A stretch of DNA of 64,000 nt from Azolla caroliniana. Taxonomy: Eukaryota > Plantae > Polypodiophyta. The translations under genes and the position numbers were made by a program. The stretch spans positions 11,284,001-11,348,000 of the forward strand of contig JBHGNT010000013.1 of the NCBI GenBank assembly GCA_043228905.1, written 5' to 3'. Positions 1 through 64,000 of this stretch are shown here, in pieces. The first letter of the stretch is position 1. Each line of letters opens with the position of its first letter. The notes beneath the pieces were generated by a model that searched no databases, was not told the DNA's origin, and was given only the letters and a program-made list of their open reading frames with translations.

Positions 1-266
1 ACACTTCTGAGATGGTATGACAACCCCTAGAACTAGTCCACACAAATATATGTGGGCCAATGCCCGAAAGGTCACTCTCTAGCTCCCAATACTTCACCAC
101 ATTTGTGGATGACTGTACATGGAAAGTTTGGACCTATTAAATTACGTCAAAAGACGAAGTGCTTGAGGTCTTCACTCATTAGTTAGTTGAAGTGGAGAAT
201 CGGTCGACATATTGAATAAAGACACTTTGATTTGACAGTGGAGGTGAATACACCTCCCTAGCCTTT
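1..266 (+). mobile_element. Degenerate Ty1/copia integrase core fragment (related to the 14703-19846 family)
   Basis: Translates with stops as PLELVHTNICGPMPERSL..YFTTFVDDCT.KVWTY..DSGGEYTSLAFK, closely paralleling ORF 17486-17836; breaks off abruptly at ~266. Confidence 0.85.
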
Positions 267-446
267 AAACTACTACTACTTAGGAAGGAGACACATACAA
301 GATAATATGTTGGCTCAATCCCATAGGTGAGATCTAGCGTCATCATGAATGATAAAATATCTATTCTATGTGCTCCATTCTGTAAGAATCGTTAGTGATG
401 TAGGTGATGTTGTGGAGCGGAACTAAACTGTGTGTGCATAAGACAA

Positions 447-488
<42 letters not shown>

Positions 489-682
489 AGAGCTTTGAAC
501 AAAAAGGTATATTAGTAAAAATAGAATTACATCCAACAGTAACTAAGTTACCAAGAGTTGGTTTAAATACCAACTAGTCTAGGGCAAGTGCCCTTTCTAC
601 TAATTACAAAACTAATCTAGTATGATGTCCACTAGTTAGTGTGAACACTATTTCTATGGGAAGTTGAGTTCGATTCTCAACA
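267..682 (-). repeat. LTR-like repeat X, copy 1 (inverted relative to copy 2)
   Basis: 267-613 is the near-identical reverse complement of 1929-2261; the minus strand begins TGTTGAGA; contains (GA)n. Confidence 0.75.
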
Positions 683-1929
683 TGTCCCTTCGAACACAAC
701 TTCAAATATGTGTCTCCGATTCGGCTCCGGAAAACCTCAACTTGACGGTTTCCCCGATTCGGACATGTCAGTTGATGTGGATACCAGACGGTCTACATCC
801 GGGTATGCAATGACATATGCAGGGGGAGCTGTATCGTGGCAGTCGAGGCTGCAAAAGACGGTTGCATTGTCAACCACGGAGGCGGAGTACATGGCGGCTG
901 TGGAAGCTGGCAAGGAAATATTATGGATGAAGGACTTCATTGGAGAGCTCGGTATCCGGCAAGATGAATACCGGCTCTATTGCGACAGTCAAAGTGCCAT
1001 CCACCTTGCTAAGAATGCGGCCTACCATTCCCGGACGAAGCATATCCAGCGAAGGTATCACTGGATCCGGGAAAGAGTAGATGACCAAGAGTTCGCGCTG
1101 ACGAAGATCCACACAGCCGAGAACGGGTCAGATATGCTGACCAAAGTGCTAATACCTGACAAGCTAGATGCATGTAGGAAGCGGATCGGACTAGTAAGAC
1201 TGCCCATGCCGGAGTGAAGGGGGAGTTTGTTGGGAAACAGGTCCCTCCAGATGGGAAGGGAGAAGAGCAATGTTGATGAGCAAACTCGGCCGAGGCCGAA
1301 ACCGGATGAGAAGTACCCGGCTACGGAGAGCCGGATGGTGAAGACCCGGTGAGAACCGGATGAGGTGTACCCGGCTACGGAGAACCGGATGGTGCAGAAC
1401 CGGTGAGAACCGGAAGAGGAGTACCCGGCTACGGAGAGCCGGATGGTGAAGACCCGATGAGGAGTGCTCACCGGATGAAGAGACATATTCGTAAATATGT
1501 TTCTGAGAGTCCATCGAGGCTATATTTGTAAATAGCCGAAAAGTCATATTAGTATAAATATGACTTAGGGCAAACTTTTATTAGAGTCGTTGTCATTCTT
1601 GTTGGTGTAAGAAGAGAGTGTGTGTAACAGTGTACAGAGAGAGAGAGAGAGGAAGAGGTCGTTGCCTCCGTTGTAACCGCCGCCTGTGGCGAAGGTCGTG
1701 AGCGCGAGGTCGTTGCCTCCGTGAGCTCACTGTTGTAATCATTGTGATATAGTGATAGTTTGGAGTCTGTGGATTCCCATGGTTTTTCCCTCTCAGGGTT
1801 TTCCACGTTAAACATTCTGTGTACTTTTCTCTCCTTTGTGTTGTGTCTTCACCTTTCCCGTTTTTTGTGTATGATTCTAAGCTCGGTTGTGGCCGAGCGT
1901 TGCGCATAACGAGCGTTTAGTTCTCGTCA
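683..1929 (+). mobile_element. 3' end of Ty1/copia element: RT end/RNase H, PPT and 3' LTR (1228-1929)
   Basis: ORF 708-1217 has STSGY, VALSTTEAEY, LYCDSQSAIHLAKN and HSRTKHI; purine tract GAAGGGGGAG precedes TGTTGGG...GTCA; LTR matches the solo LTR at 10548-11414. Confidence 0.95.
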
Positions 1930-2266
1930 GTTTTGTAATTAGTAGAAAGGGCACTTGCCCTAGACTAGTTGGTATTTAAACCAACTCTTGGTAACTTAGT
2001 TACTGTTGGATGTAATTCTATTTTTACTAATATACCTTTTTGTTCAAAGCTCTTACTCTCTCTCTCTCTCTCTCTCTCTACTTGTCTTATGAACACACAG
2101 TTTAGTTCCGCTGCACAACATCACCTACATCACTAACGATTCTTACAGAATGGAACACATAGAATAGATATTTTATCATTCATGATGACGCTAGATCTCA
2201 CCTATGGGATTGAGCCAACATATTATCTTGTATGTGTCTCCTTCCTAAGTAGTAGTAGTTTGAACA
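1930..2266 (+). repeat. LTR-like repeat X, copy 2 (5'-interrupted by the copia LTR)
   Basis: Inverted copy of 267-613; ends ...GTTTGAACA. Confidence 0.75.
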
Positions 2267-3293
2267 TTCCACAATGATTCTTGAAGCTTTTCATTTTTTA
2301 TGTAGAGTTGTTGCAGTGTTGCAATCATTTGGATTAGGTTATTGGTGGACTTAAACATAGTAAGGTTTAAGGTGAAAGATGAAAAATTCGTCACAAATAG
2401 TTAGATCAGAGGAGAAAGGAGGCAAGAAATGTAAGAGAAAAAACAATATATTTAGAGAGAGAATGAATTGTAGTTATGGTTCCGCAATTGGTGTGGTTCA
2501 TTGATTGAGATCATGATGAACTATATTTATACTTGTTCCTTAGAAATACATGTAGGCAAAGCTAAACAAAGAATATTTTTAAAATAATTTTAAAGAATAA
2601 TCTAAAAATATGTGTGATGCTTTGTAAAAAAGGGTCCTAGTACACCCGGCCACCCCCTAGTGAAGGTGAGTGACGGATTCAAGTCCCTCGCCGATTTCCA
2701 ATACTGTGTATGGACATGGATCGTACTTTGGGTTTGAACAAGAACGAGGCACACATGTATAAAGCTAGATTTTTGCCACACTATCAGACTCTGTATTTCA
2801 AAACAATAAAGAAAAGAGATGCCCCTCCATGACGGTACCTAACCTTCATGAAGGCCTTTGTGTGTATTTCCCACTTGGTTGCTTTTTTATAAAAAAGTAG
2901 TTAGGTGATGAAACACTAAAGTTATCACTCACCATAGGATAGAGACCATTGTAGGTAACTCAATACTCACCCGTCATTGCTTATAAATTCGCCCACAATT
3001 GAATTATCATTAGAACCCTGACAGGAATATGCGGAATATTGCTCGGCCACAACCAAATCTTAGAATCAACCATAGAAAGATGGGAATAGGGAGAAATGCA
3101 CATACACACACATTTAATAGAGCAAGAGAGAGTACACAGGATGTTTGCATGGAAAACCCTAAACGGGAAAAACCACGGGAGCCCACTAGCTCCAAACTAT
3201 CAGTATGTCTAGAAGAATACAACAGGAGGAGCACAGAGTAAACGACCTCGTGCTCTCAATCTTCGCCAACAGGCGGTTACAACAGAGACTGTT

Positions 3294-3370
<77 letters not shown>

Positions 3371-4733
3371 ACGCTCTGTATAGCTGTTACACCAAAAAAA
3401 TGACCAACCACACAATCGTGTTTGCCCTAGATCATATTTATACTAATATGACTTTCGGGCTATTTACAGATATAGCCGCAATGGGCTAACAAAAAAACAT
3501 ATTTACATCTATGTCCCTTCATCCGGTGAGAGGTTCTCACTGGGCCTGCGTCCTCCGGTTCTCACCGGGTCTTCCTTGCCAGGTACTCATATCCCATCCG
3601 GAGGGACTGAAATCCTAACAAACTCCCCCTTCACTCCGGCATGGGATGTTTGGTTAGTCCAATTCGCTTCCAGCATGCGTCCAGCTTGTCGGGCGTCAAC
3701 ACCTTGGTCAGCATATCTGACCCATTCTCCTCTGTGTGGATCTTCGTCAACACAAACTCTCGATCTTCAACTTGTTCCCAGATCCAGTAGAGCCGATATT
3801 CCTCTTTGCAAGGTGGATGACCAAAAAAATGGTACACCTTGCAAAGAACGTGGCTCTACCTGCGCTGGATGTGCTTCGTTCTGGAATGGTATGTCGCGTT
3901 CTTTGCAAGGTGGATGACACTTTGACTGTCACAGTAGAGCCGATATTCCTCTTGTCGAATCCCTAGCTCTCCGATGAAGTCTTTCATCCATAATATTTCC
4001 TTGCCGCCTTCCACAGCCACCATGTACTCCGCTTCCATGGTTGACAACGCAACCATCTTCTGCAGCCTCGCCTGCCACGAGACAACTCCCCTGCATATGT
4101 CATAACATATCCCGATGTTGACTGGTTGGTATCCACATCAGCCGACATATCCAAATCTGTGAAACCGTCAAGTTGGGTTTTATCGGAGCCGAATCGAAGA
4201 CACATACTTGAGGTGCCTTTCAAGTACCGGAGTATCCATTTTACCGCATTCTAGTGCTCCTTTCCGGGATTGCTCATTAACCGGCTCACCACTCCGACTA
4301 CATATCCGATATCCGGTCAGGTACACACCATTGCGTACATTAAGCTTCCGACAGCAGAGGCATATGGTATCTTCATCATATTTGCCTTCTCTGCCTTCGT
4401 CTTCGGGCTTTGCTTACCGGATAGCTTGCAGTTTGCCGGAAGTGTCGATCCGACCGGTTTCACGTCCGACATGTTGAACCGCTAAAGCACCTTTGTCACG
4501 TACTTTTCCTGTGACAGCCACAATAGCTTCTTCGACTGGTCCTGGATGATGTGCATCCCCAGTATCTGTCTTGCCGGACCCAAGTATTTCATTGAGAAGG
4601 TCCAGTTCAGAGCCTTCTTCAGCATTTGTATCTTGACTTGGTCTCGTCTGACGATCAACATGTCATCCACATACAGGACGAGTATCAGGAAGTCTCCACC
4701 TTTGAACTTCTTCACAAATACGCAGTAACCGGC

Positions 4734-6737
4734 AAGCCTTCTCATCCCCTTCTCGCTCATGTGACACAGTCTCTTGTGTCACAACTCACCGGCAATGTCG
4801 GATGCCACGTTCACTTCTTCCGGGCATAACCAGGCATTCATCAGGTACAGTGTGTTGACCTTCTAGGCCCGAGCCAATATCAAGCTCCCATTGATGAACT
4901 TCATGACACCGTTCCGGATGCTACCCATGTAGCCTTCATCATCCAACCGACTGGCTAATATCAAGTTCAGTTGAACCTCCAGAACGTGTCGAACATCCTT
5001 CAACAGCAACTTGCATCCGGTTGGTATTGTCAACCACACGTCTCCTATGCCGACAATTCGGCATGTACCTTCATTCCCCATCTAGACACAACCGTGCTCA
5101 CCGGCTGTGTAGGATGAGAAGCATTTCCGGTCCGAGGTCAGGTGGAACGACGCTCTGGAATCGACAACCCACATTGTCTCGTCGCCGGCAAGGTTCAACT
5201 CACTCTCCTCGGTGATGAGCATCAACTCTTCTTCACTTGCCGCGATTGCCGTCGTTACCTTCCGGTCCGGTCCTCTCCAGTCTTTACCATTTCGGTCCGG
5301 TGATTGCTTCGAATCGGTACTGTTGGTCTCGTTGTCTTTTCGGAAATGCCAACAGTTCTTCTGGAAGTGCCCCAGCTTCCCACAGTAGAGGCAAATGGGC
5401 CTTCCCCTTGACTTTGACCATGTCCCCAACTTTTCCAGGTTCTGGGGACTCCGGTTCCTTTGTCTTCCGTGTTCCGATCGGTAAGGAGCGCTTTGGAGTC
5501 GTAGCTCATATCCTTGTCTTTCTGACGCGCCTCCTCATCTAGCAAGCTCGACTTGACTCTTGCTAGGGCTAACTGTTTTCCTTCTGGCCCGGAGTTGCCG
5601 AAAGTGAAAACTAACGTCTCCCAACTATCTGGGAGGGAACCGAGCAGGAGTAGAGCAAGTACCTCATCGGTGAGAGGTACTTCCAACGAGGTTTCCTGGT
5701 GAATCAGCCCCTAGAAGACATTCATGTGCTCCGCCATACTAGAGCCATCTTGGTACCAAAGCCGCAGTAGCTTCCGGAATACCGAAACCTGATTAACGAC
5801 ATTTTTGTTCTGAAACATAATGTTGATCTTCTCCCAGAGCTCATGAGCCTTGCTCTCTTCATTGAAGTTGTTGTACAGGCTCATGCCGATGAAACACCGT
5901 ATGTACGCCGTTGTCTTCATGTGCATCACCTCCCATATCGTGGCATCGATCTTGTCCGGTCTCTTGTCCCCGTGCTGAACCGGCAACCAAAGATCTTTAA
6001 CCACGAGCATGTCCCTCATCTTCGACCTCCACACTGAGTAGTTGGAGCCGGTGAGCTTGAACATGCCTCCCAACGAATCTTCCATTTTTTCGTGTTGTTT
6101 CGCTCTGATACCAATTGATAGGAATATGCGGAATATTACTCAGCCACAACCGAGTCTTAGGATCAGCCACAGAAAGATGGGAATAGGAAGAAATGCACGA
6201 ATGCACGTATACACACGATCAATAGAGCAAGAGAGAGTGTACACAGTATGTTAACGTGGAAAACCCTAAATGGGAAAAACCACAGGAGCCCATGGACTCC
6301 AAACTATCACTATGTAAGGAGAATACAACAAGGGAGCACAGAGGCAACAACCTCATGCTCATAGTCTTTGCTTGGCGGTGGTTATAACAGAGAATCACTA
6401 TGTATCTCTCTCTCTCTCTCTCTCCTACGCTCTTACTCTCTGTACAGCAGTTACACCAATAACTCTATACACAATAATAACAACTCAATGATCTGCAACT
6501 ACGAACCTCTGTTTTCCCTAGGTCATATTTATACTAATATGACTTTCGGGCTATTTATAGATATAGCCGTAATGGGCTAACAAAAAAACATATTTACATC
6601 TATGTCCCTTCATCCGGTGAGAGGTTCTCACCGAGCCTGCGTCATCCGGTTCTCACCAGGTCTTCCTTGCCGAGTACTCATCGTCCGGTTCTCACCGGGC
6701 CCTCATCATCCCATCTGGAGGGACCGAAATCCTAACA
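4734..6737 (-). mobile_element. Inner copia element of the same family: 5' LTR (6116-6737), PBS, gag, protease; rest deleted
   Basis: PBS CGCTCTGATACCA at 6101-6113; gag MEDSLGGMFKLTGSNY; CLYCGKLGHF knuckle; its LTR interrupts the outer RT right after QGYHKT. Confidence 0.85.
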
Positions 6738-7611
6738 GTCTTGTGGTACCCTTGATCGGTCATGAAGGAGTCAAACTTCCGGTACCATTGCCGGGGAGCC
6801 TGTTTCAAACCGTAGAGGCTCTTCTTCAACCGGCAAACCAGGTCCTCCTTCCCTTTCTTCACAAATCCCTCCGGTTGTTGCATGTAGATCTCCTCTTCGA
6901 GGTTGCCATGTAGGAATGTCATCTTCATGTCTAATTGCTCTACCTCGAGGTCCATGCTTGCCGCTATGCTCAGCACTGTCTGCATGGAAGTAATCTTTAC
7001 TACCGGGACAAATATCTCGTCGAAGTCCACGCCCTTCTTCTGCTGGAACCCCTTCACCACAATCCTGACTTTGTATCTCGGGGGGTTACCGGCATCTCCA
7101 CCAGTTCATACGTGTGGTTCTCATGCATGGAATCCATCTCGTCTTCAATGGCAGTCAACCACTTGCGGTTGTGGGTGTCCTCCTTTGCTTTTTCGAAGCT
7201 TTCCGACTCCCCCTCATCGGTTAGCAGCACGCGCTCTGCATCTGGAAATCTCCGGGGGGGCCTTCTCTCTCTGAGAGGATATCTCCGTCTTTGTCTTTTG
7301 GCAACCGGCTCCTCTGTTTGTTCTTCATCCGAATCTGATTTGGGGTCTTGGTCGGTTCCGGTTTCAGCTTCTTCTTTTTCTTCTTCTGCCGGTTCGGTAT
7401 CCTCACCGTAACCGATCGGTTCTTCGAGTGTCAACCGGCTCTTAGCCGGGTAGGTCCGAATCTCATCGAACCGATCCTTACCAGTCAACTCGGAGTTTAT
7501 TATCTTCTTCCCCGACTCCCAATCGGCAAAGGTCTTGTCCTCCATGAAGATAATATCTCGACTCCTGAAAACCTTCTTGTCAACCGGATCCCACACTTGG
7601 TAGCCGAACTC

Positions 7612-8798
7612 TTGCACTAGCTTTAGCGAGAAAGGAGAGATTGAAATAAGATAGAACACTTGACTTTAGATTGAGAGAGATTAAGATTGATACTCTTGAC
7701 TTTAGATTTGAAGAACAAGATTAATACATCAATTGGATAACGAATTTTCTTCTTAATATTAATTTTGATATAAAGTACAAAGCTCCCTTTGATCTTTTTC
7801 ATCCACCCTTTTATAGATGCTCCCATGCATATGATGCATGTGAGGGTACAAGACATGCATACAATGCATGGAATGCATGTGATGCATGTTTGCCATTTGG
7901 CGCTCATGCATCACATGTCACTCAATCAAGCTCTAATATGAGAATTTACATGTAAAGCTATAATAAAAATATAATCCTTAAAGAAATGATGTGGCTTAAT
8001 GGTAAACCTATTGTTTCTTATCTTGGAGGAGCAAAGTTCGATTCTTGCTTACATCTTTTTCTTTTATGCACAAAATACTATTAGGTTCTTGGACCAAATA
8101 TCTTTAAGACACCATGCACCGCAATCAACTGACCTGACCGACTCGTCCAATTTGCATCTATTTGGTTCGGCCCGGTCCACATCCTGATCCGGTTCGGTCC
8201 GCATCCCGAGTTGCTTGCCGGTAACCGGTCGGTCGCTTCTTGCCGGTCGCCGGTTGCCGTCGGTTTTGGTTGGCCAAAAACTTTTACAACTCGCTTGCTA
8301 GTAACTGGCCGGTCACTGCTTACCGGTCGCCGGTTTTGGTTGGCCAAAAACTTTTACAAGTCGCTTGCCGATAACCGACCAGTCGCTACTTGTCGGTCGT
8401 CGGACTTTTACAAGTAGCTAAGCCATACCCACTCATCCAATTAGCTTAGTTCAAGTCACCTTGAACTCTCTATGCTCCACACATAAACACAAAGATAATA
8501 ACTTTTGCTCTGCCTTATATATGGTGAGATCCTTATTTGTCCTATCTATGTCAGATATCTCACAGTTTTATCTTTCTCTTTTCCTTTGCAAACCTCCTAC
8601 CCACATAACTTGAGACCTAGATGTCTGTTTCTTATGTAATAAAGTGTATTCGAAAGCTCTTGAAGACCTCCATCTTTTTGTACTAAGATATTAAACTTAT
8701 TTAAAATAGTATTTTCACTATTATTATTTTATATCATTCATACTCGATTCCGTATATTTTATGCGATTTTCACACCATTGCCGAAAATCTTCACGACA
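7612..8798. mobile_element. LTR-like insertion of a different family inside the outer integrase, with adjacent host deletion
   Basis: Non-coding block with TG...CA ends; internal tandem CGGTTTTGGTTGGCCAAAAACTTTTACAA repeats; integrase stops at ..PLDRDT and resumes at EFGYQVWD; no TSD found. Confidence 0.6.
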
Positions 8799-10547
8799 GC
8801 GTGTCTCTGTCCAAGGGCACTGAGGGTGATCTGTTTATCACGTACGTCGTTGTCGCCAACGCCTCAGCCCAAAACATCTTGGGTAACCTTGCATGTGCCA
8901 GCATACTCCGGACCCTCTCCATTATGGTCCGGTTCATCCTCTTGGCCAGCCCGTTTAGTTCCAGTGTCTTCGGCATGGTAAATTTAAGTCGTATTCCCTT
9001 CGAGCAGCAGTACTCCTCAAACTGGCCCCAGTATTCGCCTCCGTTATCTGCTCGAACCGCCTTCAACTTTCGGTCAGTTTCTCTTTCCACTCTTGCGTGG
9101 AGCTCCTTGAAGACGAATATAACATGATCCTTCGTCTTCAACGGTGTGGCCCACAACTTCCGGTTGTGGTCATCTATGAACGTCACGAAGTACTGCAATC
9201 CGGCATGTGACTTCGTGTCCACATGACACACATTGGTATGCACCAGCTCCAGTGGTGCATTACGTCTCATCGGTGGCCTTGAGGGGAAGGAGGTCCGGTT
9301 TTGCTTACCGGCCAGGCAGTCGGTGCACTCCTCAAGATGCACGTCTTCCACCGGAATGAGGCTGTCATTGGCAAGCCTCTTCATCCCCTTCTCGCTCATG
9401 TGACACAGTCTCTTGTACCACAGCTCACCGGCACTGTCGGATGCTACGTTCACTTCTTCCTGGCATAACTGGGCATTCATTAGGTACAGTGTGTTGACTT
9501 TCCGGGCCCGAGCCATTATTAGGCTCCCTTTGCTAAACTTCATGGCTCCGTTCCGGATGCTACCCGTGTAGCCTTCATCATCTAGCCGACCGGCTGATAT
9601 CAGGTTCAGTCGAACCTCCGGAACCTGTCGGATATCCTTCAACAACAACTTGCATCCAGTTGATGTTGTCGACAACACATCTCCTATGCCGATAATTCGG
9701 CATGTCCCTTCATTCCCCATCCAGACACAGTCGTGCTCACCGGTTGTGTAGGATGAGAAGCATTTCCGGTCTAGGGTAAGGTGAAACAACGCTCCGGAGT
9801 CGACAACCCATGGTGTCTCGTCGACGACAAGGTTCAACTCACTCTCCTCAGTGATGAGCATCAACTCCTCTTCACTTGCCGCGATTGCCGTCATTCCCTT
9901 TCGGTCCGGTCCTCGCCAGTCAGAACCGTTTCGGTCCGGTGACTTCTTCGAATCGGTACTGCCGGTTCCCTTGTCTTTCTGGAAATGACGACAGTTCTTC
10001 TGGAACTGCCTCAGCTTCCCACAATAGAAGCAAGTGGGCCTCCCCCCTTGACTTTGACCGTGTCCCCTACTTTTCTCGGTTCTGGGGACTCCAATTCCTT
10101 TGTCTTTCGCGTTCCGATTCGGTAAGGAGCGTTTTGAATTCGGAGCTTGTATCCTTGTCTTTTCGACCCGCCTCCTCATCTAGCAAGCTCAACTTGACTC
10201 TTGCTAGGGATAACTATTTTCCTTCTGGCCCGGCATTGCCCAAAGTGACAACTAACGTCTCCCAACTGTCCGGGAGGGAACCGAGTAGGAGTAGAGCAAA
10301 TACCTCATCGGCGAGAGGTACTTCCAACGAGGTTGCCTGGTGAATCAGCCCCTAGAGGGCATTCATGTGCTCCGCTATACTGGAGCCATCTTGGTACCGA
10401 AGCCGCACTAGCTTCCGGAATACCGAAACCCGATTAACGGCATTCTTGTTCTGGAACATAATGCCGATCTTCTCCCAGAGCTCATGAGCCTTACTCTCCT
10501 CATTAAAGTTGTTGTACAGGCTCATGTTGATGAAACACCGTATGTAC

Positions 10548-11414
10548 TGACAGGAACTACACGTCCCCTTATGCACAATGCTCGGCCACAACCGAGCTTA
10601 GAATCATACACAGAAAACGGGAATGAATGCACGACACAGTGAAGAGTAGAGTACACAGGATGTTTACGTGGAAAACCCAAACTAGGGAAAAACCATGCCA
10701 GCCCACAAGCTGCAAACTATCACTATGTTACAGTGTACAACAGTAAAGCACCAAGGCAACAACCTCGAGCTTTCTATCTTCGCCACAAGCGACGGTTACA
10801 ATAGAGGCAACGACCTCTTCCTCTCTCTCTCTCTCTCTGTACACAGTTACGCGCTCTAATCTTGCACAAAACAAGAAATGACAACAACTACTACATCTCA
10901 CACAATAAGTTTGCCCTAAGTCATATTTATACTAATATGACTTTTCGGCTATTTACAAATATAGCCTTGATGGACTCTCAGAAACATATTTACGAATATG
11001 TCTCTTCATCCGGTGAGCACTCCTCATCGGGCCTGCATCATCCGGCGCTTGCCGGGTACTCGTCATCCGGTTCTCACCATGTCTTCCATTTCCGGGTACT
11101 CCTCATCCGGTTCTCACCGGGTCTGCACCATCCGGCTCTCCGTAGCCGGGTTCTCCTCATCCGGTTCTCACCGGGTCTGCACCATCCGGCTCTCCGTAGC
11201 CGGGTTCTCCTCATCCAGTTCTCACCGGGTCTGGACCATCCGGCTCTCCGTAGCCGGGTACTCCTCATCCGGTTCTCACCGGGTCTACACCATCCGGCTC
11301 TCCGTAGCCAGGTACTCGTCATCCCGTTTCGGCCGACGCCTATTGGCCTCGCCCGAGTTTGCTCATCAGCACTATTCTTCTCCCTTCCCATCCGGAGGGA
11401 CCTGTCTCCCAACA
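10548..11414 (-). mobile_element. Solo LTR inserted in copia gag
   Basis: TG...CA ends flanked by a perfect 5-bp TSD TGTAC (10543-10547 and 11415-11419); contains a 54-bp tandem array. Confidence 0.95.
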
Positions 11415-11903
11415 TGTACACCGTTGTCTTCATGTGCATCACCTCCCATATCGTGGCATCAAACTTGTCCAGTCTCTTGTCCCCGAGCTGAACCGGCAAT
11501 CAAAGATCTTTAACCACGAGCATGTCCCTCATCTTCGACTTCCACACTGAGTAGTTGGAGCTGGTGAGCTTGAACATGCCGCCAAATGAATCTTCCATTT
11601 TCTGTGTTGTTTTGCTCTGATACCAGATTGACAGGAATATGCGGAATATTGCTCGGCCACAACTGAGTGTTAGAATCAACCACAGAAAGATGGGAATAGG
11701 GAGAAATGCATGTATATACACATTTAATAGAGCAAGAGAGGGTACACAGGATGTTTACGTGGAAAACCCTAAACGGGAAAAACCACAGGAGCCCACTAGC
11801 TCCAAACTATTAGTATGTCTAGAAGAATACAATAGGAGGAGCACAGAGGCAACGATCTCGTGCTCTCAATCTTCACCAACAGGCGGTTATAATAGAGATT
11901 GTT

Positions 11904-11946
<43 letters not shown>

Positions 11947-11949
11947 GAT

Positions 11950-13050
11950 TCGTTACTTCACCCATTGAAAAACATTCATCGAGGCACGTGGTTGAAAACC
12001 ATACATCGACATAAAAGAACTACACCCAATATATGTATGTCTAGAGTTGTATGCAAACTCCAAAATAAGAAGATATTGTTCTCATTTAGTAGGTTTCTTA
12101 GCAACATATCCTCAATGATCTAATTAACTCGTTCTGTTTTTCTATCAAACTAGGGGTGGTTTATGGAACTCGTGCTCAAAGTATTTTCTAGTTTCTTAAA
12201 GACTTGTGTCCAAAAGTCACTAGTAAACTTAATATCTCTATCACCCATTATATCCATCAATAACCCATAAAATCGGAATAGCTCATTGACAAATTGGTAA
12301 GACAGCTCCTGAGTTGTCACAATGGATTTGTTGGAATGAATCTAGCCATTGTCGTTAATATATCAACAACCACCTAAATGGCATCATGACCTTTGGAGTG
12401 TGTGGTAAACTAACAATGAAATCCATTGATATACATTCCCACTTATTATTAGGAATATCCAAAGAATGTCAAAGACCTACAATCTTGTTAACTTGAAATG
12501 TTTGACATTTAATCACATAATCTTCAACCTCAAGACACATTTTATGCAAAAAAATTGAGTAGAGATAAGAACAAGTGTACACTATATCCCAAGATGCCTT
12601 GTTGAGGGTGCATCATGACATTCAAAAAGAATTTTCTATTTTACCTCTGGAAAATTAGGGACACAAAACTTTCCATTAAGTAGAGCATAGCATTAGCAAT
12701 GTAAAAAGTTCTTTTCAAGGATGATGTGTTTATGGGATGTGTGTGAGATTCAACTCTATCCCAAAATTTTCTAAACTAACTACCATCAAGGTACTTTTCT
12801 TGAAGTTGTTCAAATCAATTAGATTTAATTTCAGTAAACTTATGCATGTTAAATTCATGAAAATGCCTCAATGCATCACCAACTATGTTCATGGATCCTT
12901 AATGATATCCTATAGAAAGTTGAAGTCTTGAATGAGTTTTTCCAATAATATCATATGACCTTTCACGTCTTGTTGGTCACAAAAATATTTCGAAGCTAGT
13001 GGTTCGACATTACAACAAATCGGTTTCCATGACTTAAGTGCATGTATGAC
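11950..13050 (-). mobile_element. Degenerate Ty3/gypsy RNase H-integrase remnant
   Basis: Minus-strand translation DIPNNKWECISMDFIVSLPHTPKGHDAI*VVVD near 12330-12465. Confidence 0.8.
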
Positions 13051-13104
13051 TACAATTTCAAACTCATCATTGTTCTTTCATTTATTCTCAAGAGTATACA
13101 TATA

Positions 13105-14103
13105 TGTTACATCAAAAATCTAGAGAAAACATAGAGATCTCTTATCTAACATAAGGAGGAGATGGCTTCTCCTTATAAAGGCTAAGATATGGTCGTTGGG
13201 CTACAACTTTAATCATTCTCAACACTCCCCCTCAAGATGGGCAAAAGATATCCATTAAGCCCATCTTGTCACACAATCTAGAAAGAATTATTGGCGCAAG
13301 TCCCTTTGTAAGACAATCTACTACTTGATCTTCAGTAGAAACATGACTCAATTTTAATATTCCACTATCAAGCTTCTTCTTGATATATAATCTGTCAATT
13401 TTGATGTGCTTGGTCCTATCATGCTGCACTGGATTTTTGGCAATGTTGATTGCTGACTTTTTGTCACACCACAACATCTTCTAACTTTCTTGATTCATCC
13501 TTAGTTTTCTATTACGAGAGTTCTCAACCACAACATCTCTACAACTCCAACAACAAAGTTCTATACTTTGCTTCTGATGATGATCTTGCTACTACCAATT
13601 GTTTCTTACTCTTCCAAGATACCAGGTTGCCCCCAACAAACATGCAATATCCTAATGTGGATTTTCTATCATCAACACAACTAGCCCAATCGTATTCACA
13701 ATATCTCTAAATTTGGTACACTGTATCCATATGATATTTCCTCGAGTCATGCATGTAGCGGCTTACTACACTTACTGCAAATGAAATATTAGGATAAGTG
13801 TGAGTCAAATAAAACAACCCACCTACCAATCTCTCTTGCGAGTTCAGTTAAATTGATATTTCGGTCAATTGGAGAAGCTATAAGCCTAAAACCCAACATT
13901 TCAATTTCTGTGAGAAGATCTAATACATATTTTTGCTGAGATAAAACAATTGCTTCTACCCCACGAGCTACCTCAATTCCAAGAAAATATCGTAGCAAGC
14001 CTAGATGCTTCAACTCAAACTCTTTACCGAGTTGCACCTTCAATTGGGCAATCTCTCCTTCATCGTCACCCATGATAATTATGTCATCCACATACATAGT
14101 AAG
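13105..14103 (-). mobile_element. 3' part of a short-LTR copia element (Ale-like): RT/RNase H, PPT, 120-bp LTR 13105-13224
   Basis: YVDDIII, LRYFLGIEVAR, SAINIAKNPVQHDRTKHI; PPT adjacent to TGTTAC...CAACA. Confidence 0.85.
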
Positions 14104-14702
14104 TGTTACCAACCCAAGGTAACACGGGGTCGGATATTCGTTCCTTTGGTATCCGACTCAAGGTCTTGTGGTCGGGGAAGGGTAGTATTGTCGGGTCGCT
14201 TAGTACATTCCAATCGTGAGTGACACACGTATAAATCAAATTGTTGTGATTGTGGAGACTAAACCTAAGCCGGCTACAACCAACCAGTTACGTATTCAAT
14301 ACACAGAGCCCGTAACGAAACTCAACACAGATAAAACTTCAACACAGAACACAGAGATAGAGTATCAACAAATAGATTTCTATTAAATACAACTTGATAC
14401 ATCACTAATCGATTAAACTTGACATGGTTTCATGTCCCTTTTTATAGGGCTCATGGGCGGTTACGAACAGAGCGTGAACCGCTTCTACTAATAATAACTA
14501 TGGCCGTTGTAAGTTCGTCCTTCTTTACTGCTCACTTGGCCCCACCCATCTTCTGTTCGGCCCGTAACCATTTATTAGCCTTTTCACATTTGGTTGTCTG
14601 AACCGGCCAACACATGGCACGTCCGTGGGACAGTACCTACATGGTTGAACCGCACGGGTCGACTAGGCCTCATGCAAAATATTCAGCTCATTCGGAGCCG
14701 AT
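14104..14702. mobile_element. LTR-like segment of another retroelement (host of the 14703-19846 copia)
   Basis: Starts TGTTACC and truncates the Ale-like RT; continues after 19851 into a decayed coiled-coil ORF. Confidence 0.5.
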
Positions 14703-17700
14703 TGAAGGTTGAATATCGTGGAAACATATGTGTGTGTATGTGAGGACCTGTCTATGTGTTCAGCAAACAATACAGAAGGGAGGCAAGAAGATATCTCAGA
14801 AGATAGACGCGGTTTAAGCTTTGTTATTACGTTCGTTTTTTCTCTCTCAAAGACTCGATGTACAAGATGATCAAGTGTTCTCTTTACAATGTTAGGTTAT
14901 TGCTTATATACTAAGCCCTAACTATTTAGACGAGTTCACACTAGGATACAAAGTAGGAGTCAAACTTTTATGCCAACAAACTCCCCCGTAAAAGAACCAC
15001 TCTTTCCTACATGTACATGTGTTTGGGGTTATCTCCCCCATGAACCTAGATTACATAACTAATCTAAGTTTATGTTACAAGTCGGTCGGCATATAGCCAA
15101 GTCGGAAGAGGTGAGGTCTCTATCGAGCCTAGCCTGGCTCATTATCATGATTGATTTAGTCGACTCTTACCTTATGCTCCTTGTTTAGATTTCTTCTTCT
15201 CGGTCGCTTGTCGTAGTCCCATTCTAGTCCTTAGTGCTCCGAAGCGTTGATCTGGGAGTGGTTTCGTCAGGCAATCAACGATGTTCAATTCGGTGTAGAT
15301 CTTCCGGACTTCGAGCTTCTTCTCAGTTATGAGCTCCCGGATGTGATGATACCGCACCTCAATATGCTTTGTCTTTGCATGATAGATAGGATTGTTGATG
15401 AGGTGTATTACGCTCTGTGAGTCACAATAGATGGTCAGTCGATTCGGCTTGTAGCTAAAAAATCGGCAGATAGTCGGTGCAACTAGATCGCTTCCTTCAC
15501 TACCTCCAATGCTGCTATGTACTCGGCCTTTGTTGTTGACAGGGACGCGCACTCTTGAAGCTTAGACCTCCATGATATAGTGCCACCACCATAGGTGAAG
15601 ATACAACCAGATGTTTTTATTTTCCGATTGTCTGTATTTCCAGCATAGTTGGAGTCAGTACACCCTTCGATTTCAGCTGAGGTTGTCAAACCGAAAGTCA
15701 ATTGTGTATCTTTGATCCCTCTTAGGTACCTGAAGATGTGCTTGAAGGCCTCCCAATGCTTCCGTCTTGGGTTTAACATGTACCGGCTGACCACCCCTAC
15801 GGCATACTAGGCTAGATCTGGTCGGCTCTCCACCATTGTGTACATGATACTTTCTACGACCGATGCATAGGGCATCTTTCCATTAAGCTCTCTCTCCTTG
15901 TCCGTTGAAGGAGAGTCTCTGTCCGATAGTTGGATCGATGTCCGAAGTGGTATTGCTGTTGGCTTCACATTCTCCATGTTGAAGTGCTTCAGTATCTTCC
16001 GGATATAGTCGGATTGGGAGAGTCGGAGAGTCTTGGTCGTCCGATTTCGCTCGATCCTCATGCCCAGTATGTGATGGACTTGTCTAAGTTCTTTCATCGG
16101 GAACTTGTCATGAAGACTTCGCTTCAGCTTTCTGATCTCTACTTGAGTGCTTCCTGCAATCAGCATGTCGTCGACATATAGGATTAGGTAAATGGTATCA
16201 TCGGCCAGTTGCCGAACATACATGCATGGGTCAGAGTCGGATCGGCGGTATCCAAGCTGCTTGACGTAGGAGTCAAACTTGTGGTACCACATCCTCGAAA
16301 CTTGTTTCAAGCCATAGAGACTTTTCTTTAGTTGACGTATGAGGTGCCTTTCCTCCCCCATCGCCGTGAAGCCTGCTGGTTGAGACATGTAAATGTCCTC
16401 TTCTAGATCTCTGTGTAGAAATGTCATCTTTACATCTAGCTGCTCTAGCTCTAGGTCTTCTGTCGCCACAACTCCTAGTAGGAGTCTGAGGGTGGTCATC
16501 ATGACTACTGGTGAGAATATCTCGTCGTAGTCGACCCCATGTTCTTGTTTGAACCCTTTCATGACAAGCCGAGCTTTGTACTTGGGTTTTCTGAGTCAGA
16601 TACATATTTGTATCGGAAAAGCCATTCACAAGGTAGCTCCCATGTCAGATTCTGGATTTCATGGCTTGTAGCAATGTATCGGCATCCGGTGCGGCAATAG
16701 CTTCTTTGTAAGTACTTGGTTCGCTCGTATCCGTGTAGTTGATGTAATCGAGGCCCAGTTGATAAAACTCTGTAGGCCTTCTACTTGTCTGGATCTCCTT
16801 AGTGCCGATTTTATTGGTTCGAACTCTTTAGTCGGCTCGACCGGCCGATCGGTATTACTTGAACCGTCTTCAGGAGTCTTGTTAGATGACCCGCCCCCAA
16901 GTTGGGATTTTGGTGGTGTCACGTTGTCCTCCCCTATGGACGATGTTGACTCGGTGTGTCTTGTTGACTTTGCCTTTGATGGCTTTGTCATCGAGTTCGA
17001 CTAGTGGACTTGTTGCCGAATCGGATTCGGCAGGTACATTGTCGGCCTTTTCGAGTTTGACTGTTTGTCGAATCTCTAAGTTGGCCCGGTGGGTCGATCC
17101 TTCTAAGATAGCTTTGTCTCCTTTGAAGGATACCTTTTTACTAACTATTTTCGGCTGGTTCCACTGTGAGAAGATAGAATCTTCAATTTCCGGTTCTCTG
17201 GGTCCCATAGCCTGTAGTTGAATGCCCCATTGGTTCCATAACCGAGAAATATGCACTTTGTTGCATGGGGTTGCAACTTGGTCCATTTCTCCCTAGAGAT
17301 GAACACGTAGGCTTCCCATCCGAATATACGGAGCCTATCATAGGTCGGTTGTTTGCCTGACCATAGTGCTTGTGGCACTTCAAGCCTGATTGCTTTCGAT
17401 GGTGATAGATTTACCAGGTATATTGTCGTCTGCAATGCCTCAGCCCAAAACTCTAGCTTCAGTCCGACTTGCTAGAGCATTGCCATCACCCTCTCTTGGA
17501 TCGTTCAGTAGATCCATTCTGCATGGGTGTGTAAGGAACGGTCCTTCGATGCCGGATCCCTTTGTCGGATAGGTACTTCATGAAGGCTCTGGAGGTGTAC
17601 TCACCTCCATTGTCAGATCGGAGTGTCTTCACCTTGTATCCCAACCGGTTCTCCACTTTTGTTATCAATTGAATGAAGACCTCGAGCGCTTCGTCTTTGG

Positions 17701-19846
17701 ACCTAATCGAGTAGGGCCAAACTTTCCGTGTATAGTCATCTACAAAAGTGATGAAGTATCGGGAGCCTCTTAGGGATCGCTCTAGCATGGACCCACATAT
17801 ATCTGTGTGCAGGAGCTCTAGGGGTTGTCGTATCATCTCGTAGTGTAGAGAGTGTGGACTTCGGGTCTATTTCCCGTATCGACAATGCTCGTACAAGTCC
17901 GCCTTTGCTTGGAGTTTTGGGATGTAGCCGATCGCCATCAACCGATTGAGTCCGGCTTGAGACTTGTGGCCGAGTCGTCCATGCCATAGGTTTGGGTCTG
18001 TCTTTTCGGCTACATTCACGACCCCTTCTAGATTGATCGCCATCATTGGGTACAAGTTGTTGTAATTGTGCCCACCTCCTATCTTCCGGTTTCCACGGTT
18101 GATCATCCATACTGACTCACATAGAGTCGTTCGATACCCATCTTCGGCTAACATGCCGATGGAGTCCAGACACCTTTTCAGATCAGGTACATGTTATACT
18201 TGGTGGAGGATTATTGTATTGTCGTTTGGCAGTTGAATTGGTACTTCGCCAACGACTGCTATTCTACACTCCTGCCCATTGCCAATGAAACTGTGCCGCT
18301 GGTGCCAACCGAATAGTTTGAAAACCAATCGGTGTTTGGGGTCACGTGAAATGTGGCACCGGAGTCCAGTAGCCATGTGTGTGCCTCTTGTGCACTGTAG
18401 AGGACTTCTCCGATAATTGAATCCCCTAAGGAGAGAATTTCTCCTGATCAGGTGTCGGCAACGTTGATTTGGCTGCCAACTGGAGAGTGGTCCGAGTCGG
18501 GTCATCCTCGATTTTTCTTGGATCATCAACCACTCTCTTTCCTCTTGATCGACCAGCAGTCGGAAACATTATGGACGGCTTTTTTGCAATATGTGTAGAA
18601 TTCGCTTGATCGACCCGTTTTCAACTTCAACCATTGTCGGTCTCCCCTCGTTCTTGATCGGTTGGTGTTCCGACCAGTTATGTTGACTTGTTCTCTCGAT
18701 CGATTCGGTCGAGTGATGGACTTCTACCGACTCCTCGATGGTCAGTCCCATCGATTTTTGTCAAATGTCTTCGGTGAGGAACTGGTCGATCGTCTCATCC
18801 AGATTTTGGATCGGTTAGCTGTTGGCACATGTCATACAGAAGACCTCCCAACTCGCCAACAAGCTCGATTGGAGGGCAAGAGCTTTGACTTCTTCTTCGA
18901 AGTTGATCCCTTGTGAGGAAAGTTCTAACAACAGCCGGCTGAAGGTGTTGATGTGGGAGGTAGCCGGATCGGTCTCTCTCATCTTCATGTTGAACAGTTG
19001 TTTGATCAAAATCAGTTTTGAAGAGGAGGACTTTTTCTCGTACATGACTTGTAGCTTCTCCCATATTGAGAACGTTGTTGTCTCTTTTGCCATGCTGAAG
19101 TAGACGTTTTTGGCCACATGCATTCAAATGGTGGAGCGTGTGATTTTTTCTATAGATCTCCACTCTTGGGCTCTCATCAAAGCGAGTTTTTCACTGTGTC
19201 GAATGGTTTCGACATGTCTTCTGATGATCAACACATCCTACATCATCTTTTTCCATAGTGCAAAATTTTTGCCATCAAAGTTTCTGATTTCAACTCTTGT
19301 TCCGAACTGTTACAGGCATGACCATATAATATCATGTGTATAGAATACTACGGTGAATTCTCACCATATAATATCCTATGGTGAGAATTCACCATAGTAT
19401 TCTATACACGTGATATTATATGGTCATGCCCATAACATGAACGTTGAGGCCATGTTCTTCTTTGAAAGTGAGATTTTACTGACCTAGTCTTTTTTCCTTT
19501 CAGTTTCTCTATTGCTTGTTGTCGTCGAACCGCAAGTCGCTCTGATACCGATTGAAGGTTAAATATGCACGGAAACATATGTGTGTGTATGTGAGGACCT
19601 ATTGTATGTGTTCAACAAACAACACAGAAGGGAGGCAAGATGATATCTTAGAAGATAGACATGGTTTAAGCTTTTAATGGAAGCTTTGTTATTACGTTCT
19701 CTTTTCCTATCTTAGAGACTCGATGTACAAGATGATCAAGTGTTCTCTTTACAACGTTAGGTTATTGCTTATATACTAAGCCCTAACTCTTTAGACGAGT
19801 TCACACTAGGATACAAAGTAGAAGGAGTCGACCTTTTATGCCACCA
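14703..19846 (-). mobile_element. Near full-length degenerate Ty1/copia element
   Basis: LTRs 14703-14978 and 19553-19846; TSD CCGAT/CCGAG; PBS GCTCTGATACC; PPT CTCCCCC; gag, integrase (PLELLHTDICG, LRSDNGGEY), RT (LILYVDDMLI) and RNase H fragments with frameshifts. Confidence 0.93.
19308..19437. mobile_element. 130-bp foldback (palindromic) insertion in copia gag
   Basis: 61-bp inverted arms with 4 mismatches, 8-nt loop, TGTTA...TAACA ends, 5-bp TSD CGAAC/TGAAC. Confidence 0.9.
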
Positions 19847-20899
19847 CCGAGTTGGTTGTGTCGACGATGGGGGCCTTTGTTGTGGTTGGGGTTGGTTCTG
19901 CCAGCTCCGTCGTTGTTGTCTTGTCCCTTGTAGGTTCTACAAGCCTGTCATCATCTTGTGGGCTCTCTTGAGGTAGCGGGCAGGATGGGTTGGTGTGGTG
20001 CGCTTGTTGTGTTGTGGTTGTGGACGGATCAACATTCGGCTCGTCTTCGTCTCGTTCAATTTTCTAGGGAGGGATGGGGAGTGCGTTCTCAGGCCTGACC
20101 GGGGAATGCCCACTGGATTCGCTATCGGGGAGCTGAATAGTTTCCGGCTCCTTGTTTGTCTCCTGCTTCTTTTTTGTTTGCAATTGTTCAGGTTCATATG
20201 CCTCTAGTTCGAGTGCGTATTGGAGTTGGTTATCTCCGAACTCTTTGAGCAGTTGTGTGATTTCCGTGGAGTGGCGTTCGGTGAGGGCCTTGTAATCATT
20301 CGCCAGCTCTTTTCAGATGGTTGTGACACTCTCCTCATCGAGCTTGTAGTTCTTGAACTTCCTTCCTTCGGTTTTCCTGGTCTTCCCTAAGAATATGAAG
20401 TTCAGTTGCTTGTGCAGACCAGACCTCCCATCCTTGTTGCACTTTTTTGTGGAGATCAATGGAATGGCTAATTCCCTTCGATTACTGATCAATGTTTCGA
20501 TCCGTTCAGTGTACATCTCTGTTTTTGCATGCATTTCTTGAATTGCATCCTCAAGTTGTTTAATCTTGCTTGAAGCCTGCCCTGATTGAATGGTGTAGCG
20601 GTCTTGGATTAGACCCACGTCTTGGATTAATTCGTCGTTGTGAAACTTGTCTGTACATGCCATCTCTTTTTGCAGTCGGAGCTGATTTCCTCCGCAAATT
20701 GTCATTCGGCTGTCAGCTACCCCTCGTACCAATCTTTTTGCTTCTTGTTGACCTCCCTTTGTTGCTCGAGTGCCTCCTCGGCTCATGCTATTCGGAGAAT
20801 GTCAGAGTTCTGCCCGAAACCGGTCGATTTTCGTTTTGGCATTGGATGCCACCTTTTTCGTTTTGTTAGTAGAGGCACTTTTTCAACTTGTAGTCTTTA

Positions 20900-22095
20900 T
20901 CTACAAGATACATAGCCAACCACATGATAGAATATCCCATCAAGCCTTTAAGGCCTCTCGATCGCTATATGAGTCGGGCTATACTAGCTCATGGTATGGC
21001 ATGATGGTGAGTTGGCTTCTTGTGAATGGACTAGAGATTAATAACCTCCCCCCCCCCCCCCCTTAAGTACGACCACGTGATTGATAACACTTTAATCTCT
21101 CATGAGGACCGCAATAAAGTAATACGCCAAGAAATATGGCAAATTTACACTCGGTATAAATGGATCACCCCACTAGAACCACTCCCATCTAAAATGTTGT
21201 ACTATAAGGAACACTTCATGCACTTCTCTAAGTTATCTTTAATTACGTGGCCAAAATATCCAGATGTATTCTTACCACATGCACTAAGGGTTGCCATTGG
21301 TCAACTTAGAATATAATCTCACCAACTTGAGATTAAGAATGGATGTACTAATGGAGTCCCTAGGGAGGAAAGGATATGTAGGTTATGCCACATAGAGATC
21401 TAGAGGATGAGTACCACTTTACATGCAAATGTCCCACCTACGCCGAGATAAGGGCAAAATACCAAGACATACTTGGTTCCTCTCCCACCCTCCCTAAACT
21501 ATTAGATACTTTAGATATAAAGAAATTAGGCAGATACATCCTAAAACTAAAACAACACAAAGAGAATAAGTTACAAAATGTTGACAATAATGTTGCTAAT
21601 GTTCACCAACATGTAACAAATGAAGTTTTTCAAGAATAGGGGGAGACAACGAATGTCGACACACCTGCACCACTTGGGCTTTTCCTTGATGAAGTAGAAA
21701 ATCAAAGAAGAACCAAACGCCCTCGGATGCCGGGTTTCAAAGCAACTTGACATGGTGTAGAAGCCATAAAGAAAATAAGGGAATGTGAGCTACACCGCCT
21801 AGAAGCCATGGCTGGGGCACTCTGTACACCAGGACCATGGGTCACACCCACACCAAAACCCTTTGACCTCTCATTTCTTTTCGAGAGGCTTGGGTGGAAA
21901 TGAAATTAGGCTTACTGCAAAGTCACTTCTTTTTTATCAAGTATACCATGTTTTGTACACTATTAGAACTCTTTTAGCTTAAGCTATTTTTACTTTACTT
22001 TTATTTTAGTTCTGATGATTGGATAAATACCCATTTTGTTGTAAACCAACTATCTCATGGGCCAATTTTGGCCTTAGAAGACATTAATATTTCTT
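20900..22095 (+). mobile_element. 3' end of a non-LTR retrotransposon (LINE)
   Basis: PREERICRLCH...EDEYHFTCKCPTY C-terminal CCHC region with stops/frameshifts; ends in a TTCT-type tail. Confidence 0.75.
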
Positions 22096-23067
22096 TCTTC
22101 TCGAACCAAGCACATACAAAGAAGGCATCACTGGTTACAAGAGAAAGTGGATGAGCAAGAGTTCACCCTCGTGAAGATCCATACTAATGATAATGGATAC
22201 GACATGCTCACGAAGAACCTACCTATGGACAAATTCAGAGTCTGTCGATAGAAAAACAAGACTAGTCGACTCTAACCATAGGAGTGAAGGGAGAGTTTGT
22301 TAGGAATTTGTCCTTCCTATGAGAGAAGTCTATGGGAGGTCTATGGGAGAAGTTGATAGTCGAATCAACAAACCGAATCAATGAGCCGAACATAGGATGG
22401 TCAGTAGGATCGACTAGCAAGTCGACAAGCTCGTCAACTGGTTTAGAGGAAATGGAGAGTCGACTTGATCAGTCGACTGTATTGGATGAATGGTCCAAGC
22501 CTAAGACAGAGCCGACAAGTCGAGCTGACTGGATAGTCGACATGAGAGTCGGCAAGTCGGGCTGACTGGATAGTCGACATGAGAGTTGACTAGTTGGGCT
22601 GACTAGACTCCTGACTTGTGTGTAGGTCGGATAGTCGAGTTGATCAGTCGGCTGATTAATGACTATTATTATTATTATTAGATAATAGTAATAATAACAT
22701 ATCCCTATCTATAAATAGGAAGAGTTAGGGAAGACTAGTGTGTGCAGAACATAATGAAGTGTTGTATAGCATTGTTGTATAGAGTGTAACAAAGAGAAGA
22801 GAGAGAGAGATGCGAGAGCACGTGTGTGAGCAGCGGCACAGTTTAGTGGAACTTGCCCTAAAACCCTAAGGGGTATTCTTTGTTTTATCATAGATTTGTA
22901 ATCTATTTCTTCTTCTTTTGTACTTCTATTTTATAGTAAAGTCTGTTGCCCCCTGGTTTTCCTGTTTTAGGGTTTCCACGTAAAAATTGTGTACTTTGTT
23001 GTTTTCTGTATACTGTGTGAATATTTTCAGCATATCTTTCTCATCCATTCATGGTCCTTTAATAACA
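22096..23067 (+). mobile_element. Copia RNase H tail, PPT and LTR (22298-23067)
   Basis: RTKHIQRRHHWLQEKVDEQEFTLVKIHT; GAAGGGAGAG then TGTTAGG...TAACA; internal ~37-bp tandem repeats. Confidence 0.85.
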
Positions 23068-23069
23068 AA

Positions 23070-24100
23070 CTCGACCATTTTAGACTCAAAGACTATGGTT
23101 CAAACTTGAGTCGATTTCGACGAAGGTACGTATTGATTCATGGACCTCCCACAATGTGAGCTGCACCTTGAGTGCTAATATTTGTTGCAATAATGCTACA
23201 TGGACCTCTTTGTTTCTAGTTGTAGGGAAAGAGTTGGGTGCACTAGTGGGGGTGTGGTGTTCAATGAGTACTTCGTTTTGGTGGGGATGAATATTGACCT
23301 AGTAGACCCTAGATGTATTACACGTGGACAAATAGAAAGCAATGGGACCCATTGTCTATGGGAATGTCGCGAGGTAGTGGCTGTATGGGGAAGGGCATTA
23401 CGTTTGCTTTGCCATGCCTCTAGTTCGTTCACCCTCAACTGGGGACATGCTTGCTAGAACTGTCTCGAGGATGATGTGGCGAAATACGATAGCACATGCA
23501 ATGCTAAGTACAGAGGGGAGAATGGCAATGTTCGGTTGATCACTGACAACAGGGTACCTACAGTTAGCGCACAGAAACATAAACTTGGAGATCTTTGGAC
23601 GCTACTTGCCCCCATTACCATATGGTATATATGGACAGCAAGGTGTACCATGGTATTTTCAGCAAACAAACGCCCTCTAGTTGAATCGATTAAGCTAATC
23701 TAGCACACATTAATAACTACACTAAGAGCTCAATATGACCGGATTGATGGTACTGATGATGCTGCAGAATTAATGAGGCTAAATTTTAGAAAGTGGTGGT
23801 GTACTACACCGATGGCCATAGCAAATGGAATGGATATACACTGGCAGTATGTAGTACCCAGATGGTTGTTCCCCCCTCCCATTAGTTGAACGAGGGGCGT
23901 GAAAGAGATGTCATGTGGGATAGTGAATGTAGGTGATGTGTATGAAAGGATGGCTAGAGGCACATGTGAAAGTGTAAGATAAATAAGTGAGATTTCTTAT
24001 GAAGGGTAGGATAGTCTAGGCAAGGCCTACCCGAGAAAGGGATCGAGTTTGTGTATATTTTAACTAATGGAGTATATTTTTTTCTGGAAAAAGAAAAAGA
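23070..24100 (+). mobile_element. L1-type LINE 3' remnant (zf-RVT region)
   Basis: ES..HCLWEC..V..VW and IWYIWTARC..VF motifs; A-rich tail near 24088. Confidence 0.65.
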
Positions 24101-24648
24101 ACAAGGTGAGCTAGGTGATCGTTTCGTCAATTATGACAATAGCAAGACAATAAAACACCTTTTTAATGCATAAAAAAAAAAATAGAACTCATCAAACATT
24201 TTAGAGGTGACTAAGAAAGCAAGAATTACAATCATACAATGAGATCTCTGAACCATCATTTCTTACAAGAGTTTTGTAGCTTTCAACTGAAGAGGTATGA
24301 TTCAAAAAAAGAGAAGAAAATGGAGAGGATTAAGGCAAAGATTGTGAAAGGGTATGCAACTAATGCAAGTATTATATATGCTTAATAAGTGGGGCTTGTA
24401 AGTTCCAAGGAGAAGAAAGTAATAAATGTATAAATGTGATATCTAATCTCAAATAACAATTGAGATTTGGTATTAGAATGTATTGAGATGTGCAAATATG
24501 AGAGATATGCAAATATGAAGAGTGGAAAAAAGACGCACAAGGCATGGCATATTTTTAGATATGTAATATGCTTGTTTCATTATTCTTAAAGTTAATTTGA
24601 GTTTATTCTTTTGTGAGCGGGTTCCAAGTTGCATGCATGTAGAAGGTT

Positions 24649-25411
24649 CAAGGTTGTTAGGTACATTAGATACGGTATGGATACCATACATATATAACGT
24701 ATTAATACGCGTATAGTACCTCCCAATGTAAAAATACGTTAAATACGTTTTTTAATATGTTAAGTACTTATAAAATATGTATTTTATGTATAATACGTTA
24801 AATACTTCTAGAATTTGAAATTTATTTCCTTTCTAAAATATATTTGTAATATTGTAAAAAGCATCTATGTTTACACAATTTTGTGATGTACATTAGAGTT
24901 CCACATCCTAAAATGCATATAAGACATTTGAACATTTCACATCCTAAAATACTTATAATTTGGATGTAGACATTCACTTATTCTATAAATCAGTGTTAAG
25001 TTTGTATCACAATCTTCTACTTCAAATTGTAATTATTTATAATTATGCCTTCATATATTGAGGAATCTTCTACGATTATCACACTTAGAATAGGTTTCTC
25101 TCTTCTTTTCTCTCTTCTTTTCTCTCTTCTTCTTCTTCTTCTTCGTCGTCATCTCTTCTGTTCTTCTTTCGTCCTTCTTTTTTGTTCTTTTTCACTAAAA
25201 TCTTTTTTTCCTTTTGCTTTTTGTTGGGGTTTTACTTGCATTTTTTTTATAAATATGTATTATACCTGTTTTTTCAAATGTACATTAAATACCGTTTTGA
25301 ACAAATGTAAATGATATTTGATTGAGCAACATTGAGGTATAGTACGTACTATACAAATTATGAGGTACTATACGTATTTAAACATTAAATACGGGTATGT
25401 AAACAACCATG
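24649..25411. mobile_element. hAT-like MITE
   Basis: TIRs CAAGGTTGTT / AACAACCATG with a perfect 8-bp TSD AGAAGGTT. Confidence 0.9.
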
Positions 25412-25824
25412 AGAAGGTTACTCTGTCTTGCTATTACTAAATTCATTTTAATGAATTGGGCAACATCAGGAGAAATGGCAAGTACACAGACAATGAATCT
25501 TTTCTATTTGTGGTTAGAATATATGCTTCCTACTACTACTATATTAGATAAGTTTTGGATTGTAGATCCATTTTGGGCCCAATTGGTATACAACAATGAG
25601 GTAATGAATATACATTAGACTCATCCCACCTGAAAGGAATTTGGAATTTGGGTGACAGCATTGGAATGGGAACAATTAGTTGTATCCTTAACATAACTTA
25701 TCAACTCTATAAAGAGTTATACGTAATTTAGTTGTTTGGCCTTTATGGTGAATATCCAAATGTGATCTCAAATAAAGGTATAAATAAATATGTACTATAA
25801 ATAGTAACGTTAGTCTATTAATAA

Positions 25825-26294
25825 TGTTAATAATTAGGTAATTAACTAGGGTTGATTAGGGTCTAATTATGTGAGTATTGATAAAGCAACGAAAGATTAC
25901 GTGATTTGTGTGTGTACGTGTGTGAGAGGAAGAGAGAGAGAGGAAGACAAACTTATGAACAATAATATAAATGGGGGATGATTAACAAGAGTGTAGTTAA
26001 AGACCTTTCTCTATATTAATAAGCATCAAGTTACAAAAATACCCACGATGAGGTATATATAGATCTCATGTGTAAGGGTGCACATGTGTGAGGAGAATAT
26101 GGGTACAAGGATGTAAGTCCTATATTAAATGAACTTGGTAGTGGAAGATCTAGAATGTATCCCCACTTACATACACGTACAAGATCCTATTTAAGGGTTT
26201 AAAACTCAACACACTAACTAGATTCTATCGAGGTAACTACTAAGTTACGTGGTTAACTAAATGGCTAAACTTAGTTGAGCTTGATATCTCAACA
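25825..26294. mobile_element. Solo LTR (family Y, copy 1)
   Basis: TGTTAA...TCAACA with perfect TSD AATAA; homologous to 32505-32951. Confidence 0.9.
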
Positions 26295-28088
26295 AATAAT
26301 TTAGCAAATTTTTAAGTAGATTAAATGTCTCGTTATGCATCATTAGTCACTAAGGTAACATTTGTGACATCCCCACATTCCTTCGATTCTTTTCAAATCC
26401 TTCCTTGCTCCTGCTTGTTGCCATCATTCTTGTTTGTATCCGCCATCATTCCTTCATGCCTCTACACATGGTATTGTCACCATTGCTCCTGACTGCCTCT
26501 ACAAATAGTATTACCACCATCGCTCCTATGTCTTTGCACATGGTATCACCTCCATTGCTCCTTCATACATGCCTTTGCACACAGTATTGACATCAATATT
26601 GGTCCTTCCCCTTATCTTTCTTCCTTTCTTCCTTTATTTCATTGTTCTTCTTTCCCTTATTTTCTTGTTGTTTGTGTGTTTTCCTCTTTGGCGATATTCC
26701 CATCATCACTGCTTCCTTGCTCCTCCTTGTATTACCTATTTGTTCACTCAAGTAGTGTTTCTACCCTTTACAATTCCTTTTCTATCATCACTTGCTTCTC
26801 ACCATCATTGTTCATTGTTGTTATGTGTTTGATGTTTTATAGATCACGCATGCTCAATAGTCCTCTAGTTTGGTGTCCCTCATTATCCTGCATCACATAA
26901 TGATTGTCCCTCCCAATATTTGAAGTCTAATTATTCCTTGATCCTCCATGTCGTCATCCCTTAATCACACATATAACATTCATTATTTTCCCACTTTTTT
27001 GTCTCAATCTTCTTTTTAATCAATGTAAAGTGATCATGAGTGTTTATCAATCATCTTCATGAATCCTAAAGAAAGGGGCATGGCTATTAATAGACAAAAG
27101 GTTTAAGAAAATATCAGGAAGAAAAAGAAGAAACCATCGAGAAATATTAAAAGGTAATCTAGACACCTCAATTAAAGATATTGGAAGTAGAGGTCGTGTT
27201 GTAGATGTGAACAACATCAATGTAAATGGAAGAAACAAAACTAAAATTACAGTGAAAAAGGTCGTGGAGTATTTGAATAGTCCGACCAAGCACATCAATA
27301 ATACTTAATGGAATGTTAAGTGATCCTTCTATAAAAGCTATAATTGATATTGACGATCTAAATGGAAATGTAACAAATGTGCTAGTTAATAATCTAAGAA
27401 ACCCCTATTGGAATCTTCAAAAGATATAGTCTAAATATGATACTAAATAGTGTATTGATCAACTTAATATTATCATTATCTAAGATTATAGGTGCGAGTA
27501 GAAAAAGCATCTACAATACAAAGAACCACTTAAGTTACAAAGATGAAGTAATCTACTAAAGCTAAAAACAAGATAAACACCCATAATGCCCATAAAATCA
27601 GAAATCAAGGATATAATGAGTTTAGGGTATGATCATCAAACAAGAAGAATTTGTGTAGGAAACATTGTTGCGTAAAAGGACGCCCTTGTGCTATTAGAAC
27701 AGGATTATGGGGGACCAAGGAGGACGTGATGTTCTAGGAGAGGTATCTAAAGCCTTCATGAAACCCTTCATGGGATTACTCTTGTATAATCCCTCAAATC
27801 TAATTCCAACGAGTGCTAAGGGAATTTTGGAGCGCGCGAGGAATCTTTTTAAGGAATGGTCCCCTTCATGGAATCTTTTGGGCACTCGGTCTTTCGGAAT
27901 ATTCCCCCTTTGTAGAATCCTATGATTGCCTTAAGGAATGAGCCAATGCTCGAGCAATGTATGGGCACTCATTCTGGTCATAAATATTTTACCTCCAAAT
28001 ATGATAATAAAATCTATATATTTATCAATTTGTCTATCTTTTCTCCTTTCCAAATTTCTACAATTTTAAGCATGGGTGACTTCTACCT

Positions 28089-28276
28089 TAGATTTGATGG
28101 TACTCTTTAGCTCTAATAATTATACGCACAATATCAAAGACTACTCAATGAACATTTGGGGTGAGTATTGGTAGAGCATTTCTAGATTTGATGGTACTCT
28201 TTAGCTCTAATAATTATACGCACAATATCAAAGACTACTCAATGAACATTTGGGGTGAGTATTGGTAGAGCATTTC
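28089..28276. repeat. Tandem duplication, 2 x 94 bp
   Basis: TAGATTTGATGG...GAGCATTTC repeated head to tail. Confidence 0.95.
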
Positions 28277-29448
28277 TTGAATACCACATCCATGGGATGT
28301 AGTTAGGGATGGTCATCTACATTACAAGTGCAAAGTTAAGCCACTTGATTTTGTTGTGGATGGAAACATGACATGAAACCCAAAAGTAGATCGAAGGGGG
28401 TGTTGTTGTGAGCTCGTTACCTTGTAGAACTAGCCAAGTGTCATTAGGAGTGTTCAATAGATTTACTATGATGGGAATTTGGAGGTGCTCTACCATGTGG
28501 TTGCTCTCTATCATTTCCACAATTGAGGTTTTCTTGATGTTGTTAATGGTCATGTATGAACACATTCTTTGCAATAACACATTCTTCGCAATAAACTTTT
28601 GTGCACATGGTTGGGTTTGTTGCGACATTTCCTTTTGAGCAACCTAAGGGTTAATCATTTTTGTTTGTTTTTGGGTGCGTACATGCAACACCTCAGTAGT
28701 AGCAGGCCGAATTAAATTAGTGGTTATGCCTTTTGCCTTCACATAAAAATAAAAATCATCAAGTTTGGGAGTGTGGGCGGATTGGGTTGATCCTTTCTAG
28801 TGGCTGGGTTGTAATGGGTTGCAAGTGTTGTTGAGTACAAGCTTTTTTGTAGTGGGGGAAGAGGTGCAAAGGATAGTGATTTGGAGTATTGGTCGTGCCA
28901 ACCATGCTAGTATGCGTTTGGGTTGACAATCATGGAAGTGGTCATTAATGTAATTAGGATTGTTAGCTAGCCTTAGAAGGTTGTATAATGTGAAGTTATA
29001 CAATTAATTTGATAAATTCAATGGACCACAAGGTTGAGTCCAAGTGCCAACATATTGGGTTTTTATGCTAAGTTGGTAATGCAATTCTAAGTGAGTGGTA
29101 CACGTTGCTTGGCACTTTTCACGTTGGCAACAAGGTGAGTCTCAAATTCATATAAAAGTGGTTGATCACTTTATCGCCACAAGTTCATGTCCATCAAAGA
29201 AATTATATGCATGATGTGAACTTCTTTGCATACAATTATGATTTGATGCGCACGGCATTAGGATCATTAGGATCGGTTCGTTTTCTTTCACATTGAGCAA
29301 TGATAAACGTTATGACGCATGGCATTGGATTTCACATATACCAATCTACCTTGTGGAATACTAGCCACCACATCTAACAGTATGAATCTGATGAAGTTCG
29401 ACAAGCGGTGGTGTAAATGCAGGGATGTGACCTGGTGGGATACCGAGA

Positions 29449-29847
29449 CCACGTGGAAATTAGATCAGAAAGGGTGGGACGCAAATATTGCCTTCGTCAG
29501 CCAGGTGATGCGGCCACCACCACAGGATCAAGACATCGTAAACCTCAACCTCAGGACTAGTTATTGCATGCCTCCTTGCTTGCCATTTGGGAGGGAGGGC
29601 TAGAAAAGAAAGAGAAGAGGATCAAAAAAGCAAACGCAAGATTGCGTTTGCGTTTGCGTTTGCGTTTGCGTTTGAGACCGGCCAAAACAGAAGAGAGAAA
29701 CAAAGGAAGTAAAGAAAATGCAGAAACGCTAGCGAAGAAGGTAGCCTCTGCTGTTTTTTGCGTTTGGACTCAGAAGAGCGTGAGGCCGCGGATACACGCG
29801 GATACAAAACGCAGCAGAGCCTCTGCCTCTGGGACTTCGCTATAAAA
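29449..29847 (+). promoter_or_regulatory. Promoter of the small-peptide gene: G-box, CGCG boxes, TATA
   Basis: CCACGTGG at 29449-29456; (TTGCGT)n at ~29642-29673; CCGCGG and ACGCGG at ~29786-29801; TATAAAA at 29841, 85 nt before the ATG. Confidence 0.6.
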
Positions 29848-29925
29848 GACACAGATATTCTCTGGCTCTTCCACAGATCGTGGCTTCTTGTTGTGATTAT
29901 ATATATCGCCATCATCGGAGCTAAG

Positions 29926-29944
29926 ATGAGGAGGAGTTTCGTAC

Positions 29945-29985
<41 letters not shown>

Positions 29986-30159
29986 CTCCTGCTATCCATT
30001 AATCCCAAGCTATCCATTAATTCTTATGATTGCAGTTACCATCCCTCTCTTCTTCTGCATGCGGAAGCGGCACGGCCCCTTAATCCTAACAATACACATT
30101 TCGCCTCTCCACCAATCGCCACTGTTCACATAGATTATATATGCGCTGATGAGTGCTAA
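29926..30159 (+). CDS. Candidate small secreted peptide precursor (77 aa), phytosulfokine-like DY motif, C-terminus HIDYICADEC
   Basis: aagATG start downstream of TATA; basic n-region MRR plus hydrophobic FVL-M13-LLL; AEA-ARPL; H-x-D-Y-I near the stop; AT-rich 3' flank. Confidence 0.65.
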
Positions 30160-30849
30160 TTATGGTGATTATTGGTATTACTTCTGTACCCCTCCATTAA
30201 AGTTTTTGGTAGTGAGTTCTGTATTAGGGTATCCAGAGCCTAGTTCTTGTAATGAAAATGGTTCCTGAACAGTAAATTAGCGATGTAATTCATGTGATCT
30301 TATATTCTGCATAAGAATCATTGAGCTTTTATGCAAATCTTTTGTTTCTATTCTGTTTACTACTAGTATATTCTGCATATATTCCCGCAAATATGATTTG
30401 AAAATTTCCCAAAGTCTACAACAATATCAGGAATCTTTTATAATTTGAATAAGGTCCTGCGATTGTAAAATGAAACCGCTTGGATTTTGTGAGGTTCCCA
30501 ACCTCTTTATTGCGCTTGAATACAATCAATCGACGACGATAACATGCGATTAATCTAATCAGTGATTCGTAAGGAGCTTAAAATTGCGTTGATTCCTCTG
30601 TGGTGGATGGATGCTAGGTCGATCCATATGTCAGTGATGATGGCTGCCCTGAAATTCTTAAATAACATGCATAATTTGTAGCAGGCCATGTCCATTTAAA
30701 AGCTTCATCAAATGACTTGCAAATCATATGTCAGTGATGATGACATGTGGATGGGATCTTAATTGCCATGGAAGTTAGGGTTTTGCCTTGAATATTGAAA
30801 CTAATATATTAGAAGTTCTAATTTAGAACAGAAATTCGCTCAAATGTTG

Positions 30850-31900
30850 AGACCTAACTATTGGAACCAAAGGATCAATGGTTCAAGACTTAATAAAAGA
30901 AGTAGAGGCCACTATAATGCACAAATAATTAAGAAAGGAAAGTGTGGTCCCTACGGCCTTGCCTAAATTCCCAAGACCATGCACACATGCCCACGAATTC
31001 TCAACTCCCGACTCTAAGCGATAAATACCTACATGTGGTCATTGCAAAAAGAAAGGGTCATACAAATGAGCAATGTTGAAAGCTCCAACGAAAGGAGTTC
31101 GAATTAAAGGGCAAGACTCCTGGTGACCAACCGCAAAGGCCAGTTACTCAATATTCTTGAGGTTCCTACTCAACATCAAAGTAATTGTCCATGTTCTTTT
31201 CTACAACATGTACTAGGACCTAATGATTTGCTTCATGCCAATGGACTTATCAAAGGTCTTCAATATATTATTTATTTGATTTTGGTAGCTCACATAATTT
31301 CATCAATTATCATTTGGTTCAGATGTTGGGACTTTAGCCAAGCCTAAGTGATCGTACTTACCAAGTCCATCTAGCGGAGGAGTTCAATATGGAATGATTC
31401 ACCAATTGCCAATTCATATAGATGCCTATGTGGAAATTTTGGACTTTCATGTTATGAGTTCAATATGGAATGAGTCACCAATTGCCAATTCATATAGATG
31501 CCTATGTGGAAATTTTGGACTTTCATGTTATGAGTTCAATATGGAATGATTCACCAATTGCCAATTCATATAGATGCCTATGTGGAAATTTTGGACTTTC
31601 ATGTTATGTGTCCCGGATCCACTAATGTAATACTTGGTTATCCATGGGTTTTTTAATACTAATTCCACTTCATCCATTGATTGGGTCAACCATTCAATAT
31701 CATTTTCATTAAATAATTTTCAACATTGTAACATACATATAACCATACATTCATGAAGTCAATAATCAATGAGCACATGCTATTGTGATTAAGGTTAGCA
31801 AATCAATTCTAAAGGAAGGAGATTTAGGGTTTTCATACATAAGATGTCAATGAGCATCATCCCATTTGCAATGACAAAGATTTGTTGGGTACATCAAATA
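30850..31900 (+). mobile_element. Degenerate gypsy gag/protease remnant
   Basis: DFGSSHNF protease-like motif near 31278-31302 and VILGYPW near 31627. Confidence 0.6.
31380..31607. repeat. Tandem repeat, 3 x 76 bp
   Basis: GAGTTCAATATGGAATG...CTTTCATGTTAT at 31380, 31456 and 31532. Confidence 0.95.
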
Positions 31901-32504
31901 CACAATTATGTATTCACCAATATGTAGTTTAAATATATTTTAATATTTGGGTGATATAAGTTCAAACTTACAAGATTGCAACCATATGTATATATAAATA
32001 TATTTCTAATCATTTATGGAATTTTTATTCCTATTATCCAATTTCTCAAAAAATGTAGATGATCTCTCTCCACCCCCCCCCCCCCCCCCCCCCTCTCTCT
32101 CTCTCATGGAAACACACAATTATATTTATAAATGCGTGTTAACAATCACCAGTACATGGTTATGAGGCATGCTTTATTGTGAACAAGTATTATGTATCAT
32201 ACTAATGCAAAGGACGTGTCAAGGAAAACATAAAATTCCATTAGTGTCCTATACCACCAAACATTGCCTTATGTCATACCTTAGATGTTGAATAATGAAT
32301 CCAAAGAAGAGACCTTAGCCTAATCGATAGAGTCTTGACAACATCTCAAGATGTCATAATGAAGGGAGTAACAAGTCCCCTTTATATAGCCCAAAACCCA
32401 AAGTTCCCCAAACACTATGTGCATAGGTTGTTATGGGTTTGTCTCAATTCCTAGGATAAGAAGTTACATGTTTAGCTTATCCTTAACCTTGTAAGGTTCA
32501 TAAG

Positions 32505-32951
32505 TGTTAATAATTAGGTAATTAACTAAGGGTTAATTAGTGTCTAATTATGTAAGTAGTTGATCATTGTATGTGATTAAGCAACAGAAAATTATGTGAT
32601 GTGTGTGGAAAGAGAGAGAGGAAGTTACACTTATGAACAATAAGATAAATGGGGGATGATTAACATGAGTGTAGATAAAGAACTTTCTCTATATTAATAA
32701 GCATCAAGTTACAAAAATACCACAATGAGGATGCACATGTGTGAGGAGAATATAGGTACAAAGATATAAGTCCTATACTAAATGAACATGTGAGCGGAGG
32801 ATCTTGAATGTATCTCACTCAAGCACAGAATCCTATTTAAGGCCTTAAGGTCAACATTAAGGTCAACACACTAACTAGATTCTATCTAGGTAATTACTAA
32901 GTTACGTGGTTAACTAAATGGCTAAACTTAGTTGAGCTTGATATCTCAACA
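32505..32951. mobile_element. Solo LTR (family Y, copy 2)
   Basis: Same ends and body as 25825-26294; TSD ATAAG/GTAAG. Confidence 0.85.
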
Positions 32952-33076
32952 GTAAGGTTATGCCTACAACAATAGGCATGTAAGCATTCCACCAACAAAA
33001 GAATTTTGATTGCTGGATAAAGAAATTTGCCACATCAATGCTCATTTCAACTTTTTTAGGTATCATGATCTAACTA

Positions 33077-33176
33077 NNNNNNNNNNNNNNNNNNNNNNNN
33101 NNNNNNNNNNNNNNNNNNNNNNNNNNNNNNNNNNNNNNNNNNNNNNNNNNNNNNNNNNNNNNNNNNNNNNNNNNNN
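33077..33176. other. Assembly gap (100 N)
   Basis: Run of 100 N. Confidence 1.
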
Positions 33177-33359
33177 ACAACCTAATCCTGTTTGAGAACA
33201 TATTACTTAAGATAGGTATTGAATGCTGATATTCGTTTGGCATCGATTTGTATCAATACTGCGGGTATCTATTATATGTATCAATTTGAGCTAAACTTAT
33301 AATCCATATCAGTTTTTTTTGGGGGGGGGGGAGAGCGGAAAAAAAAATCCACAGAGAAA

Positions 33360-36300
33360 ATGGGGACCCACATGAATTCTGGACACCACAGTGCTAGTGC
33401 CATCTCTGTCTCGGCTCGATCATCCATCGACATCAATCCTGCCCATGAATCCTGCACAGACGGCACTACCCTGACGACCCAAAAATTTATACGAGCCTCC
33501 ATCTGTCTCAAACTCACTATATTCGTGGGATTGTTGGTAAAAATGTGTTATTTAAGAAAGCATTTTCACGTGATTTTTTGCTTTGCTACCATTGAGTAAA
33601 TATATGATTTGATATTAACCAGTCAGGTGATTGCTTGCAGGTAGTGCTGGCCTCAGGTATCCCCGCATTAGTTCTGTGGTTGAAAACACATGAGCAACTT
33701 GTAAATGAAATCGAACGTCGGCTTCTCACAGTTTCTACTCTGAGGCAAGAACAGCTCAAAGACTACTTAGATAGTGAGAGCGACAAGGCAGGATTGATTG
33801 CAAGCCGAGTTTTGATCAATAACTTATTAAGTCACAAGCCAGGAGCAAACAATAAGAATTTGGCCGAGTATGATTTGAACCTAGCCATCTCAGTAATATC
33901 GGATTTTATGTATGCGTCCATTTACGATGCGTATGGGAACTTGATTCTGTCAACAGGGGAGTCATTGGGCCTGAATATAAGGGAAACTATGAATGTTAGC
34001 TCGTTGATTAAACAATCAGATCATTTGAGGGTTGGCCATCCTCTACTAACTTCCAAAGGATGGATGTATAACATGTCCCATCCAATCTATCAGGTAAGCA
34101 TGAATAGCGAGCTCTTCAAATATCAAAGTGCAAACCTAGATGCTAGGTTTAGGTAGATCATCCTTGTGTTAGCCAGGGTACTACATTGGGATGTTCAACC
34201 TCACCTGTAGAAGCTCTACAAAATGCTATGTTCTAACATGCAATATGGGGGAATCATAGCGAGACAGAGTTTGAGGGATAATGAAAACTTGAATTGGGAA
34301 TTAGATGGTCATGCATTGTTAAATTCAATCTTAATGTTGTCTGAATATTGTAGAATACAACACTTATTGGAGTGCTATTGACTTGGGTGAATGCATCGAA
34401 ATTGGGGGCATTAGTATATGACAGAACAGGGCTCCAGCAAACTGGTGAATTGCTAGTCGGCATCCCGCAAAACTCAAATATGGTCCATCTACTATTCCCT
34501 GCATTACAAAACATCAACGTTACTATGGTTAAACCTGATGGTGCAATGGCCCGAGCTATAGCTGGAGAATCAGGAGTATTGAGACAACGAGACTACAGTG
34601 GTGCAAGTACCATTGCTGCTTACACACCTGTCGAGTTCATGCACTGGGGTGTGTGAACTTGCTCTTTAGATTTCTTTTACTTCATTGTTTCATATAAGAT
34701 TGTAAGAAAGTATATTATATTTTAGTTCTTTCTTTCCAAACTTGTTTTACTGACTCTTGAGTATCATTTCCTCACTAGGGTTAGTGGCAAAGTTGGATGT
34801 TTACGAAGCATATGCACCAGTCCAAAGTGTTCGGATTGTCATCATTACGACAATAATTGTTCTCGTTGCCTTGGGGGTGATGGCATCATTAGTATTAGCA
34901 AAGGTGAGACCACATTGTTTTGCCCTCCCTGAAAACAGAAGTGCCATTATTGTTAGCCTTGTGTTTCATGTGGTTTTGGGCAAGTAGCAAGATATAGAAT
35001 AGAATCTAATATTATATATTGGGTGGCTTTACAGGTCTTCACTAATCCAATCATTGAGCTAGGAAGAGCAGCAGCATCACTTGGTGAAGGTCATATGAGG
35101 ACCCGGGCACGGAAAGGCACTTTCATCCTCCGTGATGAAATAGCTGACCTCATGGACACTTTCAATAGCATGGCCCATGAAATTGCAAGCAATCAAATCA
35201 TGTTGGAGCACAAGGTCAATCAATTAATATATTTGATACATCTTTTGTAATTATATTTTCTCAGATATCTAAGTAAAGTTAATTGAGAATTTTTATCGTG
35301 TTAATAAATATGTATATGTTGACATCCTTCTCTGAAGACCAGGTTGAAGAGAGAACATTGGACCTTGCCCGTGCTAACGATGGACTTGCGAAGGAAATTG
35401 AAGAGAGAAGGAGGATCGAAGCTGAGCTCCAGAAGGCCAAGGATACAGCCGATGATGCGAACCGATCGAAGTCGGAGTTCCTTGCAAATATGTCCCACGA
35501 GATTAGGACTCCCTTGAATGCCATAATTAACTTCACGGAGCTTTGCTTGGATACCCAGCTTACACCCGAGCAAAAGGAATACCTTGACTATGTAAAGTGT
35601 TGATCATGCATGGCCCTCAGTCTTCCAATTATTCTGTAGCAAATTAGTTTGACATTGTATATGTGTCTACATAATATGTATAAATTCGTAAATGTGTGGA
35701 TGTAGTTGTATTGTATGTGCATTTGCATACATGTATGTACACACGAACACACCCATATATATCATATGTATACATACACAGAAATATATACACATGCATG
35801 CAGATACATACGCATATATACACATGTATATTACTCGGGATTTGATGGTTGATGACAGGGACTTGAACTCCCTATTGATGGCAAAGGCAAAAGCTCTCTA
35901 ATTATGTATATGTGCTTGGTTCAGGTTTCCTTTGCATCACAACATTTGCTACGGCTCATTACAGACATCCTAGACTTTAGCAAGATTGAAGCTGGTAAAT
36001 TGCAGATGGAGGAGGTGCAGTTCTCATTGTATGATCAGCTGGAGCATGCTGTCTCAGTTCTTGCGGCACGTGCTTTACAAAGTGGCTTAGAACTATGTTG
36101 TTGCATTGCATCTGATGTTCCTGACCAGATAAAAGGGGATCCAGGAAGACTACTTCAAATATTTGTGAATTTGATTGGTAAGTTAACATTGACACTGCTT
36201 TATATATTTCTGGTATACATACATATAATTAATTACATATACAGTTTGCAGATGTCTGTGTGTGTAGAGATACATACGTACATACATATATACAAATATA

Positions 36301-39300
36301 GAACATAATTTTGTACCTACATACATGCATATATTTTTGCGAACATACATCCATACATGTTTATGTATGTGCATCAGAGGTGCATCAGAGGCTTCACCAT
36401 AAAAGTTGTTTATGAGCATACACATAGTCCTTCCATTCCAAGTATATATCTAGATCATAGCTATCCACATTGTGCCCAGCCATGTGGACATCCATTTACT
36501 GTTGGTTTACTCCAATATCAATTGATTCTGGGGGGGTGATGTATCCACATGACATAAGTTAAAAGATCAACACTTTGACAACAAATAGAACTTTGATTTT
36601 CAATTCTTCCCATCATGTGCATTTATTAATGTCTTTGCATACTTCTGTTATCATCCAAGGGAAATTAATTTCTTATTTATGTGGTAAGAGTAAGGCTTGT
36701 CAATATATCCTGCAGGTAATGCTATCAAGTTTACTGAGAAAGGTGAAGTGGTTGTATATGCATCTGTTGAAAACAGGAATGAGGATTCAGTTGAGCTGAA
36801 GTTTGGTGTCAAAGATACTGGTAACACTTCACTTGCATACCTTTATGAAAACAAGCATTGGTGTATTTTTCATCACCTCTTGCTATAGTGTTTTCCTACA
36901 CATCATTTTGTAGGCCTTGGTATCCCTCCTGAGAAACAATCATTGCTATTTAAAGCTTTCTCACAAGTAGACTCTTCTACACACAGGTTAGATACTCTGT
37001 TTTAAACAATCATTGTGATAAATTTCTCTGAAGTACATTCTTCGAGGCACAAGCTTTGAAAGTAATTTGCATTTTTTTTAAAAGTTTTCAGAAAAGCAAT
37101 ATCTCCGAAATTAGTATCCTTTTTTCCTTTACAACCGTCACATGATATTATTATCCGCTTGTATAGATTTATGCATTATTTCTTAATACGTTATATCTTA
37201 TAAAGTTCAATTGTCCCTGAAAATGTATTTGCGAAAAAGAGGCATTGCATCACATTTTCTGCTGCATAAAATGTTGTATTTTAATTAGTGTTCTTTGTCC
37301 ATTTGACATGCTATTCATAAAGAAATCCAACCTAAAAGGTTTACAACTTTCTGGAAAGATTATTATACTAAGGGAAATGAATCTGGTACAGACTTTATGG
37401 AGGAACAGGGTTAGGCTTAGTGATCTCGGCGAAACTTGCTTCAGCCATGAATGGAAGGATGTGGGTCGAAAGTGCTGGAATAAAAGGGCAAGGAAGCACT
37501 TTCTTGTTCAGAGCAAAATTTGGGACAGTAGAATCAAACCGCTGCCCACATGTTTATAGTTTCAAGGATGCAAAAGCACTTGTGGTGGATAACAGTGATA
37601 CGATTTGTCAAGTGCTAGTTGCGTTGCTTCAGGTTGTACTATCACTCCTTTTCTTTTTCTTATGGAAAATGACTTCTGTTTTCCTTTGTTCAGGATAGTG
37701 ACATCTTCTGTTGCTAGGTTTTAGACATTAATTCCCCACTTCCCTTATGTTTTCTTACAATCTGTAAACATATGAGGTTTGGCATAATAAGCCACCTATG
37801 TATCTACTGCCTCAGCCTGTTGAAATGCATGTCGTTAGGTCAACATACGCAATGCAGGCTCTTGAAATTGTTAAAACAGAAAAAGGTAGTCCTTCAAGGT
37901 AAATTTTTATCAATCTTTTGGTGCAGGGGTTCGAGATGATAGCAGACAGCGTGACAACTGTTGAAGCAGCACAAATCACTTTGACAGCGGCATCTCAATC
38001 AGGTGCAAAATACAACGTTGTGTTACTTGATATGCAGCTCGAAGGCACCCCTGCAGATGAGCTGGTTCATTTTCTTCGACAAGAGCCGCAATATGTTGTT
38101 CGATACACTTCATCTTCCGAAGCAGAGGTATCACAGTGATATAGTTAGATTGGTAATTAAGGCATAAATAGATGGGTACACTGTTTTGAGCCCATTTTTT
38201 CAGTAAAAAACTCAATGATTTTGTCAATATTCTATATTTAGTTTCTAGGCTTAGAAATATCAACTTACCGATATAAAATGGGATAGTTAACCACTTATTG
38301 GATGCTACTTTCTGACCAATCAAAACACTGTTATATATTTTGAGAGACAAACTATAATCAATTTGTTGAGCCCTCATTTAATGCAGAGGGAGGACGGAGA
38401 GAGTTCAACAAGTGCTCAATCATGTGGCATAGATTGTATCATAATGCTGACATCTGTCAATAACACCGATACAGCCAGGTGTCGTATATAACTTTATGAT
38501 CAAATTTTCATTTCCTTTTGGTGCCATATCAAGTTGTACTGTATACGCAGACATATATATTTAAATCTATTTTTCCTACTCTCTAATGTAAGGTGCAAGG
38601 AGCTTGGAATAGGTTGTCACATATCGAAGCCCATCAAGAGAGCCTTATTAGTGAGGTCTTTGCATGAAGTTCTAGGTATCAAAGACAAATATGATATGGA
38701 GGTATAATTATTCTCCTTGATTCAAGAATAATAAAACATTGCTCATGTGCTTTAAAGTTGCTCATGTGTAATAAATATTGTGATGCTCAATCTGTAGGGG
38801 AAAACGGTGAAAGCAGAAAATATCCCTAGTAAAAGCCTCTATATCTTAGTTGTTGAGGATAACCTTATAAATCAACGGGTAGCATCGATATTGTTGAGTA
38901 AGTGGGGGCATACATTTGTTATGGCCAAAGATGGAGAAGAAGCTGTTGAACAGTGGATGAAGGAAGATTTTGACATTGTTTTGATGGATGTAAGCGAGAC
39001 CATATTACTGAAATAACCCATTAAAGTTTTCAATTTGTTTTATTGTTGGTTCATTTGGTTTAACATTTTTCTACATTCTATAATCATGAGTTTCTCTAAA
39101 AGGACAACCGGATAAGCGTTGTAGGTTCTAATGCCAGTTTGTGATGGATTCCAAGCAACACAGAAGATTCGAGAGTTGGAGAAGAAATTGAATAGACCTA
39201 AGCACACTCCAATTGTTGCTATGACTGCTCATGCAATGTCCGGAGATGGAGATCGTTGTATTGCATCAGGCATGGATTTCTATATTAGCAAGCCTTTAAA

Positions 39301-39522
39301 TGCTAAGAAGCTCCAGGAATTGATCCAAGTAGTAGGAGCTCAGGGACAATACACTGAATCTTCAATCTGGTATGTTCTGAAATGTTGTCTTTATGTACAC
39401 ACACACATCTCTCTCTCTCTCTCTATACCCACATATATATCCTTCGTTCTGAGTATACATACACATAAGTATACACAAATAAGTGAATATGCCCTCTTCT
39501 TGGAATGTCCCCAATCTGAAGA
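33360..39522 (+). CDS. Membrane hybrid histidine kinase (~996 aa): TM, extracellular Cache-like domain, TM, HAMP, HisKA, HATPase, REC, REC
   Basis: GT-AG exons 33360-33536, 33641-34093, 34354-34648, 34779-34903, 35035-35214, 35343-35591, 35925-36177, 36716-36820, 36914-36986, 37392-37632, 37927-38127, 38387-38478, 38593-38701, 38798-38989, 39125-39369 join in frame, with stop TG|A completed by the next exon. H-box [14 protein letters not shown]; N-box [14 protein letters not shown]; G1 VKDTGLGI; F-box LFKAFSQVD; G2 YGGTGLGL; two receiver domains. Confidence 0.93.
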
Positions 39523-40899
39523 TGGGATATAGGGACCTGCTGGTCAGTTTTGTGATCATTTTTTGTAAAAATCATGGGGTTTTGCCTCACGTTGAGGTTT
39601 CTCACTAGTAATATAATGTGACACAAAGACATTTGCTTGTATATATAGTCCGAAACGTATGTGCACATGCATGCAACATGCATCCATCCTAAACCCTAAA
39701 CCCCATACCCTATACATACACGCATATGTACGTAGATATACATGTGTTGATACTCACAGTGGACACACACACATACATATTTATGTATGTGTATCTATAC
39801 ATATACATACACATATACACACACATATTTATACATACATGTGTGTGTGTGTTCATCTCCTATGCTCTGTGCTTGACTGACCTGAATTTTTTATGGTTAT
39901 GTTTGGTCTTATGTAACATGGCACAGATGGAGGGTGATGACATGTTGTGTTCCTCATTCAGATCGGTAAATAGGTTCTGCTACACTATCGACAGCCAAAC
40001 AAAACTATGTATAGAAGTGCACATTCCAAGGTCTACACAAAGAGGAGGTTTTGTAGCCGTTTAGCAATACAATCTAACATGACATTCATTGGCGTTGATG
40101 GATGTTATGTATATATATATACTTAACCGCTGATTTTTTAACCCATAAAATTAATGGGTTCTTTATAGATATTTACATGGCATGGAAATTTAAGTGCTTC
40201 TAATTGTAAAGAGATCTGTATATATGATGAGCTTGTATTTTTCAGGATCCAAAAGATGAAAAAGTAGGAAAAAATAACTAATCTAGCTAACAATAGGGTT
40301 GTGTCAAAATTTATTGCATGATCGAGAGGTTTCATGTTCTCATATCATCAAAAAAGAATTTACATGATTTTTGCAAAGGAAGGATGTGCGGAAGAATTTA
40401 ATCTCTCCTGTCATGTGTGTATGTGAAATCGTTGGGATGCTTTTTTGCACTTTCTACCATCTTTTGTATTTGAGTCGACAAACCGGTGTTCCATGATGTA
40501 ACTTCATGAGTTGACTTGTAATATATTAGATATTTATTAGAATGAAAAACATAATGCTTAAGTATGTCCAAGCTTGATAAATGGAAGGGAAGCTAATATA
40601 AAAAGAACGCTACACTGTCTCATGTACTTTTGTTGAGATTAGTTATAACCTTGGCTTTGTTGTATCAATGTTTTATGTCAATGACTATAAAGTTTTAAGT
40701 GAAAGAAGATGTTATTTGAGAACTAAGCTTTTGTTCTCTTCCTCCCACCGTCTCTCTTTATCGTAGGTTCCAAACTTTCTCATTTTTTTAATATCAATTG
40801 TTATTTGCTCCATGTTGTACAAGTTCAAACTCATCCAATGGGTCATATGTTGACCTTCATTAATGTTATAAAATCTCTCTCTCTCTCTCTCTCTCTCTC

Positions 40900-42093
40900 A
40901 TGAAAAATGTATAACCGCTCTTCTAGCGATGAAAAAGATTTGAACCAATTTGGGAAGTTACTCCTATAGATGTGCAATAGTATCAGATTGTTTATTGCTA
41001 ATGGTATATCCTTATAGCCCAATGCTGATGGTTTTACATGTAGAAAACACAATGGAAATAGTGTGATTGACTATGTATTACTTTCCGAAGGTATTTTGGA
41101 TCATATATATAAATTCTCACTTGGTGAATGGACATTAGAATCTGATCGTAGAACTTTATGTATAATCTCAAATGTATGCATAGGTTTGATTATGAGAAGG
41201 CCATCAAAGATAATAAACCATCACACCTAAGCATGAACCTTAAGTGAGCGCCCATGTATTCCAAATATGTTACAAATGACAAAGATACAATATAGTGCCA
41301 CACTAAAATGCAAATGGGAAGCTTTTAAGAAAGTCATTCTTTCATGCACAAACAAATATTTTTCAACCAAGCACATATCTTGGAAATGCACCAAGAAATG
41401 TAGTTCAAAGAAAAAATGTTTTGATAAAGAATGTCATGAAGCTCGAATGTGCCTTGTGATTTTGGTTGTAGTCAAAGATAAAGAAAATTACCAAAAGCAT
41501 TTGCATGAGTACAAAAGGCTTAAAGAAAGAGAAGAATATGGGAAGTTACTCCACAATTCAATTTCTCCAAACACAAGAGACAGCACATGCATGTGCTAAA
41601 TTTTGGGGAAATGCAAAGGGATGGAAAACGTGTTAAGAGTTATGGTGACTTACCTTTTCTTGACTTGTCTATGCATTGTTAGAATTTATATGAGCTATCT
41701 TTTTTCAAAAAGATGATGTGTTATGGTTCTCTTCTAGGACTTAAGAAATTGGTTTCCCGAAAGGCAAGCGATCTTTAATGTGTAAAGGTTGAAATGCTCA
41801 AATGGGCGGCAAATGAAGCATATGCATGGATAAGTGATATGTTTAATCATGCATTGTGACATGGTATGACATATGATTGGACTACAAATTGGATCAACCT
41901 TTAAAGGTGACGATGTAAATAAAGTAAACAACTATCGAACCATCATGGTTGGCTCGTTAATTGCAAAACTATTTTGGATGTATAATGGAATCAAAGATAA
42001 GTGCATGGGCTAGAACAAATAGTAAGAGAGCTTATGGATATGTTGGCTTTCGAAAACATCATAGCACCATTGATCACCATCTCACCTTTCGAG
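40900..42093 (+). mobile_element. Degenerate LINE (endonuclease end plus RT start)
   Basis: NGNSVIDYVLLS..ESD; VNNYRTIMVGSLIAKLF; GFRKHHSTIDH. Confidence 0.8.
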
Positions 42094-42887
42094 TGTCATG
42101 ATATGACCTCAAAAGAAATTGAACCCCATGACCTTATGGTACATAGGTTGAGGCCATACCATTAGGATAATCATTGTAATACATAAAATTTATTTTCATT
42201 TGGTATTTCATTAGAAAAAATCCATGTATATTCTAGAAACTTTAGGAATATTACTAATAATCCTATAAATAGAGGCATATGGTACTATTTTCAACTACAA
42301 AGCACAAACCATTTTGGCCTTTTCACACTATGTACATGTCTCTATGTACATATAACAATACTCTGATTCCACCAGGTAATATTATTTTTAATCAATATAA
42401 AAATGAAAATTGGGGAAGGATTTGAATCGGACTTTGATCACCCAATCAAGGTTGTGAGATTAGACTCGTCTTTACCAAACCTGATTGAAGGATTAATTGA
42501 TCAATTCATGCATCAAATGATCTGATAAAAGGTTCATGATTGGAGAGTGGACCCATCAAAAATTTCTTGAGATGTTGATCCTTCCATAATCTGAAGAAGT
42601 AGTCCCATCCATCAATTTCTACTAACTTTGAAACTTTGGATATGGACTTCCTACCTTTTTTCTCTTTTCATTTTATTTCTATGCAATAGAGACTATCTAT
42701 TTATGACAATGATTATACAAGGAATCCTTAAAAGTTCAAGATGCAATAGAATAAGTACCTCAAGTAGAGTGATTTCTATACAAATTTTTGTAGAACTGAA
42801 TCCGGAATTCCGAATGGTTATTACATTACTGGGGAGACCTCTACAATCCCCAACCCTCTACAGATTCTATTATGCTTTCGTTGATAA

Positions 42888-45800
42888 TGTTGTGAATGTG
42901 TGTCCCTCCTGATGGGGGAAGACTAGTCGGATTCGGCCGAGAGGCCGAAAATGGGTCAGCTGGTCGAAATCGGCAGGGAGGCCGAAAATGGTCCAACTAG
43001 TCAGATTCGGCCGAGAGGCCAAAAACATATATATATATATAAGGAAAATAAGTTATGAAAAAATTATCATTTATGATGTGAATAGAGATAGAGAGGGTGA
43101 GAGAGTGTAGAGAAGCGATGAGAACATCAGAGATAGAGTGTAAGTGACAGAGAGCATGAGAGACAACAGAAAAGAGGAGAAAGAAGTGTAGACAGAAGAG
43201 AGGATCATTTGTGGACTCTAATGCAACCGTAGGAGTGGTTTCAAACAGTCTCCCAAGCCAAGTTTAGTAGTTCCTTGTTCTCCATACCATTTTCTGTGAG
43301 CTTTGTTTAGTGATACGAAGCATGTCTCATGGTTGTGGTTCTGTCGGAGCATTGGTGTTCTCCTAGCAATCTAGGGAGTTAGATAACTACTTGTACACTC
43401 TCCTATATCATAGTGAAGTTTTGGTGACCGGAGAGCACCCTTGGTTTTTCCCTGGTTTAGGGTTTCCATGTAGATCCTGTCTTTTGTTTCGTGCTTGTGT
43501 TTTAGGTTTTCTGTTTATATTGTCTCGGATCCTAATCCTTACAAACTAGTATTAGCGCATTAGGTTCTAGATGGAAGGAAAAATGAGCGGTTTTCCAGGA
43601 ATGATAGTCTTAGACTCCCATAAATACTCTAACTAGAATATCAAGATGGAGGATGTTCTAATAGTTAAGGATCTATATGAACTGATAGATAGGAAGGAAA
43701 TACCAATGGGGGTAATAGAGGCTGAATGGAAAATCCTAAATAGAAAGGTGGTGGCAACCATCAGATAATGTGTAGACATGAGCATCCTTTTGCATGTGGC
43801 AAACGATACAAACGCCTATGACCTGTGGCATAAGCTCTCTAATCTGTATGAAAGGAAAAATGATCTCACCAAAGCTTCCCTAATGAGAAAGTTGGTGAGG
43901 TTAAAGTAGATAGATGGTGATAACATTGTGGTGCACATTAATACTTTCATGGTGTTAGTAAACCAACTAGCATTAGTGAGGTTTCCATTAGATGATAGCA
44001 ATGGGCTCGGTTTCGGCTCAAACCGAACTGAACTGAAAAACCGTGGCTTAACGGTTTATAAGTTCAAAGATAAATAAACAGTTTGGTTTGATTTCAAATG
44101 TTATTAATCGGTTTCGGTTTGGTTTTGAATTGACCGGTTTATCGGCTTATCAGTTTCTGTTTATGTGGTTCAGTTTAAAGGTTTATAGGTTAAAAAATAC
44201 TCATAAATATTCTCTATAAGCTCTAACTTTTAACTTTTAATTTTAAATTCTTGTTTTAACTTATTAAAATTTATATATATTATATGTAGAATCTCCTTTT
44301 TATTTATGATGATCATTAATGATAAGTATAATGATCAAATTTATGATTAGTATGATTACAAATTTATGATAAGTATGATGACAAAATTTTATGATAAGTA
44401 TGATGAATAAATTTATAATAAGTATGATAATTAATATCAATAAAAAATGGTTTGGTTTAAAATTTTTCATAAACGGTTTGGTTTCTCCTATTCTTTAAAC
44501 GGTTTGGTTTAACGATTCGGCTCTAAACAGTTCAGTTTAAATGGCTTCATAAATTTTAAAATAGTTTGGTTCAGTTTTTATTATTAATAAATGGTTTGGT
44601 TTGGTTTGGTTTCAAGGCCAAGAAACCGAACCGGGCCCATTTGATGCATTACAGGACCCGTTACTATTTTGTTCCCTACCAGAAAGTTGGGAAAACCTAG
44701 TACTGTCACTTAGTGCCTCCTATCAAGAAGAGAACATGTCTTTACAAGTAGTAAAGACAAGCCTTTCTAAACGAAGAGACAAGAAGAAAAGATAAGAGTG
44801 TCTTGCCTCAATCGGAAGCGAATGTGACACAACCTTGGTAGAGGAAGAAGTAAATGTAGGAGTTCTCAAAATAGAGACAAGGCCCAAGCTAGGTCAAAGT
44901 CTAGAGGAAGACTCATGTGTTTCTATTGTGGGAAACAGGGTCATTTCCAAAAGGACTGTAAACACCTTAAGAGAGACAAAGGAAATCCTGATAGTGTTGA
45001 GCCTAAAAAAATTTCTGATGAGAGAAACACCTCAACGATTGCAGCCAGTGAGGAAGGAATATTATTCATCTGCGAACAAGCGAGTGTGAATCTTGCAAAT
45101 GTTGAATTCTCTTGGGTAGTTGATTTTGGTGCATCATTTCACCTAACTCCCAAAAGAGAATGCTTCTCATCTTACACAGTCGATGACTATGGCTATGTGA
45201 AGATGGGAAATAATGGTGCATTCAAGATTGTTGGTATAGGAAATGTGTGCTTATTAACATCTACTAGCTATAGGTTAATATTGAAGGATGTACACCACGT
45301 TCTAGATGTGAGATTAAATCTGATATCGGTTGGACGACTGGATAATGAAGGCTACAATGGTAGCTTTCATAATGGTGCATGGAAGTTTTGCAAGGGAAAC
45401 CAAATCATGGCTTGAGCACAAAAGCAGAACACATTGTATGTAATGCATGCAAGGTTGCGCCGAGATGAAACAAATCTAGTGGCTGACTCAAATGGCGAGT
45501 TGTGGCATAAAAGGCTCGGCCACATGAGTGAAAGGGGAATGCATATCCTTGTTGAAAAAAGTGAAAGGAATGTATCTGGAAAAATTTGTGGATTGCTTGG
45601 TTGGAAAGAAAAACAGGGCAACCTTTCACTCTAGGCCTCCGATGAGAAGAGAACGTGCCCTAGAACTGGTCCGCACAGATGTGTGATATGTGGATACTCA
45701 ATCGCATTGTGGTGGACAGTACTTTGTGACATTCATTGATGACTTCAGCAGAAAGTTGTGGGCTTTCATGCCGAATACTAAAGAGCAAGTGTTGTCGGTC

Positions 45801-47292
45801 TTTAAAGAATTTTATGCGAGGGTTGAAAGAGAATCTGGATAGAAGTTGAAAGTTGTCCGAACAGATAACAATGGTGAGTATAGCTGCCAATTTGAGCTAT
45901 ATTGTAAGACCCAAGGCATCAAACTTGAGTATACAGTGCCGAAGACATCTAAGTTGAATGGCCTGGCAGAGAAAATGAATCGGACCATAATGGAAAGGGT
46001 AAGAAGCATGTTATCACATGCAAAATTGCCGAAATCTTATTGGGCTGAGGCAATGTTGACAATTGTCTATCTTATAAACAAGTCTCCCTTAGCGCCTCTA
46101 AATGATGATGTCATGCAAAGGGTGTGGATAGGAAGAAACGTCTCTTACCAACACTGGATAGGAAGAAGCTGGACAACAAGTCCAAGCCATGCATATTCTT
46201 GGGGTACTCAGAAGATGAGTTTGTGTACATGCTATGGGATCTCCTTGACAAGAAAGTGGTGAGGATCCGTGATATTGTATTCATGGAAGACAAGATGACG
46301 GAAGATTGGAGACAAAAGCAACTAGTGTCGTCTTCCTAGCCAGCTACTGTTATGGAGTTCGTAAGATGAGTCGGAAGAAGAAACCAAATTGGAGCCAATT
46401 GCTAAAGGAAGAAGATATGGACTTAGGCAAAGGAAGGCCTCCTCTCGGTATCCAACCAATCAATATGTTCTACTGACTGATGAAGTTGAGCCGGAATGCT
46501 ATGAAGAAGCCATGACAGATGTGCACAAGGAGAAGTGGTATTGTGCCATGCAAGATAAGATGGATTCCTTGCATGAGAACTACGCCTATGAGTTGATGGA
46601 GTTGCCTGAGGGAAAGAAGGCACTTAGAAACAAATGGTTTACAAGTTGAAAACTGGAGAAGACAACAGTACACCTCAGTATAAGGTCCGCATTGTGGTGA
46701 AGGGGTTTCAGCAAAAAACGGGTGTTGAGAGGCCGAGAGGCCAAAAATGGGTCAGCTCGTCATAATCGGCCAAGAAGCCGAAAATATACATATATATAAG
46801 GAAAATAAGCTAGGGCAAAATTATCATTTATGATGTGCATAGAGATACAGAGGGTGAGAGAGTGTAGAGAAGTGTAGAGAACATCAGAGACAGAGTGTAA
46901 GTCACAGAGAGCGTGAGAGAGAACAGAAAAGAGGAGAAGAAGTGCAAACAGAAGAGAGGAGCATTTGTGGACTTTGATGCAACCCTAGGAGTGGTTTCAA
47001 ACAATCTCCCAAGCCAAGTTTAGTCTTTCCTTGTTCTTACCATTTTCTGTGAGCTTTGTTTAGTGATACGAAACCCATCTCACAAAAGCATCGGAGTTCT
47101 CCTAGTAATCTAGGGAGTTAGATAACTAATGGTACACTATCCTATATCATAGTGAAGTTTTGGTGATCGGAGGACACCCATGGTTTTTCCTTGGTTTAGG
47201 GTTTCCATGTAAATCTTGTGTCTTTTGTTTCGTGCTTGTGTTTTAGGTTTTCTGTTTGTATTGTCTCATTGTCTCGGATCCTAATCCTTACA
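42888..47292 (+). mobile_element. Ty1/copia element with internal deletion of most RT/RNase H and the start of the 3' LTR
   Basis: 5' LTR 42888-43543, degenerate PBS, gag/PR/INT fragments (CFYCGKQGHF, VRTDNNGEY); RT breaks near 46727 directly into LTR sequence ending at 47292; TSD GATAA/AATAA. Confidence 0.9.
44000..44641. mobile_element. AT-rich MITE-like insertion in copia gag
   Basis: Inverted ends AATGGGCTCGGTTTCGG / CCGAACCGGGCCCATT; AAACCG/CGGTTT subterminal repeats; interrupts FPLDD-ALQ. Confidence 0.8.
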
Positions 47293-47439
47293 AATAAAAC
47301 CTAATACGAAATCTTCATCAATTGGGGTTATATCAACAAAAAATTTGTAGTCCAAACCTTCAATAGATGGATAAAACAATCTGGAAAAAAAATTCGGATC
47401 TCTGGTGCCTTTCTTTTTCGCCACGGGAGCAGAATTATC

Positions 47440-47764
47440 TAAACTATTACTCAATAGAAGATTTAGAGTACGTTTTAGAATACTCTGAAGTATTCTGCAC
47501 GTATTCTACGTTTTAGAACTGCCGTTTTTTAAAATTTGATATATTCTACGTATTCTAAAAATTTGACATATTCTACGTATTTAACAAATATTTATCATTT
47601 CAAAAAATGTTTTCTTTTTTGAAAAAAAAACTTTAAATTTTAAGAAGTATTTAACACATTTACAAGTATTCTACACGTATTCTAAGTATTTAAAAAAAAA
47701 AAGTTAGGATACTTGTAGAATACATATTGTACGCGTATTTTATGCTAAGTATTATACAACAATG
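47440..47764. mobile_element. Partial hAT-like MITE (family of 50371-50740)
   Basis: Shares the GTTTTAGAATACTCT..AAGTATTCT body and an ACAACAATG end; left end degenerate. Confidence 0.65.
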
Positions 47765-48418
47765 ATGAAAATATTCTAGCTAGGTTCAAAGCAAATATAC
47801 AAATAATGTTACACATGAACGCCCAAAATACCACACAAACATCCAATTACACAAAAAACATTACATATGCCTTTCCCTTAATCCAATTGAAGAGTAAAGG
47901 GAAAAAACTCATTTGGCAATGTCTTGTAATTAATTTAATGTACATGGCAAAAACTCTCTCAATTATGTAGTTATATCCACCATTCATTTTAACACTTTCC
48001 TCAGGGTCAACATGAACTTGGCAAAGATTCACCAGTTGCAATTAACATTGTATACACCCAAGTGGCTAGATAAAATATATTCTCATTATTCATGGGTATG
48101 CAGCATTTGATCTGACATGGTGCACTTGCTCATATTTTCGTTCAACATCATTTAATTGAACAAGATGTTACTAGCTTGATACTTTTTTGAAAACAAATTA
48201 CTTTAAACATTAATATGCCACATCAAGTAGATTTTGAGCAAGTTGTTTGTCCAAGTTTATGTGGGACCATTGTTTGTGTCAGATTACTGAAGTTTTCCGA
48301 TCGAGCACTTGATGTTAAGTCAGCTTCATGAGTTTCCTTCTAGGGTCAATATTGATAGTGCTGAAAATTATCCAGTTTACTTTGTACACAATTCCCTAAT
48401 AGAGGGGACAATAACATT

Positions 48419-48487
<69 letters not shown>

Positions 48488-48893
48488 TACCATAGTAAAT
48501 AAACCATGCACCCAGAGATGATCCCAATGTTAAACATTTATTTTCATCATCAACAGCCCAAGAGAGATAGGATATGATGACGATATATTACCATTCCAAC
48601 AGGTGCATGACTATGAGACCATTACGATATATTGGAGATATAAAACGATAACAAAGATGAATCAAGTGTCCTCGGGAAGCCGGTAAAGATCTTGTAGGGT
48701 CTAATGGGACATATCACATACTAGAGAGAGAGAGAAAGTGAGAGGCCAAAGTGGCCCATGGAACCTATCTATATATGTTAGATTGATAAAAGTGCATATG
48801 GGAGCTATGTTATATATATGGGGGGGTGGGGGGTGGGGGGCGGGGGGAGAGAGAGAGAGAGAGAGAGAGGATTGTAAAGAATAAAAATTGAGA

Positions 48894-51800
48894 TCAGGTA
48901 GATCTGGTGAGTACAGCCATCTCTTGGGAAGTTGGTGATGGTAGCAAGAGAAATTGACCACTTTCTTCCTCTTCCTCTTCCTCTTCCACTCTATGTTGCT
49001 GCGATGATCGGTCGGGGCCGACACCAGCCCCGACACCAAGACCGATTTGTGGAGCATGAACATCATCCAAAGTTCCCTCGGGCAGAAGCATGGTCAAGAA
49101 GAGGAGAGGTGCAAGCCGGAGGAGCGCACGAACAAGCACTGCTAACCAGAGGTGACCATAGTCAAGCCGTGTCACATGCATGTATCGTAACAGGAGTGCC
49201 CCTGCCCATGACGCGCATGTTGCCCCGAAATTCGACAGTGACATCAGGAAAGCAAACACAGTTCCCTCAATCCCGGGTGGGCATAACCGTGCAGATAATA
49301 CCATGAAAGGCATGAGTTGGAGTCTCCCTATCACGTCCGTTACCGCCTCATCCCCAATCACAAACATGTGGTCGGGTATCCCCATCTTCACATTCCACCT
49401 GCACACTATGATTATGTCCAATAGCCCAATCACGCAATATGCTACCTGCACACCACATGCATAACAATCCGAAGTAATGATGATCATGTTAAACAACACC
49501 GACATTGAAACTAATTGTCGTTAAAGCTTGCTAATTACACTATGCACGCACAACATGTCATATGATGGATGCATCTACTCCATAGGAATGCATTTGCATT
49601 TGCCCAGACAAATATAAGATTAAAAAACATATTAATTAAAGGAGTCTGAATTTCTGCATCACACATGCATATGTGAATACAAATGTATGTGTTTATGTCT
49701 GTGTCTATCTTTTTACAAAGGGATCTTGAGCCCTACATTTGCATACACAACAATATCATCACCAACAACAAATGAAAGAGTTCTGTGTATTTCTTTCATC
49801 ACGCATGCATATGTGAACCTATATATATCTAAATATGTGTATAAGATGAAGAGCATATAAATCGACGAATTCTGTGATAGTGCGTAATTGAAAACAACTT
49901 CTTTAAAACAAATACCTGGGGCCAAAAGAACATGTTCCGAATGGTGTAGAACCGAAACCAGCAGTTATACAAACCAATCCCTCCAATCATTGCCACATAA
50001 GCAATGCCAGTAACAAAACCTATAAACTGCTCACTGAAACCAGGCCCTACTACTGGATCAGTGAACCAGTAGAACATAGCCTCTGAAATGTCCGGGCACA
50101 GACTCTGCACAATGGTCAGGTATTACTTTGTTTGTTTCTGGTTACTCTCCTTTGATTGTTTGAAAGTATGAAATAATCAGTCAACTTAGGTTATCGGTCT
50201 CTTATTTCTTCTTATGCTCTAGTTTCCTAGAGCCTTGGTTCTGGTAGGGTCAAAAATTATAACAATTGGTCTACTTAGTTTTTTTCCTTTTAAGGGTGTC
50301 AATTCAAAGTTGATTTGGCATTTGCAGCCATTGAGTGTGGGAATTTATCTTCGAATCTATGCCTTACAGGCATTGTTGTTATAATACACGTATTTTATGT
50401 TGAGAATATGTTTTAGAATACTCTAAGTATTCTACACAGATTCTACATTTTAGAACTGCTATTTTAAAATGGTTCACGCATTATAGGTATTTAATATATT
50501 CTAAATATTTAACATTTCCAATAAAAAATTAAATCTTAAAATTTTAAAAAATAAATTTGGCCAAATTACAATTGCTAGATACATTACCATTATAAAAATT
50601 ATTTAACGTATTAAATATATTCTACACATATTTTATCTTTAGAATACTTACTCTAAGTATTTAAAAAATGAGGAATACTTTTGGAATGTGTGGTATATGT
50701 ATTGTAAGCGTTTTGTATTTCTAAGTATTCTACAACCATGCTCACAAGGCGTCTCTTTGCCCATCTATGTAATATGATTAAAGATTAATTGCGAATAAAA
50801 ATCACTGCTGCTAGTCTTTTGCCTATGTAGATGATATGATTGAATATTAAATGAGAATGAGAATTGATCCTCTTTTTTCTATACCTGTGAAAGGTAAATA
50901 AAAAGTGCCGGTTTCCAGAAATTAGGATCTCTCAACGTTTGGATGGAAAGCTTAATCGTCTTTACCATATCTCGTAATCTGGCTCCATTAGGATCCTGAG
51001 GGAGTCTTTTTTCTGGAAGGGCCCTTGCAGCAACTAGAAGCATAAGTGGTGCTAGTGATATCAATAAAAAAGATCCCCTCGGTCCAAAAAAATGAACAGA
51101 TGCTCCAGATACAGCACATCCAATCAATCCACCTACAGATAAGCTGCCCCATGACAAACTCTGTATAAACGTAAGTCAGCAATATTCTGGTAAATACCAA
51201 GCAAATCAAGTTGTATTATCTTTAGAAAGGTGATTGATGATGTTATGAATGTTCACAAGATTTACATTTAGAATTTATCAATCATTAAAAGCGATTTTTT
51301 AATCCTATATTGTTAGATTCCTATTGAAGAGTAGAATGAGGACATGGAACTGAACCTCTAGAGTGTGCATGGATAAGTTCCTATCCTATGCCTTCGAAAT
51401 GTGAAATTACACTGAACTCATCACAACATTTAGATCTATAGTAGAGGGCATGGATGCTAATTTATTGAAAACTAGTTCCTTCTGTTTGTAATATGAAATC
51501 ATCTTTTGCAAGAAATTGCGTGTCTGAATAATGGCGCAATGGATTAAAATAGAAAACTCACACACAACTTAGGCATAACAGTGAACTGTGATCTTTCTTT
51601 CCAAACGTTCATTTGAAAAGAAGCTATGTAGGTATGAACTTCAGAAAGTGAATTTAACAGCATGTTAAAAGGATTTACAAGCAGGAAAAACTGAACAGAC
51701 AGCCTCATAGATTCACAGAAAGCATTATATGATCTAACAAAAAGAATCTCCCACGGGAACTAATTGAAGTTTCATACCCTTGGTTCAGAAATAAAAAATT

Positions 51801-54800
51801 GTCCACCTATACTTAGAAAACCCTGCTTTCATTTTTCTTTAAGCTCCGTCAAGGCACATCAGAGGCATAAGGAGCATATTCAGCCAAATATATCATGCTC
51901 ACCTATAATATTTCCATGACAATATGGTAACTTGAATGTCTGTTGGGAGAAGGTAGTAGGTACAGGTTAGTATCATGCCCAGAGTGCACTGGCCATGGAA
52001 GGCAATGCATGGTTTAGTTGAATTCGTGGACTAAATGCATGATTTCAGGATCGTGGAAGGATTAGAATTGTTCAAAGTATATAGTTGAATCCAAACAGTA
52101 TCCAAATCTGTGAAGAAATCATCATTAAAATAATTTATTTCAGACCAAGAATTCTTTAGCGATAATGTTTAAGTTATTATGAATATGGTAGAAGAACACT
52201 GCAGGTCAGATTTGGCCAAAGCGACTTTTTACACAAAAAGTTCCCATCGTTGCTTCATAAGGCTACTTGTTTTCCAGATGATTCACTTGAATGGGTTGAA
52301 TGTGAATATATTTGCAATACACGTGCAGTTCAGGGCAGAGTTGAATGTTTTTCATTCTCATTATCAAAACAGTGAACACCCACATGCACAAGAAGAGGTC
52401 TAACTTATAGCATGTGAACACCCACATGCAAAATAAGAGATCCGTAATACACTGATATATCATCTACAGGTTAGTATACGTAAATACAAGAGATTTCCAA
52501 ACACAAAATTGATATAGTACAAAATTTCCAAAGCACCTGGAGATCACTTGCGAGACTCGGCACATTTCTGCTCTGCTCTGCCATTGCAGCATCTACGACG
52601 ACATCGGGGAATGCTGTGGATAATGCTGTAGTCGCCATTAACAATGCAGCTAACCAAGGTGATGGCCCTGACAGCATTGATAGTAACCATAAGGAGCATG
52701 CTCCTAGAATACCACAAATAGCAAGATATGGCCATCGCTGAAATCTGTCGTCAAAATAGATTATTGAATAGTCTGAGGTGTTTGATTTTCATAGCAAAAG
52801 CTTGCTAGTTATTCACCTAGACTGGAATACTGTTGAACCTCATTTTCTATATTTTATCATAAACAACTTACCCAGCTATGGGGAATGTGTCAATGATGAG
52901 ACCATAAAGAGGTTTGATGCTCCACGGCATCCCGATGAGAGCCTGCATAATATTGAAAATCAAATTATGTCTTCCTTGATTGGCATCTGCAAATGCTGAT
53001 GCTTTAAGGATAATTCTACCATAAGCGAATTTCTGGAAAGGCAATACGATGACTTAACATAAACCCACATCTTGCCTCCTGAATGCCTTTTATGCATTGA
53101 TGGAATTATGAGATGTTTAAAGAAAGAAAGATTTATTAATGTCTTCTAAGAGGCCACAAAGGAAAATGGGAACAAACAAGGGATTACATCTTAAAATCTT
53201 GTCTCATCTTTGAGAACAAACCAAAATAAATATAACTAAATCAGTAAATTTGCCTAAGTAGCCATACAATATTGTTAGCTAAGCACTTAAGATTCTGAAC
53301 TTTGATGAGCTGAAACTCCTTCCTTTGAGAGGTCTCCAACATAGACAAGTCAACCATGGAGAGGTATCTGAAGCAAAGGACAAACCTTCAGTTTCAGGTG
53401 ATAATGGCCTTGATTTGTCAATGCCAAGGGTGACAAGGGAGTGGTCCAGACGGATATATCCTACATGCAGAACTAGTTTCTATTGCCTGACCTATTGTAC
53501 CCATTTTTCAATGTTTTGGTCCAGAGCCTAGTTGTGTGACCCTTAATTGACTTGAAGCATGAATGGTGATGGAGCTAAAGAAAGTTGTGATGGTTTTTGT
53601 GGATGAGTTATTGCAGATGTATTGTTTTCTTCGACAACTTAACTTTGTCTCTTGATTTCTAGCAACAGTACTCCCAAGAATCGTTGGTCTTCACATAGCA
53701 TTACCTTGAAGAATAGGCCATCACCATGTTTGGAGAGGCAATGGGATCCTCCCTTTATAAAAAACAGTAAAACAGCAACCATAATATCCTCTGATTCTAC
53801 ATCTTGATGACACAATTGGTAGATCTGTTCTCACATAGATTTGCATGCATGTGTGCCTATCTATTCTTAACTAATGTGAAGAGGTTCTAAGCTGCTCTGT
53901 CCCACTATGGAACGCATATGATAGATTTTCATGCATGTGTGCCTATATGTGTATCCATATAAGAGGGCTCATAATCAATCCATCCTGCAATGCGTAAAAA
54001 GAGGGCCTTACAGAGTGGATCATCTTCCTATCAAGACATTTGTGGGCTGATCCACTTCATCACTACCTAACATAACAATATGAGTTTGAAAGATCATTCT
54101 ATTATTTCCATTTGATCATGTCCAAGTGTGGAAAATCCAAGATATATTCGGACAGTCGTAGTGCATCTAACTTTATGCCCTGTGATTAATGCCGTTCTTG
54201 CATTTCAGCAACACCGACAGTGAGTATCTCCATGTTCTGCCAGTTACTTTCATGACATATATGTCAATCTTAGAGTACCTTTTCATAAATAACAGTCCCT
54301 GATTGGAATAGTGCCTTGTTCATTATTGGTCTGCACTGATGCTTTGCTCCTTATCGTGAGGACAATCATCAAGACTAAGGATCTATCCAAATCTCTCCAG
54401 TTTTGTGTCGTATATAGGCTCAGGTCCCAAGTTTCTAGCCGGTAGGGAAGAGCCAACATTACAAATGTAGCAAACAGCCACAGTTTTAACTGTAGTTCTT
54501 AGAATTGTATGTGCACGCATTTTAATTTAATGATTTCATTGGCTGCATATCCACGAGAAAGTCGAGCACAGGCAGCCTCCCAAATGTCAGTTCTGATCTT
54601 GTTACCTAAGCTTGAGAGGTGTTAAACACCATTTCTTTAGTTTATCAGTGTTTATCGACAAATCTTTGTCTGTACAAAATGGCTTTAGAGCAACTCCATG
54701 TCTTTAAAGTCTCTCTGAAGAGTCTGAAACCATTGAAACAGCAGAAAATTGCTAGTGTTCACAATGATCTGACTTCATTGTTCAGCCTTAGGCTAAGGGC

Positions 54801-56821
54801 TGTTATTCTGTAGCCAGAATCCATATCTAACTGCAATCTTTTGTATATTTCTGCTTTAATATTAAGAGGGCATGTTGCTTCAGTACATCAGCCATGAGTG
54901 ACCATATAGAAACATTGAAATCATATCAGATGAACAGTTTGGATTTTATGAGAATTATGCAAATCCTTGCCAAACTATGAAACTTCTTGTATACTTATGC
55001 CATTATCAAAAGGAACTCGGATGGAAAATGTATATCTGCAAGAGGAAGGAAAAAAATATCATATTTGCGATAAAGAACAATTTTGAGTTCATTAAATATC
55101 AAATCATAAGGATCCAAACTCATCAAAGCATTGGTTGATTTAAGTATGTAGGGATATGATACAAATCAAAATTCTTTAATCAATGGATTATTCATAAACC
55201 ACAGACCAAACTGTAATTTTGTAGCAATGAGGAGAGGACATAGCAGTATATCCCTTCTTATATCCTAGAGTTGCCAGGATCTTGGCCTCAAATAACTCAA
55301 GAAAGAAACCAATAAGTGTTTTACCTGAAAAGCTTGTGTTGAAGAAGGCTGTAATTTCTGAACATCTTTCCAATAATAGTTAGTCGCCAGACCTCTTACA
55401 GTTCCAACATAACCCTCACTCACTCCATACACTATTATCACCACTGCCATGAACGGAGAACCAAAAGCTTCCTTTAACCTTTGAAGCCATTCAATAAATT
55501 TTCTCGGAATGTTCCAAATTTTCACACTCCGATTTTCTTCATCCTCTATTCTTTTTATTCCAATTTCTCTATTCTTGAGATCAACCTTGCTATAATTCGA
55601 TTCGAGCGAAAGGCTCTTTATCAATAAGCTGGTTTCACCTTCTTCCTCCGATATCCTACATGTTTTTGTTGTGATAACACCAGCTTATGTTAAATGAATT
55701 GGAGCCCCTTAAGAAGTATCATATTAGATACAAATTAATTACAATGAAGAAAAGTTTCCACTACAAGTGCTAGCAACAATGACTGATATATGCACAGATG
55801 GTTATGATAAGGCCATCACATCTATGATCATCCAAGAGGTACACGCTTCCATTTCTGTTTCCTTCATTTCATATGAGTGCTAGAAACAATGATTGATTTA
55901 TGATGAGGAGGGTATGAGTAGGCCATTAATTGCATGACAGTCCACATTTCCAACTCAGTTTCCAACATTTCCTATAAGTACCAGGAACAATGATTAATAT
56001 ACACATTCAAGAGTTTCCCTCCTGATTAGGCCAATTAGTTGATGATCATTATGTGATACACACATCCATTAATTATATCATTGTCTACATGTACTGATTT
56101 ACATCCCACTGAAGTTGAAAATTGATGAATTGTTTTAAGATTCTAAGATCCATTTTCCCCCCATATTAAGAAGTTTCCATCACCATATGCACACATTTGT
56201 GGAAGAATACCAATAGTGACAGATCTGGATTACGCTAAACCATGCTGACAAAAAATTTGAAATGCACCCTAGTAAAGTGAACTTTCATAGTATATCAGAT
56301 GGTAGATCGTCTATGATAGAATGTAGACATCAATCATACGTCATGATGTTAGATTTGATGATGAAAAAAGAAGGTACTTTCTCGAAAAATTCAATATTAT
56401 TCAGAAGATGGGTAGCTTAAAACATTGAAAACGATCTAGCTGAAAAAGAATGGCCTTGTATACTCAAGTAAAAGAAGTAATTTTTCGTAAAAACAAACCA
56501 CAGATCCATCAATAAGATCAAATAAATCTAATCCACGCAACAAAAATGATTATAAACCTCCATAAATTCAACAAATCTTGCCCGGATTACAAATTAAATC
56601 TCTCCTTGACTTCAAAATAAATCATCTTACAAAATCAACAAAAGAACACTTCATCTTTCTTACAAGACAAGAAAAGAACACGGGGCCTTAGAAGAAAAAG
56701 AGTTGAAACAAATCATAGGATTTTAAAACGACTGGGAATGTTGAGATAACTCAGTAAGAAAACTAAAACCAGGTTAAATTTTGGGACTGCAAAGTGTGAA
56801 AGCTTACGCAGGAGGAGCCAT
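48894..56821 (-). CDS. Folate/biopterin transporter (BT1 family, MFS)
   Basis: Exons 56821-56808, 55655-55325, 52942-52872, 52744-52537, 51160-50885, 50104-49916, 49445-48894; motifs YYWKDVQKLQPS, PWSIKPLYGLIIDTFPI, DVVVDA, ARLCPPGIEGTVFAFLMSLSNFG. Confidence 0.92.
50371..50740. mobile_element. hAT-like MITE in a BT1 intron
   Basis: TIRs CATTGTTGT / ACAACCATG; degenerate 8-bp TSD CTTACAGG/CTCACAAG. Confidence 0.75.
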
Positions 56822-57041
56822 GGATTGGTGACAGGAATCACTACTGACAGATCACCATCCTCATCATCATCGTCTTGTGCTGCTGCTGCTGCATCGTCTT
56901 CTTCATACATATCATTTGCTGTGGTATACTTGCCTTGCGGTTCCTGTAGGCTGTCATGGGAAATGGTCTAAAGCTATGGTCAACATAAACATCAGGGCCA
57001 TGGTTAACCAACATAGGGCTGGCCTCAACTATTCTCAAATG

Positions 57042-57166
57042 TGGACATGGACATGGACATGGACATGGACATGGACATGGACATGGTGTGGACATGGACA
57101 TGGACATGGACATGGTGTGGACATGGACATGGACATGGACATGGACATGGTGTGGACACGGACACG
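57042..57166. repeat. (TGGACA)n hexamer array upstream of BT1
   Basis: About 20 units with periodic TGGTG interruptions; TCACGTGACG at 57201-57210. Confidence 0.9.
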
Positions 57167-59068
57167 GTTTACGCAGGACGATAGATTTCCAATGCCCGCC
57201 TCACGTGACGCCCATCTTGCACTATATCCCATCGTACGGACTTCACTTTTAACACAACTCATCAGTGTGAACATCATCATAACTCTAACATGGGCTAGGG
57301 GGTGCCATAAATTAGAAAAGGCAAAAGAAAAAATGCTTCACACTTCAACCAATGCAAATAGTTGATTTGGTATTTAACGAAATACGGTGTGCTCAAACAA
57401 ACCTTTGCACTCGACTAACCCACAAAAGCTCCGAAAGAATAGAATATGGTTGAAAAACGAAGCCATTCAATAAAGTGGTGCATACTATGATGATAAGAAG
57501 GCAAATAATAAGGGGGAAGAAAATTTGGCAATCCCTAAACAATCCCCCATCTATTATATATACATCTAAATATTCTTCCCCCAACTCATCATGCTAGCAC
57601 AATACCCCACTCACAAAAAACTCGTCATCGTCATCTTCATGCTCACCCATCATGAGACTCACAACCCTAATCAAGTTTTTATTGATGCAAACATTGTTTT
57701 TATGTGCTTGAAAATATAAGATCATAGGTTGAGAGGGAAATGAAAATCATTTCCTAATAGGTAAGGGGATGGATTGTTAAATTAATTACTTGGAAGGCTA
57801 GAAGAACTTCCAAAGACTTGAAAAGTGTTTAAACCCGAGCACCCTTCTTTTTTCTCTCATCATTGCAATGTGTATCCAATATACTAAATTCCTATTGTTT
57901 TCTACCTATGAGCAGTCATATATATAGTATGGCCTTGGCTTTCTATTAGGTTTTGCTAAAAAACAATGCACATTTTCCTTGCATATCTCAATACAATGCG
58001 GTAGCCTTAAATCATTGATGCAAGACCTTACTTTTGCTCAACACCAACGTACAACAATATTTTAATGATATAAAAAAATTGAAAATTTCAGTATGACTTC
58101 AGATATAACAACAAGGTAGTTCATGGTAGTCTAGTAGCTTCACCCACCTACTCATTTTGAACATCCAATTTTCCACAGCCCCTGGCCTGCCACTGAGCAA
58201 TATTGATAAATGAACGTTAAACTCCATGTGCATCAAAGTAGTTTGTTTGAAGAAAAAGTTTATGCATGAGCCATATATTGAGTTCTCTAGGGCACAGATT
58301 GCTAGAGAAAAAAAAAGGCTTATATCTGTTTTTAGTGCTTGTACAATTAAATGATTGTTACTAAAACCTAACAATAATTTCGCTTTGAAAATATAATAGA
58401 ACATACTGAAAACAATTCAATTAAATTTTGTGGATCCAAGGACACTTTGCAAGCACACCTAAATTTTGAGCTTTGGATACCCCTGCATGTTCATCACATA
58501 TTCCTACAACTTCATGCATAAACCCAAGACATTGTACTCTTATGTGTATGTACATTATCCAATCCATGAGATAAAAATGGCATGCCATTGGGGGGGGGTC
58601 AAATCTGATAGCTCACTCAAAGGTATATGGTATATACATCTCAATGTCTCGTACTTCCAGACTTTGACACTATAAGCAAATTACACTGATTATATGTGAT
58701 ATCAACCAGATATTACAAGAGAGTAAATTCCAATATATGTGATGATACAAAAACGTATCATATACTGCATATCACAAGTGAAGCAGGCATCCACCCATTT
58801 TCGGCCCCACCCTTCTCAAGTCATAAACAAGACTTCTTTTCTGTACAGTAGATATTCCGCCTTTGCAAGCTTTTCTGCATTAAAAAACTACAGAAATGTC
58901 AATATTTTACCCTTTCACATAAACCCTGGATGAAGAAAATATTTCCCGATATGGCTCACCCAAAAGCTTATTTTTTATCATTTTCATGCATGCGATCTCT
59001 TTCAGCACAGAATCCTGTTGATCCACACCTAATCATTGAGATATTGAATCTCTCCCATTAGAACACTG

Positions 59069-62000
59069 TTACTGTATGGATGGATCAACCACTTTCTTCC
59101 CCTTCTTCCCTTTTTTTTTTCCAGATCTAACTACTTCAAAATCATTCTCATCCTCCACAGCTTTTCTATTTATAGTCTCTGTCCATTTCTCCCTCTCTAA
59201 GGAATTCAACTCATCTGTAATTACAGCATCACTGGTTGGGAAAACCACACGGGCTAACTCTGGTGAAATTGACTCCTTTCGTCGAAGAAATTCAGCCTTG
59301 AATGCCTCCACTATAGGTCCATCACCAAGATACATTGTGAGATAATCACCAGCTTCAGATACAGATGGTACACCCATGCAAAACTCTAAAAGAGACATGT
59401 CTGCAAATCAAAGTTAAGGCTCCAACAATGCAATATTAGTCGAACATCTTTTCTTAAAATGTAAAATAAAGGATACCGCCCTTTCCACTAAATCGTTTTA
59501 TCTGTTCTTCACACCATTGTCGAAATGCTTTTGCTTCAACGACACTAGATGTCTGTTGTCCATTTTCTGCTACTAAATCTACGATTAGTCCTATAACAAT
59601 GAAATAATATATGAAAAGAGTCATACACAAGAACATACCTTCAATATGTTTGCTTAAGACCTTAACTGCAGGTGACTGGGTGACTGTTGTCTTTAATGCC
59701 CTACCTACTGTTGCATGTGGATGCATGGTTCCGTTTGCTTTGGATAAATGTTCTGCCATAGTTTGTTCCTTCTTTGACGGTGTCTTCTGATCCATCCTGA
59801 GATGAGAGCAATATGAGTTAGACAAGCCTTGCAAAAAGAAAATGCAACAGCACTAATCATACTGTAAGGAAGATTGCTTTAAAAAGTCACCGTTCTGACT
59901 TTGATGATTGTTTCCTATTTTCTGTATTTGTATAATTCCAGAAAAGCTCATCATCATTGCTGATACCCATCTTTGACTTAGGGTTTTCCTGAGATACTGT
60001 TTGAGCTTTAGAGTGACCTGTTGATTGTAACGTCGACAGCAGAGGCCTTTGCCATGCAGATGTGTTATTATTTATGGGTACTGCTGAGCTAGACACTCTT
60101 GGCGACACAGACTGTATCTGTTGAGCAACTTGAAGATTTTGTTCATGTTCATCCCTTGCCTTTTTCTCTGCTTCTTGGATCTCTTTCAGTGACTTCGGAG
60201 CCTTTGCCTGTTTATTTGGAACCGTAGACCATGCACCTGAGGAGAGGAAACTTCCTCTTTCTTCTTTGATTGGCAAATCAAGTCCTAATGAAGGGCTTGA
60301 AGGGATTACAGCAGGGGGGCATTCATCCACTCCCATGCTCATTTCAGAAGTTTTCTCCGGGATGTATAAAGCTGCTGAAGAATCAGGTATTGGAACTGCA
60401 ACCATCTTACCAGCCTTACCTTTAACACCCTTCTTGTTTTTCTTTGTATCTTTTGTTTCTACAGTATCAATATCATCAGTGACTATGTGAAAAGATGGGC
60501 TCATTGATGCAGACACATCTTCATCTCGTATATCATGTACGTTATCAACATCGCCATTTGCAGACAGTATGACTGCGCTATATTGTATTGGCTTTGTCTG
60601 TGCATCAAAAGACGACATAACTTCAGAATCTTCTTCAATTGGAATACCAGATTTGATCCAGGAATCAGCTTCTAAAGAAAGTGATGATAGCTCAGATGAC
60701 AATGGCCCACATATGTGTGGCTCCATGTGGGCATCTGCCTCATCTTTTGTTATATTTGTAGCCATTATGTTGTTAGAAGGCATGACACCATCCCAAGAAG
60801 GTTGGGGAAATGGATTCAGCTGGTAATGATCACTAGAAGGTCTTGGAATAGATGATGCTTCAGTCATAAACATTGAATTTGACACCGCACTTCCATCTGA
60901 TGGCAAAGGTGAACGCAGAAGCCTCAGTAATTCTTGACTAGTTAACTGGCGGTGTCCATTACCTTGCAGCTGCTGCATTCTCAAGACATTGTCTTGATTA
61001 TCACCTGAAATCTGCATTAAATGCTCAGCATTGGAAAATCGTTGTGCTTCAATTATATGATCATGCCTATGATCTATATCCTGTTGCCATGACATGCCAG
61101 ATGACTGTTGTTGCCTACTTTTCTGGTTCATCCTTGCATCTCTACCATACATTTTTAGCAGATCCAACTCAACATCCTGAGGTCTCCAACCCCTGCCTGC
61201 AGCAGCTTCATTTGATTCTACAGGGAATGATTGATTCCTGCTAAATAGCTCGGCTTCAAAAGGTATCGGACTGTGTGAAGGTAAATTATTGTGTCCTTCA
61301 AACCTTGGTCTTTGTGCTTGAAGGACTGATAAAGAACTTGTGGGCATCATTTCTGTTCTCAACACTCCACCACGCAACACTGAAATATCCCTTTCTGGTT
61401 GTTGTAGACCCACCATCGTTTGCATGCCTAGTTTTGGTGACTGCAATTGAGAAAAATCTGAATTATGCAAACCTGGAAGATCTACCTGTAGACTTTGACC
61501 CCAATGATGTACTGCAGGAAAGCTTGGATTACGCTGCAGCAGGTGTAATTGTTGCTGCAAGAAGGCTTCATGATTAGGCTGCATCGGAACAGATGCTTGA
61601 GTACGTACAAATTGCCCAAATTCATTGACCTCCCACACTCCAGATACACGTTGCTCATCCAACTTCATCTGCTGCTGTTGGATCAAGTATGCCCGCTGTT
61701 GCTGATTTTGTAGCTCTTCTTCCTGTTGCCTCTGCAATAAGAGTTGAAGCAATGGATCTTCCGACGATCTTTGATGCAAGTGCTCTAGCTGATGCATATG
61801 CATATCAGTAACTCTCATGTTATCATGCATGAGCCGCATCTGATCTGATGGAGGAAATTGTTGTTGCTGCCTTGACAAATGTTCCAAAAGTGGATGTGAA
61901 GGCAACAGTTGCTGTTGAAGCCTCAAGCGTTCCTCCAGATGTGGACCAGTAGCAGGACTCTCAAAGTTGCTTTGCTGCTGCAATCGAGATGACATATGTG

Positions 62001-64000
62001 AAGATGGTAATTGACGTGGGGAAGCCAATTGTTGCAAGGGATGTGATGAAGGAAGGTGATGGAAGACATTCGGGTTAACATCCGGAGGAATTACTGGGTT
62101 GCTACGTTGATCCAAGTGGGAAACTGGTGGCTGGTTCAAAAGTTCTTGCAGTAAATGATGCTGTTGTTGTGACTGATGTGGATGGGGAATACCAGATTGT
62201 GAGAGCTCCAGTTGCTGGTGTAATTGAAGCTTCTCAAGCTGAAGAAGTTGACGCATGTGGAATTCATCTAAACCATGCGAGGAAGAGCTCTCTGTCTGCA
62301 AAGGATCATGCCACACCCCGTCCTGCATCAATGTGACTGAAGAAGATTTGTTTGATGTGGGATGAAGTCCTGGCTGCCAAAACTTGGCTCGTGGTGTTTG
62401 CAACCTTGGGGATGCATATCCATCTGACACTTCTGGGAATGCAGTGGCACTAGTCGGCCATTGTTGTGAAAAAAGAGATTGCTTTGATGATTCCATTTTG
62501 TCTATCTCTATTTCAGGAAATGCAGACATCGTCCGCCGAATGTTGTCAACAAAAGCCTTTGCCGGCATTACGTCCATGCTCTGCTCGCCTGCCTCAAAAA
62601 CTTTATCTAGTGTAGTATACAAAGATAAACTCTATTAGAGTCTAAAATCATTTCACATGGCAAATGGGAAAAGGATAATCCTTAAAAGCAAACCTGACCT
62701 CTTATAGCATGAGTATGTCGAGATTTGGGATCAAGTACAGACTCAGAATGTATGGAAGTGACATCAAAAACTTTGTCTGCTGTAGTAGTACACATTAATA
62801 AATTCTATTAGGGTAGGAACTTATTACACCAACCATAGAAAAAAAAGAATCCTAAATAGTGGAACTGACCTCCTCTAGTATGAGAATGTTGAAATTTGGG
62901 ATCAATTACATCCTCAGAATGTATCAATGTGTGTTCATTACCTTCAATTTGTCTCATACGCTCTACCGATAGCTGTATGGTGGATTCTGGCAGAAAATTA
63001 GTCTCTACAATGGAATCCTCTTTTTCAGGCTTTCTAGCGGCCTCACTTTCCCAGGGCATTTGGGATTCTGTTTTCAAATGAGGCATTATGTTACCTAATG
63101 GAACAAATGGTGCATCTTCAGGGGCATCAGCAAGACGGACTGGAAGATCTGTACCAAAATAACCTAGTTCAAACCAACTGATAATATCAACCCCCATGAA
63201 AGGTCCTTGGATCACTCCTTGTGGATCGGTATAGTAGAAGGAGAGAACTTCTTGGTCAGTCAAGACTTGTTTTTCTTCTAAAAGCTCCTTTTTTTCCTGA
63301 TGATCCATGCTTCTTGGAAGTCTCAGGTCTTCCATGCATTGCACCTCTACATGTTCATCAAATTCCTCTGCCCTCCTACCAGTCATTACAGAGTTGCCAC
63401 ATTCCAGATTAACTGCTCCAGCAAAACCAGCAAAATGACTGGCCTCATTTTCACTGGTGCCAACATCTAGAGTATATGAACGCAAATGAGCCAGATCATT
63501 TGTGTTGTTTGTAATATCACCTGCATAATGGACACGATACAAATCAGTACAACCTCCAAAATTTTCACTCACAACAATGAGTTCACCTCACCCTCTTGCT
63601 GGATAACACGGTCAATCGGTTCAACTGCATTTGATGCACTACTGATCTCTGTTTGGCCTAGAACTTCTTGGGGAGTTTCATATTTGACAACTGTTGAAAT
63701 CGATAATCATAATATGAGCAAGAAAACTGGTATGGGAAGAATTCACTATAATAAGAAACTCTAACCTTCACCAAAATTCTGATTGAAATCTTGATGATTT
63801 CTTGCATCTTTAAGACCTGAGATAATAGCACCACTGCTTGCAATGTTACCTTTCCAAATCTCTTCTAGAGTAGCCTGCCAAAATAGGAAAAGAAAACACA
63901 AGTTGGAAGGTGGCAATAAGCATATATACATGTGACTGCAAGAATGAGCTCACATCTTCCTCCACATCAGGTGTGATAAAAGCTAAAGGCTTAACACATT
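59069..64000 (-). CDS. GYF-domain protein (EXA1/PSIG1/GIGYF-like), 5'-partial
   Basis: Exons ending 63954, then 63874-63766, 63690-63592, 63520-62870, 62776-62699, 62606-59891, 59796-59639, ~59566-59477, 59400-59069; GYF motif FYYTDPQGVIQGPFMGVDIISWFELGYFG; KPLAF..P..EE..LEEIWKG; SLKEIQEAE; FRQWCE; D.SLLEFC. Confidence 0.9.

Follow-up and report, generated by a model that had tools for sequence, protein, structure and literature searches.

Two groups of plant peptide hormones are distinguished, small modified peptides and cysteine-rich ones (PMC13660686). Phytosulfokine (PSK), the reference system for the gene described here, comprises PF06404 precursors and the receptors PSKR1/2 (LRR-RLK X). 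Seed-plant PSK precursors from five species end A-H-[TV]-D-Y-I-Y-T-Q (PMC8462819 supplement), a second source likewise gives H-x-D-Y-[IV] as common to seed-plant PSK precursors (10.1101/2022.12.21.521402), and in the PSK gamma, delta and epsilon variants position 2 can be V and position 5 can be N (PMC11534595). Substrates of TPST are searched for by their hallmark Asp-Tyr, and the enzyme is reported from ferns (PMC8462819). In PSK, subtilases cut between L and HTD and between D and YIYTQ; CLEL6 and TWS1 are cut before DY (PMC13082318). According to a BLAST survey PSK is first found in gymnosperms (PMC13074997); the same survey missed fern RGFs reported elsewhere (PMC8329595). The PSK panel in the PMC8462819 supplement has no fern row, and the two bryophyte PSK entries of that paper lack the Asp and are not precursor-like.

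The window, a stretch of 64,000 nt, corresponds to C13:11284001-11348000 of a 523 Mb genome in 1503 contigs and contains a small intronless gene, P0001 (Table 1). Re-reading of the sequence and its translation bore out the original prediction of a TATAAAA at 29841 followed by an intronless 77-aa ORF with 13 Met at 29926-30159, hidden in a longer frame (148 codons from stop to stop, from 29713) and keeping H-x-D-Y-I at an end that continues CADEC (HIDYICADEC-stop). No ATG occurs between the TATAAAA and the start codon at 29926. The signal region of the window copy is odd in its poly-Met stretch, in which the 13 Met are encoded by an (ATG)13 repeat at 29947-29985. A candidate signal cleavage site is predicted by the (-3,-1) rule after S24. 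The interval from the hydrophobic core to AEA-ARPL is unusually long, a 13-bp direct repeat is present at 29991 and 30009, and there is a third Cys (C36). The predicted mature peptide would start at D70 (30133) or Y71 (30136) and include Cys73 and Cys77. A Pfam search with P0001 gave nothing meaningful, an ESM Atlas search with P0001 and the relative P0008 gave no usable match, and a PDB profile search returned a single irrelevant match (E 3.2). The AlphaFold2 model of alignment A4 has a pLDDT of 60.9 and a pTM of 0.13 and is uninformative.

Table 1. Coordinates of the peptide gene and associated features in the window, and of the three further motif-ending genes in the same genome
Feature	Position	Strand	Basis or remark
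P0001 CDS, intronless, 77-aa peptide precursor	29926..30159	+	ORF translation; near-full-length relative P0002, start and stop at matching positions
TATAAAA, TATA box candidate, 85 nt 5' of start codon	29841..29847	+	Sequence; function inferred
Predicted signal peptide: basic MRR start, hydrophobic core residues 4-27 including (ATG)13	29926..29997	+	Hydropathy
AEA-ARPL segment, second candidate cleavage site (after A48)	30061..30081	+	Sequence; role inferred
Conserved end H-x-D-Y-I-C-A-D-E-C	30127..30156	+	Alignments A1, A3, A4; codon comparison
Probable 3' UTR; AATGAA at 30251	30160..30277	+	X1 contig end at 30277; a single run, guessed to be RNA; an RNA end cannot be proved by contigs
Hybrid histidine kinase gene, intron-containing, first exon with its own ATG at 33360	33360-39530	+	Weak dCache_1, HAMP, HisKA, HATPase_c and receiver matches
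L004, 92 aa, NEDYICANSC-stop	C1; exons 1066-1144, 1239-1306, 1396-1527		Single clean gene model
L008, 129 aa, HTDYVCADSC-stop	C10; oriented exons 802-931, 1066-1154, 1357-1527	-	Single gene model
L009, 87 aa, HPDYVCADSC-stop	C13; exons 1116-1304, 1453-1527		Single gene model

Transcription of the gene is weakly suggested by one contig from one run, X1, whose status as RNA is a guess. This contig covers 29997-30277 without gap, joint or splicing and spans the second half of the ORF, ending 118 nt past the stop and about 20 nt past AATGAA; splicing at cag 30036 is absent from it. Absence of transcription, which would speak against a gene, is thus contradicted by a contig that runs through the stop to 30277, but only as far as X1 is RNA. 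X1 depth was present in 6/30 bins of an 11-kb stretch. A second run, X2, gave no cover there, and the missing cover over the kinase gene carries no weight as evidence. At 31380-31670 the window has a short tandem repeat with two X1 contigs at a depth of 2-3, which may derive from copies elsewhere.

Four genes in the genome end D-Y-[IV]-C-A-[DN]-[SE]-C-stop: the window copy, L004, L008 and L009; L017 (C498) is a duplicate of L009 (97% identical). The first exons of L004, L008 and L009 are signal-peptide-like, their introns are GT-AG, and SRPL and SRHI stand directly behind the signal regions of paralogs. A genome protein search with P0001 returned itself and one repeat-driven match but no paralogs, which were found with DNA patterns for the C-terminus; L002 (E 1.35) is an antisense match driven by a repeat and not a relative. 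Similarity by blastn among the four genes was nil in 6/6 pairs. The four products have nothing in common beyond a predicted signal peptide and the motif at the C-terminus; their pro-regions are variable. Differences in the eight motif codons are largely silent, with five silent and no replacement changes between L008 and L009, while the window copy differs from the other three genes by 3-3.5 replacement changes.

Loose patterns were not enriched, with 14 and 12 genome matches against about 15 expected for each. Therefore two sharper tests were applied, a free-tail statistic and a fixed gene-model rule. D-Y-[IV]-C-A-[DN] with a free tail has 20 matches in the genome, five of which continue x-C-stop. 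With the query and the duplicate-contig copies L076 and L077 left out, x-C-stop follows in 3/17, which at a chance of p=0.0018 each (window trinucleotide model) gives P ~4e-6. The fixed rule, which combined splice sites with a signal-like N-terminus, was run on 12 of the 14 loose-pattern loci, two duplicates being left out. It produced a signal-peptide model at 4/4 'CA' loci and at 0/7 other stop-ending loci (L015 has no stop), in a test that was not blind, as the rule had been tightened after its first version missed L009. At the level of sequence, the four genes thus form a real family, small and conserved, whose products are predicted to be precursors of secreted peptides. Further matches to the loose patterns DY[IV]C-x3-C, DYxCAxxC and HxDYxCx[DN]xC (L005-L007, L011-L015, L019-L023, L027, L029, L054 and L057) include no motif-ended signal-peptide gene. 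L022 (G000 C9:2286880-2289903) carries at ~690-1540 (+) an intronless ORF of ~280 aa, whose product is hydrophobic at the N-terminus, has long Gly runs and three small Cys clusters and ends C-D-Y-R-C-A-A-Y-C-S-P-S-S; it resembles a secreted Gly/Cys-rich protein and is not of the peptide family.

The absence of homologs with a conserved C-terminal DYIC..C had been named as grounds for rejecting the gene. Homologs with DY[IV]C..C were found both in this genome and in other assemblies. Protein searches run in turn yielded P0002 (1/1 candidate passed), then P0006, P0007 and P0008 (4/31 passed) and then P0010 (5/98 passed); P0002, P0006 and P0010 come from ENA, P0007 and P0008 from JGI. P0002 is a near-full-length relative of P0001 that shares its start and stop positions and has a longer in-frame Met/Leu tract and the end DYICADQC. 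P0008 is a 101-aa single-ORF precursor with an MRR start and a Pro run before AHTDYICADQC. Its orthology to P0001 is only a guess, because the BLASTP match between them is limited to the last 10 residues. None of the database relatives has an NCBI or UniRef source, and a phmmer search of 1.84 billion proteins gave only P0002 and three repeat proteins; it may therefore be that only a narrow lineage has the family.

A pattern scan of metagenomes gave eight stretches, three of them with family members. L032 is the counterpart of L008 (82.5% DNA identity) and keeps its three-exon model. Between these two the last 10 codons are unchanged and elsewhere pN is about 0.083-0.09 and pS 0.131; as judged from this sequence pair, constraint outside the motif is weak. 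L033 and L035 are counterparts of L009. L033 differs from it in the last 10 codons by four silent changes and one replacement. L035 is either a pseudogene or affected by a low-coverage assembly error: its signal region (oriented 530-595) is frameshifted and stops early, and there is a 21-nt insertion. It is the sole copy with E at motif position 6. Across the nine aligned C-termini the consensus is D-Y-[IV]-C-A-[DNE]-[SQE]-C, with D, Y, C, A and C invariant in 9/9; of H-x-D, the H is present in 8/9 and the D in 9/9. The '(E/D)C' earlier taken as conserved does not hold, as S, Q and E all occur just before the last Cys and E is peculiar to the window copy.

The anatomy of these precursors, as far as sequence tells, is that of a plant hormone precursor, with a hydrophobic N-terminus, a fast-changing pro-region and a short conserved end. 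As in PSK, a signal peptide is predicted (4/4 genes, by a hydropathy rule only) and the mature part lies at the C-terminus behind H-x-D and starts Y-[IV]; precursor lengths are 77-129 aa, compared with 77-109 aa for Arabidopsis PSK precursors (PMC11534595). Unlike PSK, which has Y-[IV]-Y-T-[QNH] with two Tyr, the family has Y-[IV]-C-A-[DNE] in 9/9 sequences. T-Q is missing, the second Tyr of PSK is replaced by Cys, and two more residues and then Cys-stop follow. The pro-region E-E-C-L/M-x-R/K-R/K with its Cys pair, found in five seed-plant PSKs (PMC8462819 supplement), is absent here. P0001, P0002, P0006, P0007 and P0008 have no PF06404 match at E<=10, and PF06404 has no match in the genome in a search run without a positive control. 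Judged by these sequence features (no second Tyr, T-Q, pro-region Cys pair or PF06404 match), the family would resemble PSK in its working but is not PSK.

Provided that these are secreted sulfated peptides, we put homology to PSK at about even odds, and a divergent sister family of PSK is as likely as an independent family. Before its CADQC, P0008 has A-H-T-D-Y-I, comparable to A-H-[TV]-D-Y-I of seed-plant PSK. By the genetic code, Y-I-C-A-N would be two single transitions (TAY>TGY, ACN>GCN) away from PSK-delta Y-I-Y-T-N. Canonical D-Y-[IV]-Y-T-Q has four matches in the genome versus 14 in the reversed control, none of them in a precursor by inspection, and an intron or gap could hide one. 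At L039 (G000 C10:10349200-10349217, -) an exact D-Y-V-Y-T-Q-stop stands just downstream of a copia-type coding end, apparently in an LTR; no precursor was seen there and the match is probably due to chance. A possible but doubtful scenario is a fern sister of PSK, in which an ancestral H-x-D-Y-[IV] precursor would have led in seed plants to PSK, linear and doubly sulfated, and in ferns to a singly sulfated, disulfide-closed peptide with its own LRR receptor. It is plausible because H-x-D-Y-[IV] is shared, no canonical PSK precursor was seen, the PSK panel includes no fern and the distance is two transitions. The alternative to kinship is convergence on a short processing site.

Other families are more distant in form. 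PSY, RGF/GLV/CLEL and CIF/TWS1 likewise have secreted precursors with a conserved C-terminal motif that opens with Asp-Tyr. Their motifs (DY..P.AN..H.P; DY......P..HN; DY....P.P..) are Pro-rich, have 13-21 residues and, as listed, end mostly in His, Asn or Pro with no closing Cys pair (PMC8462819 Table 1), unlike the motif of this family, which has eight residues and no Pro after DY. A putative Marchantia CIF starts D-Y-C-D-C, but has 21 residues, another spacing and no terminal Cys. CTNIP/SCREW peptides are short secreted ligands whose two conserved Cys probably form a single disulfide; they are not known to have an Asp-Tyr sulfation site. The CTNIP motif is absent from the nine aligned C-termini. 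The receptor of CTNIP/SCREW is HSL3/NUT (PMC13157962). New moss families have different motifs, and one further candidate is described only as Cys-rich with a DYY region (10.1101/2024.05.13.593875). The strings DYVC, DYIC and CADSC have 0 matches in the PMC8462819 supplement, and no description of the family was found in the open-access literature, where the listed matches to motif strings were unrelated to plant peptides. The claim that the product matches none of PSK, PSY, RGF and CIF therefore stands, with neither Y-[IV]-Y-T nor a Pro motif of 13-21 residues nor PF06404. Of the claimed undescribed hormone class, the novelty of the motif agrees with open-access print, but 'class' is too strong for a family seen in only a few related assemblies.

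We consider it likely, with a probability of about 0.62, that the window gene, one of four that share the motif, encodes a secreted precursor of a Tyr-sulfated peptide of 7-8 residues that is closed by a Cys-x3-Cys disulfide and is the ligand of a receptor kinase. The hydrophobic N-terminus would direct the precursor into the ER, where the two invariant Cys would be joined; since they stand three residues apart in a putatively secreted peptide, this disulfide is likely. TPST would then sulfate the Tyr at Asp-Tyr in the Golgi. A search of the genome with PF03567 (TPST) gave one sub-threshold match, which contains stops. A subtilase would cut before or after the Asp, and going by the known cuts in PSK, CLEL6 and TWS1 the product would be Y-[IV]-C-A-[DN]-x-C, with or without the leading Asp. 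With the stop directly behind the last Cys, the C-terminus would need no cut. Lastly, an LRR receptor kinase would perceive the peptide. Sulfated peptide hormones as a kind are already known; new here is a sulfated-peptide-like precursor family with a Cys-closed end. If the proposal is right, one hormone would combine tyrosine sulfation with disulfide cyclisation and bridge the 'post-translationally modified' and 'cysteine-rich' classes. Should the family also prove to be PSK's counterpart in ferns, it would show when and how PSK signalling arose. An 8-residue synthetic peptide makes the hypothesis directly testable.

The family could also be secreted and under selection without being a hormone, its Cys serving metal binding, an intermolecular disulfide or defence and its Asp-Tyr remaining unsulfated. 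DY is no more invariant than the two Cys and the Ala, no receptor was found (a PSKR island pattern, weak evidence in either direction, has 0 matches in the genome), and Table 1 of PMC11534595 and of PMC8462819 names no sulfated family with a closing Cys pair. We regard this as unlikely, however, as three features fit a hormone precursor: unrelated pro-regions all close in a single short motif exactly at the C-terminus, the copy number is low, and H-x-D-Y-[IV] is as in PSK. The family motif is acidic and present once per precursor, in contrast to defence peptides, which are cationic and have multiple Cys, and to precursors with a repeated core.

It is quite unlikely that the family is real while the window copy itself, intronless and with a signal region remodelled by the ATG microsatellite and the 13-bp duplication, is decaying or poorly secreted. 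Its hydrophobic core is made of (ATG)13, the direct repeat at 29991/30009 and the extra Cys36 are present, and it alone has E at motif position 7; a copy of a sister gene, L035, is frameshifted, so that family copies do decay. However, P0002 retains the start, the frame through a still longer Met/Leu tract and the stop, and P0008 is likewise a single ORF with an MRR start, a Pro-rich stretch and H-x-DYICADQC. The TATA, start context and X1 cover of the window copy are also intact.

The predicted histidine kinase downstream is of the Cache-HAMP sensor type, which to our knowledge is bacterial-like and not an angiosperm type. An assembly gap of 100 N (window 33078-33177) lies between the two genes. 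The three paralogs have no kinase match within ~10 kb on either side; therefore the adjacency is probably incidental, and a functional link between peptide gene and kinase was rejected. Since the kinase starts from an ATG and a first exon of its own, the P0001 segment is not its coding exon, and the X1 contig goes against the suggestion that the segment is only a spliced 5' UTR of the kinase. A chance ORF, or a 5' UTR or upstream ORF of the kinase, is highly improbable and largely refuted: a triplet repeat readily yields an open hydrophobic frame and loose Cys patterns occur at chance rates, but the family statistics (3/17 x-C-stop; 4/4 vs 0/7 gene models), the jointless contig through the stop, the kinase ATG 3.2 kb downstream of the peptide ORF and the paralogs devoid of neighbouring kinase matches all stand against it.

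Elsewhere in the window, translated ORFs reveal broken Ty1/copia-type retroelement fragments at 600-20800 and 44800-46300. A BT1 (folate-biopterin transporter) family gene is located at 48894-49520 (-) and a GYF-domain gene at 59887-63587 (-). The genome also contains two LEAFY genes (G000 C1:641603-642648 and C21:596386-597031). These have H and R where PDB 4bhk has D/C and 9fwy/9g19 have Q/C, and agree there with 2vy1; overall they score higher against 4bhk than against 2vy1. Taken together with the small size of the genome and its at least 21 numbered large contigs, this makes a fern the likeliest origin of the DNA. We take 4bhk to be moss LEAFY, 2vy1 to be that of Arabidopsis and Q/C to be the algal/hornwort type.
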